Virus record (IMG/VR): IMGVR_UViG_2671180417_000010
Location: 1 to 17,035 of that record
Length of the DNA: 17,035 bases
DNA from: a virus
Lineage: Duplodnaviria; Heunggongvirae; Uroviricota; Caudoviricetes
Strand: one strand, 5' to 3'
In this document: positions 1-17,035 of the stretch, piece by piece
How the letters are laid out: every line of letters begins with the position of its first letter
How positions within the stretch are numbered: the first letter of the stretch is position 1
Made by a program: the position numbers and the translations under genes
The notes under the pieces: model-generated
What the model was told of the DNA's origin: nothing
The model's input: only the letters and a program-made list of their open reading frames with translations
The model's database searches: none

Positions 1-152
1 TACAACCCCGGACGGCAGAGCTCGCATGCTTTTTGGTTCCGGCTCCACCAGTATTCTGCCGTTATGGAATGCTGACATACATAACTTATTTCACATAACA
101 CGTTGATTTAATTAAATAATTTTCACCGCAAAAAGTGCCAAAAATCGCAAAA

Positions 153-185
153 TGACTACACCAGTGACTACACCGTTCGGTGCAC
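153..185. repeat. Left copy of terminal direct repeat (TGACTACACC x2 followed by GTTCGGTGCAC); candidate att junction
   Basis: 153..185 TGACTACACCAGTGACTACACCGTTCGGTGCAC against 15491..15523 TGACTACACCAGTGACTACACCGATCGTTGCAC: 31 of 33 identical, same orientation, about 15.3 kb apart. Confidence 0.4.
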
Positions 186-190
186 TGTAT

Positions 191-208
191 GAAACAACGT
201 GGAACAAA
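191..208 (+). promoter_or_regulatory. Two 10-bp-phased GAACAA-type units (GAAACAACGTGGAACAA) next to the left terminal repeat
   Basis: Same unit as the arrays at 7651..7680, 13911..13930, 14143..14188 and 15535..15554. Confidence 0.4.
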
Positions 209-286
209 TAGACACAAGAAATATACAGGCGGATCATCTTTCCAGGGGGAAGCGCACCAATTCATGAGGGGCGTTAATGTCGATAT

Positions 287-546
287 GGGGATCCCCACCT
301 ACCGGAATTTTTTTCCGGTTAAACGTTAATCAGGCTGGTGGGCTTTACCTGTTCGGTAGGTGTTATGATTATCGTAATACCTTTCCCCCAATGGGGTAAA
401 AGCATCAACCGTAACGAAAGTCGTTATGGTTGCCACTGATACCCCAAATTTGGGTATCACGAGTAAGCCCCAAAATCTGGGTGTTACTCTTACTACCCAA
501 ACTACGGGTAGTTTCCGTAGTTTCATGGTCGAGTTGCAGATCTGCA
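287..546. repeat. Cluster of palindromes in the non-coding left end: GGGGATCCCC (287..296), hairpin ACCGGAA-T5-TTCCGGT (301..319), CCCCAATGGGG (385..396), ACCCCAAATTTGGGT (442..455), CCCAAAATCTGGG (468..481), CCCAAACTACGGG (496..508), TTGCAGATCTGCAA (533..546)
   Basis: Read directly. Four related CCCAAA-N-TTTGGG half-site pairs spaced about 26-57 bp apart. The overlapping ORFs (86..298, 326..556, 426..686) have non-protein-like composition. Confidence 0.45.
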
Positions 547-804
547 ACTCCCCCATTAACCACAGGCGAATTTCCGCCTTCGGTCATTCCTTAATCATCT
601 GCGTAATCATAATGATTATTCAGCAAGCGCAATTTTGCGCTTTGCTTAAAGTTCAGCGAGTTACCGCGCCGACTTCCTCAAATTGAGGTTTCCGAAAATA
701 TCAGCGGGTTAGCGATTAAGCTGACCATTAATTAAACTGCGAAAATGTCGTAGTTGTGAGGGGTGTAGCCAACCCATTTTTGGGCCGTCGGGAATATCAA
801 CCAG

Positions 805-1086
805 TTACCGCCGCAACCGCTCCGGCTTCTTCCAGTGGTACGTTATTTTCTCCTTCTCCCGATACATCTCCACGCGGCGACGGTAGGCCAGCAACTCAAG
901 AACTCTGGTTCGTATGTTGCGCATATCCACGCCATTAAGTTCTATACCATCACGGCGCATCACCTCAGCAACAACACGCGCATAGTTTTCGGCTGTCACG
1001 CTGTCCGGCAGCGTGGCCTGTTCGTCAGCCTGCTGGCTGATTCCGGCAACGCGGCGGATTAATCCCGTTATTTCGGCTTCTGTCAT
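805..1086 (-). CDS. Hypothetical protein (93 aa) immediately downstream of terL
   Basis: ATG at 1084..1086 preceded by GAGGT. Starts 14 nt after the terL stop. Protein-like charged/amphipathic composition. No recognisable motif. Confidence 0.45.
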   Translation of the reverse strand: MTEAEITGLIRRVAGISQQADEQATLPDSVTAENYARVVAEVMRRDGIELNGVDMRNIRTRVLELLAYRRRVEMYREKEKITYHWKKPERLRR

Positions 1087-1099
1087 GCTGCTGACCTCA

Positions 1100-2761
1100 T
1101 TACACCCCGCTAAATTCTTCCAGTTTCTGGCGGTGGCTGTCGCTTATATCAAAAGCAAAATCCTCATGCTCTGCCTGGAATGTACCAAACGCCATCAGCG
1201 CCGCCACGCTCGGGTCTATCTTGTTCGGTGATTTTTTCTTGTTCGGCTTGATATTGGCGTTCGCGTCACTCTGCATCACGACGTTACTCATCGACCAGGA
1301 CAACACCGGATCGCCACGATGCACAATCACCCTGCGGTTAACAAAAACTTCGAACGATTTCGCCGCCGGACTGAATCTGAGGTAGGTTTGCGGGAACGGC
1401 TCCACCTCAAAACCTGCCCCCTGTAATTGCGTTCTGAGATGCGTGGCGTTCCACGTATCAAAGCCCACCAGCCTGATATTAAATTTCTCCGCGTCCTGCA
1501 TGATGTCATCTCTGATCCGGTCGTAATCAATGCAGTCGCCAGGCGTTGTGCGTATCCAGCCTGCTTTAGCCCACTGACGATAGATGGCGCGGTTTTTATT
1601 GGCGGGGTTCTGTAGCTGGAACTCCGGCAGATAATGACGGGAAACCAGCATAATGGTTTTACCTACCGGAAAGGCATAGCACACGCTGGAAATATCGCTT
1701 GTGGATGATAAATCCAGCCCCGCGTAACACTCCTGGCCGTGTAAATCTTCCTCTGTGAACGTTCCGGCACACTCAGCCCATGCGCCGTTACCCATCCACG
1801 GGGTAGCCCCCTGGCACCAGATATTAAATCGCTTTGTCATCATCTCCACCCACTGCGACGGAATACCCCGCGCTTTCTGGATGGTTGAGGCCAGTTTTTC
1901 ACGATCCACGGAAACATCAATATTAGGGTTCGCCTTTATCCACATCGCCGGATCATCAACCTCGTTTTCGTCGTCCAGTTCGTAAATCAGTACAAAAATT
2001 GAATCGTTGACCTCTTCGCCGTCCAGGATCTGGCAGCAATAATCATAGTGCTGCTTACAGGCTGAAACGACGTTACTGCCTGATGTGGTAATAGCAAATA
2101 ACAGCCCTTCGGGACGTGCGCCCATCCCCAGCTCAAGCGCGGAATAAACGCCGTTATCGGGGTGCAAGTGGTATTCGTCCACGATGGAAAGGCTGGGGTT
2201 TGTTCCCTCGATGGTTGCCGCTTTTGCTGCCAGCGGCTTTAACAGGCTGTTGCTTTTCGGGTGTATCACCTTATGCGCCTGAATATTCACCCGCCTGCGT
2301 AACGGTCGGGATAAAAGGCACATCTGACGCGCATCATCAAAGACGATCCGCGCCTGGTCACGGCTCACCGCTGCGGTGTAGATATCCTGCTGACCGTTCT
2401 CCATAATCAGAAACCAGTTAGCCAGAATCGCGGCGGTCGTTGATTTCGCATTTTTGCGCGGCACTTCGATAAAGGCGCTCGTATATTTGCGCCGTCCGGT
2501 GGCCTTAACCTTAAAGCCGAGAATGCACGCAAAGGCGAACTGCTGCCACGGCTCCAGCTCAATGGGTCTGCCACGCATCGGCCCTTTTACGTGCGGGCAC
2601 ACCCTGGAAAAGGCAATAAACCGATCCACAACCTCACGATCGAACGTGTAAAGGGGGCTTTTAAGGTCCGAAAAGTACCGTTTAACGGCCTGTTTCAGCC
2701 GTTTACAGGCCGGAATTTTGCCCGTTTTTACGTCTTCTGCGTACTTATTCCAGGCGGTCAA
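1100..2761 (-). CDS. terL: Terminase large subunit (HK97-type)
   Basis: 553-aa ORF. The ORF-track start at 2761 is a TTG preceded by GAGGA; the next in-frame Met is residue 62. N-terminus MTAWNKYAEDVKTGKIPACKRLKQAVKRYF and overall length are typical of phage large terminases. Overlaps terS by 17 nt. Confidence 0.85.
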   Translation of the reverse strand: MTAWNKYAEDVKTGKIPACKRLKQAVKRYFSDLKSPLYTFDREVVDRFIAFSRVCPHVKGPMRGRPIELEPWQQFAFACILGFKVKATGRRKYTSAFIEVPRKNAKSTTAAILANWFLIMENGQQDIYTAAVSRDQARIVFDDARQMCLLSRPLRRRVNIQAHKVIHPKSNSLLKPLAAKAATIEGTNPSLSIVDEYHLHPDNGVYSALELGMGARPEGLLFAITTSGSNVVSACKQHYDYCCQILDGEEVNDSIFVLIYELDDENEVDDPAMWIKANPNIDVSVDREKLASTIQKARGIPSQWVEMMTKRFNIWCQGATPWMGNGAWAECAGTFTEEDLHGQECYAGLDLSSTSDISSVCYAFPVGKTIMLVSRHYLPEFQLQNPANKNRAIYRQWAKAGWIRTTPGDCIDYDRIRDDIMQDAEKFNIRLVGFDTWNATHLRTQLQGAGFEVEPFPQTYLRFSPAAKSFEVFVNRRVIVHRGDPVLSWSMSNVVMQSDANANIKPNKKKSPNKIDPSVAALMAFGTFQAEHEDFAFDISDSHRQKLEEFSGV

Positions 2762-3101
2762 GCTCGTCCTCTTCTTCTGTTTCCGGTGGATTTTTACGGC
2801 GGCTTATCGGGTCAAAACCGAGCAAGGAGGCCATTTTTATCATCACTCTTTCCGCGTCGGATTTCGCGCTTAATGCGGGGTTTCTGCTCTCTCCGCCCTG
2901 ACTGTTAACAATGCTGAACCCGCGCGCCGCAAGGTCTGCGACGGCTTTCCGGTATATCGAGTAATTGACGCAATACAGTTCCAGATTGCTCCAGTCGGCG
3001 GGAGTCAGGTCACCCCGTTCCGCAAGCTGCCGCGATTTTTCCCGCCACTGCTTCACGGCGATATCATCCAGGTAGGCGGGGGCTTTCGGTGGTCTTGCCA
3101 T
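2745..3101 (-). CDS. terS: Terminase small subunit (P27-family-like)
   Basis: 118 aa, ATG at 3099..3101. Sequence LDDIAVKQWREKSRQLAERGDLTPADWSNLELYCVNYSIYRKAVADL...LLGFDPISRRK matches the conserved pattern of P27-type small terminases. Sits directly upstream of and overlapping terL. Confidence 0.8.
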   Translation of the reverse strand: MARPPKAPAYLDDIAVKQWREKSRQLAERGDLTPADWSNLELYCVNYSIYRKAVADLAARGFSIVNSQGGESRNPALSAKSDAERVMIKMASLLGFDPISRRKNPPETEEEDELDRLE

Positions 3102-3389
3102 ACTTATTTTTTCGCCAGATTATTTTTCAAAAAATTCCCGTGCATAAAAATTTGAGGAGGCGGTCGGTGCCCGGCGGGGTCGGGTTTGTCCTGAAAACGC
3201 CCCCCACCCCGTCATACAGCCTCATCAGCGATTGCGGAAACATTCCATAACCTCGCGGTCACGGTCGGTTAATCGCTTCGCTGTGATGCGTTCTGCGCGT
3301 CCTGACGCTTTATCTTTATGCCCTGTTTCCTGTGTCTTCATGCGTCACGCTGCCTTATAAGTCCACGGATAAGGCGGTTTTGTTCCCGC
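3102..3389. other. HNH-terS intergenic region; candidate cos site
   Basis: 288-bp non-coding gap with a GC-rich segment (GGAGGCGGTCGGTGCCCGGCGGGGTCGGG) and repeated GGTCGG/CGGTC motifs. In HK97-type cos phages the cohesive-end site lies between the HNH gene and terS. The exact cos position is not determinable from sequence. Confidence 0.3.
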
Positions 3390-3830
3390 TCATTCATCAG
3401 CGTCATACATCCAGTTATTGCGGTTAGCGGCCCGTTCTTCCTCTTCACGAAATCCACCTGCGGCACGCTTGCTTTTTGTTGCCGGATCAAGCCATTTCGT
3501 TTTCTGGTTATGACACGCCTGACACAATGGTTGATGGTTCCATTCGGGCCAGAAGAGAACATCATCACCGCCATTAATCGGGATAATGTGATCCACCACC
3601 ACGGCGGGCGTATATATCCCCTTCTCAAGGCATCGCACGCATAACGGGTTTTTACTCAGATACATGGCGCGGTATTTGTCCCACTGTCTGGAGTACCCAC
3701 GCGCGCGGCGGTGTCCTCGTCTGGCATCCTCTGCACGCCATGCCGCCCGCCTGTGCTCCTCACACTTGCCGGATTTAACGCGCCTGTTACAGCCTGGTTC
3801 TGTGCATCGTCTTAATGGTTGCCACGGCAT
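3390..3830 (-). CDS. HNH endonuclease (packaging-associated)
   Basis: 146 aa. N-terminal Cys cluster (CTEPGCNRRVKSGKCEEH) and HNH core VDHIIPINGGDDV...CQACHNQKT. Start ATG overlaps the connector stop (TAATG-type junction). Confidence 0.85.
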   Translation of the reverse strand: MPWQPLRRCTEPGCNRRVKSGKCEEHRRAAWRAEDARRGHRRARGYSRQWDKYRAMYLSKNPLCVRCLEKGIYTPAVVVDHIIPINGGDDVLFWPEWNHQPLCQACHNQKTKWLDPATKSKRAAGGFREEEERAANRNNWMYDADE

Positions 3831-4126
3831 CAGTACACCCCCACATCACGGTAAGCCGTCCAGAGCGCGCCAATCGTCATGGGTACGCGCGTTTTTGCGT
3901 TATCCGCTACCAGCTGGCGATTCTCGTACAGGTGAGCGATAAACATCATGCAGCCAATCTTTATGGCTGGCGTGAACTCCAGCCCGTCATCAAAGCGCCT
4001 GCCTATATGTATCTGGCACGCCTCAAGCGATGCGGCAATGTATCCGCTGATTAACTGGTCTTCCTCGTCGCCATCGATGCGGCAATGGAGTTTCACTTCT
4101 TCCAGGGTGATAAGTTCTTCTGTCAT
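3830..4126 (-). CDS. Head-tail connector protein (phage gp6-like)
   Basis: 98 aa. N-terminus MTEELITLEEVKLHCRIDGDEEDQLISGYIAASLEACQ matches the characteristic gp6-like opening (LxxAKxHLRIDxDxDDxLI). ATGA overlap with the upstream gene. Confidence 0.7.
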   Translation of the reverse strand: MTEELITLEEVKLHCRIDGDEEDQLISGYIAASLEACQIHIGRRFDDGLEFTPAIKIGCMMFIAHLYENRQLVADNAKTRVPMTIGALWTAYRDVGVY

Positions 4127-4461
4127 TTTTCCGCGCCCTCACGACAAAGAATTTCAAGGCGTGTCCTGGCGGCATCCGGCAGCGGCTGCCCGATGATATT
4201 CAGTACACGCCCCGCCAGCGGCCCCGTATTGACCTTTATCCGGCTGGTGGCGTTGATGTCCTTCCTGTAGCGTATCCATATCCTTACCGTTCCAGTCGCC
4301 AGTTCTGCACCCGATGAAATGGCCTCCTTGCTGCTGATCATGTTCACGCTTGCCCAGAGTGTGTGACCGTCCACCCACGTTTCGAGTATTTCGCCGGTTA
4401 TATCCCTGGTCTGTTTCAGGGTCTGAATCGTTACCCTGTCACGCAGTCGCCCTATGTTCAT
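4123..4461 (-). CDS. Head closure / head-tail joining protein
   Basis: Start set at ATG 4459..4461 (MNIGRLRDRVTIQ...), which forms an ATGA overlap with the portal stop and has GAGGGAG upstream. The ORF-track start at 4503 would overlap portal by 46 nt. Motifs RDRVTIQ, GEILETW, WASV..., IRYRKDI, LEILCRE resemble the head-tail joining family. Confidence 0.7.
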   Translation of the reverse strand: MNIGRLRDRVTIQTLKQTRDITGEILETWVDGHTLWASVNMISSKEAISSGAELATGTVRIWIRYRKDINATSRIKVNTGPLAGRVLNIIGQPLPDAARTRLEILCREGAEK

Positions 4462-5669
4462 TCCGGTTTTTCTCCCTCGCTGATTTTTACTTCCTGTTTC
4501 CATGCCTGGCTGAACTCATCACCACCATCACGCGGGGACAGCCCTTCACGTTCGCGGGCTTCGTTCGGGCACATAACGCCGGATTTGATGCCGCGTTCAT
4601 AGGTGGCAAAGCGTTCGCCAGGTGTGGCCCGTAACAGGTCCGCGCTGTCAAACTCCACCTGATACCGGATACCAGGTACAGGCGAGGCCACCAGCAGGGC
4701 GTTTTTTATCTGCTGCTCAAAGTTCGCCAGCCACGGGCGCATCGTCATGGTGAGAAATGCGCGGCTTGCCTCGCTGAAATTGCTGTAGGTGCTGTTGCTG
4801 TATTCCTGCAAAAAAATCGGCGAGACGTTGAACATTCGGGCGATGTCTTCAATGGTGAAGCGACGGGAGGCCAGCCATTCAGCATCCTGATTACTCATGC
4901 CCAGCTGCTGATAGCTCATACCCCCTTCAAGGATGGGCGTTTTTCCGGCGTTTCTGGCCCCTTTGTAGCGTTCCAGTGCGGCTAATGCCTGTTTACCCTT
5001 CACGCCGTCCAGCCACTCGCCTGACGTGATAACCCCTGCCGCCATCATGCCATCACGCATCACGCTCGCGCCGTGGCGTTGTTGGGCCAGCCCAAGCCCC
5101 AGCGATTCGCGGCAGATGGTTACAGGTGAGCGCCCCATAAAACCGTCATCCGTGGAGTAACGAAGGTGGAGAACCTCCCACGGTAAATAGTTGCGGGTGT
5201 TTCCGGTGTAGGCGTCAGTGATGCAGTAGCGCCAGTTATGCTCACCTGTCTGCTCCACGTTCACCGACTGCGGCGGGTAAGGATGTAAAGCCACCGGAAA
5301 ACCATCACGCCCCCACTGAATCACCGCATAAGCATTACCGTTTAACAGGCAGTGGCGGATCATCATTCGCTTAAACTGGTAGGGGGTTTGCCATGCGTTC
5401 GGGCGCTCGTTGAGGATGTGATCGACCGGATGAGAATCAAGCCACTCTCGGGCCTCCTTCCCCTTCTCATTGCGTACCAGGTACAGGTAACACGGCATGG
5501 TAGCCACCGCCTCAGAGATGACCGTGACGGCGTTCATGACGGCGGGCAGTGATTCCGCTGTCCCCGATGATACGTACTCACCCGCCCCCGTGTTCGATGT
5601 GCCAGCCAGCGCCATAAACTCATCAAGCGTCATGCTGCGCTGCTCTTTTTTTCTTCTGAAAGGCCACAT
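4458..5669 (-). CDS. Portal protein (HK97 family-like)
   Basis: 403 aa. ATG at 5667..5669 preceded by GGGGG, one nt after the protease stop. Size and sequence character typical of HK97-type portals; acidic C-terminus. Confidence 0.8.
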   Translation of the reverse strand: MWPFRRKKEQRSMTLDEFMALAGTSNTGAGEYVSSGTAESLPAVMNAVTVISEAVATMPCYLYLVRNEKGKEAREWLDSHPVDHILNERPNAWQTPYQFKRMMIRHCLLNGNAYAVIQWGRDGFPVALHPYPPQSVNVEQTGEHNWRYCITDAYTGNTRNYLPWEVLHLRYSTDDGFMGRSPVTICRESLGLGLAQQRHGASVMRDGMMAAGVITSGEWLDGVKGKQALAALERYKGARNAGKTPILEGGMSYQQLGMSNQDAEWLASRRFTIEDIARMFNVSPIFLQEYSNSTYSNFSEASRAFLTMTMRPWLANFEQQIKNALLVASPVPGIRYQVEFDSADLLRATPGERFATYERGIKSGVMCPNEAREREGLSPRDGGDEFSQAWKQEVKISEGEKPE

Positions 5670-5670
5670 A

Positions 5671-6228
5671 TCACACCCCCGCTAAATCCGCCCACCAGCG
5701 GCGATTATCCGCACGAGGCATTTTTTCAGGGTGCTGCTCATACAGGGAACGGCGGGCCAGCTCCACGCCGGAATCAGGGTAAGCCGGTACGGATGTCACG
5801 GTAATTTCGTACAGTTCCGCTATCAGTACAGTACGCACACATGGATCGACTGTCGTATCCCATACATCCTTACGGGAACGAAAGCCAAAGCTCATGCCCG
5901 AGATGTCACCACGTTTAACCAGTTCGATAACGTCCCGCCCTGTGCTGGTATCCGGTGGGATCAGTTCAAAACGTAACCCTGTGTCATCCTCTTCCAGTCT
6001 CAGCGTACCGGAACGGGTGCGCCCCAGTAACATGCTGTGGTCATGCTCATACAGGCCGCGAACGTCATTACCCACCGCAAGCCATTCAGTAAACGCCCCC
6101 CGCTGGAATTTTTCGTAAAATTCGCCCCATAACAGTTCTGAAAGGTTATCCCAGCGAACAACGTAGCCCGTAAGCGTGTTGCTGCCGCTGGTGGTGATTT
6201 CCGATGACCGGATTTCCATACTCATCAT
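5671..6228 (-). CDS. Prohead maturation protease (HK97 / peptidase S78-like)
   Basis: 185 aa. ATG at 6226..6228 with AGGTGA upstream. Motifs GYVVRWD, YEHDHSMLLGRT and GDISGMSFGF resemble the HK97 prohead protease His/Ser region. Confidence 0.75.
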   Translation of the reverse strand: MMSMEIRSSEITTSGSNTLTGYVVRWDNLSELLWGEFYEKFQRGAFTEWLAVGNDVRGLYEHDHSMLLGRTRSGTLRLEEDDTGLRFELIPPDTSTGRDVIELVKRGDISGMSFGFRSRKDVWDTTVDPCVRTVLIAELYEITVTSVPAYPDSGVELARRSLYEQHPEKMPRADNRRWWADLAGV

Positions 6229-6282
6229 AATTTTTTCACCTGTAAAACAGAGAAGGGGCTTTTTAGCCCCTTCGGTGTGCTG

Positions 6283-7440
6283 TTAATCGTCGTCCTGCGG
6301 CAGTTCCAGAATCTTTATAGCGTTCGAATCCACCACGCCACCGCCTAAATATTTCTGCGTGAAAATTTTGATAAAGCCCGGCTCTGTCAGGTTGTCCGGT
6401 CTGGTGCGCACGCCCGTTTCATGATCAACGATGTAATAACCGCGTTTGAAGTCACCCAGGGCGATAACGTTATCCGGCATAAATTCCAGATACTCCACCG
6501 GAAGCCCCAGCAACGTATCAGGATCACCCGCCTGTAAACGGTCGCGCCAGATGTAATCGCCGTTCGCGTTCTTCACCTTCTGAAGTTTTGCCGCCGTCGT
6601 GGAGTTAACCACCCAGACCGCGTTTTTGCGGTATTTTTTACGTAATGCAAATTTCAGGTCGATCAGCGGGTCCGCAGATGTCCACGCCAGAGATTCGGAA
6701 GGTTTAATTACCTGCAACGTACCAAAATCACGCTCTTTGTCGTTCTTCTCTGCACGGGGTACGGATAAAAAACCTTTTGCTTTTTTGTCACCGTCGCCCA
6801 CAACCAGATCGCTTTCTTCGGTTTCCGTGAAGGTGTCGCCAATCTCACCCGTCAGCCATGAAAGGATGTCCACATCGGAAAAATCCACGATTTCCTGTGT
6901 GGTGCGCGGGTACGCATAGACCGGATACAGCTTAATGCTCACCTCGTTAATCTGCGGGGTGCTGGTCTGTTCGCGTGCCTTACCCTCTTCACCGTGGTTA
7001 ACGGTCGCACCGCCAGCGGAAACAAGCTGCTTAAACTCGTTGCTGCTGATTTTCTTCACGGTACAGATGCGGCGCATGGTGGATTCATCCGCCAGCATTC
7101 GCATGATTTCGGTGTTCAGTTCAGGGATAACGGTATAACCACCATCAGCGGGAACGCCTGTACTTAATGCGCGGGTTTCACCGGTCAGAATGTAGTTGCG
7201 TAGTTCTGCGGGGTCAGTGGTCTGGCTGCTTTTACCTGGCTTGCTGCGCTCTTCGTCTGCAATGGCTTCAAGGCGGGAAATGTCTTTATCGAGGGATTCA
7301 GCTTTAGCGCGTAATTCGTCAAATTTTGCGCCCTCAGCATCGTTAAGACTGCGGTTTTCTTTTTCCGCGTTCTCCAGCATGTCGCGCATCTGATTTTTAA
7401 TGGCGGTTTTCTGCTGGCGTAATTCGATTATTCTCGGCAT
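6283..7440 (-). CDS. Major capsid protein (HK97 fold) with N-terminal delta/scaffold-like domain
   Basis: The ORF-track start at 7488 is a GTG lying inside an upstream hairpin. The first ATG is at 7438..7440 (MPRIIELRQQ...) with AGGA 8 nt upstream. N-terminal coiled-coil (IIELRQQKTAIKNQMRDMLENAEKENRSLNDAEGAKFDELRAKAESLDKDISRLEAI) plus C-terminal LLGLPVEYLEFMPD region typical of HK97-type capsid proteins. Confidence 0.8.
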   Translation of the reverse strand: MPRIIELRQQKTAIKNQMRDMLENAEKENRSLNDAEGAKFDELRAKAESLDKDISRLEAIADEERSKPGKSSQTTDPAELRNYILTGETRALSTGVPADGGYTVIPELNTEIMRMLADESTMRRICTVKKISSNEFKQLVSAGGATVNHGEEGKAREQTSTPQINEVSIKLYPVYAYPRTTQEIVDFSDVDILSWLTGEIGDTFTETEESDLVVGDGDKKAKGFLSVPRAEKNDKERDFGTLQVIKPSESLAWTSADPLIDLKFALRKKYRKNAVWVVNSTTAAKLQKVKNANGDYIWRDRLQAGDPDTLLGLPVEYLEFMPDNVIALGDFKRGYYIVDHETGVRTRPDNLTEPGFIKIFTQKYLGGGVVDSNAIKILELPQDDD

Positions 7441-7477
7441 AAAAAAAGTCCTGGGATTAAGTAAGGAACTCCAGGAC
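7441..7477 (-). promoter_or_regulatory. Hairpin plus U7 immediately upstream of the capsid start codon; the stem includes the capsid SD
   Basis: Minus strand reads GTCCTGG-(16 nt loop)-CCAGGAC-TTTTTTT-ATG. The 3' stem half CCAGGAC contains the AGGA Shine-Dalgarno. Seen directly. Confidence 0.45.
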
Positions 7478-7531
7478 GCGGCAAACACTCAACCGTTTTT
7501 CATAAGGAAATCAGCAATCGCACCGATCGTT

Positions 7532-7577
7532 TTCCCGCCTGGTAATGAATATTGGCGAGCACATTAACAGGCGGGAA
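7532..7577. promoter_or_regulatory. 16-bp imperfect inverted repeat (TTCCCGCCTGGTAATG / CATTAACAGGCGGGAA) with 14-bp spacer in the capsid-operon leader
   Basis: Arms at 7532..7547 and 7562..7577, one mismatch. Either a dimeric-regulator operator or a long RNA stem in the late leader. Confidence 0.45.
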
Positions 7578-7650
7578 AGTGGCCCCAGCGTCCTGGCACC
7601 ACGGGCGAGAATACTCATGATTCAGTTCGGGTAAAATATGCCGATCCTGT

Positions 7651-7680
7651 CAGTGAACAACGTGGAACAACCACGAACAA
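7651..7680 (+). promoter_or_regulatory. Three perfect 10-bp-phased GAACAA units (cagtGAACAA cgtgGAACAA ccacGAACAA); candidate activator-binding array for the capsid/late operon
   Basis: Read directly. Located just downstream (in the transcription direction) of the early-operon terminator and about 210 bp upstream of the capsid start. Confidence 0.5.
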
Positions 7681-7689
7681 ATAATTTAC

Positions 7690-7720
7690 AAAAAATGACA
7701 AAAAGCCGGATTTCTCCGGC
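7690..7720 (-). terminator. Rho-independent terminator after the PerC-like gene
   Basis: Minus strand reads GCCGGAGAAATCCGGC (6-bp GC stem, 4-nt loop) followed by TTTTTGTCATTTTTTGT. Hairpin 7705..7720 starts 8 nt after the stop at 7728. Confidence 0.65.
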
Positions 7721-14235: not shown

Positions 14236-15465
14236 TTATTTTCTTCTGGCTACTGGTAGCGTGGTTACGTTTTCATGTGTTCCCGCCAGTATCCCTAACC
14301 GCTCCGTCCACATATCCAGCGCATTGCGTTTAGCATCCAGATAACGGGAATGATTATAAACTCGCTGCATTCCTGGCATCTGGTGGCCTGTAAGCTGCTC
14401 CACGACATGCGGATCAACGCCTAAATCGTTCAGCATGGTTGTAAAGGTGCGCCGGATGTCATGCAGTGACCAGTGAGGATGATTAAGCCTCCTGTGCGCT
14501 AATCTTCCATACTGCGATACGCTGGCCTCCTGTTTCACTTCCCCCAGCAATAAGCCCGTGTGCCTGTTCTGCTCCACCAGCTGCGTGACGAACGGCAGGA
14601 TCGCTTCCGGTATGGGCCGGAATATTGCGACCTTCGTTTTGCTGTGCTCCTTCGGAACGGTCCATAGCATTTCCGTAAAATCCCACTCCCCGATCTCCGA
14701 TAACCTCAGTTCTACCGTTCTGGCTCCGAAGACAATCAGGAGGCGGATTAACGCGACGTAGTAAGGGGAGAATATTTTTTTGTCCAGTGCCTGCAATAAT
14801 TCGCCAAGTTCTTTGTTACTTAAGACACGTTCGCTTATATCCGGTTTTTTCCCAACGTCCGCCACGTTCAGATCGTCCAGAACGTTGCTGATTGCATAGC
14901 GCCGCCTACGGCAGAACTTAAGCGCCTGTTTGCACGCCTGTAGCACGAATCCGGCAGTAACAGGCGTTCGCTTTGCCACCTGGTCAAAACAGGCCAGCCA
15001 GTGCCGTAGCTCGCATTTATCCAGCGGCATAGCACCAATCTGCTGTATTACGTGATTATTAAGTCGCCTTTTCAGGGCGATATAATCCACGCGGTTTTCC
15101 TTTACGTAATACTCAAGCCAGTAGGTGAGCGCATCGCCAACCGTTACCGGCTTTAACGCTTCCTGTACGGTGTAATTAAGCTCATGACGTGGATTTTTCC
15201 CCTCTGCCAGCCATGCGCGACACTGGGCGGCTTTTTCCCTGGCTGATTTCAGGCTCAGATCAGGATAACTTCCCAGCTTAATGCGTTCGGGTCGTGTCTC
15301 CCTTCCCGTTCCGGCCCTGTATGTGAAATACCAGGTCAATTTCCCTGATGTTAAATATTTCACGCTCAGGTTTCCGCCATCACTATAAAACGTGTTTTTC
15401 TCCGCTGGCTTACCATGAAGTTTCCTTAGCAAGGTATCGCTCAGTTTGTTCATTGCTCTGCTCAC
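14236..15465 (-). CDS. int: Site-specific tyrosine integrase (P4 / CP4-type)
   Basis: 409 aa. The ORF-track start at 15465 is GTG with GGGGG 6 nt upstream; ATG alternative at 15453. Catalytic-domain motifs include WSLHDIRRTF (HxxR) and C-terminal GHQM...RVYNHSRYL (Tyr region). N-terminal region resembles an integrase arm-binding domain. Confidence 0.9.
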   Translation of the reverse strand: MSRAMNKLSDTLLRKLHGKPAEKNTFYSDGGNLSVKYLTSGKLTWYFTYRAGTGRETRPERIKLGSYPDLSLKSAREKAAQCRAWLAEGKNPRHELNYTVQEALKPVTVGDALTYWLEYYVKENRVDYIALKRRLNNHVIQQIGAMPLDKCELRHWLACFDQVAKRTPVTAGFVLQACKQALKFCRRRRYAISNVLDDLNVADVGKKPDISERVLSNKELGELLQALDKKIFSPYYVALIRLLIVFGARTVELRLSEIGEWDFTEMLWTVPKEHSKTKVAIFRPIPEAILPFVTQLVEQNRHTGLLLGEVKQEASVSQYGRLAHRRLNHPHWSLHDIRRTFTTMLNDLGVDPHVVEQLTGHQMPGMQRVYNHSRYLDAKRNALDMWTERLGILAGTHENVTTLPVARRK

Positions 15466-15490
15466 GTTTTACCCCCTCTTTACGAAAAAG

Positions 15491-15523
15491 TGACTACACC
15501 AGTGACTACACCGATCGTTGCAC
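15491..15523. repeat. Right copy of terminal direct repeat (TGACTACACC x2 + GATCGTTGCAC), 26 bp upstream of the int start; candidate att junction
   Basis: See 153..185; 31 of 33 identical. Confidence 0.4.
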
Positions 15524-15534
15524 AAAGGGCTACA

Positions 15535-15554
15535 ACGTGAAACAAGCTGGAACA
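15535..15554 (+). promoter_or_regulatory. Two 10-bp-phased GAACAA-type units (GTGAAACAA GCTGGAACAA) 70-90 bp upstream of int
   Basis: Read directly. Same orientation relative to its gene as the array at 7651..7680. Confidence 0.45.
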
Positions 15555-15722
15555 AGGAAAATCACAAATCTGTTGATAATCAAAAACATAATGCACAGCC
15601 TGAAACATTATGAAACAGCAAAAAACACTAAATGATAAAATGCTGTTATTGATTCACGGCCTGGCTTAACGATAACCAGACCGAGTTCCGGTACCAGAAC
15701 AGGTCGAAGTAATACCCGCACA

Positions 15723-16001
15723 TTACCTCCAGATCCGTTGCTGGAATGTGCGGGACGGACGCGCTGGCCGTTCTGAGTAAGGGAGCCTGACGGAGATTAT
15801 CCAGTGACGGTAGTCGAGGCTAAGGGCTTTTTTAACCTCGCATCCGCGCCTGCGGTAACACTGAATGAGCCATTCGGCCTGTTCTTCAGTGCATGGGGGA
15901 TGCTGGTACCAGTCAGATTTGAATGCGTGAAAACACCGTCCGCGCCTGCTGGCAAAGACGGCAGAATCATCAGAATTGTATAATTTGGTATCGTGCGCCA
16001 T
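15723..16001 (-). CDS. Hypothetical protein (about 92 aa) in the right flank
   Basis: The ORF-track start at 16082 is TTG and overlaps the hok terminator hairpin. ATG alternative at 16001 with weak SD. Trp/Arg/Cys-rich. No recognisable motif; could be spurious. Confidence 0.25.
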   Translation of the reverse strand: MAHDTKLYNSDDSAVFASRRGRCFHAFKSDWYQHPPCTEEQAEWLIQCYRRRGCEVKKALSLDYRHWIISVRLPYSERPARPSRTFQQRIWR

Positions 16002-16073
16002 CGGTTGTCTCTGCTGGCGCAGCAGGTGCCAGTTGTTCAGGCTGGCGTGCGAATTGTAAACCAGAATGCCAGG

Positions 16074-16100
16074 AAAAAACAAAACCCGCCGAAGCGGGTT
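16074..16100 (-). terminator. Rho-independent terminator downstream of hok
   Basis: Minus strand reads AACCCGCTTCGGCGGGTT followed by TTTGTTTTTT (hairpin 16083..16100, A-run 16074..16084 on the plus strand). Confidence 0.6.
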
Positions 16101-16168
16101 AAGTGCGGGTGCGTTGAGGATGCCTGATTCATCAGAGGTGGCGAGGGATTTCTCCCTCGCCGGGTCTC

Positions 16169-16324
16169 TTACTCCTCAGGTTCGTAAGCTGTGAAGACAG
16201 CGACCTCCGTCTGGCCGGTTCGGATTCGTACCTCGCAGAGGTCTTTCCTCGTTACCAGTGCCGTCACTATGACGGTGATACAGATGACGATCAGGGCGAT
16301 TAACATCGCCTTTTGCTGCTTCAT
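16169..16324 (-). CDS. hok: Hok/Gef-family type I toxin (small membrane peptide). The in-frame upstream extension to ATG 16381 corresponds to a mok-like frame.
   Basis: 51 aa: MKQQKAMLIALIVICITVIVTALVTRKDLCEVRIRTGQTEVAVFTAYEPEE. Hydrophobic helix followed by the conserved RKDLCE...TGQTEVAVF...AYE pattern of Hok/Gef toxins; closest by recollection to HokC (Gef). The 70-aa ORF 16169..16381 (MLDICRLASYAPKGKEKQA + Hok) resembles MokC organisation. Confidence 0.8.
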   Translation of the reverse strand: MKQQKAMLIALIVICITVIVTALVTRKDLCEVRIRTGQTEVAVFTAYEPEE

Positions 16325-16569
16325 AGCCTGCTTCTCCTTGCCTTTCGGCGCGTAAGAGGCTAACCTACATATGTCTAGCATGAAATTGGCCTCAGATTAA
16401 TGTTAGGCGTCTTGCAGGACGCGTAATGTTAACTGGGGCTTTTCTCTGTCTGCCTTACGGTGGCATGCCCGAGGCAGACAGCCTCAAGCACCCGCAGCAA
16501 TTCTACTTAACTCTCGCTTTACCGCAAACCGTTTTTACCCGATATGGGAATTCCCATATCGTAATGAAT

Positions 16570-16674
16570 TCAGTTCCCTAGTCGATCCATCAAAAACACA
16601 ACCAGGCAGTAAACGCCCACAACAGCAATAACAGCCAGCGCACCTTCTATTGCCAGTGAAATATCATCCGACAT
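16570..16674 (-). CDS. Candidate small hydrophobic membrane peptide (34 aa), below the ORF-track size cut-off
   Basis: GGAGGG SD 3 nt upstream of ATG 16672..16674. Translates to MSDDISLAIEGALAVIAVVGVYCLVVFLMDRLGN, a single predicted transmembrane helix. Not recognised as a named family. Confidence 0.3.
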   Translation of the reverse strand: MSDDISLAIEGALAVIAVVGVYCLVVFLMDRLGN

Positions 16675-16789
16675 ATTCCCTCCTTTGGTGTGAATCCCGG
16701 CGAACGTTTTTACCCCCACCGACAAATAACATATACTAAAAAATCAATAGCTATAGCAACGCCTGTAATTGCAAAGGCTTCAGGCCAGA

Positions 16790-16972
16790 TCATTGGCGCA
16801 CCTCCTGCGGCGGTTCTGGTAGCGGCATCCAGTCGGTTACATTGCGGCTCTGTGTTTCGAAAAATTCATCACCATTACGGACTACATCAAAAAACTCACC
16901 GTCTCGATATTGCGCATAAAGAACGAATGCGCCATCACATAAAATAATTACGTGCTGACCATCATCCGGCAT
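16790..16972 (-). CDS. Hypothetical small acidic protein (60 aa)
   Basis: ATG at 16970..16972 with an in-frame upstream stop inside the window. Protein-like composition (MPDDGQHVIILCDGAFVLYAQYRDGEFFDVV...). The overlapping plus-strand ORF 16690..16947 is His/Arg-rich and less plausible. Confidence 0.35.
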   Translation of the reverse strand: MPDDGQHVIILCDGAFVLYAQYRDGEFFDVVRNGDEFFETQSRNVTDWMPLPEPPQEVRQ

Positions 16973-17035
16973 TCGCTCACTACAGCTTATCCAACCATCC
17001 GGAGTTACCGGATAGTTGGTTGACGTTTCCGAGAT

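Follow-up and report, generated by a model that had tools for sequence, protein, structure and literature searches.

In the window, by which is meant the whole 17,035-nucleotide stretch of viral DNA analyzed here (IMG/VR record IMGVR_UViG_2671180417_000010), an integrated island carries near each of its ends a tandem pair of 12-bp repeats that probably forms a paired arm-type site for the island integrase and is flanked by candidate boxes for the excisionase/activator AlpA. The pairs reside inside the two attachment arms, at conserved distances from an 11-bp imperfect core repeat that bounds the island. The positions of these and other features are collected in Table 1.

The element is a phage satellite, a capsid-forming phage-inducible chromosomal island (cf-PICI) related to EcCIEDL933. 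The window is 97% identical to E. coli capsid-forming PICIs over 83% of its length and 94% identical to EcCIEDL933 over 80% of its length. Gene calls were taken from the RefSeq annotation of related islands and from Pfam scans of the window, the latter yielding matches for Int, AlpA, a DUF927 primase, and PerC. The RefSeq annotation of islands that are 94–97% identical comprises a full set of head and packaging genes and no tail genes. The integrase contains an N-terminal arm domain, Arm-DNA-bind_3 (PF13356), which spans residues 8–95 and is matched with E = 1.3e-18 and 67.3 bits against a cut-off of 27.

Table 1. Features of the window, with positions counted from its first nucleotide
Feature	Position	Strand	Basis or remark
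Prophage DUF968 gene, 3′ portion, downstream of the insertion point	1..67	-	Empty-site comparison
attL crossover core AATGCTGACAT, attB-type version	68..78		Single copy in the empty site of E. coli O103:H2 12009
Perfect IHF consensus WATCAANNNNTTR	96..108	-	Between core and distal pair; consensus match only
int-distal pair, P′ arm, 2 × GGTGTAGTCA, 12-bp period; candidate integrase arm-type sites	153..174	-	Near edge 80–82 bp from core centre
Spacer in P′ arm, remainder of 33-bp repeat, GTTCGGTGCAC	175..185		Between the Int pair and the GAACAA units; kept in close relatives only
10-bp-phased GAACAA-type units, P′ arm; candidate AlpA boxes	189..217	+	
Capsid, protease, portal, connector, HNH, terS, terL block	~1100–7488		RefSeq relatives
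Three phased GAACAA units	7655..7680	+	Between perC terminator and capsid operon
DUF927 primase	9105–11249		Pfam and RefSeq relatives
alpA, winged-helix excisionase/activator	13681..13869	-	PF05930, E = 5.4e-17
GAACAA-type unit pair just upstream of alpA	13914..13929	-	Overlaps a promoter-like -10 element
10-bp-phased GAACAA array, int–alpA spacer	14144..14179	-	Also in EcCICFT073
int, tyrosine integrase, 409-aa ORF, GTG start	14236..15465	-	PF13356 and PF00589 (Phage_integrase)
int-proximal pair, P arm; candidate integrase arm-type sites	15491..15512	-	131–133 bp from core centre, 25 nt upstream of the int start codon
Spacer in P arm, remainder of 33-bp repeat, GATCGTTGCAC	15513..15523		Counterpart of 175..185
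10-bp-phased GAACAA-type units, P arm; candidate AlpA boxes	15537..15555	+	
Two overlapping IHF-like matches, one mismatch each	15566..15590		Between core and proximal pair
Three further 10-bp-phased (G/A)AAACA units (TGTTT units)	15602..15627	+	12–37 bp from core
attR crossover core AATGCTGTTAT, island/attP-type version as at the tqsA site	15639..15649		Empty-site mapping, sister islands
Prophage DUF968 gene, first ~24 codons, cut off by the island	15650..15721	-	E. coli O103:H2 12009 locus, CDS 2033–3082; locus position 3001 = window 15640

Island boundaries and insertion site

The uninterrupted site is found in E. coli O103:H2 12009, in which ...ccgttatggAATGCTGACATtgattcacgg... corresponds to window positions 1–78 joined directly to position 15650 onward. 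The island is ~15.6 kb long and is bounded by an 11-bp imperfect core repeat, 68–78 to 15639–15649. When joined over a single core, the window flanks are contiguous in 3414 of 5426 complete E. coli genomes, contiguous meaning that at least 80% of a 200-nt query lies in one place, and the best of these are full-length matches of 99.5% identity. Neither junction of the window, with the island in DUF968, is present among the same 5426 genomes. Homology to sister islands stops at ~52–97 on the left and at 15641–15650 on the right, and both limits lie outside a pair of near-identical 33-bp direct repeats that contain the 12-bp pairs.

These 33-bp repeats had been taken, in an earlier note on this DNA, for the recombination junctions of an element that carries a copy of its target, and comparison with a genome lacking the island had been named as the way to refute this. 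In that comparison the boundaries lie elsewhere, and the junction reading fails: the empty site joins the flanks at 68–78/15639–15649 and does so without TGACTACACC, the 10-mer of which the repeats are built, which is absent from this site even when one mismatch is allowed. No target gene is restored by the element; DUF968 here and tqsA in the sister islands are simply split. The assignment of the repeats to attL and attR survives in a broad sense, as they are located within the P′ and P arms, but they are not the crossover cores.

The right flank consists of lambdoid prophage DNA with DUF968, hokD/sok, and DUF551. The DUF968 gene, which sits between replication genes and RusA/antiterminator genes and not in the late region, is split after ~24 codons by an island that is co-oriented with it. 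DUF968 is a rare secondary site, and the usual target of the island is tqsA. The integrase is 100% identical to the integrase of the E. coli 042 PICI and to those of cf-PICIs in tqsA, and the sister islands in tqsA have the core TGCTGTTAT at both junctions. The reconstructed tqsA empty site is contiguous in 5170 of the 5426 complete E. coli genomes, with a best match of 100%. To the left of the core, the DUF968 and tqsA sites share 19 of 27 positions, and the overall count is 26 of 50.

The two cores of the window differ reciprocally, with attL keeping the host version (AC) and attR keeping the island version (TT). By the standard mechanism of tyrosine recombinases, a mismatched dinucleotide within the strand-exchange overlap gives a heteroduplex that is segregated by replication, leaving reciprocal cores. 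The AC/TT cores are what would be expected if the mismatch lay in the overlap and the heteroduplex was segregated in this way. For the excised circle, an attP junction of the form ...GATAAAATGCTG(TT/AC)ATACATAAC... is predicted, with AATGCTG(TT/AC)AT as its expected core, and the restored DUF968 site would read ...GGAATGCTGACATTGATTC.... Neither the excised-circle junction nor the attL junction of the window has a match among the IMG/VR viral contigs, so the circular junction is given here as a prediction rather than as an observation.

Paired repeats and phased units in the attachment arms

The two 33-bp copies, TGACTACACCAGTGACTACACCGTTCGGTGCAC at 153–185 and TGACTACACCAGTGACTACACCGATCGTTGCAC at 15491–15523, are co-oriented and, when compared in the window sequence, identical at 31 of 33 positions. 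By our own calculation, a 33-mer pair with up to two mismatches has a chance expectation of ~1e-8 in the window. The earlier note had thus correctly recognized a same-orientation repeat pair with two mismatches, which is far beyond chance. It had also seen GAACAA-type units adjoining each copy, which are present at 192–207 and 15540–15555, and similarity extending to ~65 bp; with a repeat finder the pair enlarges to 149–224 and 15487–15562, a length of 76 nt with 76% identity. The right copy was placed beside int, as is observed, but its distance from the GTG start codon (15465, minus strand) is 25 nt instead of 26 bp. The copies also lie close to the island ends but fall short of them, as 74 bp of island DNA on the left and 115 bp on the right separate them from the junction cores. 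The view that the target is not a tRNA gene holds, with neither a tRNA nor a tmRNA detected in the window by ARAGORN. Rfam matches fall elsewhere in the window, and no Rfam family is matched at either repeat.

Read in the direction of int, each repeat has the form GGTGTAGTCAct GGTGTAGTCA, in which two tandem units recur with a period of 12 bp. Exact copies of TGACTACACC number four in the 17 kb, all within the two tandem pairs of the 33-bp repeats, and this 10-mer is unrelated to the core AATGCTG(AC/TT)AT. Between the cores and the pairs lie matches to the IHF consensus (Table 1), of which there are three in the 440 bp scanned versus 0.76 per kb in the whole window.

The window and the seven other complete islands examined each contain the doubled motif exactly twice, in the same orientation. 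These islands are the cf-PICIs inserted in tqsA (L001), at yifB (L005), and at rcnR-thiM (L007), EcCIEDL933 at phoQ-roxA (L002), the E. coli 042 PICI in tqsA (L004), a PICI at cspD-clpS (L006), and EcCICFT073 at roxA-phoQ (L019). In the window and these seven islands, one pair is positioned 19–35 bp upstream of int and the other at the far end. Distances from the core centre were measured in L001, L002, and L004–L007, the short core of L005, which the automatic search missed, being read by eye; in the window and five of these six islands, the int-side pair starts at 131–136 bp and the far-side pair ends at 76–82 bp. In L007, GTGTGGTCA is found at all four half-sites, in the distal and proximal pairs alike.

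Across integrases that are 42–92% identical, cognate pairs are located 17–37 bp upstream of int. Where the integrases are 42–57% identical (Serratia, Erwinia, Raoultella, Tolumonas, and Xenorhabdus), the cognate tandem repeats upstream of int have lineage-specific sequences, including GTGTAGTCT, GTGTGTCAC in four copies, and GTGTATTGC. A single doubled motif conserved over all relatives was considered and rejected, as the Serratia locus L012 has TTGAACCGAC repeats with a period of ~11 bp and the Tolumonas locus L013 has four tandem copies rather than a pair.

The second component of the arms is a set of 10-bp-phased GAACAA-type units. Phased pairs, defined as GAACAA, 4 nt, and GAACAA with at most two mismatches, number 11 in the window versus 2.0 ± 1.4 in shuffled sequences. 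With the limit lowered to one mismatch, the pairs of the window, L001, L002, and L017 are confined to four conserved places, namely the two arms, the int–alpA spacer, and a stretch just upstream of the capsid gene; L005 has one extra match beyond these four, in a 37-kb locus that includes ~22 kb of chromosomal flank. EcCICFT073 has the same GAACAA array upstream of alpA, and in that island AlpA switches on the promoter of its own gene, and expressing AlpA is by itself enough to trigger Int-dependent excision (PMC6092414). As a universal feature, the array upstream of alpA was rejected; it occurs in AlpA type-1 islands, but in those of type 2 it is not apparent. Upstream of the capsid gene, promoter prediction yields no sigma-70 consensus, and this, together with the placement of the capsid-proximal array after the perC terminator, fits an activator-dependent promoter. 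The GAACAA units that adjoin each pair, one helical turn from each other, are most likely boxes for AlpA.

Proposed assignment of the elements to Int and AlpA

Pairwise identities of the Int arm domain (residues 1–100) and of AlpA were related to the DNA elements island by island. A natural chimera, L006, provides comparative evidence for Int reading the 12-bp pairs and AlpA reading the phased units. Its Int arm domain is 78–83% identical to those of the window group and 60–62% identical to those of L007 and L022, and its motif is the window-type GTGTAGT pair. Its AlpA is 79–82% identical to those of L007 and L022 and 53–56% identical to those of the window group, and both of its arms contain three TGTTCG units at 10-bp spacing, as in L007. 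All AlpA type-1 islands have two TGTT(C/T)CA units per arm. In the window and EDL933, AlpA is 100% identical, the arm domains are 82% identical, and the pair subtypes are GTAGTCACT versus GTAGTTAAT. The AlpA of L005 is nearest to the CFT073 group (97%), its arm domain is nearest to that of the window (91%), and its proximal pair is of the window subtype. By these comparisons, the sequence of the pairs tracks Int and that of the phased units tracks AlpA, a covariation that rests on about three independent contrasts.

Like the arm-type sites of lambda and P4, the pairs are present in both att arms, lie outside the core, are unlike the core in sequence, and accompany an integrase with an arm domain. 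Their position is conserved among relatives, and their sequence changes with the integrase. The alternative offered by the earlier note, binding-site modules of tandem TGACTACACC pairs, is essentially supported by this geometry, conservation, and covariation.

Binding of the tandem TGACTACACC pairs by AlpA, with the GAACAA units serving another factor or reflecting bent DNA, is unlikely. The authors who described the doubled motif of helper-embedded PICIs (HE-PICIs) named the arm domains of an integrase tetramer, AlpA, or another protein as candidate binders and left the choice open (PMC10111431), tandem direct repeats are bound in head-to-tail fashion by winged-helix excisionases (PMC11963761), and excision requires AlpA (PMC6092414). 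However, the window and EDL933 have different motif subtypes despite their identical AlpA proteins, and L006 combines the AlpA type of L007 with the motif of the window group. The pairs are also absent from the promoter region of alpA, where AlpA acts, and the 12-bp period and exactly four half-sites are in keeping with an integrase tetramer and with the arm repeats annotated in P4. Still less probable is a role as operators only, for int or for another island regulator, in which the far-end copy would be a relic with no part in recombination. The proximal pair does occupy a typical operator position, 25 nt upstream of int, but neither the window nor any of the seven other complete islands examined has lost the far-end copy, whose distance from the core is fixed where it was measured. 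In L007, it shares the GTGTGGTCA base change with the proximal pair, whereas a relic would drift.

The remaining two readings are both extremely improbable. Near-identical direct repeats near both island ends, one of them beside int, are what led to the proposal that the 33-bp repeats are themselves attL/attR cores or copies of a duplicated target. Neither repeat is present in the empty site, in which the flanks join at the 11-bp cores. Moreover, the same repeats lie inside islands at tqsA, phoQ-roxA, yifB, and cspD-clpS, with a cognate variant at rcnR-thiM, while the core differs at each locus. Terminal direct repeats in a packaged element could also be packaging (cos/pac) or replication signals of the satellite, but a separate cluster of GGGACAA iterons is found at 8816–9079, downstream of the primase gene, where PICI origins have been reported. 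The same pairs are present in classical PICIs with different packaging modules (L004, L006, and L019), and in P4 such pairs are annotated as attP arm repeats.

With the 12-bp pairs as integrase arm-type sites and the phased units as AlpA boxes, a scheme for the attachment site can be proposed. In the excised circle, the pairs would flank the core in the same orientation, ~132 and ~81 bp away, and the four half-sites would serve an integrase tetramer through its arm domains, bridging arm and core DNA, with the arms folded back onto the core by IHF-induced bends. Once helper-phage induction has led to its synthesis, AlpA may occupy the phased boxes of attL and attR in the integrated island and organize the excisive complex. 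AlpA would also activate alpA and the capsid operon, and the boxes found there could tie excision to expression of the island genes. Int bound to the proximal pair probably represses its own gene, as the int start codon and the core lie on either side of this pair. Such repression has been shown for KplE1 IntS and is also reported for P4 Int, which act through arm sites that overlap the int promoter (PMC2951348); as no sigma-70-like int promoter is predicted between the core and int, autoregulation is suggested here by analogy only.

Both arms adjoin int in the circular form, so that exchange of int and attP as a unit would let the motif track Int even if the two made no direct contact, and such linkage may contribute to the covariation.

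Implications and comparison with known systems

For annotation of this record, the island boundaries move to 68–78 and 15639–15649, and the target becomes the prophage DUF968 gene, a secondary site of a tqsA-type integrase. The window shows a cf-PICI that has integrated off target, in a gene of a prophage. The comparison with L006 bears on the question of Int versus AlpA left open in the literature, and candidate AlpA boxes ahead of the capsid operon point to a way in which cf-PICIs may switch on their packaging genes. Current understanding is not overturned by these results. As one combined proposition, we put forward only tentatively, and as somewhat doubtful in its entirety, that the ~76-bp repeats are two-part pads, an Int pair and an AlpA array, that extend to P4-type integrases of PICIs far outside the HE-PICI clade and whose halves co-vary independently, one with Int and the other with AlpA, that a small AlpA regulon, defined by the boxes upstream of alpA and of the capsid operon, couples excision directly to the switching on of the capsid genes, and that this copy went, in a rare off-target event, into an early lambdoid prophage gene with which it is co-oriented. 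If that were so, co-oriented off-target insertion into a prophage gene could seed helper-embedded satellites.

The closest known relatives share the organization of the window. EcCIEDL933 matches the window in its order of genes, int, alpA, primase, perC, capsid, protease, portal, connectors, HNH, terS, and terL (bioRxiv 10.1101/2022.09.08.507074), and EcCIEDL933 and EcCICFT073 (PMC6092414) have the same arm modules as the window. EcCIEDL933 differs in its integrase allele and in its core, which is of the phoQ-roxA type, ATATGTCC, versus the tqsA type, AATGCTGTTAT, in the window, and in contrast to both EcCIEDL933 and EcCICFT073, the island described here is inserted inside a prophage.

More distant systems resemble the window in parts of this architecture. 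In KplE1, for which IntS and TorI have been described (PMC2951348), int likewise points into the element, and its start is separated from the core by an att arm. The arm-type Int and excisionase sites of KplE1 overlap the int control region, attL overlaps the intS promoter, and int is negatively autoregulated (PMC2951348). KplE1 differs in having an integrase of another lineage, other site sequences, and a tRNA target, and autoregulation is only inferred for the window. The att site of ICEMlSymR7A, on which its IntS acts, is several hundred bp long and contains several arm-type Int motifs (PMC11963761), similar to what is proposed for the window. Its RdfS is a winged-helix excisionase that assembles head to tail into an oligomer with about one DNA turn per subunit beside an arm site and also regulates transcription (PMC11963761), features reminiscent of the candidate AlpA boxes. 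However, RdfS has no clear consensus motif, whereas the units of the window are well defined, and ICEMlSymR7A is an ICE.

Phage P4 (NC_001609) provides the annotated counterpart of the paired sites. Similar to the window, P4 has, to either side of its core, co-oriented pairs of a 12-bp 'attP arm sequence repeat', one of them just upstream of int (15 bp in P4 versus 25 nt here), an integrase annotated with an arm-type DNA-binding domain, and an excisionase of the AlpA/Vis family, with Vis 45% identical to the AlpA of the window. The main differences are the motif, TGGGGGCA in P4 versus GGTGTAGTCA here; the distances between core centre and pair, ~64 and ~123 bp versus 81 and 132 bp; an extra inverted copy at the int start; a tRNA-Leu gene as the target; and an Int that is only 24% identical to the integrase of the window.

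The HE-PICI doubled motif, tgTGTATTGCantgTGTATTGCa, is likewise a 12-bp doubled sequence with two co-oriented copies; their distances from the attP centre are 81 ± 2 and 132 ± 2 bp, and the more distant one is on the side of int (PMC10111431). The distances of 80–82 and 131–133 bp in the window conform to this geometry. In addition, the exact HE-PICI motif, which is GTGTATTGC, is found in the same place in L014 and L015, the integrases of which share 42% identity with the window integrase. HE-PICIs differ from the window in their core motif, TGTATTGC versus TGTAGTCA here with five of eight positions matching, and in their target, a prophage late gene rather than the tqsA gene usually targeted by this island. 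The doubled motif was reported to be absent from other PICIs (PMC10111431), whereas a cognate motif is found here in cf-PICIs and classical E. coli PICIs. Paired arm sites in an arrangement of the P4 type were already known, and the pair in the window is a sequence variant of the HE-PICI doubled motif. What is new is that the motif family is general among PICI integrases and not specific to HE-PICIs, the HE-PICI doubled motif being one variant of an arrangement common to cf-PICIs, classical E. coli PICIs, and phage P4.

Insertion of the island in a prophage gene

The ~15.6-kb island, a capsid-forming PICI (cf-PICI), interrupts the DUF968 gene of a lambdoid prophage within the gene's 5′ part and has the same orientation as this gene; the flanks are window 1–78 and 15650–17035. 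In the island-free site of E. coli O103:H2 12009 (L003), DUF968 is flanked on one side by hokD/DUF551 and replication genes and on the other by RusA and antitermination genes. The hokD/sok pair of the window likewise belongs to the flanking prophage and lies outside the island (see table). Neither of the window's two island junctions was found among 5426 complete E. coli genomes, and thus the insertion in DUF968 looks like a rare secondary-site event of an integrase whose normal target is tqsA. The presence of the island in DUF968 could interrupt early-to-late read-through of the host prophage.

The two junction cores, attL (68–78) and attR (15639–15649), differ reciprocally at two adjacent bases: AC, the host version, is present at attL, and TT, the island version, at attR. 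This reciprocal difference fits a mismatched overlap region that was resolved by replication. An additional T-to-C difference at position 80 agrees with neither parent sequence.

Attachment-site arms

Candidate integrase arm-type sites are present as pairs at the far end of the island (153–174) and on the int-side P arm (15491–15512). Matches to the IHF consensus are located between each pair and its core, amounting to three in the 440 bp scanned versus 0.76 per kb across the window. The P arm is also spanned by an ORF that is annotated in sister islands; this ORF overlaps both the int start and the arm sites, and is probably not a genuine gene. Variant arm architectures are observed in two relatives. 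In the Serratia locus (L012, about 9790–9940), whose Int is 48% identical, TTGAACCGAC repeats with a period of ~11 bp, together with inverted copies, replace the 12-bp pair, and in the Tolumonas locus (L013, 9930–9982), the 12-bp units occur as four tandem copies rather than two.

Features located in the window
Feature	Position	Strand	Basis or placement
IHF consensus match, perfect	96–108		between core and far-end arm-site pair
C4 antisense RNA	12374–12461	minus	Rfam, 69 bits
a1/b1 target element of C4	12529–12578	minus	Rfam, 46.8 bits
60-aa hypothetical protein WP_001332680.1	about 15453–15635	plus	RefSeq annotation in sister islands, spanning P arm
IHF consensus matches, two, one mismatch each	15566–15590		between core and int-side arm-site pair
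hokD toxin ORF and sok antisense RNA	16169–16493	minus	sok: Rfam, 114 bits

Probable replication origin and immunity module

Directly downstream of the primase gene, approximately nine GGGACAA iterons in both orientations cluster at 8816–9079, which is likely the island's replication origin. The C4 RNA and its a1/b1 element constitute an RNA immunity module of the P1/P7 type. This module falls within an island segment that differs from the closest relatives, and at the matching position the annotation of related islands shows a gene for an Icd-like cell-division inhibitor.

GAACAA arrays and AlpA

Three perfectly phased GAACAA units, candidate boxes for the island excisionase/activator AlpA, are situated at 7655–7680, between the capsid operon and the perC terminator (7704–7721). 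No sigma-70-like promoter is predicted around this array, which is also retained in EcCIEDL933 and other cf-PICIs and is a candidate AlpA-dependent control site of the packaging genes. In the type-2 AlpA island of E. coli UMNF18 (L007), a strong terminator-like hairpin with a T run immediately precedes the alpA start codon (about 19800–19846), hinting that alpA is under different control there, possibly antitermination-based. In the window, the int–alpA spacer contains four GAACAA/CAACAA units in 10-bp phase (14144–14179), with a weaker fifth unit, ATACAA, beyond them, and another pair of units upstream of alpA (13914–13929) overlaps a promoter-like −10 element. The same array as in this spacer is carried by the classical PICI EcCICFT073, in which AlpA autoactivation has been demonstrated (PMC6092414).

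Follow-up and report, generated by a model that had tools for sequence, protein, structure and literature searches.

A palindrome-dense non-coding tail in an E. coli capsid-forming PICI, tentatively read as a structured 3′ trailer of the late transcript

Mosaics of palindromic units that follow the last gene of an operon are known as BIME, REP and RIP elements, the RIP having an adjoining IHF box, and in all of them structure is conserved over sequence. Protection of mRNA 3′ ends, termination and DNA architecture have been proposed as their roles. The ERIC/IRU elements are imperfect palindromes of about 127 bp in transcribed intergenic regions of enterobacteria. The tail described here resembles the BIME/REP/RIP family in being extragenic, in following the last gene of an operon and in combining paired units variably. 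However, by inspection it shows no resemblance to the REP consensus, its modules are confined to PICI tails instead of being dispersed over the chromosome, no RAYT transposase accompanies them, and where the RIP carries an IHF box the tail has a consensus match only. A 123-bp module within the tail is comparable to ERIC/IRU by its length, a long imperfect dyad, its place in a transcribed intergenic region and the high conservation between copies. It differs in not being dispersed, each island carrying one or two copies whose relative position is fixed, and it has no match in Rfam or in the literature. A further parallel is the sib/tI region of lambda, a structured RNA region beside att whose linkage to int differs between the integrated and the excised state. 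Here, however, int is transcribed away from att, so that in the circle the tail precedes int, and an RNase III site in the tail would be hypothetical.

The window, a stretch of 17,035 nucleotides of viral DNA, is an E. coli capsid-forming PICI (cf-PICI) whose genes all lie on the minus strand. In Gram-negative PICIs transcription runs in one direction, and accessory genes are placed at the 3′ end (PMC6092414). The palindrome cluster (287-660) lies inside a 730-bp non-coding tail between the last late gene, whose stop codon is at 805, and the attL machinery, whose recombination sites extend to about 215. An empty site (L146) joins positions 1-74 of the window directly to 15646 onward, homology to a relative inserted at tqsA spans 52 to 15650, and the attR copy of the core heptamer AATGCTG is found at 15639-15645. 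Since the region is absent from the empty site and pieces of 287-660 recur in related islands, it is neither host chromosome nor peculiar to this island. The features of the tail and its surroundings are the following.

68-74, no strand assigned: attL core AATGCTG, the left island boundary, from a three-way alignment with the empty site L146
96-108, minus strand: IHF-consensus box (AATCAACGTGTTA) adjoining the core, one of only three WATCAANNNNTTR matches in the window
155-174, plus strand: two direct ACTACACC repeats, candidate integrase arm-type sites, with the same pair at 15493-15512 on the attR side
287-319, no strand assigned: GGGGATCCCC (287-296) and the hairpin ACCGGAA-T5-TTCCGGT (301-319), inside the shared block M1 (97-434)
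334-341, plus strand: Chi site GCTGGTGG, in extended form CAGGCTGGTGGGC, inside the shared block
383-430, plus strand: degenerate hairpin-plus-box unit (CCCCCAATGGGG ... CATCAACCGTAAC), overlapping the hairpin CAACCGTAACGAAAGTCGTTATGGTTG (404-430)
433-555, plus strand: 123-bp module with four hairpins and discrete ends
559-584, no strand assigned: decayed copy of the late-operon terminator hairpin of most relatives (21 of 26 nt, regex match)
599-623, plus strand: CTGCGT-[AATCATAATGATT]-ATTCAG module, whose stem is GGTCATTATGACC, GGTGATTTCCACC and others in relatives
625-666, plus strand: unit U2, palindrome AAGCGCAATTTTGCGCTT and box TTCAGCGAGTTACCG, opening a tandem array of three units of about 45 bp
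672-714, plus strand: unit U3, CCTCAAATTGAGG and GAAAATATCAGCGGGTTAGCG, outside 287-660 and part of the same array
769-810, plus strand: unit U4, ACCCATTTTTGGG and GGAATATCAACCAGTTACC, overlapping the stop codon of the 93-aa gene
805-1086, minus strand: 93-aa gene (phrog_1561) that closes the late operon, a constant neighbour of the tail

The 93-aa protein has no sequence match in Pfam, NCBIfam or PDB. Its AlphaFold model consists of three helices at low confidence (pLDDT 68) and gave no Foldseek match better than E=1.5. It is not Rpp, as it lacks the DNA-reading residues R21/T22. Of the 80 IMG/VR loci listed by one scan, about 30 stop short of the tail, at the stop codon of the last gene.

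The dense cluster of palindromes reported in the initial annotation was confirmed. With a stem of at least 6 and a loop of at most 8 nucleotides, 287-660 contains 10 perfect inverted repeats compared to a mean of 0.74 in dinucleotide-preserving shuffles, none of 1000 of which reached 10. The strongest palindrome outliers of the whole 17-kb window are the windows starting at 201-451, in which the stem pairs sum to 54-75 (median 6, 95th percentile 22). All elements listed at the time were located: GGGGATCCCC and the T5-loop hairpin at the positions given above, TTGCAGATCTGCAA at 534-547 as the core of a perfect 20-bp palindrome GAGTTGCAGATCTGCAACTC (531-550), and AAGCGCAATTTTGCGCTT at 625-642. 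Two of the descriptions needed correction. The inverted pair is perfect over 9 nt (296-304 with 354-362), whereas the 11-nt arms proposed for it carry one mismatch. The four palindromes of the CCCAAA..TTTGGG type are present at about 385-397, 437-459, 468-483 and 492-512, but they are not copies of one motif; the centre of the second, CAAATT, is replaced by TTTATT or ATAATATTA in relatives, with the stem GATACC/GGTATC kept, and the stem of the third is only 4 bp long.

That the region holds no convincing ORF was likewise borne out. ORFs of 54-86 aa start at 426 and, on the minus strand, at 556 and 587; they have no Pfam or PHROG match, and their start codons sit in flanks that are not conserved among other islands with the same module. 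In the closest relative no CDS is annotated by RefSeq at this region. A 40-codon ORF at 277 with a good Shine-Dalgarno sequence was discarded, as by reading its counterpart in the O157:H7 island runs into a stop after 7 codons. The tRNA scan found nothing in the region, and Rfam gave no match at gathering thresholds, the sole match with E<5 being a spurious snoRNA.

The tail is a mosaic, composed of the end of the shared block (to 434), the 123-bp module, the decayed terminator-like hairpin and two further hairpin modules. PICIs that differ in their att sites and use four different packaging systems carry these pieces too, with order and number varying from island to island, and in the 70 distinct tails compared the modules keep a constant orientation relative to the late genes. 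At 287-319 the M1 piece has about 90% identity to its counterparts in EcCICFT073 and the O157:H7 cf-PICI; L008 carries it as well. One to five Chi sites occur in nearly every related tail; their polarity was rejected as a mark of a programmed end around the module, as the orientations are mixed. Some tails carry an inserted extra ori-like cassette or an Abi gene.

The stem sequences of the tail modules vary between islands while the pairing is kept. One and the same place within the hairpin-plus-box units is taken by at least 25 different perfect palindromes, and in the unit family that includes U2, four of the seven stem pairs have changes on both sides. The covariation score of the units is 0.288, a value that none of 500 shuffles attained (0.099), and slid controls stayed at or below 0.169. 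In the 123-bp module three pairs of the hairpins H1 (437-459) and H4 (531-550) show compensated changes, and RNAalifold retained only these two hairpins, with a covariation term of -0.11. Among the stem mismatches 20 are G.T and 24 A.C, and transversion mismatches are as common, giving no G-U bias for either strand. Together with equal fold z-scores on both strands, this identifies neither RNA nor a particular strand as the active form.

We tentatively favor the reading that the region is a structured 3′ trailer of the late transcript, with RNA, as we infer, as its active form. The segment 287-660 is the middle of the non-coding 3′ tail, past the late capsid and packaging genes, which end at 805, and before the attL sites. 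Transcription of the minus strand would make its modules, short stem-loops common to E. coli PICIs and reshuffled by recombination, the untranslated trailer of the late mRNA, where they would act as nucleic acid structures rather than as sequence-specific protein sites. Stacked one after another, the hairpins would act as a brake or a stop for read-through and keep exonucleases off the 3′ end; attL, the flanking DNA and int, which in the excised circle lies downstream, would thereby be insulated. The shared sequences and Chi would in addition make the tail the site at which islands recombine and take up accessory DNA. Against this reading counts that terminator prediction found nothing on either strand of 287-660 and no hairpin there has a U tract. 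The island's own terminator copy at 559-584 is decayed, with only 4-5 bp pairing and the U tract absent. Perfect palindromes may also be upheld by template-switch correction, in the absence of selection.

In most module-carrying tails the module comes after the stop codon, and about 27 nt beyond it the operon strand carries a canonical intrinsic terminator, its stem 11 bp long with 8 GC pairs and its tail U-rich (4973-4948 on the minus strand in L004). The module must therefore lie in the 3′ UTR in these islands. It comprises H1, H2 (461-489), H3 (499-523, alternatively 492-512) and H4, the perfect 20-bp palindrome, and 440-510 can also be drawn as one long imperfect palindrome. It was found in 706 of 5,426 complete E. 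coli genomes (13%, roughly one in eight), in 692 of them at full length, and 37 variants were recovered. The copies all have the same orientation, and 89 of 92 are located just downstream of the 93-aa gene; in L063 the module stands behind a different last gene, showing that it tracks the end of the operon and not the 93-aa gene. It is nevertheless optional, as it is missing from the O157:H7 and CFT073 islands.

The module could have a function of its own, either as a regulatory RNA (a late 3′-UTR sRNA or a platform for RNase III/E) or as a cis-acting DNA signal with a partner from the host, the helper or the satellite. It would then be an undescribed PICI element, a cassette swapped independently of the integration, replication and packaging modules. 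We regard this as possible but doubtful. Between islands the module is 92-95% identical compared to 67-76% at neighboring fourfold (synonymous) sites, its boundaries are equally sharp in three different flank contexts, its fold is very stable (z-score -7.4 on either strand), and its position directly upstream of an intrinsic terminator in most islands is the usual layout of 3′-UTR-derived sRNAs. A specific recognition site or a regulatory RNA would explain conservation so far above neutral better than generic hairpins would, which counts against the trailer reading. Under that reading as well the sequence is too strongly conserved for a mere hairpin, and the module probably has a specific partner besides. 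However, it matches no Rfam family, has no predicted promoter and gives no strand signal, and in the island type of the window the terminator is missing, the decayed hairpin lying on the gene side of the module. The high identity could also stem from recent recombinational spread rather than from constraint. Searches with sequence strings did not find the module in the searchable literature, and it is apparently an element not previously described. With nhmmer no diverged copy was found in tails without the module, a scan of genome contigs for more distant homologues returned one Shigella locus only, and a protein scan of viral contigs returned relatives at 83-99% only. Both ends of the module are discrete and carry hairpins, and the 5′ neighbors (TCTT, GACG, GTTG) share no motif. 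A MITE or an element of the IS200-IS605 type was rejected, as every context is a PICI tail and terminal inverted repeats are lacking.

The boxes of the array point to another explanation, in which IHF-type bending boxes and extrudable palindromes, set at a constant distance from each other, form a BIME/RIP-like architectural element of the DNA. This would fold the island end into a nucleoprotein structure aiding excision, replication or packaging. In 48 of 265 distinct palindrome contexts the distance from the box TCA(A/G)N4TT(A/G) to the palindrome centre is 18-19 nt, whereas any other offset occurs at most three times; as the units were partly gathered through the box pattern itself, the invariance of the box is built in. 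Hairpin-plus-box units are found in 168 copies in tails and in 51 elsewhere in 1.45 Mb (219 matches), many of the latter being the att-proximal IHF-type box or one other recurring conserved site. Unit U4 contains a perfect match to the IHF consensus (WATCAANNNNTTR) at 795-807, and the tail of the O157:H7 cf-PICI (L002) has, by direct reading, about four. The embedded Chi sites and the missing strand bias, as predicted for double-stranded DNA, would also agree with an architectural role. On the other hand, the boxes inside 287-660 are degenerate and none of them fits the IHF consensus, and a defined complex is hard to square with the order, number and spacing of the modules, which differ freely from island to island. 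We consider an architectural element unlikely, while generic protein binding, for example of IHF at the TCA(A/G)N4TTA boxes of neighboring units, may occur.

Equally unlikely in our view is that the tail is functionless recombination debris, composed of relics of gene ends, terminators and ori fragments at a hotspot for accessory genes. Several units keep the last codons of the 93-aa gene (GTTACCGCGCC), the order of the pieces is permuted between islands, and the inserted ori-like cassettes and Abi genes as well as the decayed terminator copy would be expected of such a place. Block M1 (97-434) as a whole is no more conserved than the fourfold sites of neighboring genes (87%). Against debris speak the constant orientation, the pairing maintained across many independent sequence changes, and the 123-bp module, which is much more conserved than neutral sites.

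The initial annotation had interpreted the region as a multi-site protein-binding region. That it is non-coding and part of the element was confirmed, and its pieces are conserved in related islands, but each of the three candidates it offered (terminase, integrase and a dimeric regulator) is disfavored. As a packaging region, 287-660 would be the cos of the satellite, recognised by TerS, TerL and HNH, with the 20-bp palindrome as the cleavage site. The perfect dyad at 531-550 with other sub-sites on its flanks, and the position at the end of the packaging module, would suit such a site, and the tail shares with the cos regions of lambda, EcCICFT073 and HNH-dependent phages a multi-part cis region, dyad symmetry, an IHF-like box and packaging genes nearby. 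Moreover, cf-PICIs have cohesive ends, and the two preprints consulted do not map their cos. However, a cf-PICI of O157:H7 next to phoQ has an identical TerS (WP_000113645.1) and lacks 433-555, with its 556-804 rearranged. The modules occur with four unrelated packaging set-ups: all tail pieces are also found in PICIs without the terminase of P27-family TerS, TerL and HNH, and the module itself in PICIs with DUF1441 and a protease-capsid fusion, with other TerS types or with no terminase. The tested cos sites of EcCICFT073 contain lambda cosN, and both matches lie upstream of the 93-aa gene, on the opposite side from the tail. In the window no match to lambda cosN (GGGCGGCGACCT) with fewer than 3 mismatches was found, and matches with 3 mismatches are at chance level, none of them in 1-1100. 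A distant-mode search with 86-804 returned no phage record, its "plasmid" matches being chromosomal look-alikes. Taking together the varied packaging set-ups, the island with identical TerS and no module, the side of cosN and the missing phage match, a cos in the tail is highly improbable. The ends of IMG/VR contigs near the module are inconsistent, falling at unit positions 16 and 50. Phages with an HNH-dependent cos carry this site between hnh and terS. The hnh-terS spacer of the window (3102-3224) is GC-rich and then AT-rich and is 93-100% conserved, and the cos of this island would more likely be located there.

Of similarly low probability is that the palindromes are binding sites of integrase, Xis or AlpA in the attL arm. 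The region is less than 600 bp from the core, block M1 adjoins the arm repeats, and, like P4-type attP arms, the tail combines proximity to the core with an IHF box and direct repeats. Those features, however, are at 96-174, whereas the modules start at 287 and are not bound to one att site. Core, IHF box and the repeats of both junctions all lie to the left of 287-660. The ACTACACC repeats, found only at 155, 167, 15493 and 15505, are the only repeats common to both junctions (155-174 and 15493-15512) and are probably the integrase arm-type sites; analogous paired repeats are present in other islands, where the IHF-type box beside the core is also conserved. The modules accompany several att sites and arm motifs and change their order, number and distance between islands, and in L006 a gene stands between the tail modules and attL. 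A replication function was rejected too, as the ori iterons GTTGTCCCA occur only at 8806-9070, and an oriT, a partition site, an integron attC and a CRISPR-like array were dropped in view of the missing plasmid homology, the varying stems and the lack of an associated gene.

Least credible of all are operators for a dimeric regulator, for which several short dyads spaced 26-57 bp would speak, since the dyads are unrelated in sequence, their half-sites are not kept while the stems co-vary, relatives do not conserve the CCCAAA shared by the dyads, neither a promoter nor a regulated gene is nearby apart from one weak promoter-like site (209-237), and no 10-mer of the modules recurs in the island, at promoters or elsewhere, except in Chi contexts and in scattered 10-12-mer matches at chance level.

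PICIs are studied as vehicles of gene transfer and as engineered delivery particles, and their non-coding ends have been ignored. For the design of minimal or synthetic cf-PICIs this means that the palindromes at the left end should not be mistaken for cos or att. The tail would be the zone in which PICIs recombine and take up cargo. Within it sits a small element, present in about one in eight complete E. coli genomes, under an apparent constraint far stronger than that on the neighboring genes. If the module is neither a regulatory RNA nor a recognition site, the region would be an ordinary structured 3′ trailer; if it is one of the two, the biology of satellite, helper and host would gain a further layer.

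The palindrome cluster at 287-660 is highly non-random and is part of a hairpin-rich mosaic 3' tail common to the PICIs (phage satellites) of E. coli; it is not a set of integrase, terminase or repressor sites. Every palindrome listed in the initial annotation was found in the sequence, and a perfect 20-bp palindrome (531-550) has TTGCAGATCTGCAA at its centre. Ten perfect hairpins (stem at least 6, loop at most 8) were counted in 287-660 versus 0.74 expected, a number reached in none of 1000 dinucleotide shuffles, and in sliding windows the region lies far above the remainder of the 17 kb in hairpin content. The inverted pair described there is present in the window (296-304/354-362) but is not kept in relatives. 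The region was also rightly described as lacking a convincing ORF, as the ORFs present match no protein family and start at codons that relatives do not conserve.

All long ORFs of the window lie on the minus strand. Gene set and order are those of the capsid-forming PICIs (cf-PICIs) described for E. coli (preprint 10.1101/2022.09.08.507074).

Genes and elements of the island, in right-to-left order
14236-15465, minus strand: integrase, rightmost
12374-12578: C4 antisense RNA with a1/b1 targets (P1/P4-type immunity), between integrase and primase-helicase
9105-11249, minus strand: primase-helicase
8770-9090 (iterons 8806-9070): iteron replication origin, downstream of the primase gene
minus strand, after the origin: SSB and PerC-like gene
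minus strand, after the SSB/PerC-like gene: major capsid protein, protease, portal
minus strand, between portal and HNH: two connector genes
3390-3830, minus strand: HNH
2745-3101, minus strand: TerS, P27/Terminase_4 family
1100-2761, minus strand: TerL
805-1086, minus strand: 93-aa gene of unknown function (phrog_1561), last gene

The origin carries GT(T/C)GTCCCA ten times, in both orientations, around a TATATATATA stretch, with an IHF-consensus box at 8841-8853.

The cluster sits in the 730 bp between the 93-aa gene and the left junction. In the window the island splits a lambdoid-prophage DUF968 gene, whose halves form its flanks, and in an uninterrupted copy of this gene (the empty site L146) window positions 1-74 are joined to 15646 onward. 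The heptamer AATGCTG is found at both junctions (68-74 and 15639-15645), and homology to a close relative inserted in tqsA spans 52 to 15650. Because of the empty-site junction and the heptamer at both ends, 287-660 belongs to the element and not to the host, at a distance of 213-586 bp from the core. Window 52-74 has exactly the sequence of the tqsA site into which the closest relative is inserted. The DUF968 site is in the nin region of the prophage, with hokD/sok on one side and rusA and the Q antiterminator on the other (L146, 1420-1560); the sok antitoxin RNA lies with hokD at 16319-16493 in the flanking prophage. The satellite is co-oriented with the surrounding nin-region genes, and prophage early transcription would need to traverse the entire island to reach Q. 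The island/DUF968 junction of the window was found in no complete E. coli genome of the collection.

By comparison with other islands the tail was divided into modules, and its pieces recur as such in other PICIs.

Features of the tail
96-108: perfect IHF-consensus box, between core and cluster
97-434: block M1, about 90% identical in the O157:H7 cf-PICI adjoining phoQ; contains GGGGATCCCC, a hairpin (301-319), a Chi site (334-341) and a degenerate hairpin unit (383-430)
433-555: 123-bp module with hairpins H1 (437-459), H2 (461-489), H3 (499-523) and H4 (531-550)
559-584: decayed copy (21/26 nt) of a hairpin intact in most relatives
599-623: CTGCGT-hairpin-ATTCAG module, its stem swapped for other complementary sequences in relatives
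625-666, 672-714 and 769-810: three tandem units of about 45 bp

Block M1 is common to the classical PICI EcCICFT073 up to 348 and in part to a third island type, L008. The block shows the same identity as the fourfold-degenerate sites of neighbouring genes (87%) and therefore no sign of special constraint. In each unit a short palindrome precedes a TCA(A/G)N4TTA box, the distance between the two being fixed. The unit 769-810 overlaps the stop codon of the 93-aa gene, and the O157:H7 island has about seven such units. Order and copy number vary between islands: the window reads M1, module, 626-666, 669-712, gene, and L008 reads M1, 669-712, 626-666, module, gene. In the related island L006 an Abi gene lies within the tail.

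Chi (GCTGGTGG) occurs 14 times (334-14581), always within the 15.6-kb island, versus 0.63 expected (0/200 shuffles), at a density of about one per 1.1 kb in both orientations; the extended form CAGGCTGGTGGGC is at 331, 1463, 8713 and 13419. Related tails have one to five Chi sites each. Dense Chi may protect linear or rolling-circle DNA of a satellite without a RecBCD inhibitor.

The 123-bp module, of which 440-510 can alternatively be drawn as one long imperfect palindrome, is present in 706 of the 5,426 complete E. coli genomes and is full length in 692 of them. Among about 90 copies taken from IMG/VR and E. coli records there were 37 variants. Orientation is identical in all copies, the ends are identical in three different flank contexts, and a 93-aa gene lies a short way upstream of 89 of the 92 copies; of the remaining three, two are at the ends of their fetched sequence and one (IMG/VR contig L063) follows a TerS-like last gene. 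Module identity to the copies of the related islands L004, L008 and L007 is 94.3%, 92.7% and 86.7%, and fourfold-site identity of the adjacent genes is 67%, 76% and 60-79%. The module may thus be under unusual constraint or have spread recently. In L063 (2445-5106) module and terminator stand after the TerS-like gene, the 93-aa gene is lacking, and an integrase gene comes immediately past them, a layout that would be expected of an excised, circularly joined or tandem form. In some cf-PICIs (L034 943-1501, also L014, L087 and L055) two module copies flank a 318-bp cassette that resembles a second origin of replication; its iterons are different, with GCGGGTTA in direct and inverted copies arranged around an AT-rich core.

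Islands carrying the various tail modules sit at the prophage DUF968 gene (window) or tqsA (closest relative) or within a lambda-type capsid gene, or adjoin phoQ, clpS or thiM. For packaging they have their own HNH/TerS/TerL, a DUF1441 protein with a protease-capsid fusion, another TerS, or none. In these comparisons the tail modules track the late-gene end and not any other island module. About 30 of 80 loci from an IMG/VR scan (L152-L227) have their end precisely at the 93-aa gene's stop codon, with tail and attL missing, which looks like a boundary-trimming artefact and not a DNA end.

Several observations argue for conserved pairing. The unit family has at least 25 different perfect palindromes at the same position. 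When 16 sequences of one sub-family were aligned, 4 of the 7 stem pairs had changes in both arms, and one of the pairs occurs as GC, CG or UA and is never unpaired. The covariation score of this alignment was 0.288 versus 0.099 in shuffles (0/500 as high) and at most 0.169 in slid controls; the unit register was chosen per sub-family, somewhat to the advantage of structure. In the module, H1 and H4 keep pairing by compensated changes at one or two pairs each, and RNAalifold retains only these two. The module is too conserved for a strong test; its fold z-score is -7.4, equal on both strands.

In most module-carrying tails a canonical intrinsic terminator follows about 27 nt after the module on the operon strand, so that the module there is part of the late 3' UTR. 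Together with the unidirectional transcription of Gram-negative PICIs (PMC6092414), this favours a role at the RNA level, in which the tail hairpins would act as a structured trailer of the late transcript. As an explanation of 287-660 this is held only tentatively: in the island type of the window itself the terminator has decayed and is out of place (none was predicted in window 1-800), stem mismatches show no wobble bias, and perfect palindromes can persist through template-switch repair without selection. A specific RNA or DNA element is an unlikely alternative. A DNA architectural array of units is rather improbable; the box, a putative IHF site by its match to the consensus, is separated by 18-19 nt from the centre of the palindrome in 48 of 265 contexts, but the boxes are degenerate within 287-660. 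Similarly doubtful is that the tail is debris.

The integrase, terminase and operator readings of the initial annotation are disfavoured by the module distribution across islands, and each is very improbable. A cf-PICI terminase site would be expected wherever the terminase is present, yet the O157:H7 island (taken to be of the EcCIEDL933 type) encodes an identical TerS (WP_000113645.1) without the module, which argues against this reading. The tested cos sites of EcCICFT073 contain a lambda-like cosN (PMC6092414, PMC6739421). The two cosN matches in EcCICFT073 are on the opposite side of the 93-aa gene from the tail, and cosN was absent from the window. In other HNH-dependent cos systems the site lies in the hnh-terS spacer, and its position makes this spacer (3102-3224) the likelier candidate for the cf-PICI cos; it is GC-rich (GGGGTGGGGGGCG...) then AT-rich and 93-100% conserved among cf-PICIs differing by about 14% overall. 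A relative has a 60-aa ORF annotated over the spacer; in the window stop codons break up this frame. Integrase arm sites require fixed geometry and motifs common with attR, and 287-660 has neither; the only repeats common to both junctions are ACTACACC, twice at 155-174 and twice at 15493-15512. These and the IHF box at 96-108, all outside 287-660, are the obvious candidates for the recombination machinery. Both island ends carry an imperfect direct repeat of about 65 bp (150-215 and 15490-15560) with two ACTACACC, then GAAACAA, GGAACAA and AGACACAA-type repeats, which are likely to be arm sites for the integrase and sites for the excision factor. Operators should keep half-sites and recur at promoters; the dyads here are of unrelated sequence and have no further copies in the island.

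Among known systems the tail most resembles the BIME/REP/RIP mosaics and the ERIC elements of enterobacteria, with which it has architecture and location in common, but neither sequence nor dispersal. Within it, the 123-bp module is notable as a conserved element of the E. coli PICIs that is optional and apparently undescribed.

Follow-up and report, generated by a model that had tools for sequence, protein, structure and literature searches.

Where does a phage satellite that builds its own capsid cut the DNA it packages? The question is raised by the interval between the genes for an HNH endonuclease and the small terminase subunit (TerS) in a 17,035-nt stretch of a Caudoviricetes record (IMG/VR IMGVR_UViG_2671180417_000010; the whole stretch is called the window here). 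The initial annotation placed the cohesive-end site (cos) in the 288 bp separating these genes. Judged from sequence comparison, this stretch very probably does hold the packaging cut site, with the signal confined to only ~50 bp rather than the whole 288 bp.

The window contains a capsid-forming PICI (cf-PICI) of the EcCIEDL933 type, ~15.4 kb long. Members of this family are described as islands of ~10-18 kb bounded by att repeats (Alqurainy et al., 10.1101/2022.09.08.507074; He et al., 10.1101/2025.02.11.637232), and 23-nt direct repeats enclose the element here (Table 1). Homology with the O157:H7 islands runs across ~97-15641 of the window, at 94-97% nucleotide identity over ~80% of it, while the remaining ~17-20%, consisting of accessory and regulatory segments, differs from EcCIEDL933 and the O157:H7 islands. 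The size of ~15.4 kb and the order capsid-protease-portal-connectors followed by hnh-terS-terL are common to EcCIEDL933 and the window. An integrase and the regulation/replication (primase) modules are present, and the island's own capsid, protease, portal, adaptor, head closure, HNH, TerS and TerL proteins all lie far above the Pfam and PHROG thresholds (8/8), with the morphogenetic genes first and hnh-terS-terL after them. Neither the window ORFs nor the RefSeq genes of the O157:H7 island that is 94% identical include a tail module or lysis genes. The gene order read by the initial annotation (capsid, protease, portal, head closure, connector, HNH, gap, TerS, TerL, a small ORF and the element end) agrees with the ORFs and their Pfam/PHROG matches, and had already been published.

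Helper induction and transfer in small capsids of the island's own, joined to helper tails, are experimentally known for EcCIEDL933 and KpCIDSM30104 only (Alqurainy et al.; He et al.), and the island in the window would be expected to behave alike. Packaging through cos has also been described for cf-PICIs: the DNA re-anneals into concatemers, KpCIDSM30104 is reported to have cohesive ends, packaging relies exclusively on island proteins, and genetics reveals mutually exclusive packaging of island and helper (Alqurainy et al.; He et al.). None of the papers found in a literature search, these two included, gives the position or sequence of a cf-PICI cos. A cos in the HNH-terS interval is an ordinary, expected feature of this known family, newly localised more precisely.

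Table 1. Features of the island in the window, with positions counted from the first nucleotide of the window.
Feature	Position	Strand	Match or remark
Direct repeat, 23 nt, TGACTACACCAGTGACTACACCG	153-175 and 15491-15513	.	Probable att or integrase-binding repeat; bounds the ~15.4-kb element
ORF after TerL, 93 aa	805-1086	-	phrog_1561
Large terminase (TerL)	1100-2761	-	PF03354 and PF20441, phrog_9
Small terminase (TerS), P27 family	2745-3101	-	PF05119 at 1.3e-23, phrog_83
True intergenic DNA, proposed cos region	3102-3224 (123 nt)	-	Relatives' assemblies open in the homologous interval
Block B, GGGCACCGACCGCCTCCTCAAATTTTTATGCACGGGAATTTTTTGAAAAATAAT	3119-3172	-	Best-conserved non-coding stretch; proposed cos core (cleavage and terminase-binding side)
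Candidate TerS recognition element, CACGGGAATTTTTTG	3128-3142	-	G/C triplet then T-tract; conserved as CGCACGGnnATTTTTTT in 31 species
Predicted cleavage/cohesive-end interval, CACCGACCGCCTCCTCAAATTTTTA	3145-3170	-	Crossovers; rough centre of the hole in the vB_KppS-Ant contig
Hypervariable spacer between blocks A and B	3173-3187	-	Least conserved segment of the core
Block A, GGGGTGGGGGGCGTTTTCAGGAC	3188-3210	-	Conserved G-run and TTTCAGGAC, last-packaged side; G-run length polymorphic
Small gene, phrog_3173 family	~3225-3406	-	Start overlaps HNH stop; full-length match to phrog_3173, E = 6e-37
Pieces of the small gene in the window	19 aa ending 3338; 38 aa 3225-3341	-	Start and stop overlap in ATGA
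HNH endonuclease, packaging accessory nuclease, HK97 gp74 homologue	3390-3830	-	PF01844 and phrog_144
Adaptor	3830-4126	-	PF05135
Head closure	4123-4503	-	PF05521
Portal	4458-5669	-	PF04860
Protease	5671-6228	-	PF04586
Capsid	6283-7488	-	PF05065
ORF, 714 aa	9105-11249		Aligns 91-95% with the O157:H7 island gene annotated DUF927 primase-like protein
ORF, 409 aa	14236-15465		Aligns 91-95% with the O157:H7 island gene annotated tyrosine integrase

The placement of cos was originally argued from HK97, and this premise is borne out: the phage has the order terS-terL-portal-protease-capsid-gp6-gp7, and the gene for its HNH protein gp74 lies at the opposite end of the map, with 319 nt between it and the cos end, which in turn precedes terS by 49 nt. 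According to papers citing Kala et al. (2014), gp74 stimulates cos cleavage. The island likewise has the arrangement HNH-cos-terS-terL, with the HNH gene adjoining terS-terL. Its HNH protein is homologous to gp74 (39% identity over 85 aa, E = 2e-19) and has a relative in the PDB (5h0m, an HNH endonuclease), and its TerL is of the HK97 type, PF03354 and PF20441 being found in both the island protein and HK97 gp2. The small subunits, however, belong to different families, P27 (phrog_83/PF05119) in the island and phrog_5601 in HK97, and BLASTP detects no homology between island TerS and HK97 gp1 (E = 2.4). A search for a PDB relative of the island TerS found none.

What lies between HNH and terS? 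The 288-bp gap is real in that 3102-3389 contains no intact ORF of at least 50 aa, but it is not purely a gap, since its HNH-proximal ~165 nt are a frameshifted conserved gene. Of 46 distinct relatives, 45 have this phrog_3173 gene in intact form, with 54-60 aa (RefSeq annotation WP_000174068.1 in O157:H7). Alignment with these relatives reveals a 1-nt deletion in the window (TGG to TG at 3339/3338), unique among the 46 distinct sequences, which splits the gene into the two pieces of Table 1 and sets this copy apart from EcCIEDL933. Many otherwise complete islands lack the small gene, which may therefore be dispensable. The interval was also said to be GC-rich; it is not, its GC content of 51.7% lying between those of the window (51.2%) and the packaging module (53.6%), although its composition is patchy (G/C-rich at ~3155-3215, A/T-rich at 3102-3150). 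The GGTCGG/CGGTC repeats proposed as a cos signal are locally enriched, three of the six GGTCGG copies in the window falling inside the interval where ~0.1 per 288 bp is expected. One of these is inside the small gene and one inside the hypervariable spacer, and of the non-coding pair, one copy recurs in just two sequences and the other in just one. The repeats were thus rejected as a conserved signal, being unconserved across 31 species.

The gap was also compared with related islands, as the initial annotation had suggested. The footprint set comprises 31 species, from Aeromonas to Xenorhabdus, with TerS identity down to ~68% and neutral proxies at 0.64-0.67. Across it, block B has a mean conservation of 0.88, compared with 0.83 for terS coding sequence and 0.64 for terS third codon positions, and it is retained even in islands without the small gene. 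Block A is kept in Escherichia-type and Klebsiella-type islands and in most of the 31 species. Between the two blocks, the spacer has a mean majority fraction of 0.67, close to that of terS third codon positions (0.64). In one relative, from Shigella flexneri, both block B and the start of terS are missing.

Physical breaks in the DNA of relatives fall at the same place. KpCIDSM30104, deposited as vB_KppS-Ant from Klebsiella pneumoniae DSM 30104 / ATCC 13883 (LR881103, a linear contig of 16,548 bp), stands alone among close relatives in having an assembly of DNase-protected particle DNA; it was deposited in the belief that it was a filamentous phage, and MF417951 was named as its closest relative. 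Its TerS is 83-84% identical to that of the window, and the two islands have in common the module order and the layout of block A, spacer and block B upstream of terS. The Klebsiella island differs in spacer sequence, in having an intact small gene of 50-54 aa, and in the ORF after terL (765 aa, as against 93 aa in the window). The contig, obtained from a DNase-treated lysate through a Nextera XT library and SPAdes assembly with no re-orientation step described, has unit length without terminal overlap or redundancy, and both its ends lie in one ~70-nt interval. It runs terS-terL-...-int-...-capsid-...-HNH, without a break between terL and int, the accessory region and att included. In the strain chromosome (L292), its final and initial 200 nt are separated by exactly 69 nt. 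The right end of the contig stops exactly at the last base of block A; the hole spans all of block B and is roughly centred on the predicted cleavage interval, with 37 nt before and 32 nt after the junction between AAA and TTT. A second record, the chimeric Klebsiella phage P12620-1 (PQ569648), has a cf-PICI of ~15.9 kb at its end, and this island too is opened in that interval, with 137 nt missing. Both phage-preparation assemblies, each Klebsiella-type and unit-length for the island, are circular permutations opened between HNH and terS; as indirect evidence, their ends mark a hole of 69-137 nt, not the positions of nicks.

This permutation bears on the proposal that the integrated map is the packaged genome opened at att rather than at cos. 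Such an opening makes terS-terL follow HNH on the integrated map, as the vB_KppS-Ant contig bears out, but leaves the reversal of the head module unexplained. The island has capsid-protease-portal where HK97 has portal-protease-capsid, and Phage_HCP then Phage_connect_1 where HK97 has connect_1 then HCP. This reversed order, already remarked in the cf-PICI literature (Alqurainy et al.; He et al.), is a real reordering beyond the choice of att or cos as opening point.

Furthermore, recombination concentrates at the same site. In each of the four clear natural recombinants between island lineages the crossover falls inside 3170-3145, and both directions occur: the parent switches from W to B in L054, and from B to W in L011, L024 and L022. 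The latter three may share one recombination event, leaving perhaps two independent crossovers only, and elsewhere there are identical tracts of greater length. Contig ends in public data are less telling. In a metagenome scan with TerS, two of ~38 true upstream contig ends lay within 125 nt of terS (~0.5 expected), an excess so weak that it was given no weight. Protein-based scans of IMG/VR found only two contig ends in the interval, at 3166 (L091) and 3390, both in draft isolate genomes; forks in the assembly at boundaries between alleles are their likelier origin, and they were rejected as a proxy for termini. Pattern scans of IMG/VR returned stored chunks, so that locus ends differ from contig ends, and were set aside as uninformative.

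The contig breaks, the conservation of block B and the clustering of crossovers are independent of one another, and together they support a cos between HNH and terS. With considerable confidence, cos would lie in 3102-3224, with block B (3119-3172) as its core and cleavage, or the cohesive ends, at ~3145-3170.

Could the island be using the helper's site? The cos of the helper HK106 is identical to that of HK97 over -40 to +49, and the island core is dissimilar to it. In local alignment with the HK97 cos the core scores 21, against a mean of 20.1 (sd 3.4) for dinucleotide shuffles, 376 of 1000 shuffles scoring as high (z = 0.27 for the window and -0.16 for the consensus). The comparison with HK97-like cos regions thus gave no significant similarity, and homology was rejected, the HK97 site being kept as an analogy only. 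With unrelated TerS proteins and the published mutual exclusivity of packaging, this supports the earlier suggestion of an island-specific cos. By eye, the two sites are alike in a G-run, ~35-40 nt, GACCGCC..AAA, a T-rich stretch, and a C/G triplet with a T-tract. As this likeness is non-significant, a 3' overhang and a nick at AAA/TTT rest on analogy. The best guess from it puts the top-strand nick near the AAA/TTT junction (between 3151 and 3150), and the staggered nicks may fall inside CCACCCGCCCCCTCAAATTTT. Similarly, CACGGGAATTTTTTG, with CACGGGAATTTTTT as the candidate stretch for TerS contact, can be likened to the TerS site of HK97, given in the citing literature as CTAACCCGATTTTTT at +15 to +29. 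Both systems would probably follow a common logic, in which TerS binds directly downstream of the nick and TerL is aided by HNH.

It is conceivable that blocks A and B serve mainly to regulate terS-terL, as a late promoter or activator site, in anti-termination or as a translational leader, and that cos lies elsewhere or overlaps them in part. The core is directly upstream of terS, its A/T tracts and G-run could be sites of protein binding or bending, and conservation alone is silent on which function is kept, so that block B could also, or instead, be regulatory. However, no sigma-70-like promoter or terminator was found on the coding strand of the intergenic region, an Rfam search of 3102-3224 gave no match, and its folding is nothing unusual (z = -0.73, DNA fold). 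The chain of overlapping ORFs from HNH through the small gene, and then terS, suggests read-through transcription, and neither the breaks of particle-derived contigs nor the crossovers at the core would be explained by regulation, which makes this reading improbable. A decayed coding region without any cis role, in a defective island copy, is more improbable still. The small gene is frameshifted here alone among 46 distinct sequences, and the Shigella flexneri copy offers an example of loss, but decay accounts for 3225-3389 only: the other 123 nt are intact and agree with the consensus core, all large packaging genes are full length, and the small gene is missing from many otherwise complete islands.

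Headful packaging from a pac site in or near terS, with no unique cohesive-end site in the gap, has precedents in the many satellites (pac SaPIs) with their own TerS and pac site. Against it stand the pairing of HNH with an HK97-type TerL, a hallmark of HNH-assisted cos systems, the re-annealing of cf-PICI DNA into concatemers via cohesive ends, and the unit-length vB_KppS-Ant contig, which ends in one ~70-nt interval without terminal redundancy; there is very little to be expected of this alternative. Least probable of all is a cos at some other place in the island, such as the att-proximal 287-660, which the initial annotation gave as an alternative location. A 19-nt near-perfect palindrome at 522-559 draws attention to this region, which is non-coding or poorly coding (ORF 326-556 has no family matches). 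Yet it holds the single inverted repeat found in 1-1100 and is poorly conserved among O157:H7 islands (75-90%, with rearrangements), and the vB_KppS-Ant contig is continuous from terL through att to int, so that no physical end exists there in that relative.

With cos placed in block B, packaging could proceed as follows. Excision at att and replication would yield island circles or concatemers. The P27-family TerS would bind the terS-proximal part of block B (CACGGGAATTTTTTGAAAAAT), and the HK97-type TerL with the gp74-like HNH would make staggered nicks in the adjacent G/C-rich CCGCCTCCTCAAA. Packaging would then run from the terS end to att, through int, replication and head genes, and on to HNH, the small gene and block A, up to the next cos; the packaged molecule would thus be a circular permutation of the integrated map. 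Because the HK106/HK97-type cos and TerS of the helper are unrelated to those of the island, each terminase would package its own DNA only.

A bolder combination, put forward tentatively and doubtful as a whole, is a bipartite cos in which invariant blocks are separated by a spacer of ~15 nt on the last-packaged side of the cut, with the spacer setting specificity and the core acting as a joint for module shuffling. The spacer, possibly together with the phrog_3173 protein, could set lineage-specific termination or HNH specificity, and co-resident cf-PICIs would then avoid cross-packaging. Annealing or recombination at the cohesive-end core would swap the 'head + HNH' and 'terminase' halves, with the crossovers at 3170-3145 as its traces; on this reading cos would combine two roles, that of packaging signal and that of the family's main module-shuffling joint.

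HNH-dependent cos packaging of satellites reportedly has a counterpart in staphylococci, Quiles-Puchalt and colleagues being said to have described in 2014 the cos phages phi12 and phiSLT with cos-type SaPIs such as SaPIbov5. There, as in the window, a satellite is packaged through cos by a machine of HNH, TerS and TerL. Cos-type SaPIs, however, copy the helper cos and use the helper terminase, whereas the island in the window has a cos, terminase and HNH of its own and would thus not compete for the helper machinery.

The general picture of how the family works is unchanged, and an expected detail has been filled in. That detail matters because cos is the sole cis-acting element deciding what enters the capsids of cf-PICIs, islands for which transfer between species on borrowed tails has been reported. 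A defined core of ~50 bp would provide a direct experimental handle, for deletion and transplantation as well as for a minimal packageable cargo in cf-PICI-based delivery, and would make it possible to distinguish functional from dead islands in genome sequences, the Shigella flexneri copy being an example of the latter. Its location would also explain permuted or chimeric particle-derived assemblies that have been mislabelled as small phages, and may account for the reassortment observed among HNH and TerS alleles.

The element in the window is an EcCIEDL933-type capsid-forming PICI (cf-PICI). Every sequence-testable feature of a proteobacterial cf-PICI was found in it, and O157:H7 E. coli islands share 94-97% DNA identity over about 80% of the window's length. 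Those islands lie between phoQ and roxA; the window's insertion site is a different one, since its flanks have no match to theirs. The 23-nt direct repeat that bounds some 15.4 kb is likely the att core or an integrase arm site. ORF calls with Pfam and PHROG scans put all major ORFs on the minus strand and reproduce the gene order and HNH-terS interval of the initial annotation. The accessory slot after terL varies strongly between islands, holding a 93-aa ORF in the window and a 765-aa ORF annotated as a "tail length tape measure protein" in KpCIDSM30104 (LR881103.1, 2036-4333).

Features of the island and of its HNH-terS core
Feature	Position	Strand	Remarks
Integrase	14236-15465		upstream of head/packaging genes
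Primase-like gene	9105-11249		upstream of head/packaging genes
Capsid	6283-7488	minus	Pfam/PHROG
Prohead protease	5671-6228	minus	Pfam/PHROG
Portal	4458-5669	minus	Pfam/PHROG
Head-closure protein	4123-4503	minus	Pfam/PHROG; Phage_HCP
Head-tail adaptor	3830-4126	minus	Pfam/PHROG; Phage_connect_1
HNH endonuclease	3390-3830	minus	Pfam/PHROG
Small phrog_3173 gene	3225-3406	minus	overlaps HNH stop; frameshifted in window
HNH-terS interval, 288 nt	3102-3389		between HNH and TerS genes
Block A	3210-3188	minus	GGGGTGGGGGGCGTTTTCAGGAC; conserved in alignments
Hypervariable spacer, ~15 nt	3187-3173	minus	alignments
Block B	3172-3119	minus	GGGCACCGACCGCCTCCTCAAATTTTTATGCACGGGAATTTTTTGAAAAATAAT; conserved in alignments
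Leader, variable	block B end to terS ATG at 3101	minus	alignments
Small terminase TerS, P27 family	2745-3101	minus	Pfam/PHROG
Large terminase TerL	1100-2761	minus	Pfam/PHROG
93-aa ORF	805-1086	minus	phrog_1561
23-nt direct repeat	153-175 and 15491-15513		TGACTACACCAGTGACTACACCG; internal tandem of TGACTACACC

The interval had been described as a GC-rich gap, with GGTCGG/CGGTC repeats, that contains the island cos. Its GC content is ordinary (51.7%; window 51.2%, packaging module 53.6%), with a G/C-rich patch adjoining an A/T-rich one. GGTCGG is locally enriched (three of the six window copies, about 0.1 expected); one copy falls within the phrog_3173 gene and one within the hypervariable spacer, and the two non-coding copies are kept in only 2 and 1 sequences among 31 species, which argues against the repeats as a signal. 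Nor is the whole interval a gap: a small conserved gene fills its HNH side, so that true intergenic DNA is confined to 3102-3224 (123 nt). Of 46 distinct relatives, 45 have the gene as an intact ORF of 54-60 aa, which starts inside the HNH end and finishes in ...ECFRNR before its stop. Its product belongs over its full length to phrog_3173 (E = 6e-37), a PHROG of unknown function, and RefSeq annotates it in O157:H7 as WP_000174068.1. In the window a 1-nt deletion (TGG to TG, 3339/3338) breaks it into 19-aa and 38-aa pieces, with an ATGA stop/start overlap from which the C-terminal part might still be translated.

The anatomy of the core was derived from alignments of Escherichia-type and Klebsiella-type islands and of 31 species (Aeromonas to Xenorhabdus), with one representative apiece. 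Read on the coding strand from the phrog_3173 stop, it comprises four segments. Across the 31 species, mean column conservation is 0.88 in block B, 0.83 in the first 150 nt of terS, 0.64 at terS third codon positions, 0.67 in the spacer and 0.65 in the leader. Block B is also kept in the islands of Xenorhabdus, Serratia fonticola, Aeromonas and Symbiopectobacterium, from which the phrog_3173 gene is absent. As judged from the alignments, conservation and persistence of this kind mark a DNA site that acts in cis. The core gave no known-RNA match in Rfam and no unusual fold (z = -0.73), and its coding strand no sigma-70-like promoter or terminator. The G-run of block A (3200-3210) differs among near-identical islands, GGGGT being followed by 5 to 8 G, a homopolymer polymorphism within an otherwise invariant block. 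A Shigella flexneri SFBU1023 island (CP182556.1) has lost about 91 nt, homologous to window ~3082-3173, between two copies of CCCCGCC. Block B and the leader are gone completely, along with part of the spacer and the first seven codons of terS; as a natural knockout of cos and terS, this island is predicted not to package its own DNA.

Where do relatives of the island open? Among phage records, TerS is matched most closely by vB_KppS-Ant (LR881103), a SPAdes assembly of particle DNA from K. pneumoniae DSM 30104 lysate treated with DNase I (Nextera XT library), described with no mention of a re-orientation step. Its authors noted >99% identity to the host chromosome and interpreted it as a filamentous phage (LR881103); DSM 30104 hosts the cf-PICI KpCIDSM30104 (He et al., 10.1101/2025.02.11.637232). 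The record, labelled a filamentous ssDNA phage or an unclassified siphovirus, is here identified as that island, and so is one of two GenBank "phage" entries that are mislabelled cf-PICIs (LR881103.1 and PQ569648.1). It is linear (16,548 bp, no terminal overlap) and runs terS-terL-...-int-...-primase-capsid-protease-portal-closure-adaptor-HNH-small ORF, the integrated map circularly permuted. Its first and last 200 nt match the chromosome of ATCC 13883 (= DSM 30104) exactly, and 69 nt of that chromosome, GAACACGAGGGCGCCAGGCACCACCCGCCCCCTCAAATTTTTTCGCACGGTGATTTTTTTGAAAATAAA, are missing between its ends. The right end is the last base of block A, and the hole is the spacer plus block B, divided by the AAA/TTT junction of block B into 37 nt on the block A side and 32 nt on the terS side. 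Libraries made by tagmentation cover the outermost few tens of bases of a linear molecule poorly, so a physical end is expected near the middle of the hole. The second entry, Klebsiella phage P12620-1 (PQ569648), is chimeric: of its 106.5 kb, the final ~15.9 kb belong to a cf-PICI that starts at the terS ATG and ends 5 nt short of the small gene stop. Compared with the closest integrated copy it lacks 137 nt, of which 79 precede and 58 follow AAA/TTT. Its junction with unrelated phage sequence falls exactly on the start codon of terS. Contig ends in IMG/VR are uninformative for termini, and a metagenome scan found two contig ends near terS where ~0.5 were expected, a weak excess.

HNH-side and TerS-side alleles reassort among Escherichia-type islands. 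With the window and island L067 as parents (124 informative sites, ~660 nt), four clear recombinants switch parent inside one ~25-nt interval of block B, 3145-3170: L054 between 3158 and 3145, and L011, L024 and L022 between 3170 and 3158 in the opposite direction, giving at least two independent crossovers. Longer identical tracts lie outside (37 nt at 3286-3249, 36 nt at 3003-2967), and tract length therefore does not explain the clustering. Two draft isolate-genome contigs also end inside the HNH-terS interval, L091 at 3166 within block B and L097 at 3390 at the HNH stop. Forks in the assembly, at points where the alleles of co-resident islands part, are the probable cause, and the L091 end fits a fork at the very allele boundary used by the crossovers; physical ends from spontaneous induction are possible.

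The contig openings, the conserved block B, the clustered crossovers and the HK97-like HNH and TerL support the placing of cos between HNH and terS, and from sequence it very probably lies within 3102-3224, the balance tipping slightly towards cutting within 3145-3170. An exact nick at AAA/TTT (3151/3150) with a 3' overhang, the best guess by analogy with HK97, is doubtful. The palindrome cluster named earlier as an alternative site is thin: a single inverted repeat was found in 1-1100, a near-perfect palindrome at 522-559 (19-nt arms, no loop; TTCATGGTCGAGTTGCAGA/TCTGCAACTCCCCCATTAA), where conservation near att is poor.

How far does the likeness to HK97 extend? The island HNH is homologous to HK97 gp74 (39% identity, E = 2e-19), which stimulates HK97 cleavage, and its TerL shares Pfam families with gp2; HNH genes generally adjoin cos and terminase genes. 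HK97 itself has its cos end 319 nt beyond gp74 and 49 nt ahead of terS; the cut produces a 3' overhang of 10 nt, and the TerS site covers 15 bp (+15 to +29). By eye the island core has a similar layout, a likeness rejected on alignment (z = 0.27; 376 of 1000 shuffles as good). Protein comparisons gave no relationship between island TerS and gp1, and no solved structural relative of it was found. Because the island differs in cos and TerS, two HK97-specific features, the 3' polarity, overhang length and AAA/TTT nick are analogy, not evidence. Island packaging probably works like HK97-type HNH-assisted cos packaging, and the most fitting description of the machine is a variant with a P27-family TerS and a cos of its own.

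The att-opened, permuted map proposed initially accounts for terS-terL following HNH, as Ant shows directly, and leaves the order within the head module unexplained. HK97 has portal-protease-capsid followed by gp6 (Phage_connect_1) and gp7 (Phage_HCP) (2056-5883), whereas the island has capsid-protease-portal, then Phage_HCP, then Phage_connect_1 (3830-7488), reversed in order with transcription direction unchanged. This reordering is real, is no product of circular permutation alone, and is already called a "different genetic organisation" in the cf-PICI literature.

After excision at att and replication, TerS would most likely bind the terS-proximal half of block B, the candidate site being the conserved CGCACGGnnATTTTTTTGAAAAT, which combines a G/C triplet with an A/T tract and is of the same kind as the site bound by HK97 TerS. 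TerL with HNH would nick both strands in the adjacent CCGCCyCCTCAAA. Packaging would then run from terS through att, int, the replication genes and the head genes, past HNH, the small gene and block A, to end at the next cos; block A and the spacer, on the last-packaged side, may serve termination.

Earlier publications already report that cf-PICIs have a cos, how their genes are ordered and that packaging is specific to the island; no cos position or sequence was found in the literature searched. Added here are a candidate cos core of ~50 bp, ~25 bp of which form a candidate interval for cleavage, the small gene, broken in the window copy, that occupies more than half of the "gap", and the recombination of island lineages at the proposed cos. 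An island-specific cos had been suggested to let the terminase discriminate its own DNA from the helper's. The published helper phage HK106 has a terS 100% DNA-identical to that of HK97 and the HK97 cos junction exact from -40 to +49; its cos and TerS are thus unrelated to the island's, which supports the suggestion and fits published mutagenesis, in which island and helper packaging are mutually exclusive.

Follow-up and report, generated by a model that had tools for sequence, protein, structure and literature searches.

P4 is the closest known system to the island described here. Its Vis protein is reportedly needed for Int-dependent excision, binding two boxes between int and the core and bending the DNA, and is said in addition to regulate the late promoters PLL and Psid, of which Psid drives the capsid-size operon, and to repress Pint, a promoter that AlpA in EcCICFT073 reportedly did not affect. 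Dual-purpose directionality factors such as P2 Cox and 186 Apl have operators at att sites as well as at promoters, made of direct repeats spaced by about one helical turn, and binding of the Cox/Apl type is cooperative, head-to-tail and DNA-bending, with arrays of 5 and 7 in the case of Apl (PMC7498355). That Gram-negative PICIs depend on AlpA was known before: in EcCICFT073, AlpA expressed from pBAD activates PalpA-lacZ in trans and not Pint-lacZ, its overexpression without a helper leads to Int- and primase-dependent excision and replication, and alpA itself responds to helper phages, SOS failing to induce it (PMC6092414). EcCIEDL933 represents a published type of capsid-forming PICI (cf-PICI), the islands that make tail-less capsids at high level without a helper phage; mutation of its alpA abolishes induction and transfer, and alpA overexpression has been used to boost its production. 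For the HE-PICIs, Tommasini, Mageeney and Williams (2023) described a doubled attP motif, tgTGTATTGCantgTGTATTGCa, as a co-oriented doublet with a 12-bp period that occurs once per arm, with the motif TGTATTGC at ~81 and ~132 bp from the attP centre; its binder was left between Int and AlpA, and the doublet was stated as not found in other PICIs (PMC10111431). In the literature searched, most subscription journals lying outside its coverage, we found no description of AlpA binding sites in PICIs or of a capsid-operon promoter.

We analyzed a stretch of viral DNA of 17,035 nucleotides (IMGVR_UViG_2671180417_000010), referred to in its entirety as the window. It is 100% identical to E. coli 042 across the 555 bp compared (alpA and its upstream region), and O157:H7 islands, including that of EDL933, match it at 94-97% identity over ~80% of its length. 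Pfam matches comprise Phage_AlpA, Arm-DNA-bind_3 with Phage_integrase, PerC, DUF4222, DUF927 and Phage_capsid, and the gene order in two annotated relatives, all on the minus strand, is int, alpA, icd-like, DUF4222, DUF927 primase, ssb and PerC, followed by capsid, protease, portal, head closure, connector, HNH, TerS and TerL. An int-alpA-replication module is thus combined, as in the gene set of the EDL933 island, with the element's own HK97 capsid/protease/portal/connector/HNH/TerS/TerL set, tail and lysis genes being absent, and by this gene content the window is a capsid-forming PICI and a relative of EcCIEDL933. The ends were placed by comparing its junctions with those of islands at tqsA (L001) and between phoQ and roxA (L002). 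With cores at 68-74 and 15639-15645 the island is therefore ~15.6 kb long, and every array listed by an earlier, sequence-only reading of this DNA falls inside it (Table 1).

Table 1. Positions of the arrays, doublets, genes and predicted regulatory features in the window.
Feature	Position	Strand	Remarks
attL crossover core AATGCTG, island left end	68..74	+	7 bp recur at 15639-15645; homology to other-site islands ends here
IHF-consensus-like site TAACACGTTGATT (YAANNNNTTGATW), P' arm, between core and doublet	96..108	+	read from sequence
Doublet TGACTACACC-AG-TGACTACACC, 12-bp period, P' arm (attL), 82 bp from core centre	153..174	+	probable Int arm-type site
P'-arm (attL) array, 6 bp past doublet: TGCACTGTAT (degenerate, 181-190) GAAACAACGT GGAACAAATA GACACAAGAA (191-220)	181..220	+	
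Hairpin GTCCTGG...CCAGGAC + U7, immediately before capsid ATG (7440)	7441..7477	-	
Predicted -10 hexamer TATTTT, 16-nt spacer, transcription start near 7625	7633..7638	-	from sequence; conserved in L153
Predicted -35 hexamer, the last TTGTTC of the capsid array	7660-7655	-	
Capsid-operon array, 3 units, minus-strand reading: TTGTTCGTGG TTGTTCCACG TTGTTCACTG	7651..7680	-	
Intrinsic terminator closing the early (PerC) operon	7704..7721	-	23 bp upstream of capsid array
alpA, 62 aa, Phage_AlpA winged helix, proposed array binder	13681..13869	-	PF05930, E = 5e-17
alpA-proximal array, 2 good + 1 degenerate unit: GGAACAATAC GACACAATAA GACACCTGAT	13901..13930	-	
alpA-distal array, 5 units: GATACAACGT GCAACAATGA GCAACAATGT GGAACAACCA CGAACAAGAG	14141..14190	-	directly past int stop codon
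int, tyrosine integrase, N-terminal arm-binding domain	14236..15465	-	Pfam Arm-DNA-bind_3, Phage_integrase
Doublet TGACTACACC-AG-TGACTACACC, P arm (attR), between int start and array	15491..15512	+	
P-arm (attR) array, 4 units: TGCACAAAGG GCTACAACGT GAAACAAGCT GGAACAAGGA	15519..15558	+	6 bp past doublet, between doublet and core
Weaker core-proximal array: TGCACAGCCT GAAACATTAT GAAACAGCAA	15592..15621	+	4.7-8.2 bits
attR crossover core AATGCTG, island right end	15639..15645	+	

The arrays are built from a unit that can be written G-R-M-A-C-A-A-n-n-w, with nearly all of its information in ACAA: among 50 distinct units, positions 4-7 (ACAA) carry 1.4-1.9 bits and positions 8-10 carry 0.1-0.3 bits. 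The sequence-only reading had described GAACAA-type units on an exact 10-bp register at five loci, and we recover all five in place, three of them (left end, alpA-distal and upstream of int) being longer than it had listed; a sixth, weaker array is present at 15592-15621. The 19-bp identity that it had noted between two copies also holds, 7662-7680 matching 14144-14162 in inverted orientation. Within each array the units are co-oriented on the exact 10-bp register, forming head-to-tail repeats of one helical turn as in the operators of directionality factors, with 2-5 units per array in the window and as many as 6 in relatives. By itself the word GVAACAA shows no enrichment in the window (17 matches against 10.4 expected, a count reached by 8 of 200 shuffles); the phased pair GVAACAA-N3-GVAACAA, searched with at most one mismatch, is found 11 times where 0.10 would be expected, a count that none of 200 shuffles reaches. 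Scanning without a preset motif, for any 4-mer occurring three times at exactly 10 bp, returned 5 regions against 0.30 expected, with 0 of 300 shuffles reaching 5; these comprise four of the arrays reported earlier and the weak one at 15592-15621, the two-unit array at 13911-13930 being missed.

The two end arrays belong to a 76-nt direct repeat whose other component is the TGACTACACC-AG-TGACTACACC doublet, and exact ACTACACC occurs 4 times in the window, always within the two arm doublets. Confined to the P and P' arms, as expected of integrase arm sites, the ACTACACC doublets are probably Int arm-type sites; the arrays are not so confined, three of them sitting 1.3-7.8 kb from either att site. 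In both arms an array starts 6 bp from the doublet, a placement that agrees with a directionality-factor operator, and the reconstructed attP reads int, doublet, array, weaker array, core, IHF-like site, doublet, array, with doublets on either side of the core centre, at 82 bp and at 130-151 bp. Counterparts of the weak core-proximal array are found in L002, L003, L006 and L007, and relatives keep the TTGATT part of the IHF-like site, which may serve IHF. The proposal that the arrays are promoter-proximal is accordingly only partly right, the end arrays being elements of the attL and attR arms, 6 bp from doublets, and not primarily promoter elements.

At the head of the capsid operon, the array occupies about -55 to -30 of a predicted promoter, TTGTTC-16-TATTTT. 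A consensus promoter scan did not call this promoter (3/6 and 4/6 matches), as expected if it is activator-dependent. In L153, whose capsid protein is 69% identical, the array, TTGTTC, the 16-nt spacing and TATTTT are all kept and the spacer sequence differs; retention of hexamers and spacing despite a changed spacer is the signature of a real promoter and points to a conserved capsid-operon promoter at the array. The leader is ~185 nt long and strongly structured (z = -4.6), and the hairpin before the start codon, with its 7-bp GC-rich stem and 16-nt loop, sequesters an AGGA Shine-Dalgarno sequence. Of the IMG/VR cf-PICI loci scanned, 40 carry the capsid array. Classical PICIs have no capsid array and show unrelated sequence at the corresponding spot, and in two cf-PICIs (L151 and L155) the homologous position is taken by another array, TACCC, which does not recur within the locus DNA examined. 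A 10-bp TGTTCAC array in L154, considered as a late-promoter array, was set aside: it sits directly after the primase and is the L154 origin.

Upstream of alpA, the sole sigma-70-like promoter found, TTGCCA-17-AACAAT (13951-13923), has its -10 AACAAT supplied by the first unit of the proximal array, which spans -14 to +16 of this predicted promoter; in L003-L005 and L007 the geometry is kept as TTGCCA-17-CACAAT, with one extra 10-bp unit. The distal array, ~250 bp from the proximal one centre to centre, has 5-6 units in all W-type islands, including L003 (EcCICFT073 Int and AlpA), where 6 units lie upstream of alpA, and its spacers have diverged. No convincing sigma-70 promoter was found past the distal array, nor was a conserved plus-strand (antisense) promoter downstream of it, sought by analogy with the capsid array. 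A LexA box, CTGT-N8-ACAG, at 14190-14205 was entertained as a means of SOS control of alpA and rejected: L002 and L007 have a broken copy and L003-L005 a deletion in its place, and such control is also contradicted by the SOS independence of alpA in EcCICFT073 (PMC6092414).

Eight islands sharing this architecture were compared: the cf-PICIs L001, L002 and L007; L003, which encodes exactly the Int and AlpA proteins of EcCICFT073; L004 and L005, inserted at the smrA/abgR site; L006, at the clpS/cspD site, with an AlpA 60% identical; and L104, a fis-site PICI of another species, with an AlpA 61% identical. In this check of motif conservation, array position and phase hold and the spacers have diverged. 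An int-side arm array adjoins the doublet in all eight islands and a far-arm array does so too in L001-L007, and both the distal and the proximal alpA arrays are present in all W-type islands; the window, L006 and L104 all have a doublet-to-array gap of either 6 or 6 + 10 bp. Between lineages the int-alpA spacer is 73-78% identical; the three spacer bases drift, and the ACAA cores and the register are retained. The number of units varies in whole 10-bp steps only (5 vs 6 distal units, one extra proximal unit), so that helical phase is preserved.

When the window proteins were searched by tblastn against the eight islands, only Int and AlpA were found in 8/8, PerC being absent from L004 and L104, RHH/YlcI from L002 and L005, and DUF4222 from L104. 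The sequence-only reading had proposed that one island regulator (AlpA, the PerC-like protein or the RHH protein) acts through these sites; AlpA survives this comparison, and the other two drop out as they are absent from some array-bearing islands. AlpA is also what would be expected of a directionality factor, a small winged-helix protein of the same element and the only non-integrase protein common to all array-bearing islands. As for the accompanying suggestion that the regulator coordinates int expression or excision, excision fits better, and int expression is at odds with the unresponsive Pint-lacZ of EcCICFT073, an island bearing these same arrays (PMC6092414).

The two repeat classes vary with different proteins. 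Between the window and L002, neither AlpA (100% identity) nor the arrays differ; the N-domain of Int is 76% identical, vs 96% for the remaining protein, and the doublet flank is GTG in the window and TTA in L002 (ATG in L104). The flank would thus covary with the Int N-domain while AlpA stays constant between the window and L002, which we take as supporting evidence for Int at the doublets. Islands in which AlpA has a CRTTR recognition helix (L006, L104, L130, L145, L150 and L153) have units centred on CGAAC, whereas an SR(T/S)CR helix goes with GRMACAA units, and the doublet core is constant across both AlpA types. CG stands at unit positions 1-2 in 26/30 units with CRTTR-type AlpA vs 6/50 with the SRxCR type (p = 2e-11), in a sample of only two or three AlpA types whose units are phylogenetically non-independent; the array motif appears to shift with the AlpA recognition helix, which supports, short of proving, recognition by AlpA. 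Three islands (L130, L145 and L150) combine a CRTTR-type AlpA with a W-type capsid array, so that either the GAAC/TTGTTC core is cross-recognised by both AlpA types or this array is served otherwise. In the HE-PICI L040, Int and AlpA are both different, the doublet is the published HE-PICI motif, alpA abuts int, and no phased arrays were found. The nearest solved structure to the island AlpA is 8c3t (AlpA family protein); a literature search on 8C3T gave irrelevant matches only, and a scan for AlpA relatives by exact peptide patterns (one genome per species), the patterns being too strict, returned only two unrelated loci.

We consider it likely that the arrays are head-to-tail sites for AlpA monomers, coupling excision with expression of the capsid operon, and the best reading of AlpA is that of a Vis/Cox/Apl-type excision-directionality factor that also regulates transcription. 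Each AlpA monomer, with its Xis/Vis/AlpA fold, would occupy one ACAA core per helical turn on one face of the DNA. In the att arms, AlpA as recombination directionality factor would bend the DNA and cooperate with Int 6 bp away to bring about excision, from an array placed between the Int doublet and the core in the attR arm and flanking the doublet in the attL arm. At alpA, the five-unit distal array and the proximal array over the -10 and start may mediate autoregulation or autoactivation, to which the overlap of the proximal array with -10 and +1 may add an autorepression ceiling. At the capsid operon, in cf-PICIs only, three units at about -55, -45 and -35 would replace a consensus -35, and expression of capsid, protease, portal, connector and terminase would be made directly AlpA-dependent. 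That AlpA binds the arrays is inferred, as is whether it would activate or repress a given promoter, and several observations count against this model. The orientation of the arrays relative to transcription is opposite at the two operons, with GAACAA toward the gene at alpA and TTGTTC toward the gene at the capsid operon; the position of the proximal alpA array over -10/+1 suggests repression, whereas the published effect is activation; and the EcCICFT073 Pint fragment, which must contain the arm array, is unresponsive to AlpA (PMC6092414). The lack of a sigma-70 promoter after the distal array, the TACCC array of L151 and L155, and the pairing of a CRTTR-type AlpA with a W-type capsid array in L130, L145 and L150 count against the AlpA model as well.

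A protein of the helper phage, either an Xis/Cox-type factor or a small activator, might instead bind the arrays and so constitute the induction signal, with AlpA sharing the sites or acting elsewhere. Transcription of alpA in EcCICFT073 does rise only on induction of a helper (lambda, phi80; PMC6092414), a paralogue of AlpA in a PICI is reported to engage in cross-talk with a helper Xis (PMC11773190), and P4 offers a precedent in TTAAAG repeated three times at 10-bp spacing (9176-9205) upstream of vis, boxes to which Cox of the helper P2 binds to turn the satellite on; an action of Cox on P4 is cited in PMC7498355 (its reference 41). The reverse complement of lambda X1, AACACAACAT, scores 7.1 bits on the array matrix, like a weak unit and inside the span of genuine ones, but lambda X2 does not fit it, helper Xis proteins are diverse while the arrays track the island AlpA type, and AlpA alone autoactivates PalpA and triggers Int-dependent excision and replication with no helper present (PMC6092414). 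Since AlpA suffices without a helper, AlpA-responsive sites must exist and the arm arrays need no helper protein, and we judge it unlikely that a helper protein is their main ligand. Also quite improbable, in our estimation, is a shared landing pad, where the first alpA burst would be set off by a helper Xis/Cox-like factor bound to the alpA-distal array, much as P2 Cox activates P4, after which AlpA would take over these sites, excise the island and, in cf-PICIs, directly switch on a complete capsid operon; if true, it would name the long-sought helper inducer of Gram-negative PICIs and explain the tail-less capsids of cf-PICIs without a helper late function. Int is a further candidate, being one of only two proteins common to all array-bearing islands and carrying an arm-binding domain, and two or three of the arrays lie in att arms; they could be extra arm-type sites for its N-terminal domain, the internal copies letting Int regulate alpA and the capsid operon. 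We regard this as very unlikely: the ACTACACC doublets already have the position, the 12-bp period and the copy number of arm sites (P4, HE-PICIs), occur in the arms only and covary in their flank with the Int N-domain, arrays are also found 1.3 and 7.8 kb from any att site, L104 has kept the doublet and changed the array motif, and the PalpA response required AlpA only (PMC6092414).

Other alternatives retain AlpA and change its mode of action, or dispense with a regulator. At the capsid operon AlpA could be a processive antiterminator in the style of P. aeruginosa AlpA or lambda Q and not an activator of initiation, loading onto RNA polymerase at the array so that the enzyme reads through the hairpin-U7 before the capsid ATG; the structured leader does end in a GC-rich stem with U7 (7441-7477), downstream of the array, and P. 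aeruginosa AlpA, of the same Pfam family, is a proven antiterminator (PMC7969949). The Pseudomonas element is, however, a single GGGACGN5GGTA between -35 and -10 (PMC7969949), whereas the island arrays are multi-unit, unlike it in sequence, and phased upstream of or over the -35; phmmer of the island AlpA against all PDB chains matches only 8c3t and leaves the solved Pseudomonas AlpA complexes unmatched; the hairpin also masks the ribosome-binding site, which makes translational control an equally good reading; and no terminator lies downstream of the arrays that are found in the att arms and before alpA. Antitermination thus seems improbable to us. That the arrays are chance repeats, a product of intrinsic DNA curvature or replication iterons is extremely unlikely. 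The GVAACAA word alone is not over-represented, but phase and clustering are far beyond chance, and cores are conserved while spacers drift. The iteron pattern, a cluster beside the initiator gene that surrounds an AT-rich stretch and covaries with the replicase, fits a separate set, TGGGAC(A/G)AC at 8806-9079, which shares ACAAC with the array units but is spaced at 9, 11 and 21-22 bp, occurs in both orientations and is anchored on GGGAC; moreover the AACAA arrays are the same in islands with RepA-helicase or D5-primase replicons, and are unchanged in L007 and L004 despite a different replicase.

On the preferred reading, in which AlpA is the array binder, the analysis offers a new array map for Gram-negative PICIs, with Int doublets told apart from predicted AlpA arrays and, in cf-PICIs, a complete capsid operon that would be wired to the same sites. 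Its three predicted target classes (att arms, alpA and the capsid promoter) make the notion of AlpA as master activator testable, and it yields the exact mutations expected to separate excision from late-gene expression. The split between doublets and directionality-factor sites addresses the question left open for HE-PICIs, and the succession of a 12-bp doublet, 6 bp and a 10-bp array provides a signature for annotating PICI ends.

Compared with known systems, the island most resembles P4, in which int is followed by a doublet of 12-bp arm repeats, a 10-bp-phased array and the core, the other arm having a doublet of its own; this P4-like layout therefore places the arrays, by every testable criterion (head-to-tail phase, position beside the doublets, a small winged-helix protein of the same element), among directionality-factor operator arrays. 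The array word differs, being CGGA three times (3973-4003) in P4 and ACAA in the island, and Vis is an AlpA-family protein to which the island AlpA is only distantly related. Unlike P4, the island has arrays in both arms, and the operon that is its late target is a complete HK97-type one, with capsid and terminase genes. Lambda Xis is similar in being a winged-helix monomer on tandem sites (X1, X1.5, X2) between the Int arm site P2 and the core, and X1 resembles the array unit, but its sites lie in one arm only and it is not known to have a comparable promoter regulon. The promoters on which Cox and Apl act, mainly as repressors, are face-to-face lysis/lysogeny promoters, whereas the published net effect on alpA is activation; unlike their operators, one island array lies at -55 to -30 of a late promoter, and the protein families differ. 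P. aeruginosa AlpA has the same Pfam family name and is likewise a positive regulator of lytic-type genes, but acts by antitermination through a single non-repeated element inside the promoter spacer (PMC7969949). Finally, the doublet distances of the HE-PICIs match those of the window (82 and 130-151 bp), where the doublet consists of ACTACACC and a further, distinct class of repeats stands beside it.

In the more distant capsid-forming PICIs (cf-PICIs) L155 (9791-9822) and L151 (~530-570), whose capsids are 66-70% identical, the flank TTTTGTAAATTAT is retained, while the three 10-bp units next to it read (G/T)TACCC in place of TTGTTC; a short hairpin and a T-run come after them. The small winged-helix gene in L155 (4835-5056) is a different one, and AAGTACTT repeats lie upstream of it. 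The array appears to have been exchanged together with the regulator.

We compared the integrase of the window island (14236-15465) with that of L002 (16531-17760), the cf-PICI between phoQ and roxA. The two are 96% identical beyond the first 80 alignment columns and only 76% identical in the N-terminal arm-binding part; despite the relatedness of the integrases the crossover cores differ (AATGCTG in the window, AAATATGTCC in L002), and the two islands occupy different chromosomal sites.

Features of the window outside the AACAA arrays
Feature	Position	Strand	Remark
Capsid leader, ~185 nt	7436-7625	minus
C4 antisense RNA and its a1/b1 target	12374-12461 and 12529-12578	minus	Rfam, gathering-level matches
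Strongly conserved blocks TTGATTTTTA and ACTGGTTTTTTATACACTAGCGAATCACTCTTTAAAGA	13970-14140	minus	between the two alpA arrays
Perfect LexA-box pattern CTGTTCGCATATACAG with overlapping palindrome	14190-14218	plus	between int and the distal array
hok/gef-type toxin ORF and sok antisense RNA	16169-16493		sok from Rfam

The capsid leader, kept across cf-PICIs including the distant L153, has a predicted fold far more stable than shuffles (-69 kcal/mol, z = -4.6), featuring a hairpin with an 11-bp stem, CCCGCCTG...CAGGCGGG, and a terminal hairpin followed by U7 in which the capsid ribosome-binding site is buried. A 35-codon ORF that begins at ATGAGTATT lies within the leader as well.

Between int and alpA, the conserved blocks are candidate sites for a helper-phage inducer or a host factor: ACTGGTTTTTTATACACTAGCGAATCACTCTTTAAAGA contains the palindrome CTCTTTAAAGAG, and ACTCTTTAAGA from the same region recurs immediately ahead of the alpA ribosome-binding site. 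The LexA-box pattern overlaps a 16-bp palindrome, CAGTATGCGCATACTG, and is probably non-functional, because it is deleted or broken in related islands.

On the other side of alpA, before an icd-like gene, the C4 RNA and its target form, as judged by their family matches, a P1/P4-type RNA immunity module, and a 41-nt direct repeat (12150-12190 and 12607-12647) flanks this whole region. The hok/gef-sok pair lies in the right flank, beyond the island end.

TGGGAC(A/G)AC occurs in 12 copies within 8806-9079, directly downstream of the DUF927 primase gene; the copies lie in both orientations, at spacings of 9, 11 and 21-22 bp, and surround AT-rich DNA. This set, which is separate from the AACAA arrays, probably marks the island replication origin.

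Satellite phage P4 (X51522) carries three 10-bp TTAAAG repeats at 9176-9205, ~150 bp upstream of its AlpA-family gene vis; the record annotates these repeats as 'ori type 2 repeat', and TTAAAG is also the Cox-box word of its helper P2.

Follow-up and report, generated by a model that had tools for sequence, protein, structure and literature searches.

Near the right-hand end of the window (the whole 17,035-nucleotide stretch of DNA analyzed here) lies a small minus-strand gene encoding a 51-amino-acid peptide, MKQQKAMLIALIVICITVIVTALVTRKDLCEVRIRTGQTEVAVFTAYEPEE, which begins at an internal ATG and forms the last 51 codons of a longer, 70-codon open reading frame. A first, sequence-only reading of the region had described the short product as Hok/Gef-like and the in-frame upstream extension as mok-like, and both descriptions held. 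The peptide matched the Pfam HOK_GEF family along all 42 positions of the model (E = 2.3e-23; score 81.9 bits, cut-off 22) and the PHROG 251 family, annotated as "MokW-like host killing" (E = 2.8e-33), and the extended frame was returned by the open reading frame listing. The NCBIfam models for Hok and HokA gave only sub-threshold matches under their curated cut-offs (48 vs. 73 bits and 40 vs. 89 bits, respectively). A weak match to Pfam DUF6232 (E = 0.006), which fell under the cut-off for that family, was discarded. Toxins of the Hok/Gef family (PF01848) are small, hydrophobic proteins of ~50 amino acids in which an N-terminal transmembrane helix is joined to a conserved periplasmic tail. 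Downstream of the gene, the terminator scan returned the clean intrinsic terminator that had been noticed by eye, consisting of a GC-rich stem of 7 bp (16100..16083, minus strand) followed by TTGTTTTTTC, with the T-run extending to about position 16076. Together with the Rfam match described below, these results cannot be put down to chance. The features of the locus and of its immediate downstream neighborhood are collected in Table 1.

Table 1. Features of the hok/mok/sok locus and adjoining prophage genes (window coordinates)
Feature	Position	Strand	Details
hok promoter	16500..16527	-	-35 TTGCGG (16527..16522), 16-nt spacer, -10 TAGAAT (16505..16500)
Full-length hok mRNA, ~418 nt	16076..16493	-	From tac 5' end to terminator T-run; ends inferred by homology
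tac, GGGUGCUUGAGG	16482..16493	-	Predicted to pair with fbi (full-length fold) and with ucb (truncated fold)
ucb (anti-SD box), AAGCCCC	16435..16441	-	Predicted to pair with mok SD (full-length) and with tac after 3' truncation
mok Shine-Dalgarno (SD), GAGG	16390..16393	-	8 nt before mok ATG; invariant in 41 loci (G101 A102 G103 G104)
mok reading frame, 70 codons	16381..16169	-	From ORF listing; in frame with hok, common stop
dcb, GCCUC, inside invariant AGCCUCUUAC	16356..16360	-	Predicted to pair with mok SD in truncated fold only
hok Shine-Dalgarno, AAGGAG	16334..16339	-	Near-invariant in alignment; overlaps sok -35 of opposite strand
hok toxin gene, 51 aa	16324..16169	-	ATG at 16324, stop at 16171..16169; Pfam HOK_GEF
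UACGAA at Tyr47 codon	16181..16186	-	Candidate site for A-to-I recoding by TadA (Tyr to Cys); invariant in 41/41 loci
3' stem-loop, GGCGAGGGA-GAAA-UCCCUCGCC	16140..16161	-	Helix 16; 97.6% paired, 4 pairs changed on both sides
fbi, CCUCAACGCACCC	16107..16119	-	Predicted to pair with tac, one bulged C; compensatory changes across genera
Intrinsic terminator of hok mRNA	16076..16100	-	Terminator scan; stem 16100..16083 plus T-run
sok promoter	16338..16366	+	-35 TTGCCT (16338..16343), 17-nt spacer, -10 TAACCT (16361..16366)
Sok antisense RNA, predicted, ~77 nt	16373..16449	+	Ends mapped on RefSeq-annotated K-12 sokC
92-aa phage ORF	15723..16001	-	Downstream of hok, outside the toxin-antitoxin module; phrog_1212, E = 4e-35; "hypothetical protein" in O103 prophage
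5' fragment of DUF968 (ydfU-like) gene	15650..15721	-	Split by island; remainder at window 1..78

Conservation of these features was assessed on a set of related loci. We collected 60 loci with Hok relatives, using one genome per species, and aligned 41 alignable, non-identical mRNA regions, comprising 40 of the 60 loci and hokW of Sp5. The 41 regions, which were 72-96% identical to the window locus, came from Escherichia, Shigella, Kluyvera, Pseudocitrobacter, Citrobacter, Photorhabdus, Pantoea, and unclassified Enterobacteriaceae. The mok ATG was conserved in 38 of them, and in 35 of the 41 the reading frame continued past the hok start. An in-frame spacing of 57 nt between mok and hok, as in the window, was present in 25 of the 41; most of the remainder had a 58-nt spacing and still kept a mok ORF of 55-69 codons. 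In-frame and out-of-frame arrangements of mok and hok thus both occurred among the 41 loci. By analogy with studied relatives, mok would be expected to provide translational coupling to hok, and its Shine-Dalgarno sequence is the same GAGG motif that is carried by R1 hok/sok (PMC9841398). Near the end of the toxin gene, the UACGAA at the Tyr47 codon (T308..A313 of the mRNA) was mostly unpaired in the predicted fold. Editing has been reported for hokB, hokC, hokD, and hokE, and HokD was toxic when expressed (bioRxiv 10.1101/2025.08.07.668861).

The -10 hexamer of the hok promoter ends 6 nt ahead of the mRNA start, and homologous loci had a TAnAAT or TAnnnT hexamer at an equal distance from a GGG start. 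A generic sigma-70 scan missed the promoters of both hok and sok, since one hexamer in each of them agrees with the consensus at just three of six positions (the -35 in the case of hok); both promoters were therefore assigned through homology to sokW and sokC and positional conservation rather than by consensus score. A 22-bp palindrome lies upstream of the hok promoter. It was rejected as an element of the hok family, since elsewhere it was seen only in the same type of prophage.

The 418-nt hok mRNA had a minimum free energy of -176.1 kcal/mol, well below that of shuffled sequences (z = -7.4). In the predicted full-length fold, nt 1-12 pair with nt 375-387, joining tac to fbi with a probability of 0.01 of being unpaired, and ucb (nt 53-59) pairs with the mok Shine-Dalgarno sequence (nt 101-105). 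Removal of the 46 nt at the 3' end, which comprise fbi and the terminator, changed the predicted partners: in the fold of nt 1-372, tac (nt 1-8) pairs with ucb (nt 53-59), and the mok Shine-Dalgarno sequence (nt 101-105) pairs with nt 134-138, corresponding to dcb, in a hairpin whose loop would expose the mok start region. The start region displayed in that loop is the complement of the Sok 5' tail. A two-state switch of this kind has been published for R1 hok/sok (PMC9841398), and our in silico folds reproduce the same pairings. All of the canonical elements (tac, ucb, mok Shine-Dalgarno, dcb, fbi, sok promoter, and Sok) were present, and the ucb, dcb, and Shine-Dalgarno boxes were invariant or nearly so in the alignment. 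By analogy with R1 (PMC9841398), the 3' stem-loop is expected to act as the protector of the 3' end of the processed mRNA. A stable first hairpin also lies between tac and ucb on the hok mRNA.

The sequence-only reading had placed a cis-encoded antisense Sok RNA on the plus strand around 16330..16440, and we located both a promoter and a predicted RNA there. The two hexamers of the sok promoter are identical to those of sokW, which has been tested functionally: in a promoter-less sokW mutant made with primer YO-421, the -10 was changed from TAACCT to GAGCCG and antitoxin activity was abolished (PMC8621323). This primer turns CTAACCTA into CGAGCCGG, and the altered hexamer is the same TAACCT that we assigned as the sok -10. 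K-12 sokC, on which the ends of the predicted RNA were mapped, starts 8 nt into mokC and has GGGGCUUUUCUCUAU at its 3' end. Folded alone, the predicted Sok (-32.9 kcal/mol; z = -6.7) consists of a free 5' tail of 9 nt, a long terminator hairpin, and a U-run, and the single-stranded tail is complementary to the mok start codon region. Compared with sokC and the Rfam consensus, the hairpin carries an 18-nt GC-rich insertion, which it has in common with sokW.

The predicted pairings of the mRNA were examined across the 41 loci. With the structure taken from the window sequence itself, which favors it over controls with slid 3' partners, standard pairs were formed in 89% of cells vs. 39-47% in those controls, and 36 pairs had changed on both sides vs. 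12-22; none of 500 shuffles matched the observed covariation score. Despite the window-derived structure, the double substitutions are independent support for the fold. Within the tac/fbi helix, pair 4-405 was UA in 28 loci and CG in 11, and G12-C was replaced by A12-U in five loci. In the Photorhabdus loci, GGGCGCUUGAGA and UCUCAAGCGCCC form a perfect helix without the bulged C. An apparently broken second half of the helix in these loci was rejected as a one-column artefact of the alignment register caused by the absent bulge, although the counts given above keep the uncorrected register.

These assignments extend the locus beyond the limits first drawn for it. The initial bounds of 16074..16440 enclose hok and mok, the terminator, and the greater part of Sok; they leave out the first 53 nt of the mRNA, with tac and the first hairpin, as well as the hok promoter and the last ~9 nt of Sok. 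The true span reaches the mRNA start at ~16493 and, with the promoter, position 16527, which is ~90 nt past the earlier right limit. To place the locus among known copies, a 701-nt query around it was searched against 5,426 complete E. coli genomes. It was matched in 4,753 of these, with at least 80% of the query covered in 1,973. The best matches were 99.7% identical and annotated as "hokD: type I toxin-antitoxin system toxin HokD", and no pseudogene flags were found among the matches listed. The locus was also present in 110 phage records, including VT2-Sakai/Sp5 and 933W-type Stx2 phages, where it is annotated as MokW, HokD, gef, or RelF. Because the PGAP name was not reproduced by the NCBIfam HMMs, the gene name hokD is based on how closely its DNA and protein agree with those of K-12 hokD. 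Taken as a whole, the locus is very probably a hok/mok/sok cassette, a type I toxin-antitoxin module that is complete, belongs to the hokD/hokW lineage, and resides in a Rac/Qin-like lambdoid prophage; the lineage assignment is supported by its lambdoid-prophage site and its close identity to hokD and hokW. Judged by sequence identity, it is already known, an ordinary hok/sok copy near-identical to those annotated in ~2,000 E. coli genomes. Its value for discovery is accordingly small, as this is a textbook type I module of which a 91%-identical copy has already been studied experimentally.

We propose that the cassette would operate as follows. The weak promoter would yield a stable, ~418-nt minus-strand hok mRNA. 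In the full-length RNA, pairing of tac with fbi, together with the placement of ucb over the mok ribosome-binding site, would exclude both ribosomes and Sok. Slow 3' trimming would then strip off the terminator and fbi, upon which tac would move to ucb and the mok Shine-Dalgarno sequence would enter the dcb hairpin, with the mok start region exposed in its loop. Ribosomes entering at mok would read on into hok, producing the 51-aa membrane toxin. Sok, a short-lived RNA of ~77 nt transcribed from the opposite strand, would normally keep the toxin from being made: its free 5' tail would bind the mok start region, leading to a translation block and RNase III cleavage. Should Sok synthesis be halted, by loss of the element or by prophage induction, the stable mRNA would mature and Hok would depolarize the inner membrane. 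The 3' processing, the RNase III decay, and the toxicity are inferred here from R1 hok/sok and hokW-sokW; for the latter, the set of mRNA processing, Sok instability, and RNase III cleavage of the duplex is partly documented (PMC8621323).

By the same analogy, the physiological role would be to maintain the prophage, to assist lysis upon induction, or both. Alternatively, the cassette could act in abortive infection, which has been reported for R1 hok/sok against T4. The competing account that survives best is that the cassette is structurally intact yet physiologically silent, that is, transcribed and controlled by Sok but never released, with no killing and no role in the prophage cycle. Intact architecture is no proof of activity, since chromosomal hokA, hokB, and hokC with intact structure gave no post-segregational killing, according to earlier work as cited in bioRxiv 10.1101/2025.08.07.668861, and the window cassette may be likened to these. 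In addition, the prophage has already been disrupted by the insertion of an island in its DUF968 gene, so that induction-linked roles may be lost. Against silence, hokW-sokW, at 91% identity, is active, with effects on both lysis and the yield of phage (PMC8621323), and the locus is near-identical in ~2,000 genomes, with no pseudogene flags among the matches listed. Moreover, the regulatory elements are all conserved with compensatory changes, implying ongoing selection. We consider a silent cassette unlikely, although it deserves more weight than any of the alternatives discussed below.

The genomic setting was resolved by comparison with an uninterrupted site. In E. coli O103:H2 12009, window positions 1..78 and 15639..17035 adjoin each other without a break (17623..17700 and 17690..19086 of reference sequence L001). 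The site is inside a lambdoid prophage, with a DUF551 gene on one side and the DUF968-RusA-Q antiterminator genes on the other. The prophage genes run in the order racR-like repressor, cro-like HTH, replication genes, DUF1627, DUF977, DUF551, small ORF, hokD, 92-aa ORF, DUF968, RusA, Q antiterminator, lysis, and head, and the prophage end is marked by an integrase-excisionase adjoining potC. Between the two flanks, the window contains a 15.6-kb segment with genes for a tyrosine integrase, a DUF927 primase, terminase, portal, protease, and capsid, and with a C4-type antisense RNA. This island splits the prophage DUF968 gene at AATGCTGACAT, and the other junction keeps AATGCTGTTAT. A 97%-identical island is found in O157:H7, where it is lodged in a chromosomal gene, tqsA, at TGCTGTTAT. 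The island/prophage junction of the window was found in none of the 5,426 complete E. coli genomes. As read from the junctions and gene content, the region is a nested mobile element, with an integrase-bearing satellite-type island inside a prophage gene, and the prophage flank therefore bears on the interpretation of the neighboring island.

The sequence-only reading had put the locus outside the island att boundary, which the island junction comparison bears out, but had judged it probably chromosomal, which does not agree with flanks collinear with the O103:H2 12009 prophage; the composite mobile region that it mentioned as a hedged alternative proved correct, an integrase-bearing island being lodged in a prophage gene. 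A core-chromosomal hok locus, like hokC beside nhaA, could in principle flank the island by chance, and its position outside the att repeat and the preponderance of matches on chromosomes would fit such an origin. In the uninterrupted reference, however, the locus is enclosed by phage genes: DUF551, DUF977, and the replication genes lie upstream of it, and DUF968, RusA, the Q antiterminator, and genes for lysis and head lie downstream. Integrase/excisionase and potC show where the prophage ends. The proposed synteny comparison points the same way, as hokD in K-12 occupies the same prophage position within the annotated Qin, with the same gene order, and the locus occurs in 110 phage records. 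A core-chromosomal origin is thus very unlikely.

Within the prophage, the cassette lies in, and is co-directional with, the early-right operon of repressor-cro, replication genes, DUF551, hok, DUF968, RusA, and Q. It is conceivable, though we hold it to be improbable, that the locus serves as a built-in induction sensor, in which antiterminated read-through after induction would hit the sok promoter head-on and add hok-sense RNA. If true, this could explain the RecA-dependent loss of Sok RNA reported for hokW (PMC8621323), although hokW sits elsewhere in its phage, unlike the window locus in the early-right operon. The satellite island just downstream might additionally couple the fates of satellite and helper.

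K-12 hokD (relF) of the cryptic prophage Qin is 97.4% identical to the window, but over 16075..16338 only; the HokD of K-12 and the window Hok share 50 of 51 residues, the difference being L16I as deduced from the DNA alignment. This identity, and the PGAP gene name hokD, could be taken to mean that the window holds a similarly decayed remnant with only the toxin ORF and 3' end, Sok and mok control being gone. That reading is refuted by the sequence comparison and retains hardly any plausibility. Only 14 nt ahead of the hok ATG, the homology to K-12 breaks off; relE follows there, relBE abutting the hok Shine-Dalgarno sequence, and K-12 hokD is without tac, ucb, mok start, sok promoter, and Sok. 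The window, in contrast, has the full leader and mok start as well as Sok and its promoter, is matched at 157/157 positions of the Rfam model, and aligns with intact loci. Gene order in Qin is relB-relE-hokD-rem-ydfU(DUF968)-ydfT(Q), rem between hokD and ydfU being K-12's. Since K-12 hokD has only the 3' part, we conclude that the locus is complete in the window, and that the ancestral state of the truncated K-12 gene can be seen here in full.

A covariance-model search, as had been suggested for this locus, matched Rfam RF01794, labelled "sok antitoxin", on the hok strand (16493..16319, minus), with 114.3 bits (gathering score, 59; E = 8e-26) over all 157 positions of the model. In K-12, RF01794 matches the hokC/mokC strand with equal strength (602..754, minus), and RefSeq sokC lies opposite (653..711, plus). 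Because the model spans from the tac 5' end to the hok AUG, RF01794 represents the hok mRNA leader containing the Sok target, and the Sok gene is the reverse complement of the central part of the match. The idea that Sok is instead the 175-nt minus-strand element itself, a sense-strand sRNA, takes the strand of the Rfam match at face value and has virtually no chance of being right, given the K-12 precedent, the extent of the model, and the folding of the plus strand into a tail and terminator. For annotation, a "sok antitoxin" match from Rfam should be read as marking the hok-sense leader, with the real Sok shorter and on the other strand.

Among characterized systems, the window cassette closely resembles hokW-sokW of the Stx2 prophage Sp5 and phages VT2-Sakai and 933W in E. 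coli O157:H7, with 90.8% DNA identity over 94% of the query. The two have in common a 51-aa Hok, a 70-aa in-frame mok product (annotated as MokW in VT2-Sakai), identical tac and fbi, and a lambdoid-prophage site adjoining a DUF551 gene. They differ at the Hok C-terminus (AVFTAYEPEE in the window vs. AVFVDYESEK in HokW) and at the 3' end of the transcript, where hokW is without the hairpin terminator adjoining fbi that the window has. Their sites also differ, hokW being near the prophage end beside ygiW-like and LPD5 genes and the window locus between DUF551 and DUF968/Q. Experimentally, hokW-sokW is a working type I toxin-antitoxin system: HokW is a toxic protein of the inner membrane, and sokW RNA is visible on northern blots and neutralizes the toxin (PMC8621323). 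After mitomycin C treatment, sokW RNA was lost and HokW appeared in a RecA-dependent manner, and deletion of hokW-sokW halved phage release (PMC8621323).

More distant is hokC/mokC/sokC (gef) of K-12 and related Escherichia, with ~75% DNA identity to the window. There, too, mok is in frame with hok and shares its stop, and Sok begins 8 nt inside mok on the opposite strand. In contrast to the window locus, hokC is core-chromosomal beside nhaA, encodes a 50-aa toxin, and in its K-12 copy is flanked by IS186; sokC is 59 nt long and lacks the 18-nt hairpin insertion of the window Sok. In the R1 plasmid system, mok is in a different frame from hok. R1 hok/sok (parB) has the same elements, the same mRNA switch, the GAGG mok Shine-Dalgarno sequence, and a Sok 5' tail directed against the mok start, but it is plasmid-borne whereas the window locus is prophage-borne, and toxins of the HokW type are only 44% identical to R1 Hok (PMC8621323).

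In an alignment of 41 non-identical hok mRNA regions (A1), we found that the upstream mok reading frame lay in frame with hok at a spacing of 57 nt in 25 loci and out of frame at a spacing of 58 nt in 12. Most of the out-of-frame loci retain a mok ORF of 55-69 codons; therefore, what is constrained seems to be translation through the start of hok, and not the protein sequence of Mok. Decay variants of the hok locus were also present in nature among the fetched loci. L006 carries a mutated form (GACTGCATGTGG) of tac, the 5' pairing element, together with an out-of-frame mok. Homology begins only at the hok Shine-Dalgarno sequence in L007, L052, and L060, a truncation of the K-12 type. The 3' end of L020 has been replaced and does not include fbi, the 3' pairing element, and the 5' leader of L050 is unrelated.

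The hexamer UACGAA at the Tyr47 codon of hok, which is similar to the anticodon loop of tRNA-Arg(ACG), showed no variation in 41 of 41 aligned hok loci. Cys30 is the only Cys encoded in the tail of the window Hok, and editing at this candidate recoding site would therefore create a second one. Recoding of Tyr to Cys by TadA at such sites has been described for hokB and reportedly occurs in hokC/D/E too (bioRxiv 10.1101/2025.08.07.668861).

The Rfam model RF01794, named "sok antitoxin," matched the minus strand at 16319..16493 of the window and at 602..754 of the K-12 hokC/mokC/sokC region (L064). Its direction is that of the hok mRNA leader, from tac to the hok AUG, and is opposite to that of the RefSeq-annotated sokC. 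Automatic annotation by RF01794 would assign both the wrong strand and the wrong length to Sok. A separate Rfam match, to sRNA-Xcc1, was observed downstream of the ant gene in phage VT2-Sakai (L003 6019..6106, minus strand; 60.6 bits vs. a gathering threshold of 53) and has no relation to the hok/sok finding.

Two very small hydrophobic ORFs are placed between the DUF551 gene and hok, neither of which had a match in Pfam, NCBIfam, or PHROG. A protein could bind to the perfect palindrome upstream of hok, or the palindrome could act as a bidirectional hairpin. We ruled it out as an element of the hok family, since, of the 65 fetched loci, only that of the same prophage type carried it (L001, the uninterrupted prophage region of E. 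coli O103:H2 12009).

Features of the island and of the hok region, in window coordinates
Feature	Position	Strand	Remarks
Integrase-bearing island, 15.6 kb	79..15649		junctions 68..78 and 15639..15649
P1/P7-type C4 antisense RNA	12374..12461	-	Rfam, 69 bits; inside island
a1/b1 target of C4	12529..12578	-	Rfam, 46.8 bits, barely over gathering; inside island
UACGAA at hok Tyr47 codon	16181..16186	-	edited A would be 16185
Perfect 22-bp palindrome, CGATATGGGAATTCCCATATCG	16540..16561		13 bp upstream of hok -35
Hydrophobic ORF, 34 aa, MSDDISLAIEGALAVIAVVGVYCLVVFLMDRLGN	16570..16674	-	RefSeq: hypothetical protein
Terminator-like hairpin	16619..16603	-	within 34-aa ORF
Hydrophobic ORF, 27 aa, MIWPEAFAITGVAIAIDFLVYVICRWG	16710..16793	-	

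In the lambdoid prophage, the island interrupts the ydfU-like DUF968 gene, with junction sequences AATGCTGACAT and AATGCTGTTAT. It encodes a tyrosine integrase, a DUF927 primase, an HNH protein, small and large terminase subunits, portal, HK97 protease, major capsid, and head-tail connectors. These head and packaging genes are accompanied by no tail genes within the island, a gene set typical of a capsid-forming satellite. The window's island/prophage junction was found in none of 5,426 complete E. coli genomes, and the island therefore has the look of a satellite that inserted at a secondary site, within a prophage. An O157:H7 island that is 97% identical to it occupies a different site, the chromosomal tqsA, at TGCTGTTAT. 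In the related O157 island, an Icd-like cell-division inhibitor gene is annotated at the position equivalent to the C4 site, which, together with the C4 and a1/b1 matches, suggests that the satellite carries a C4/icd-type immunity module.
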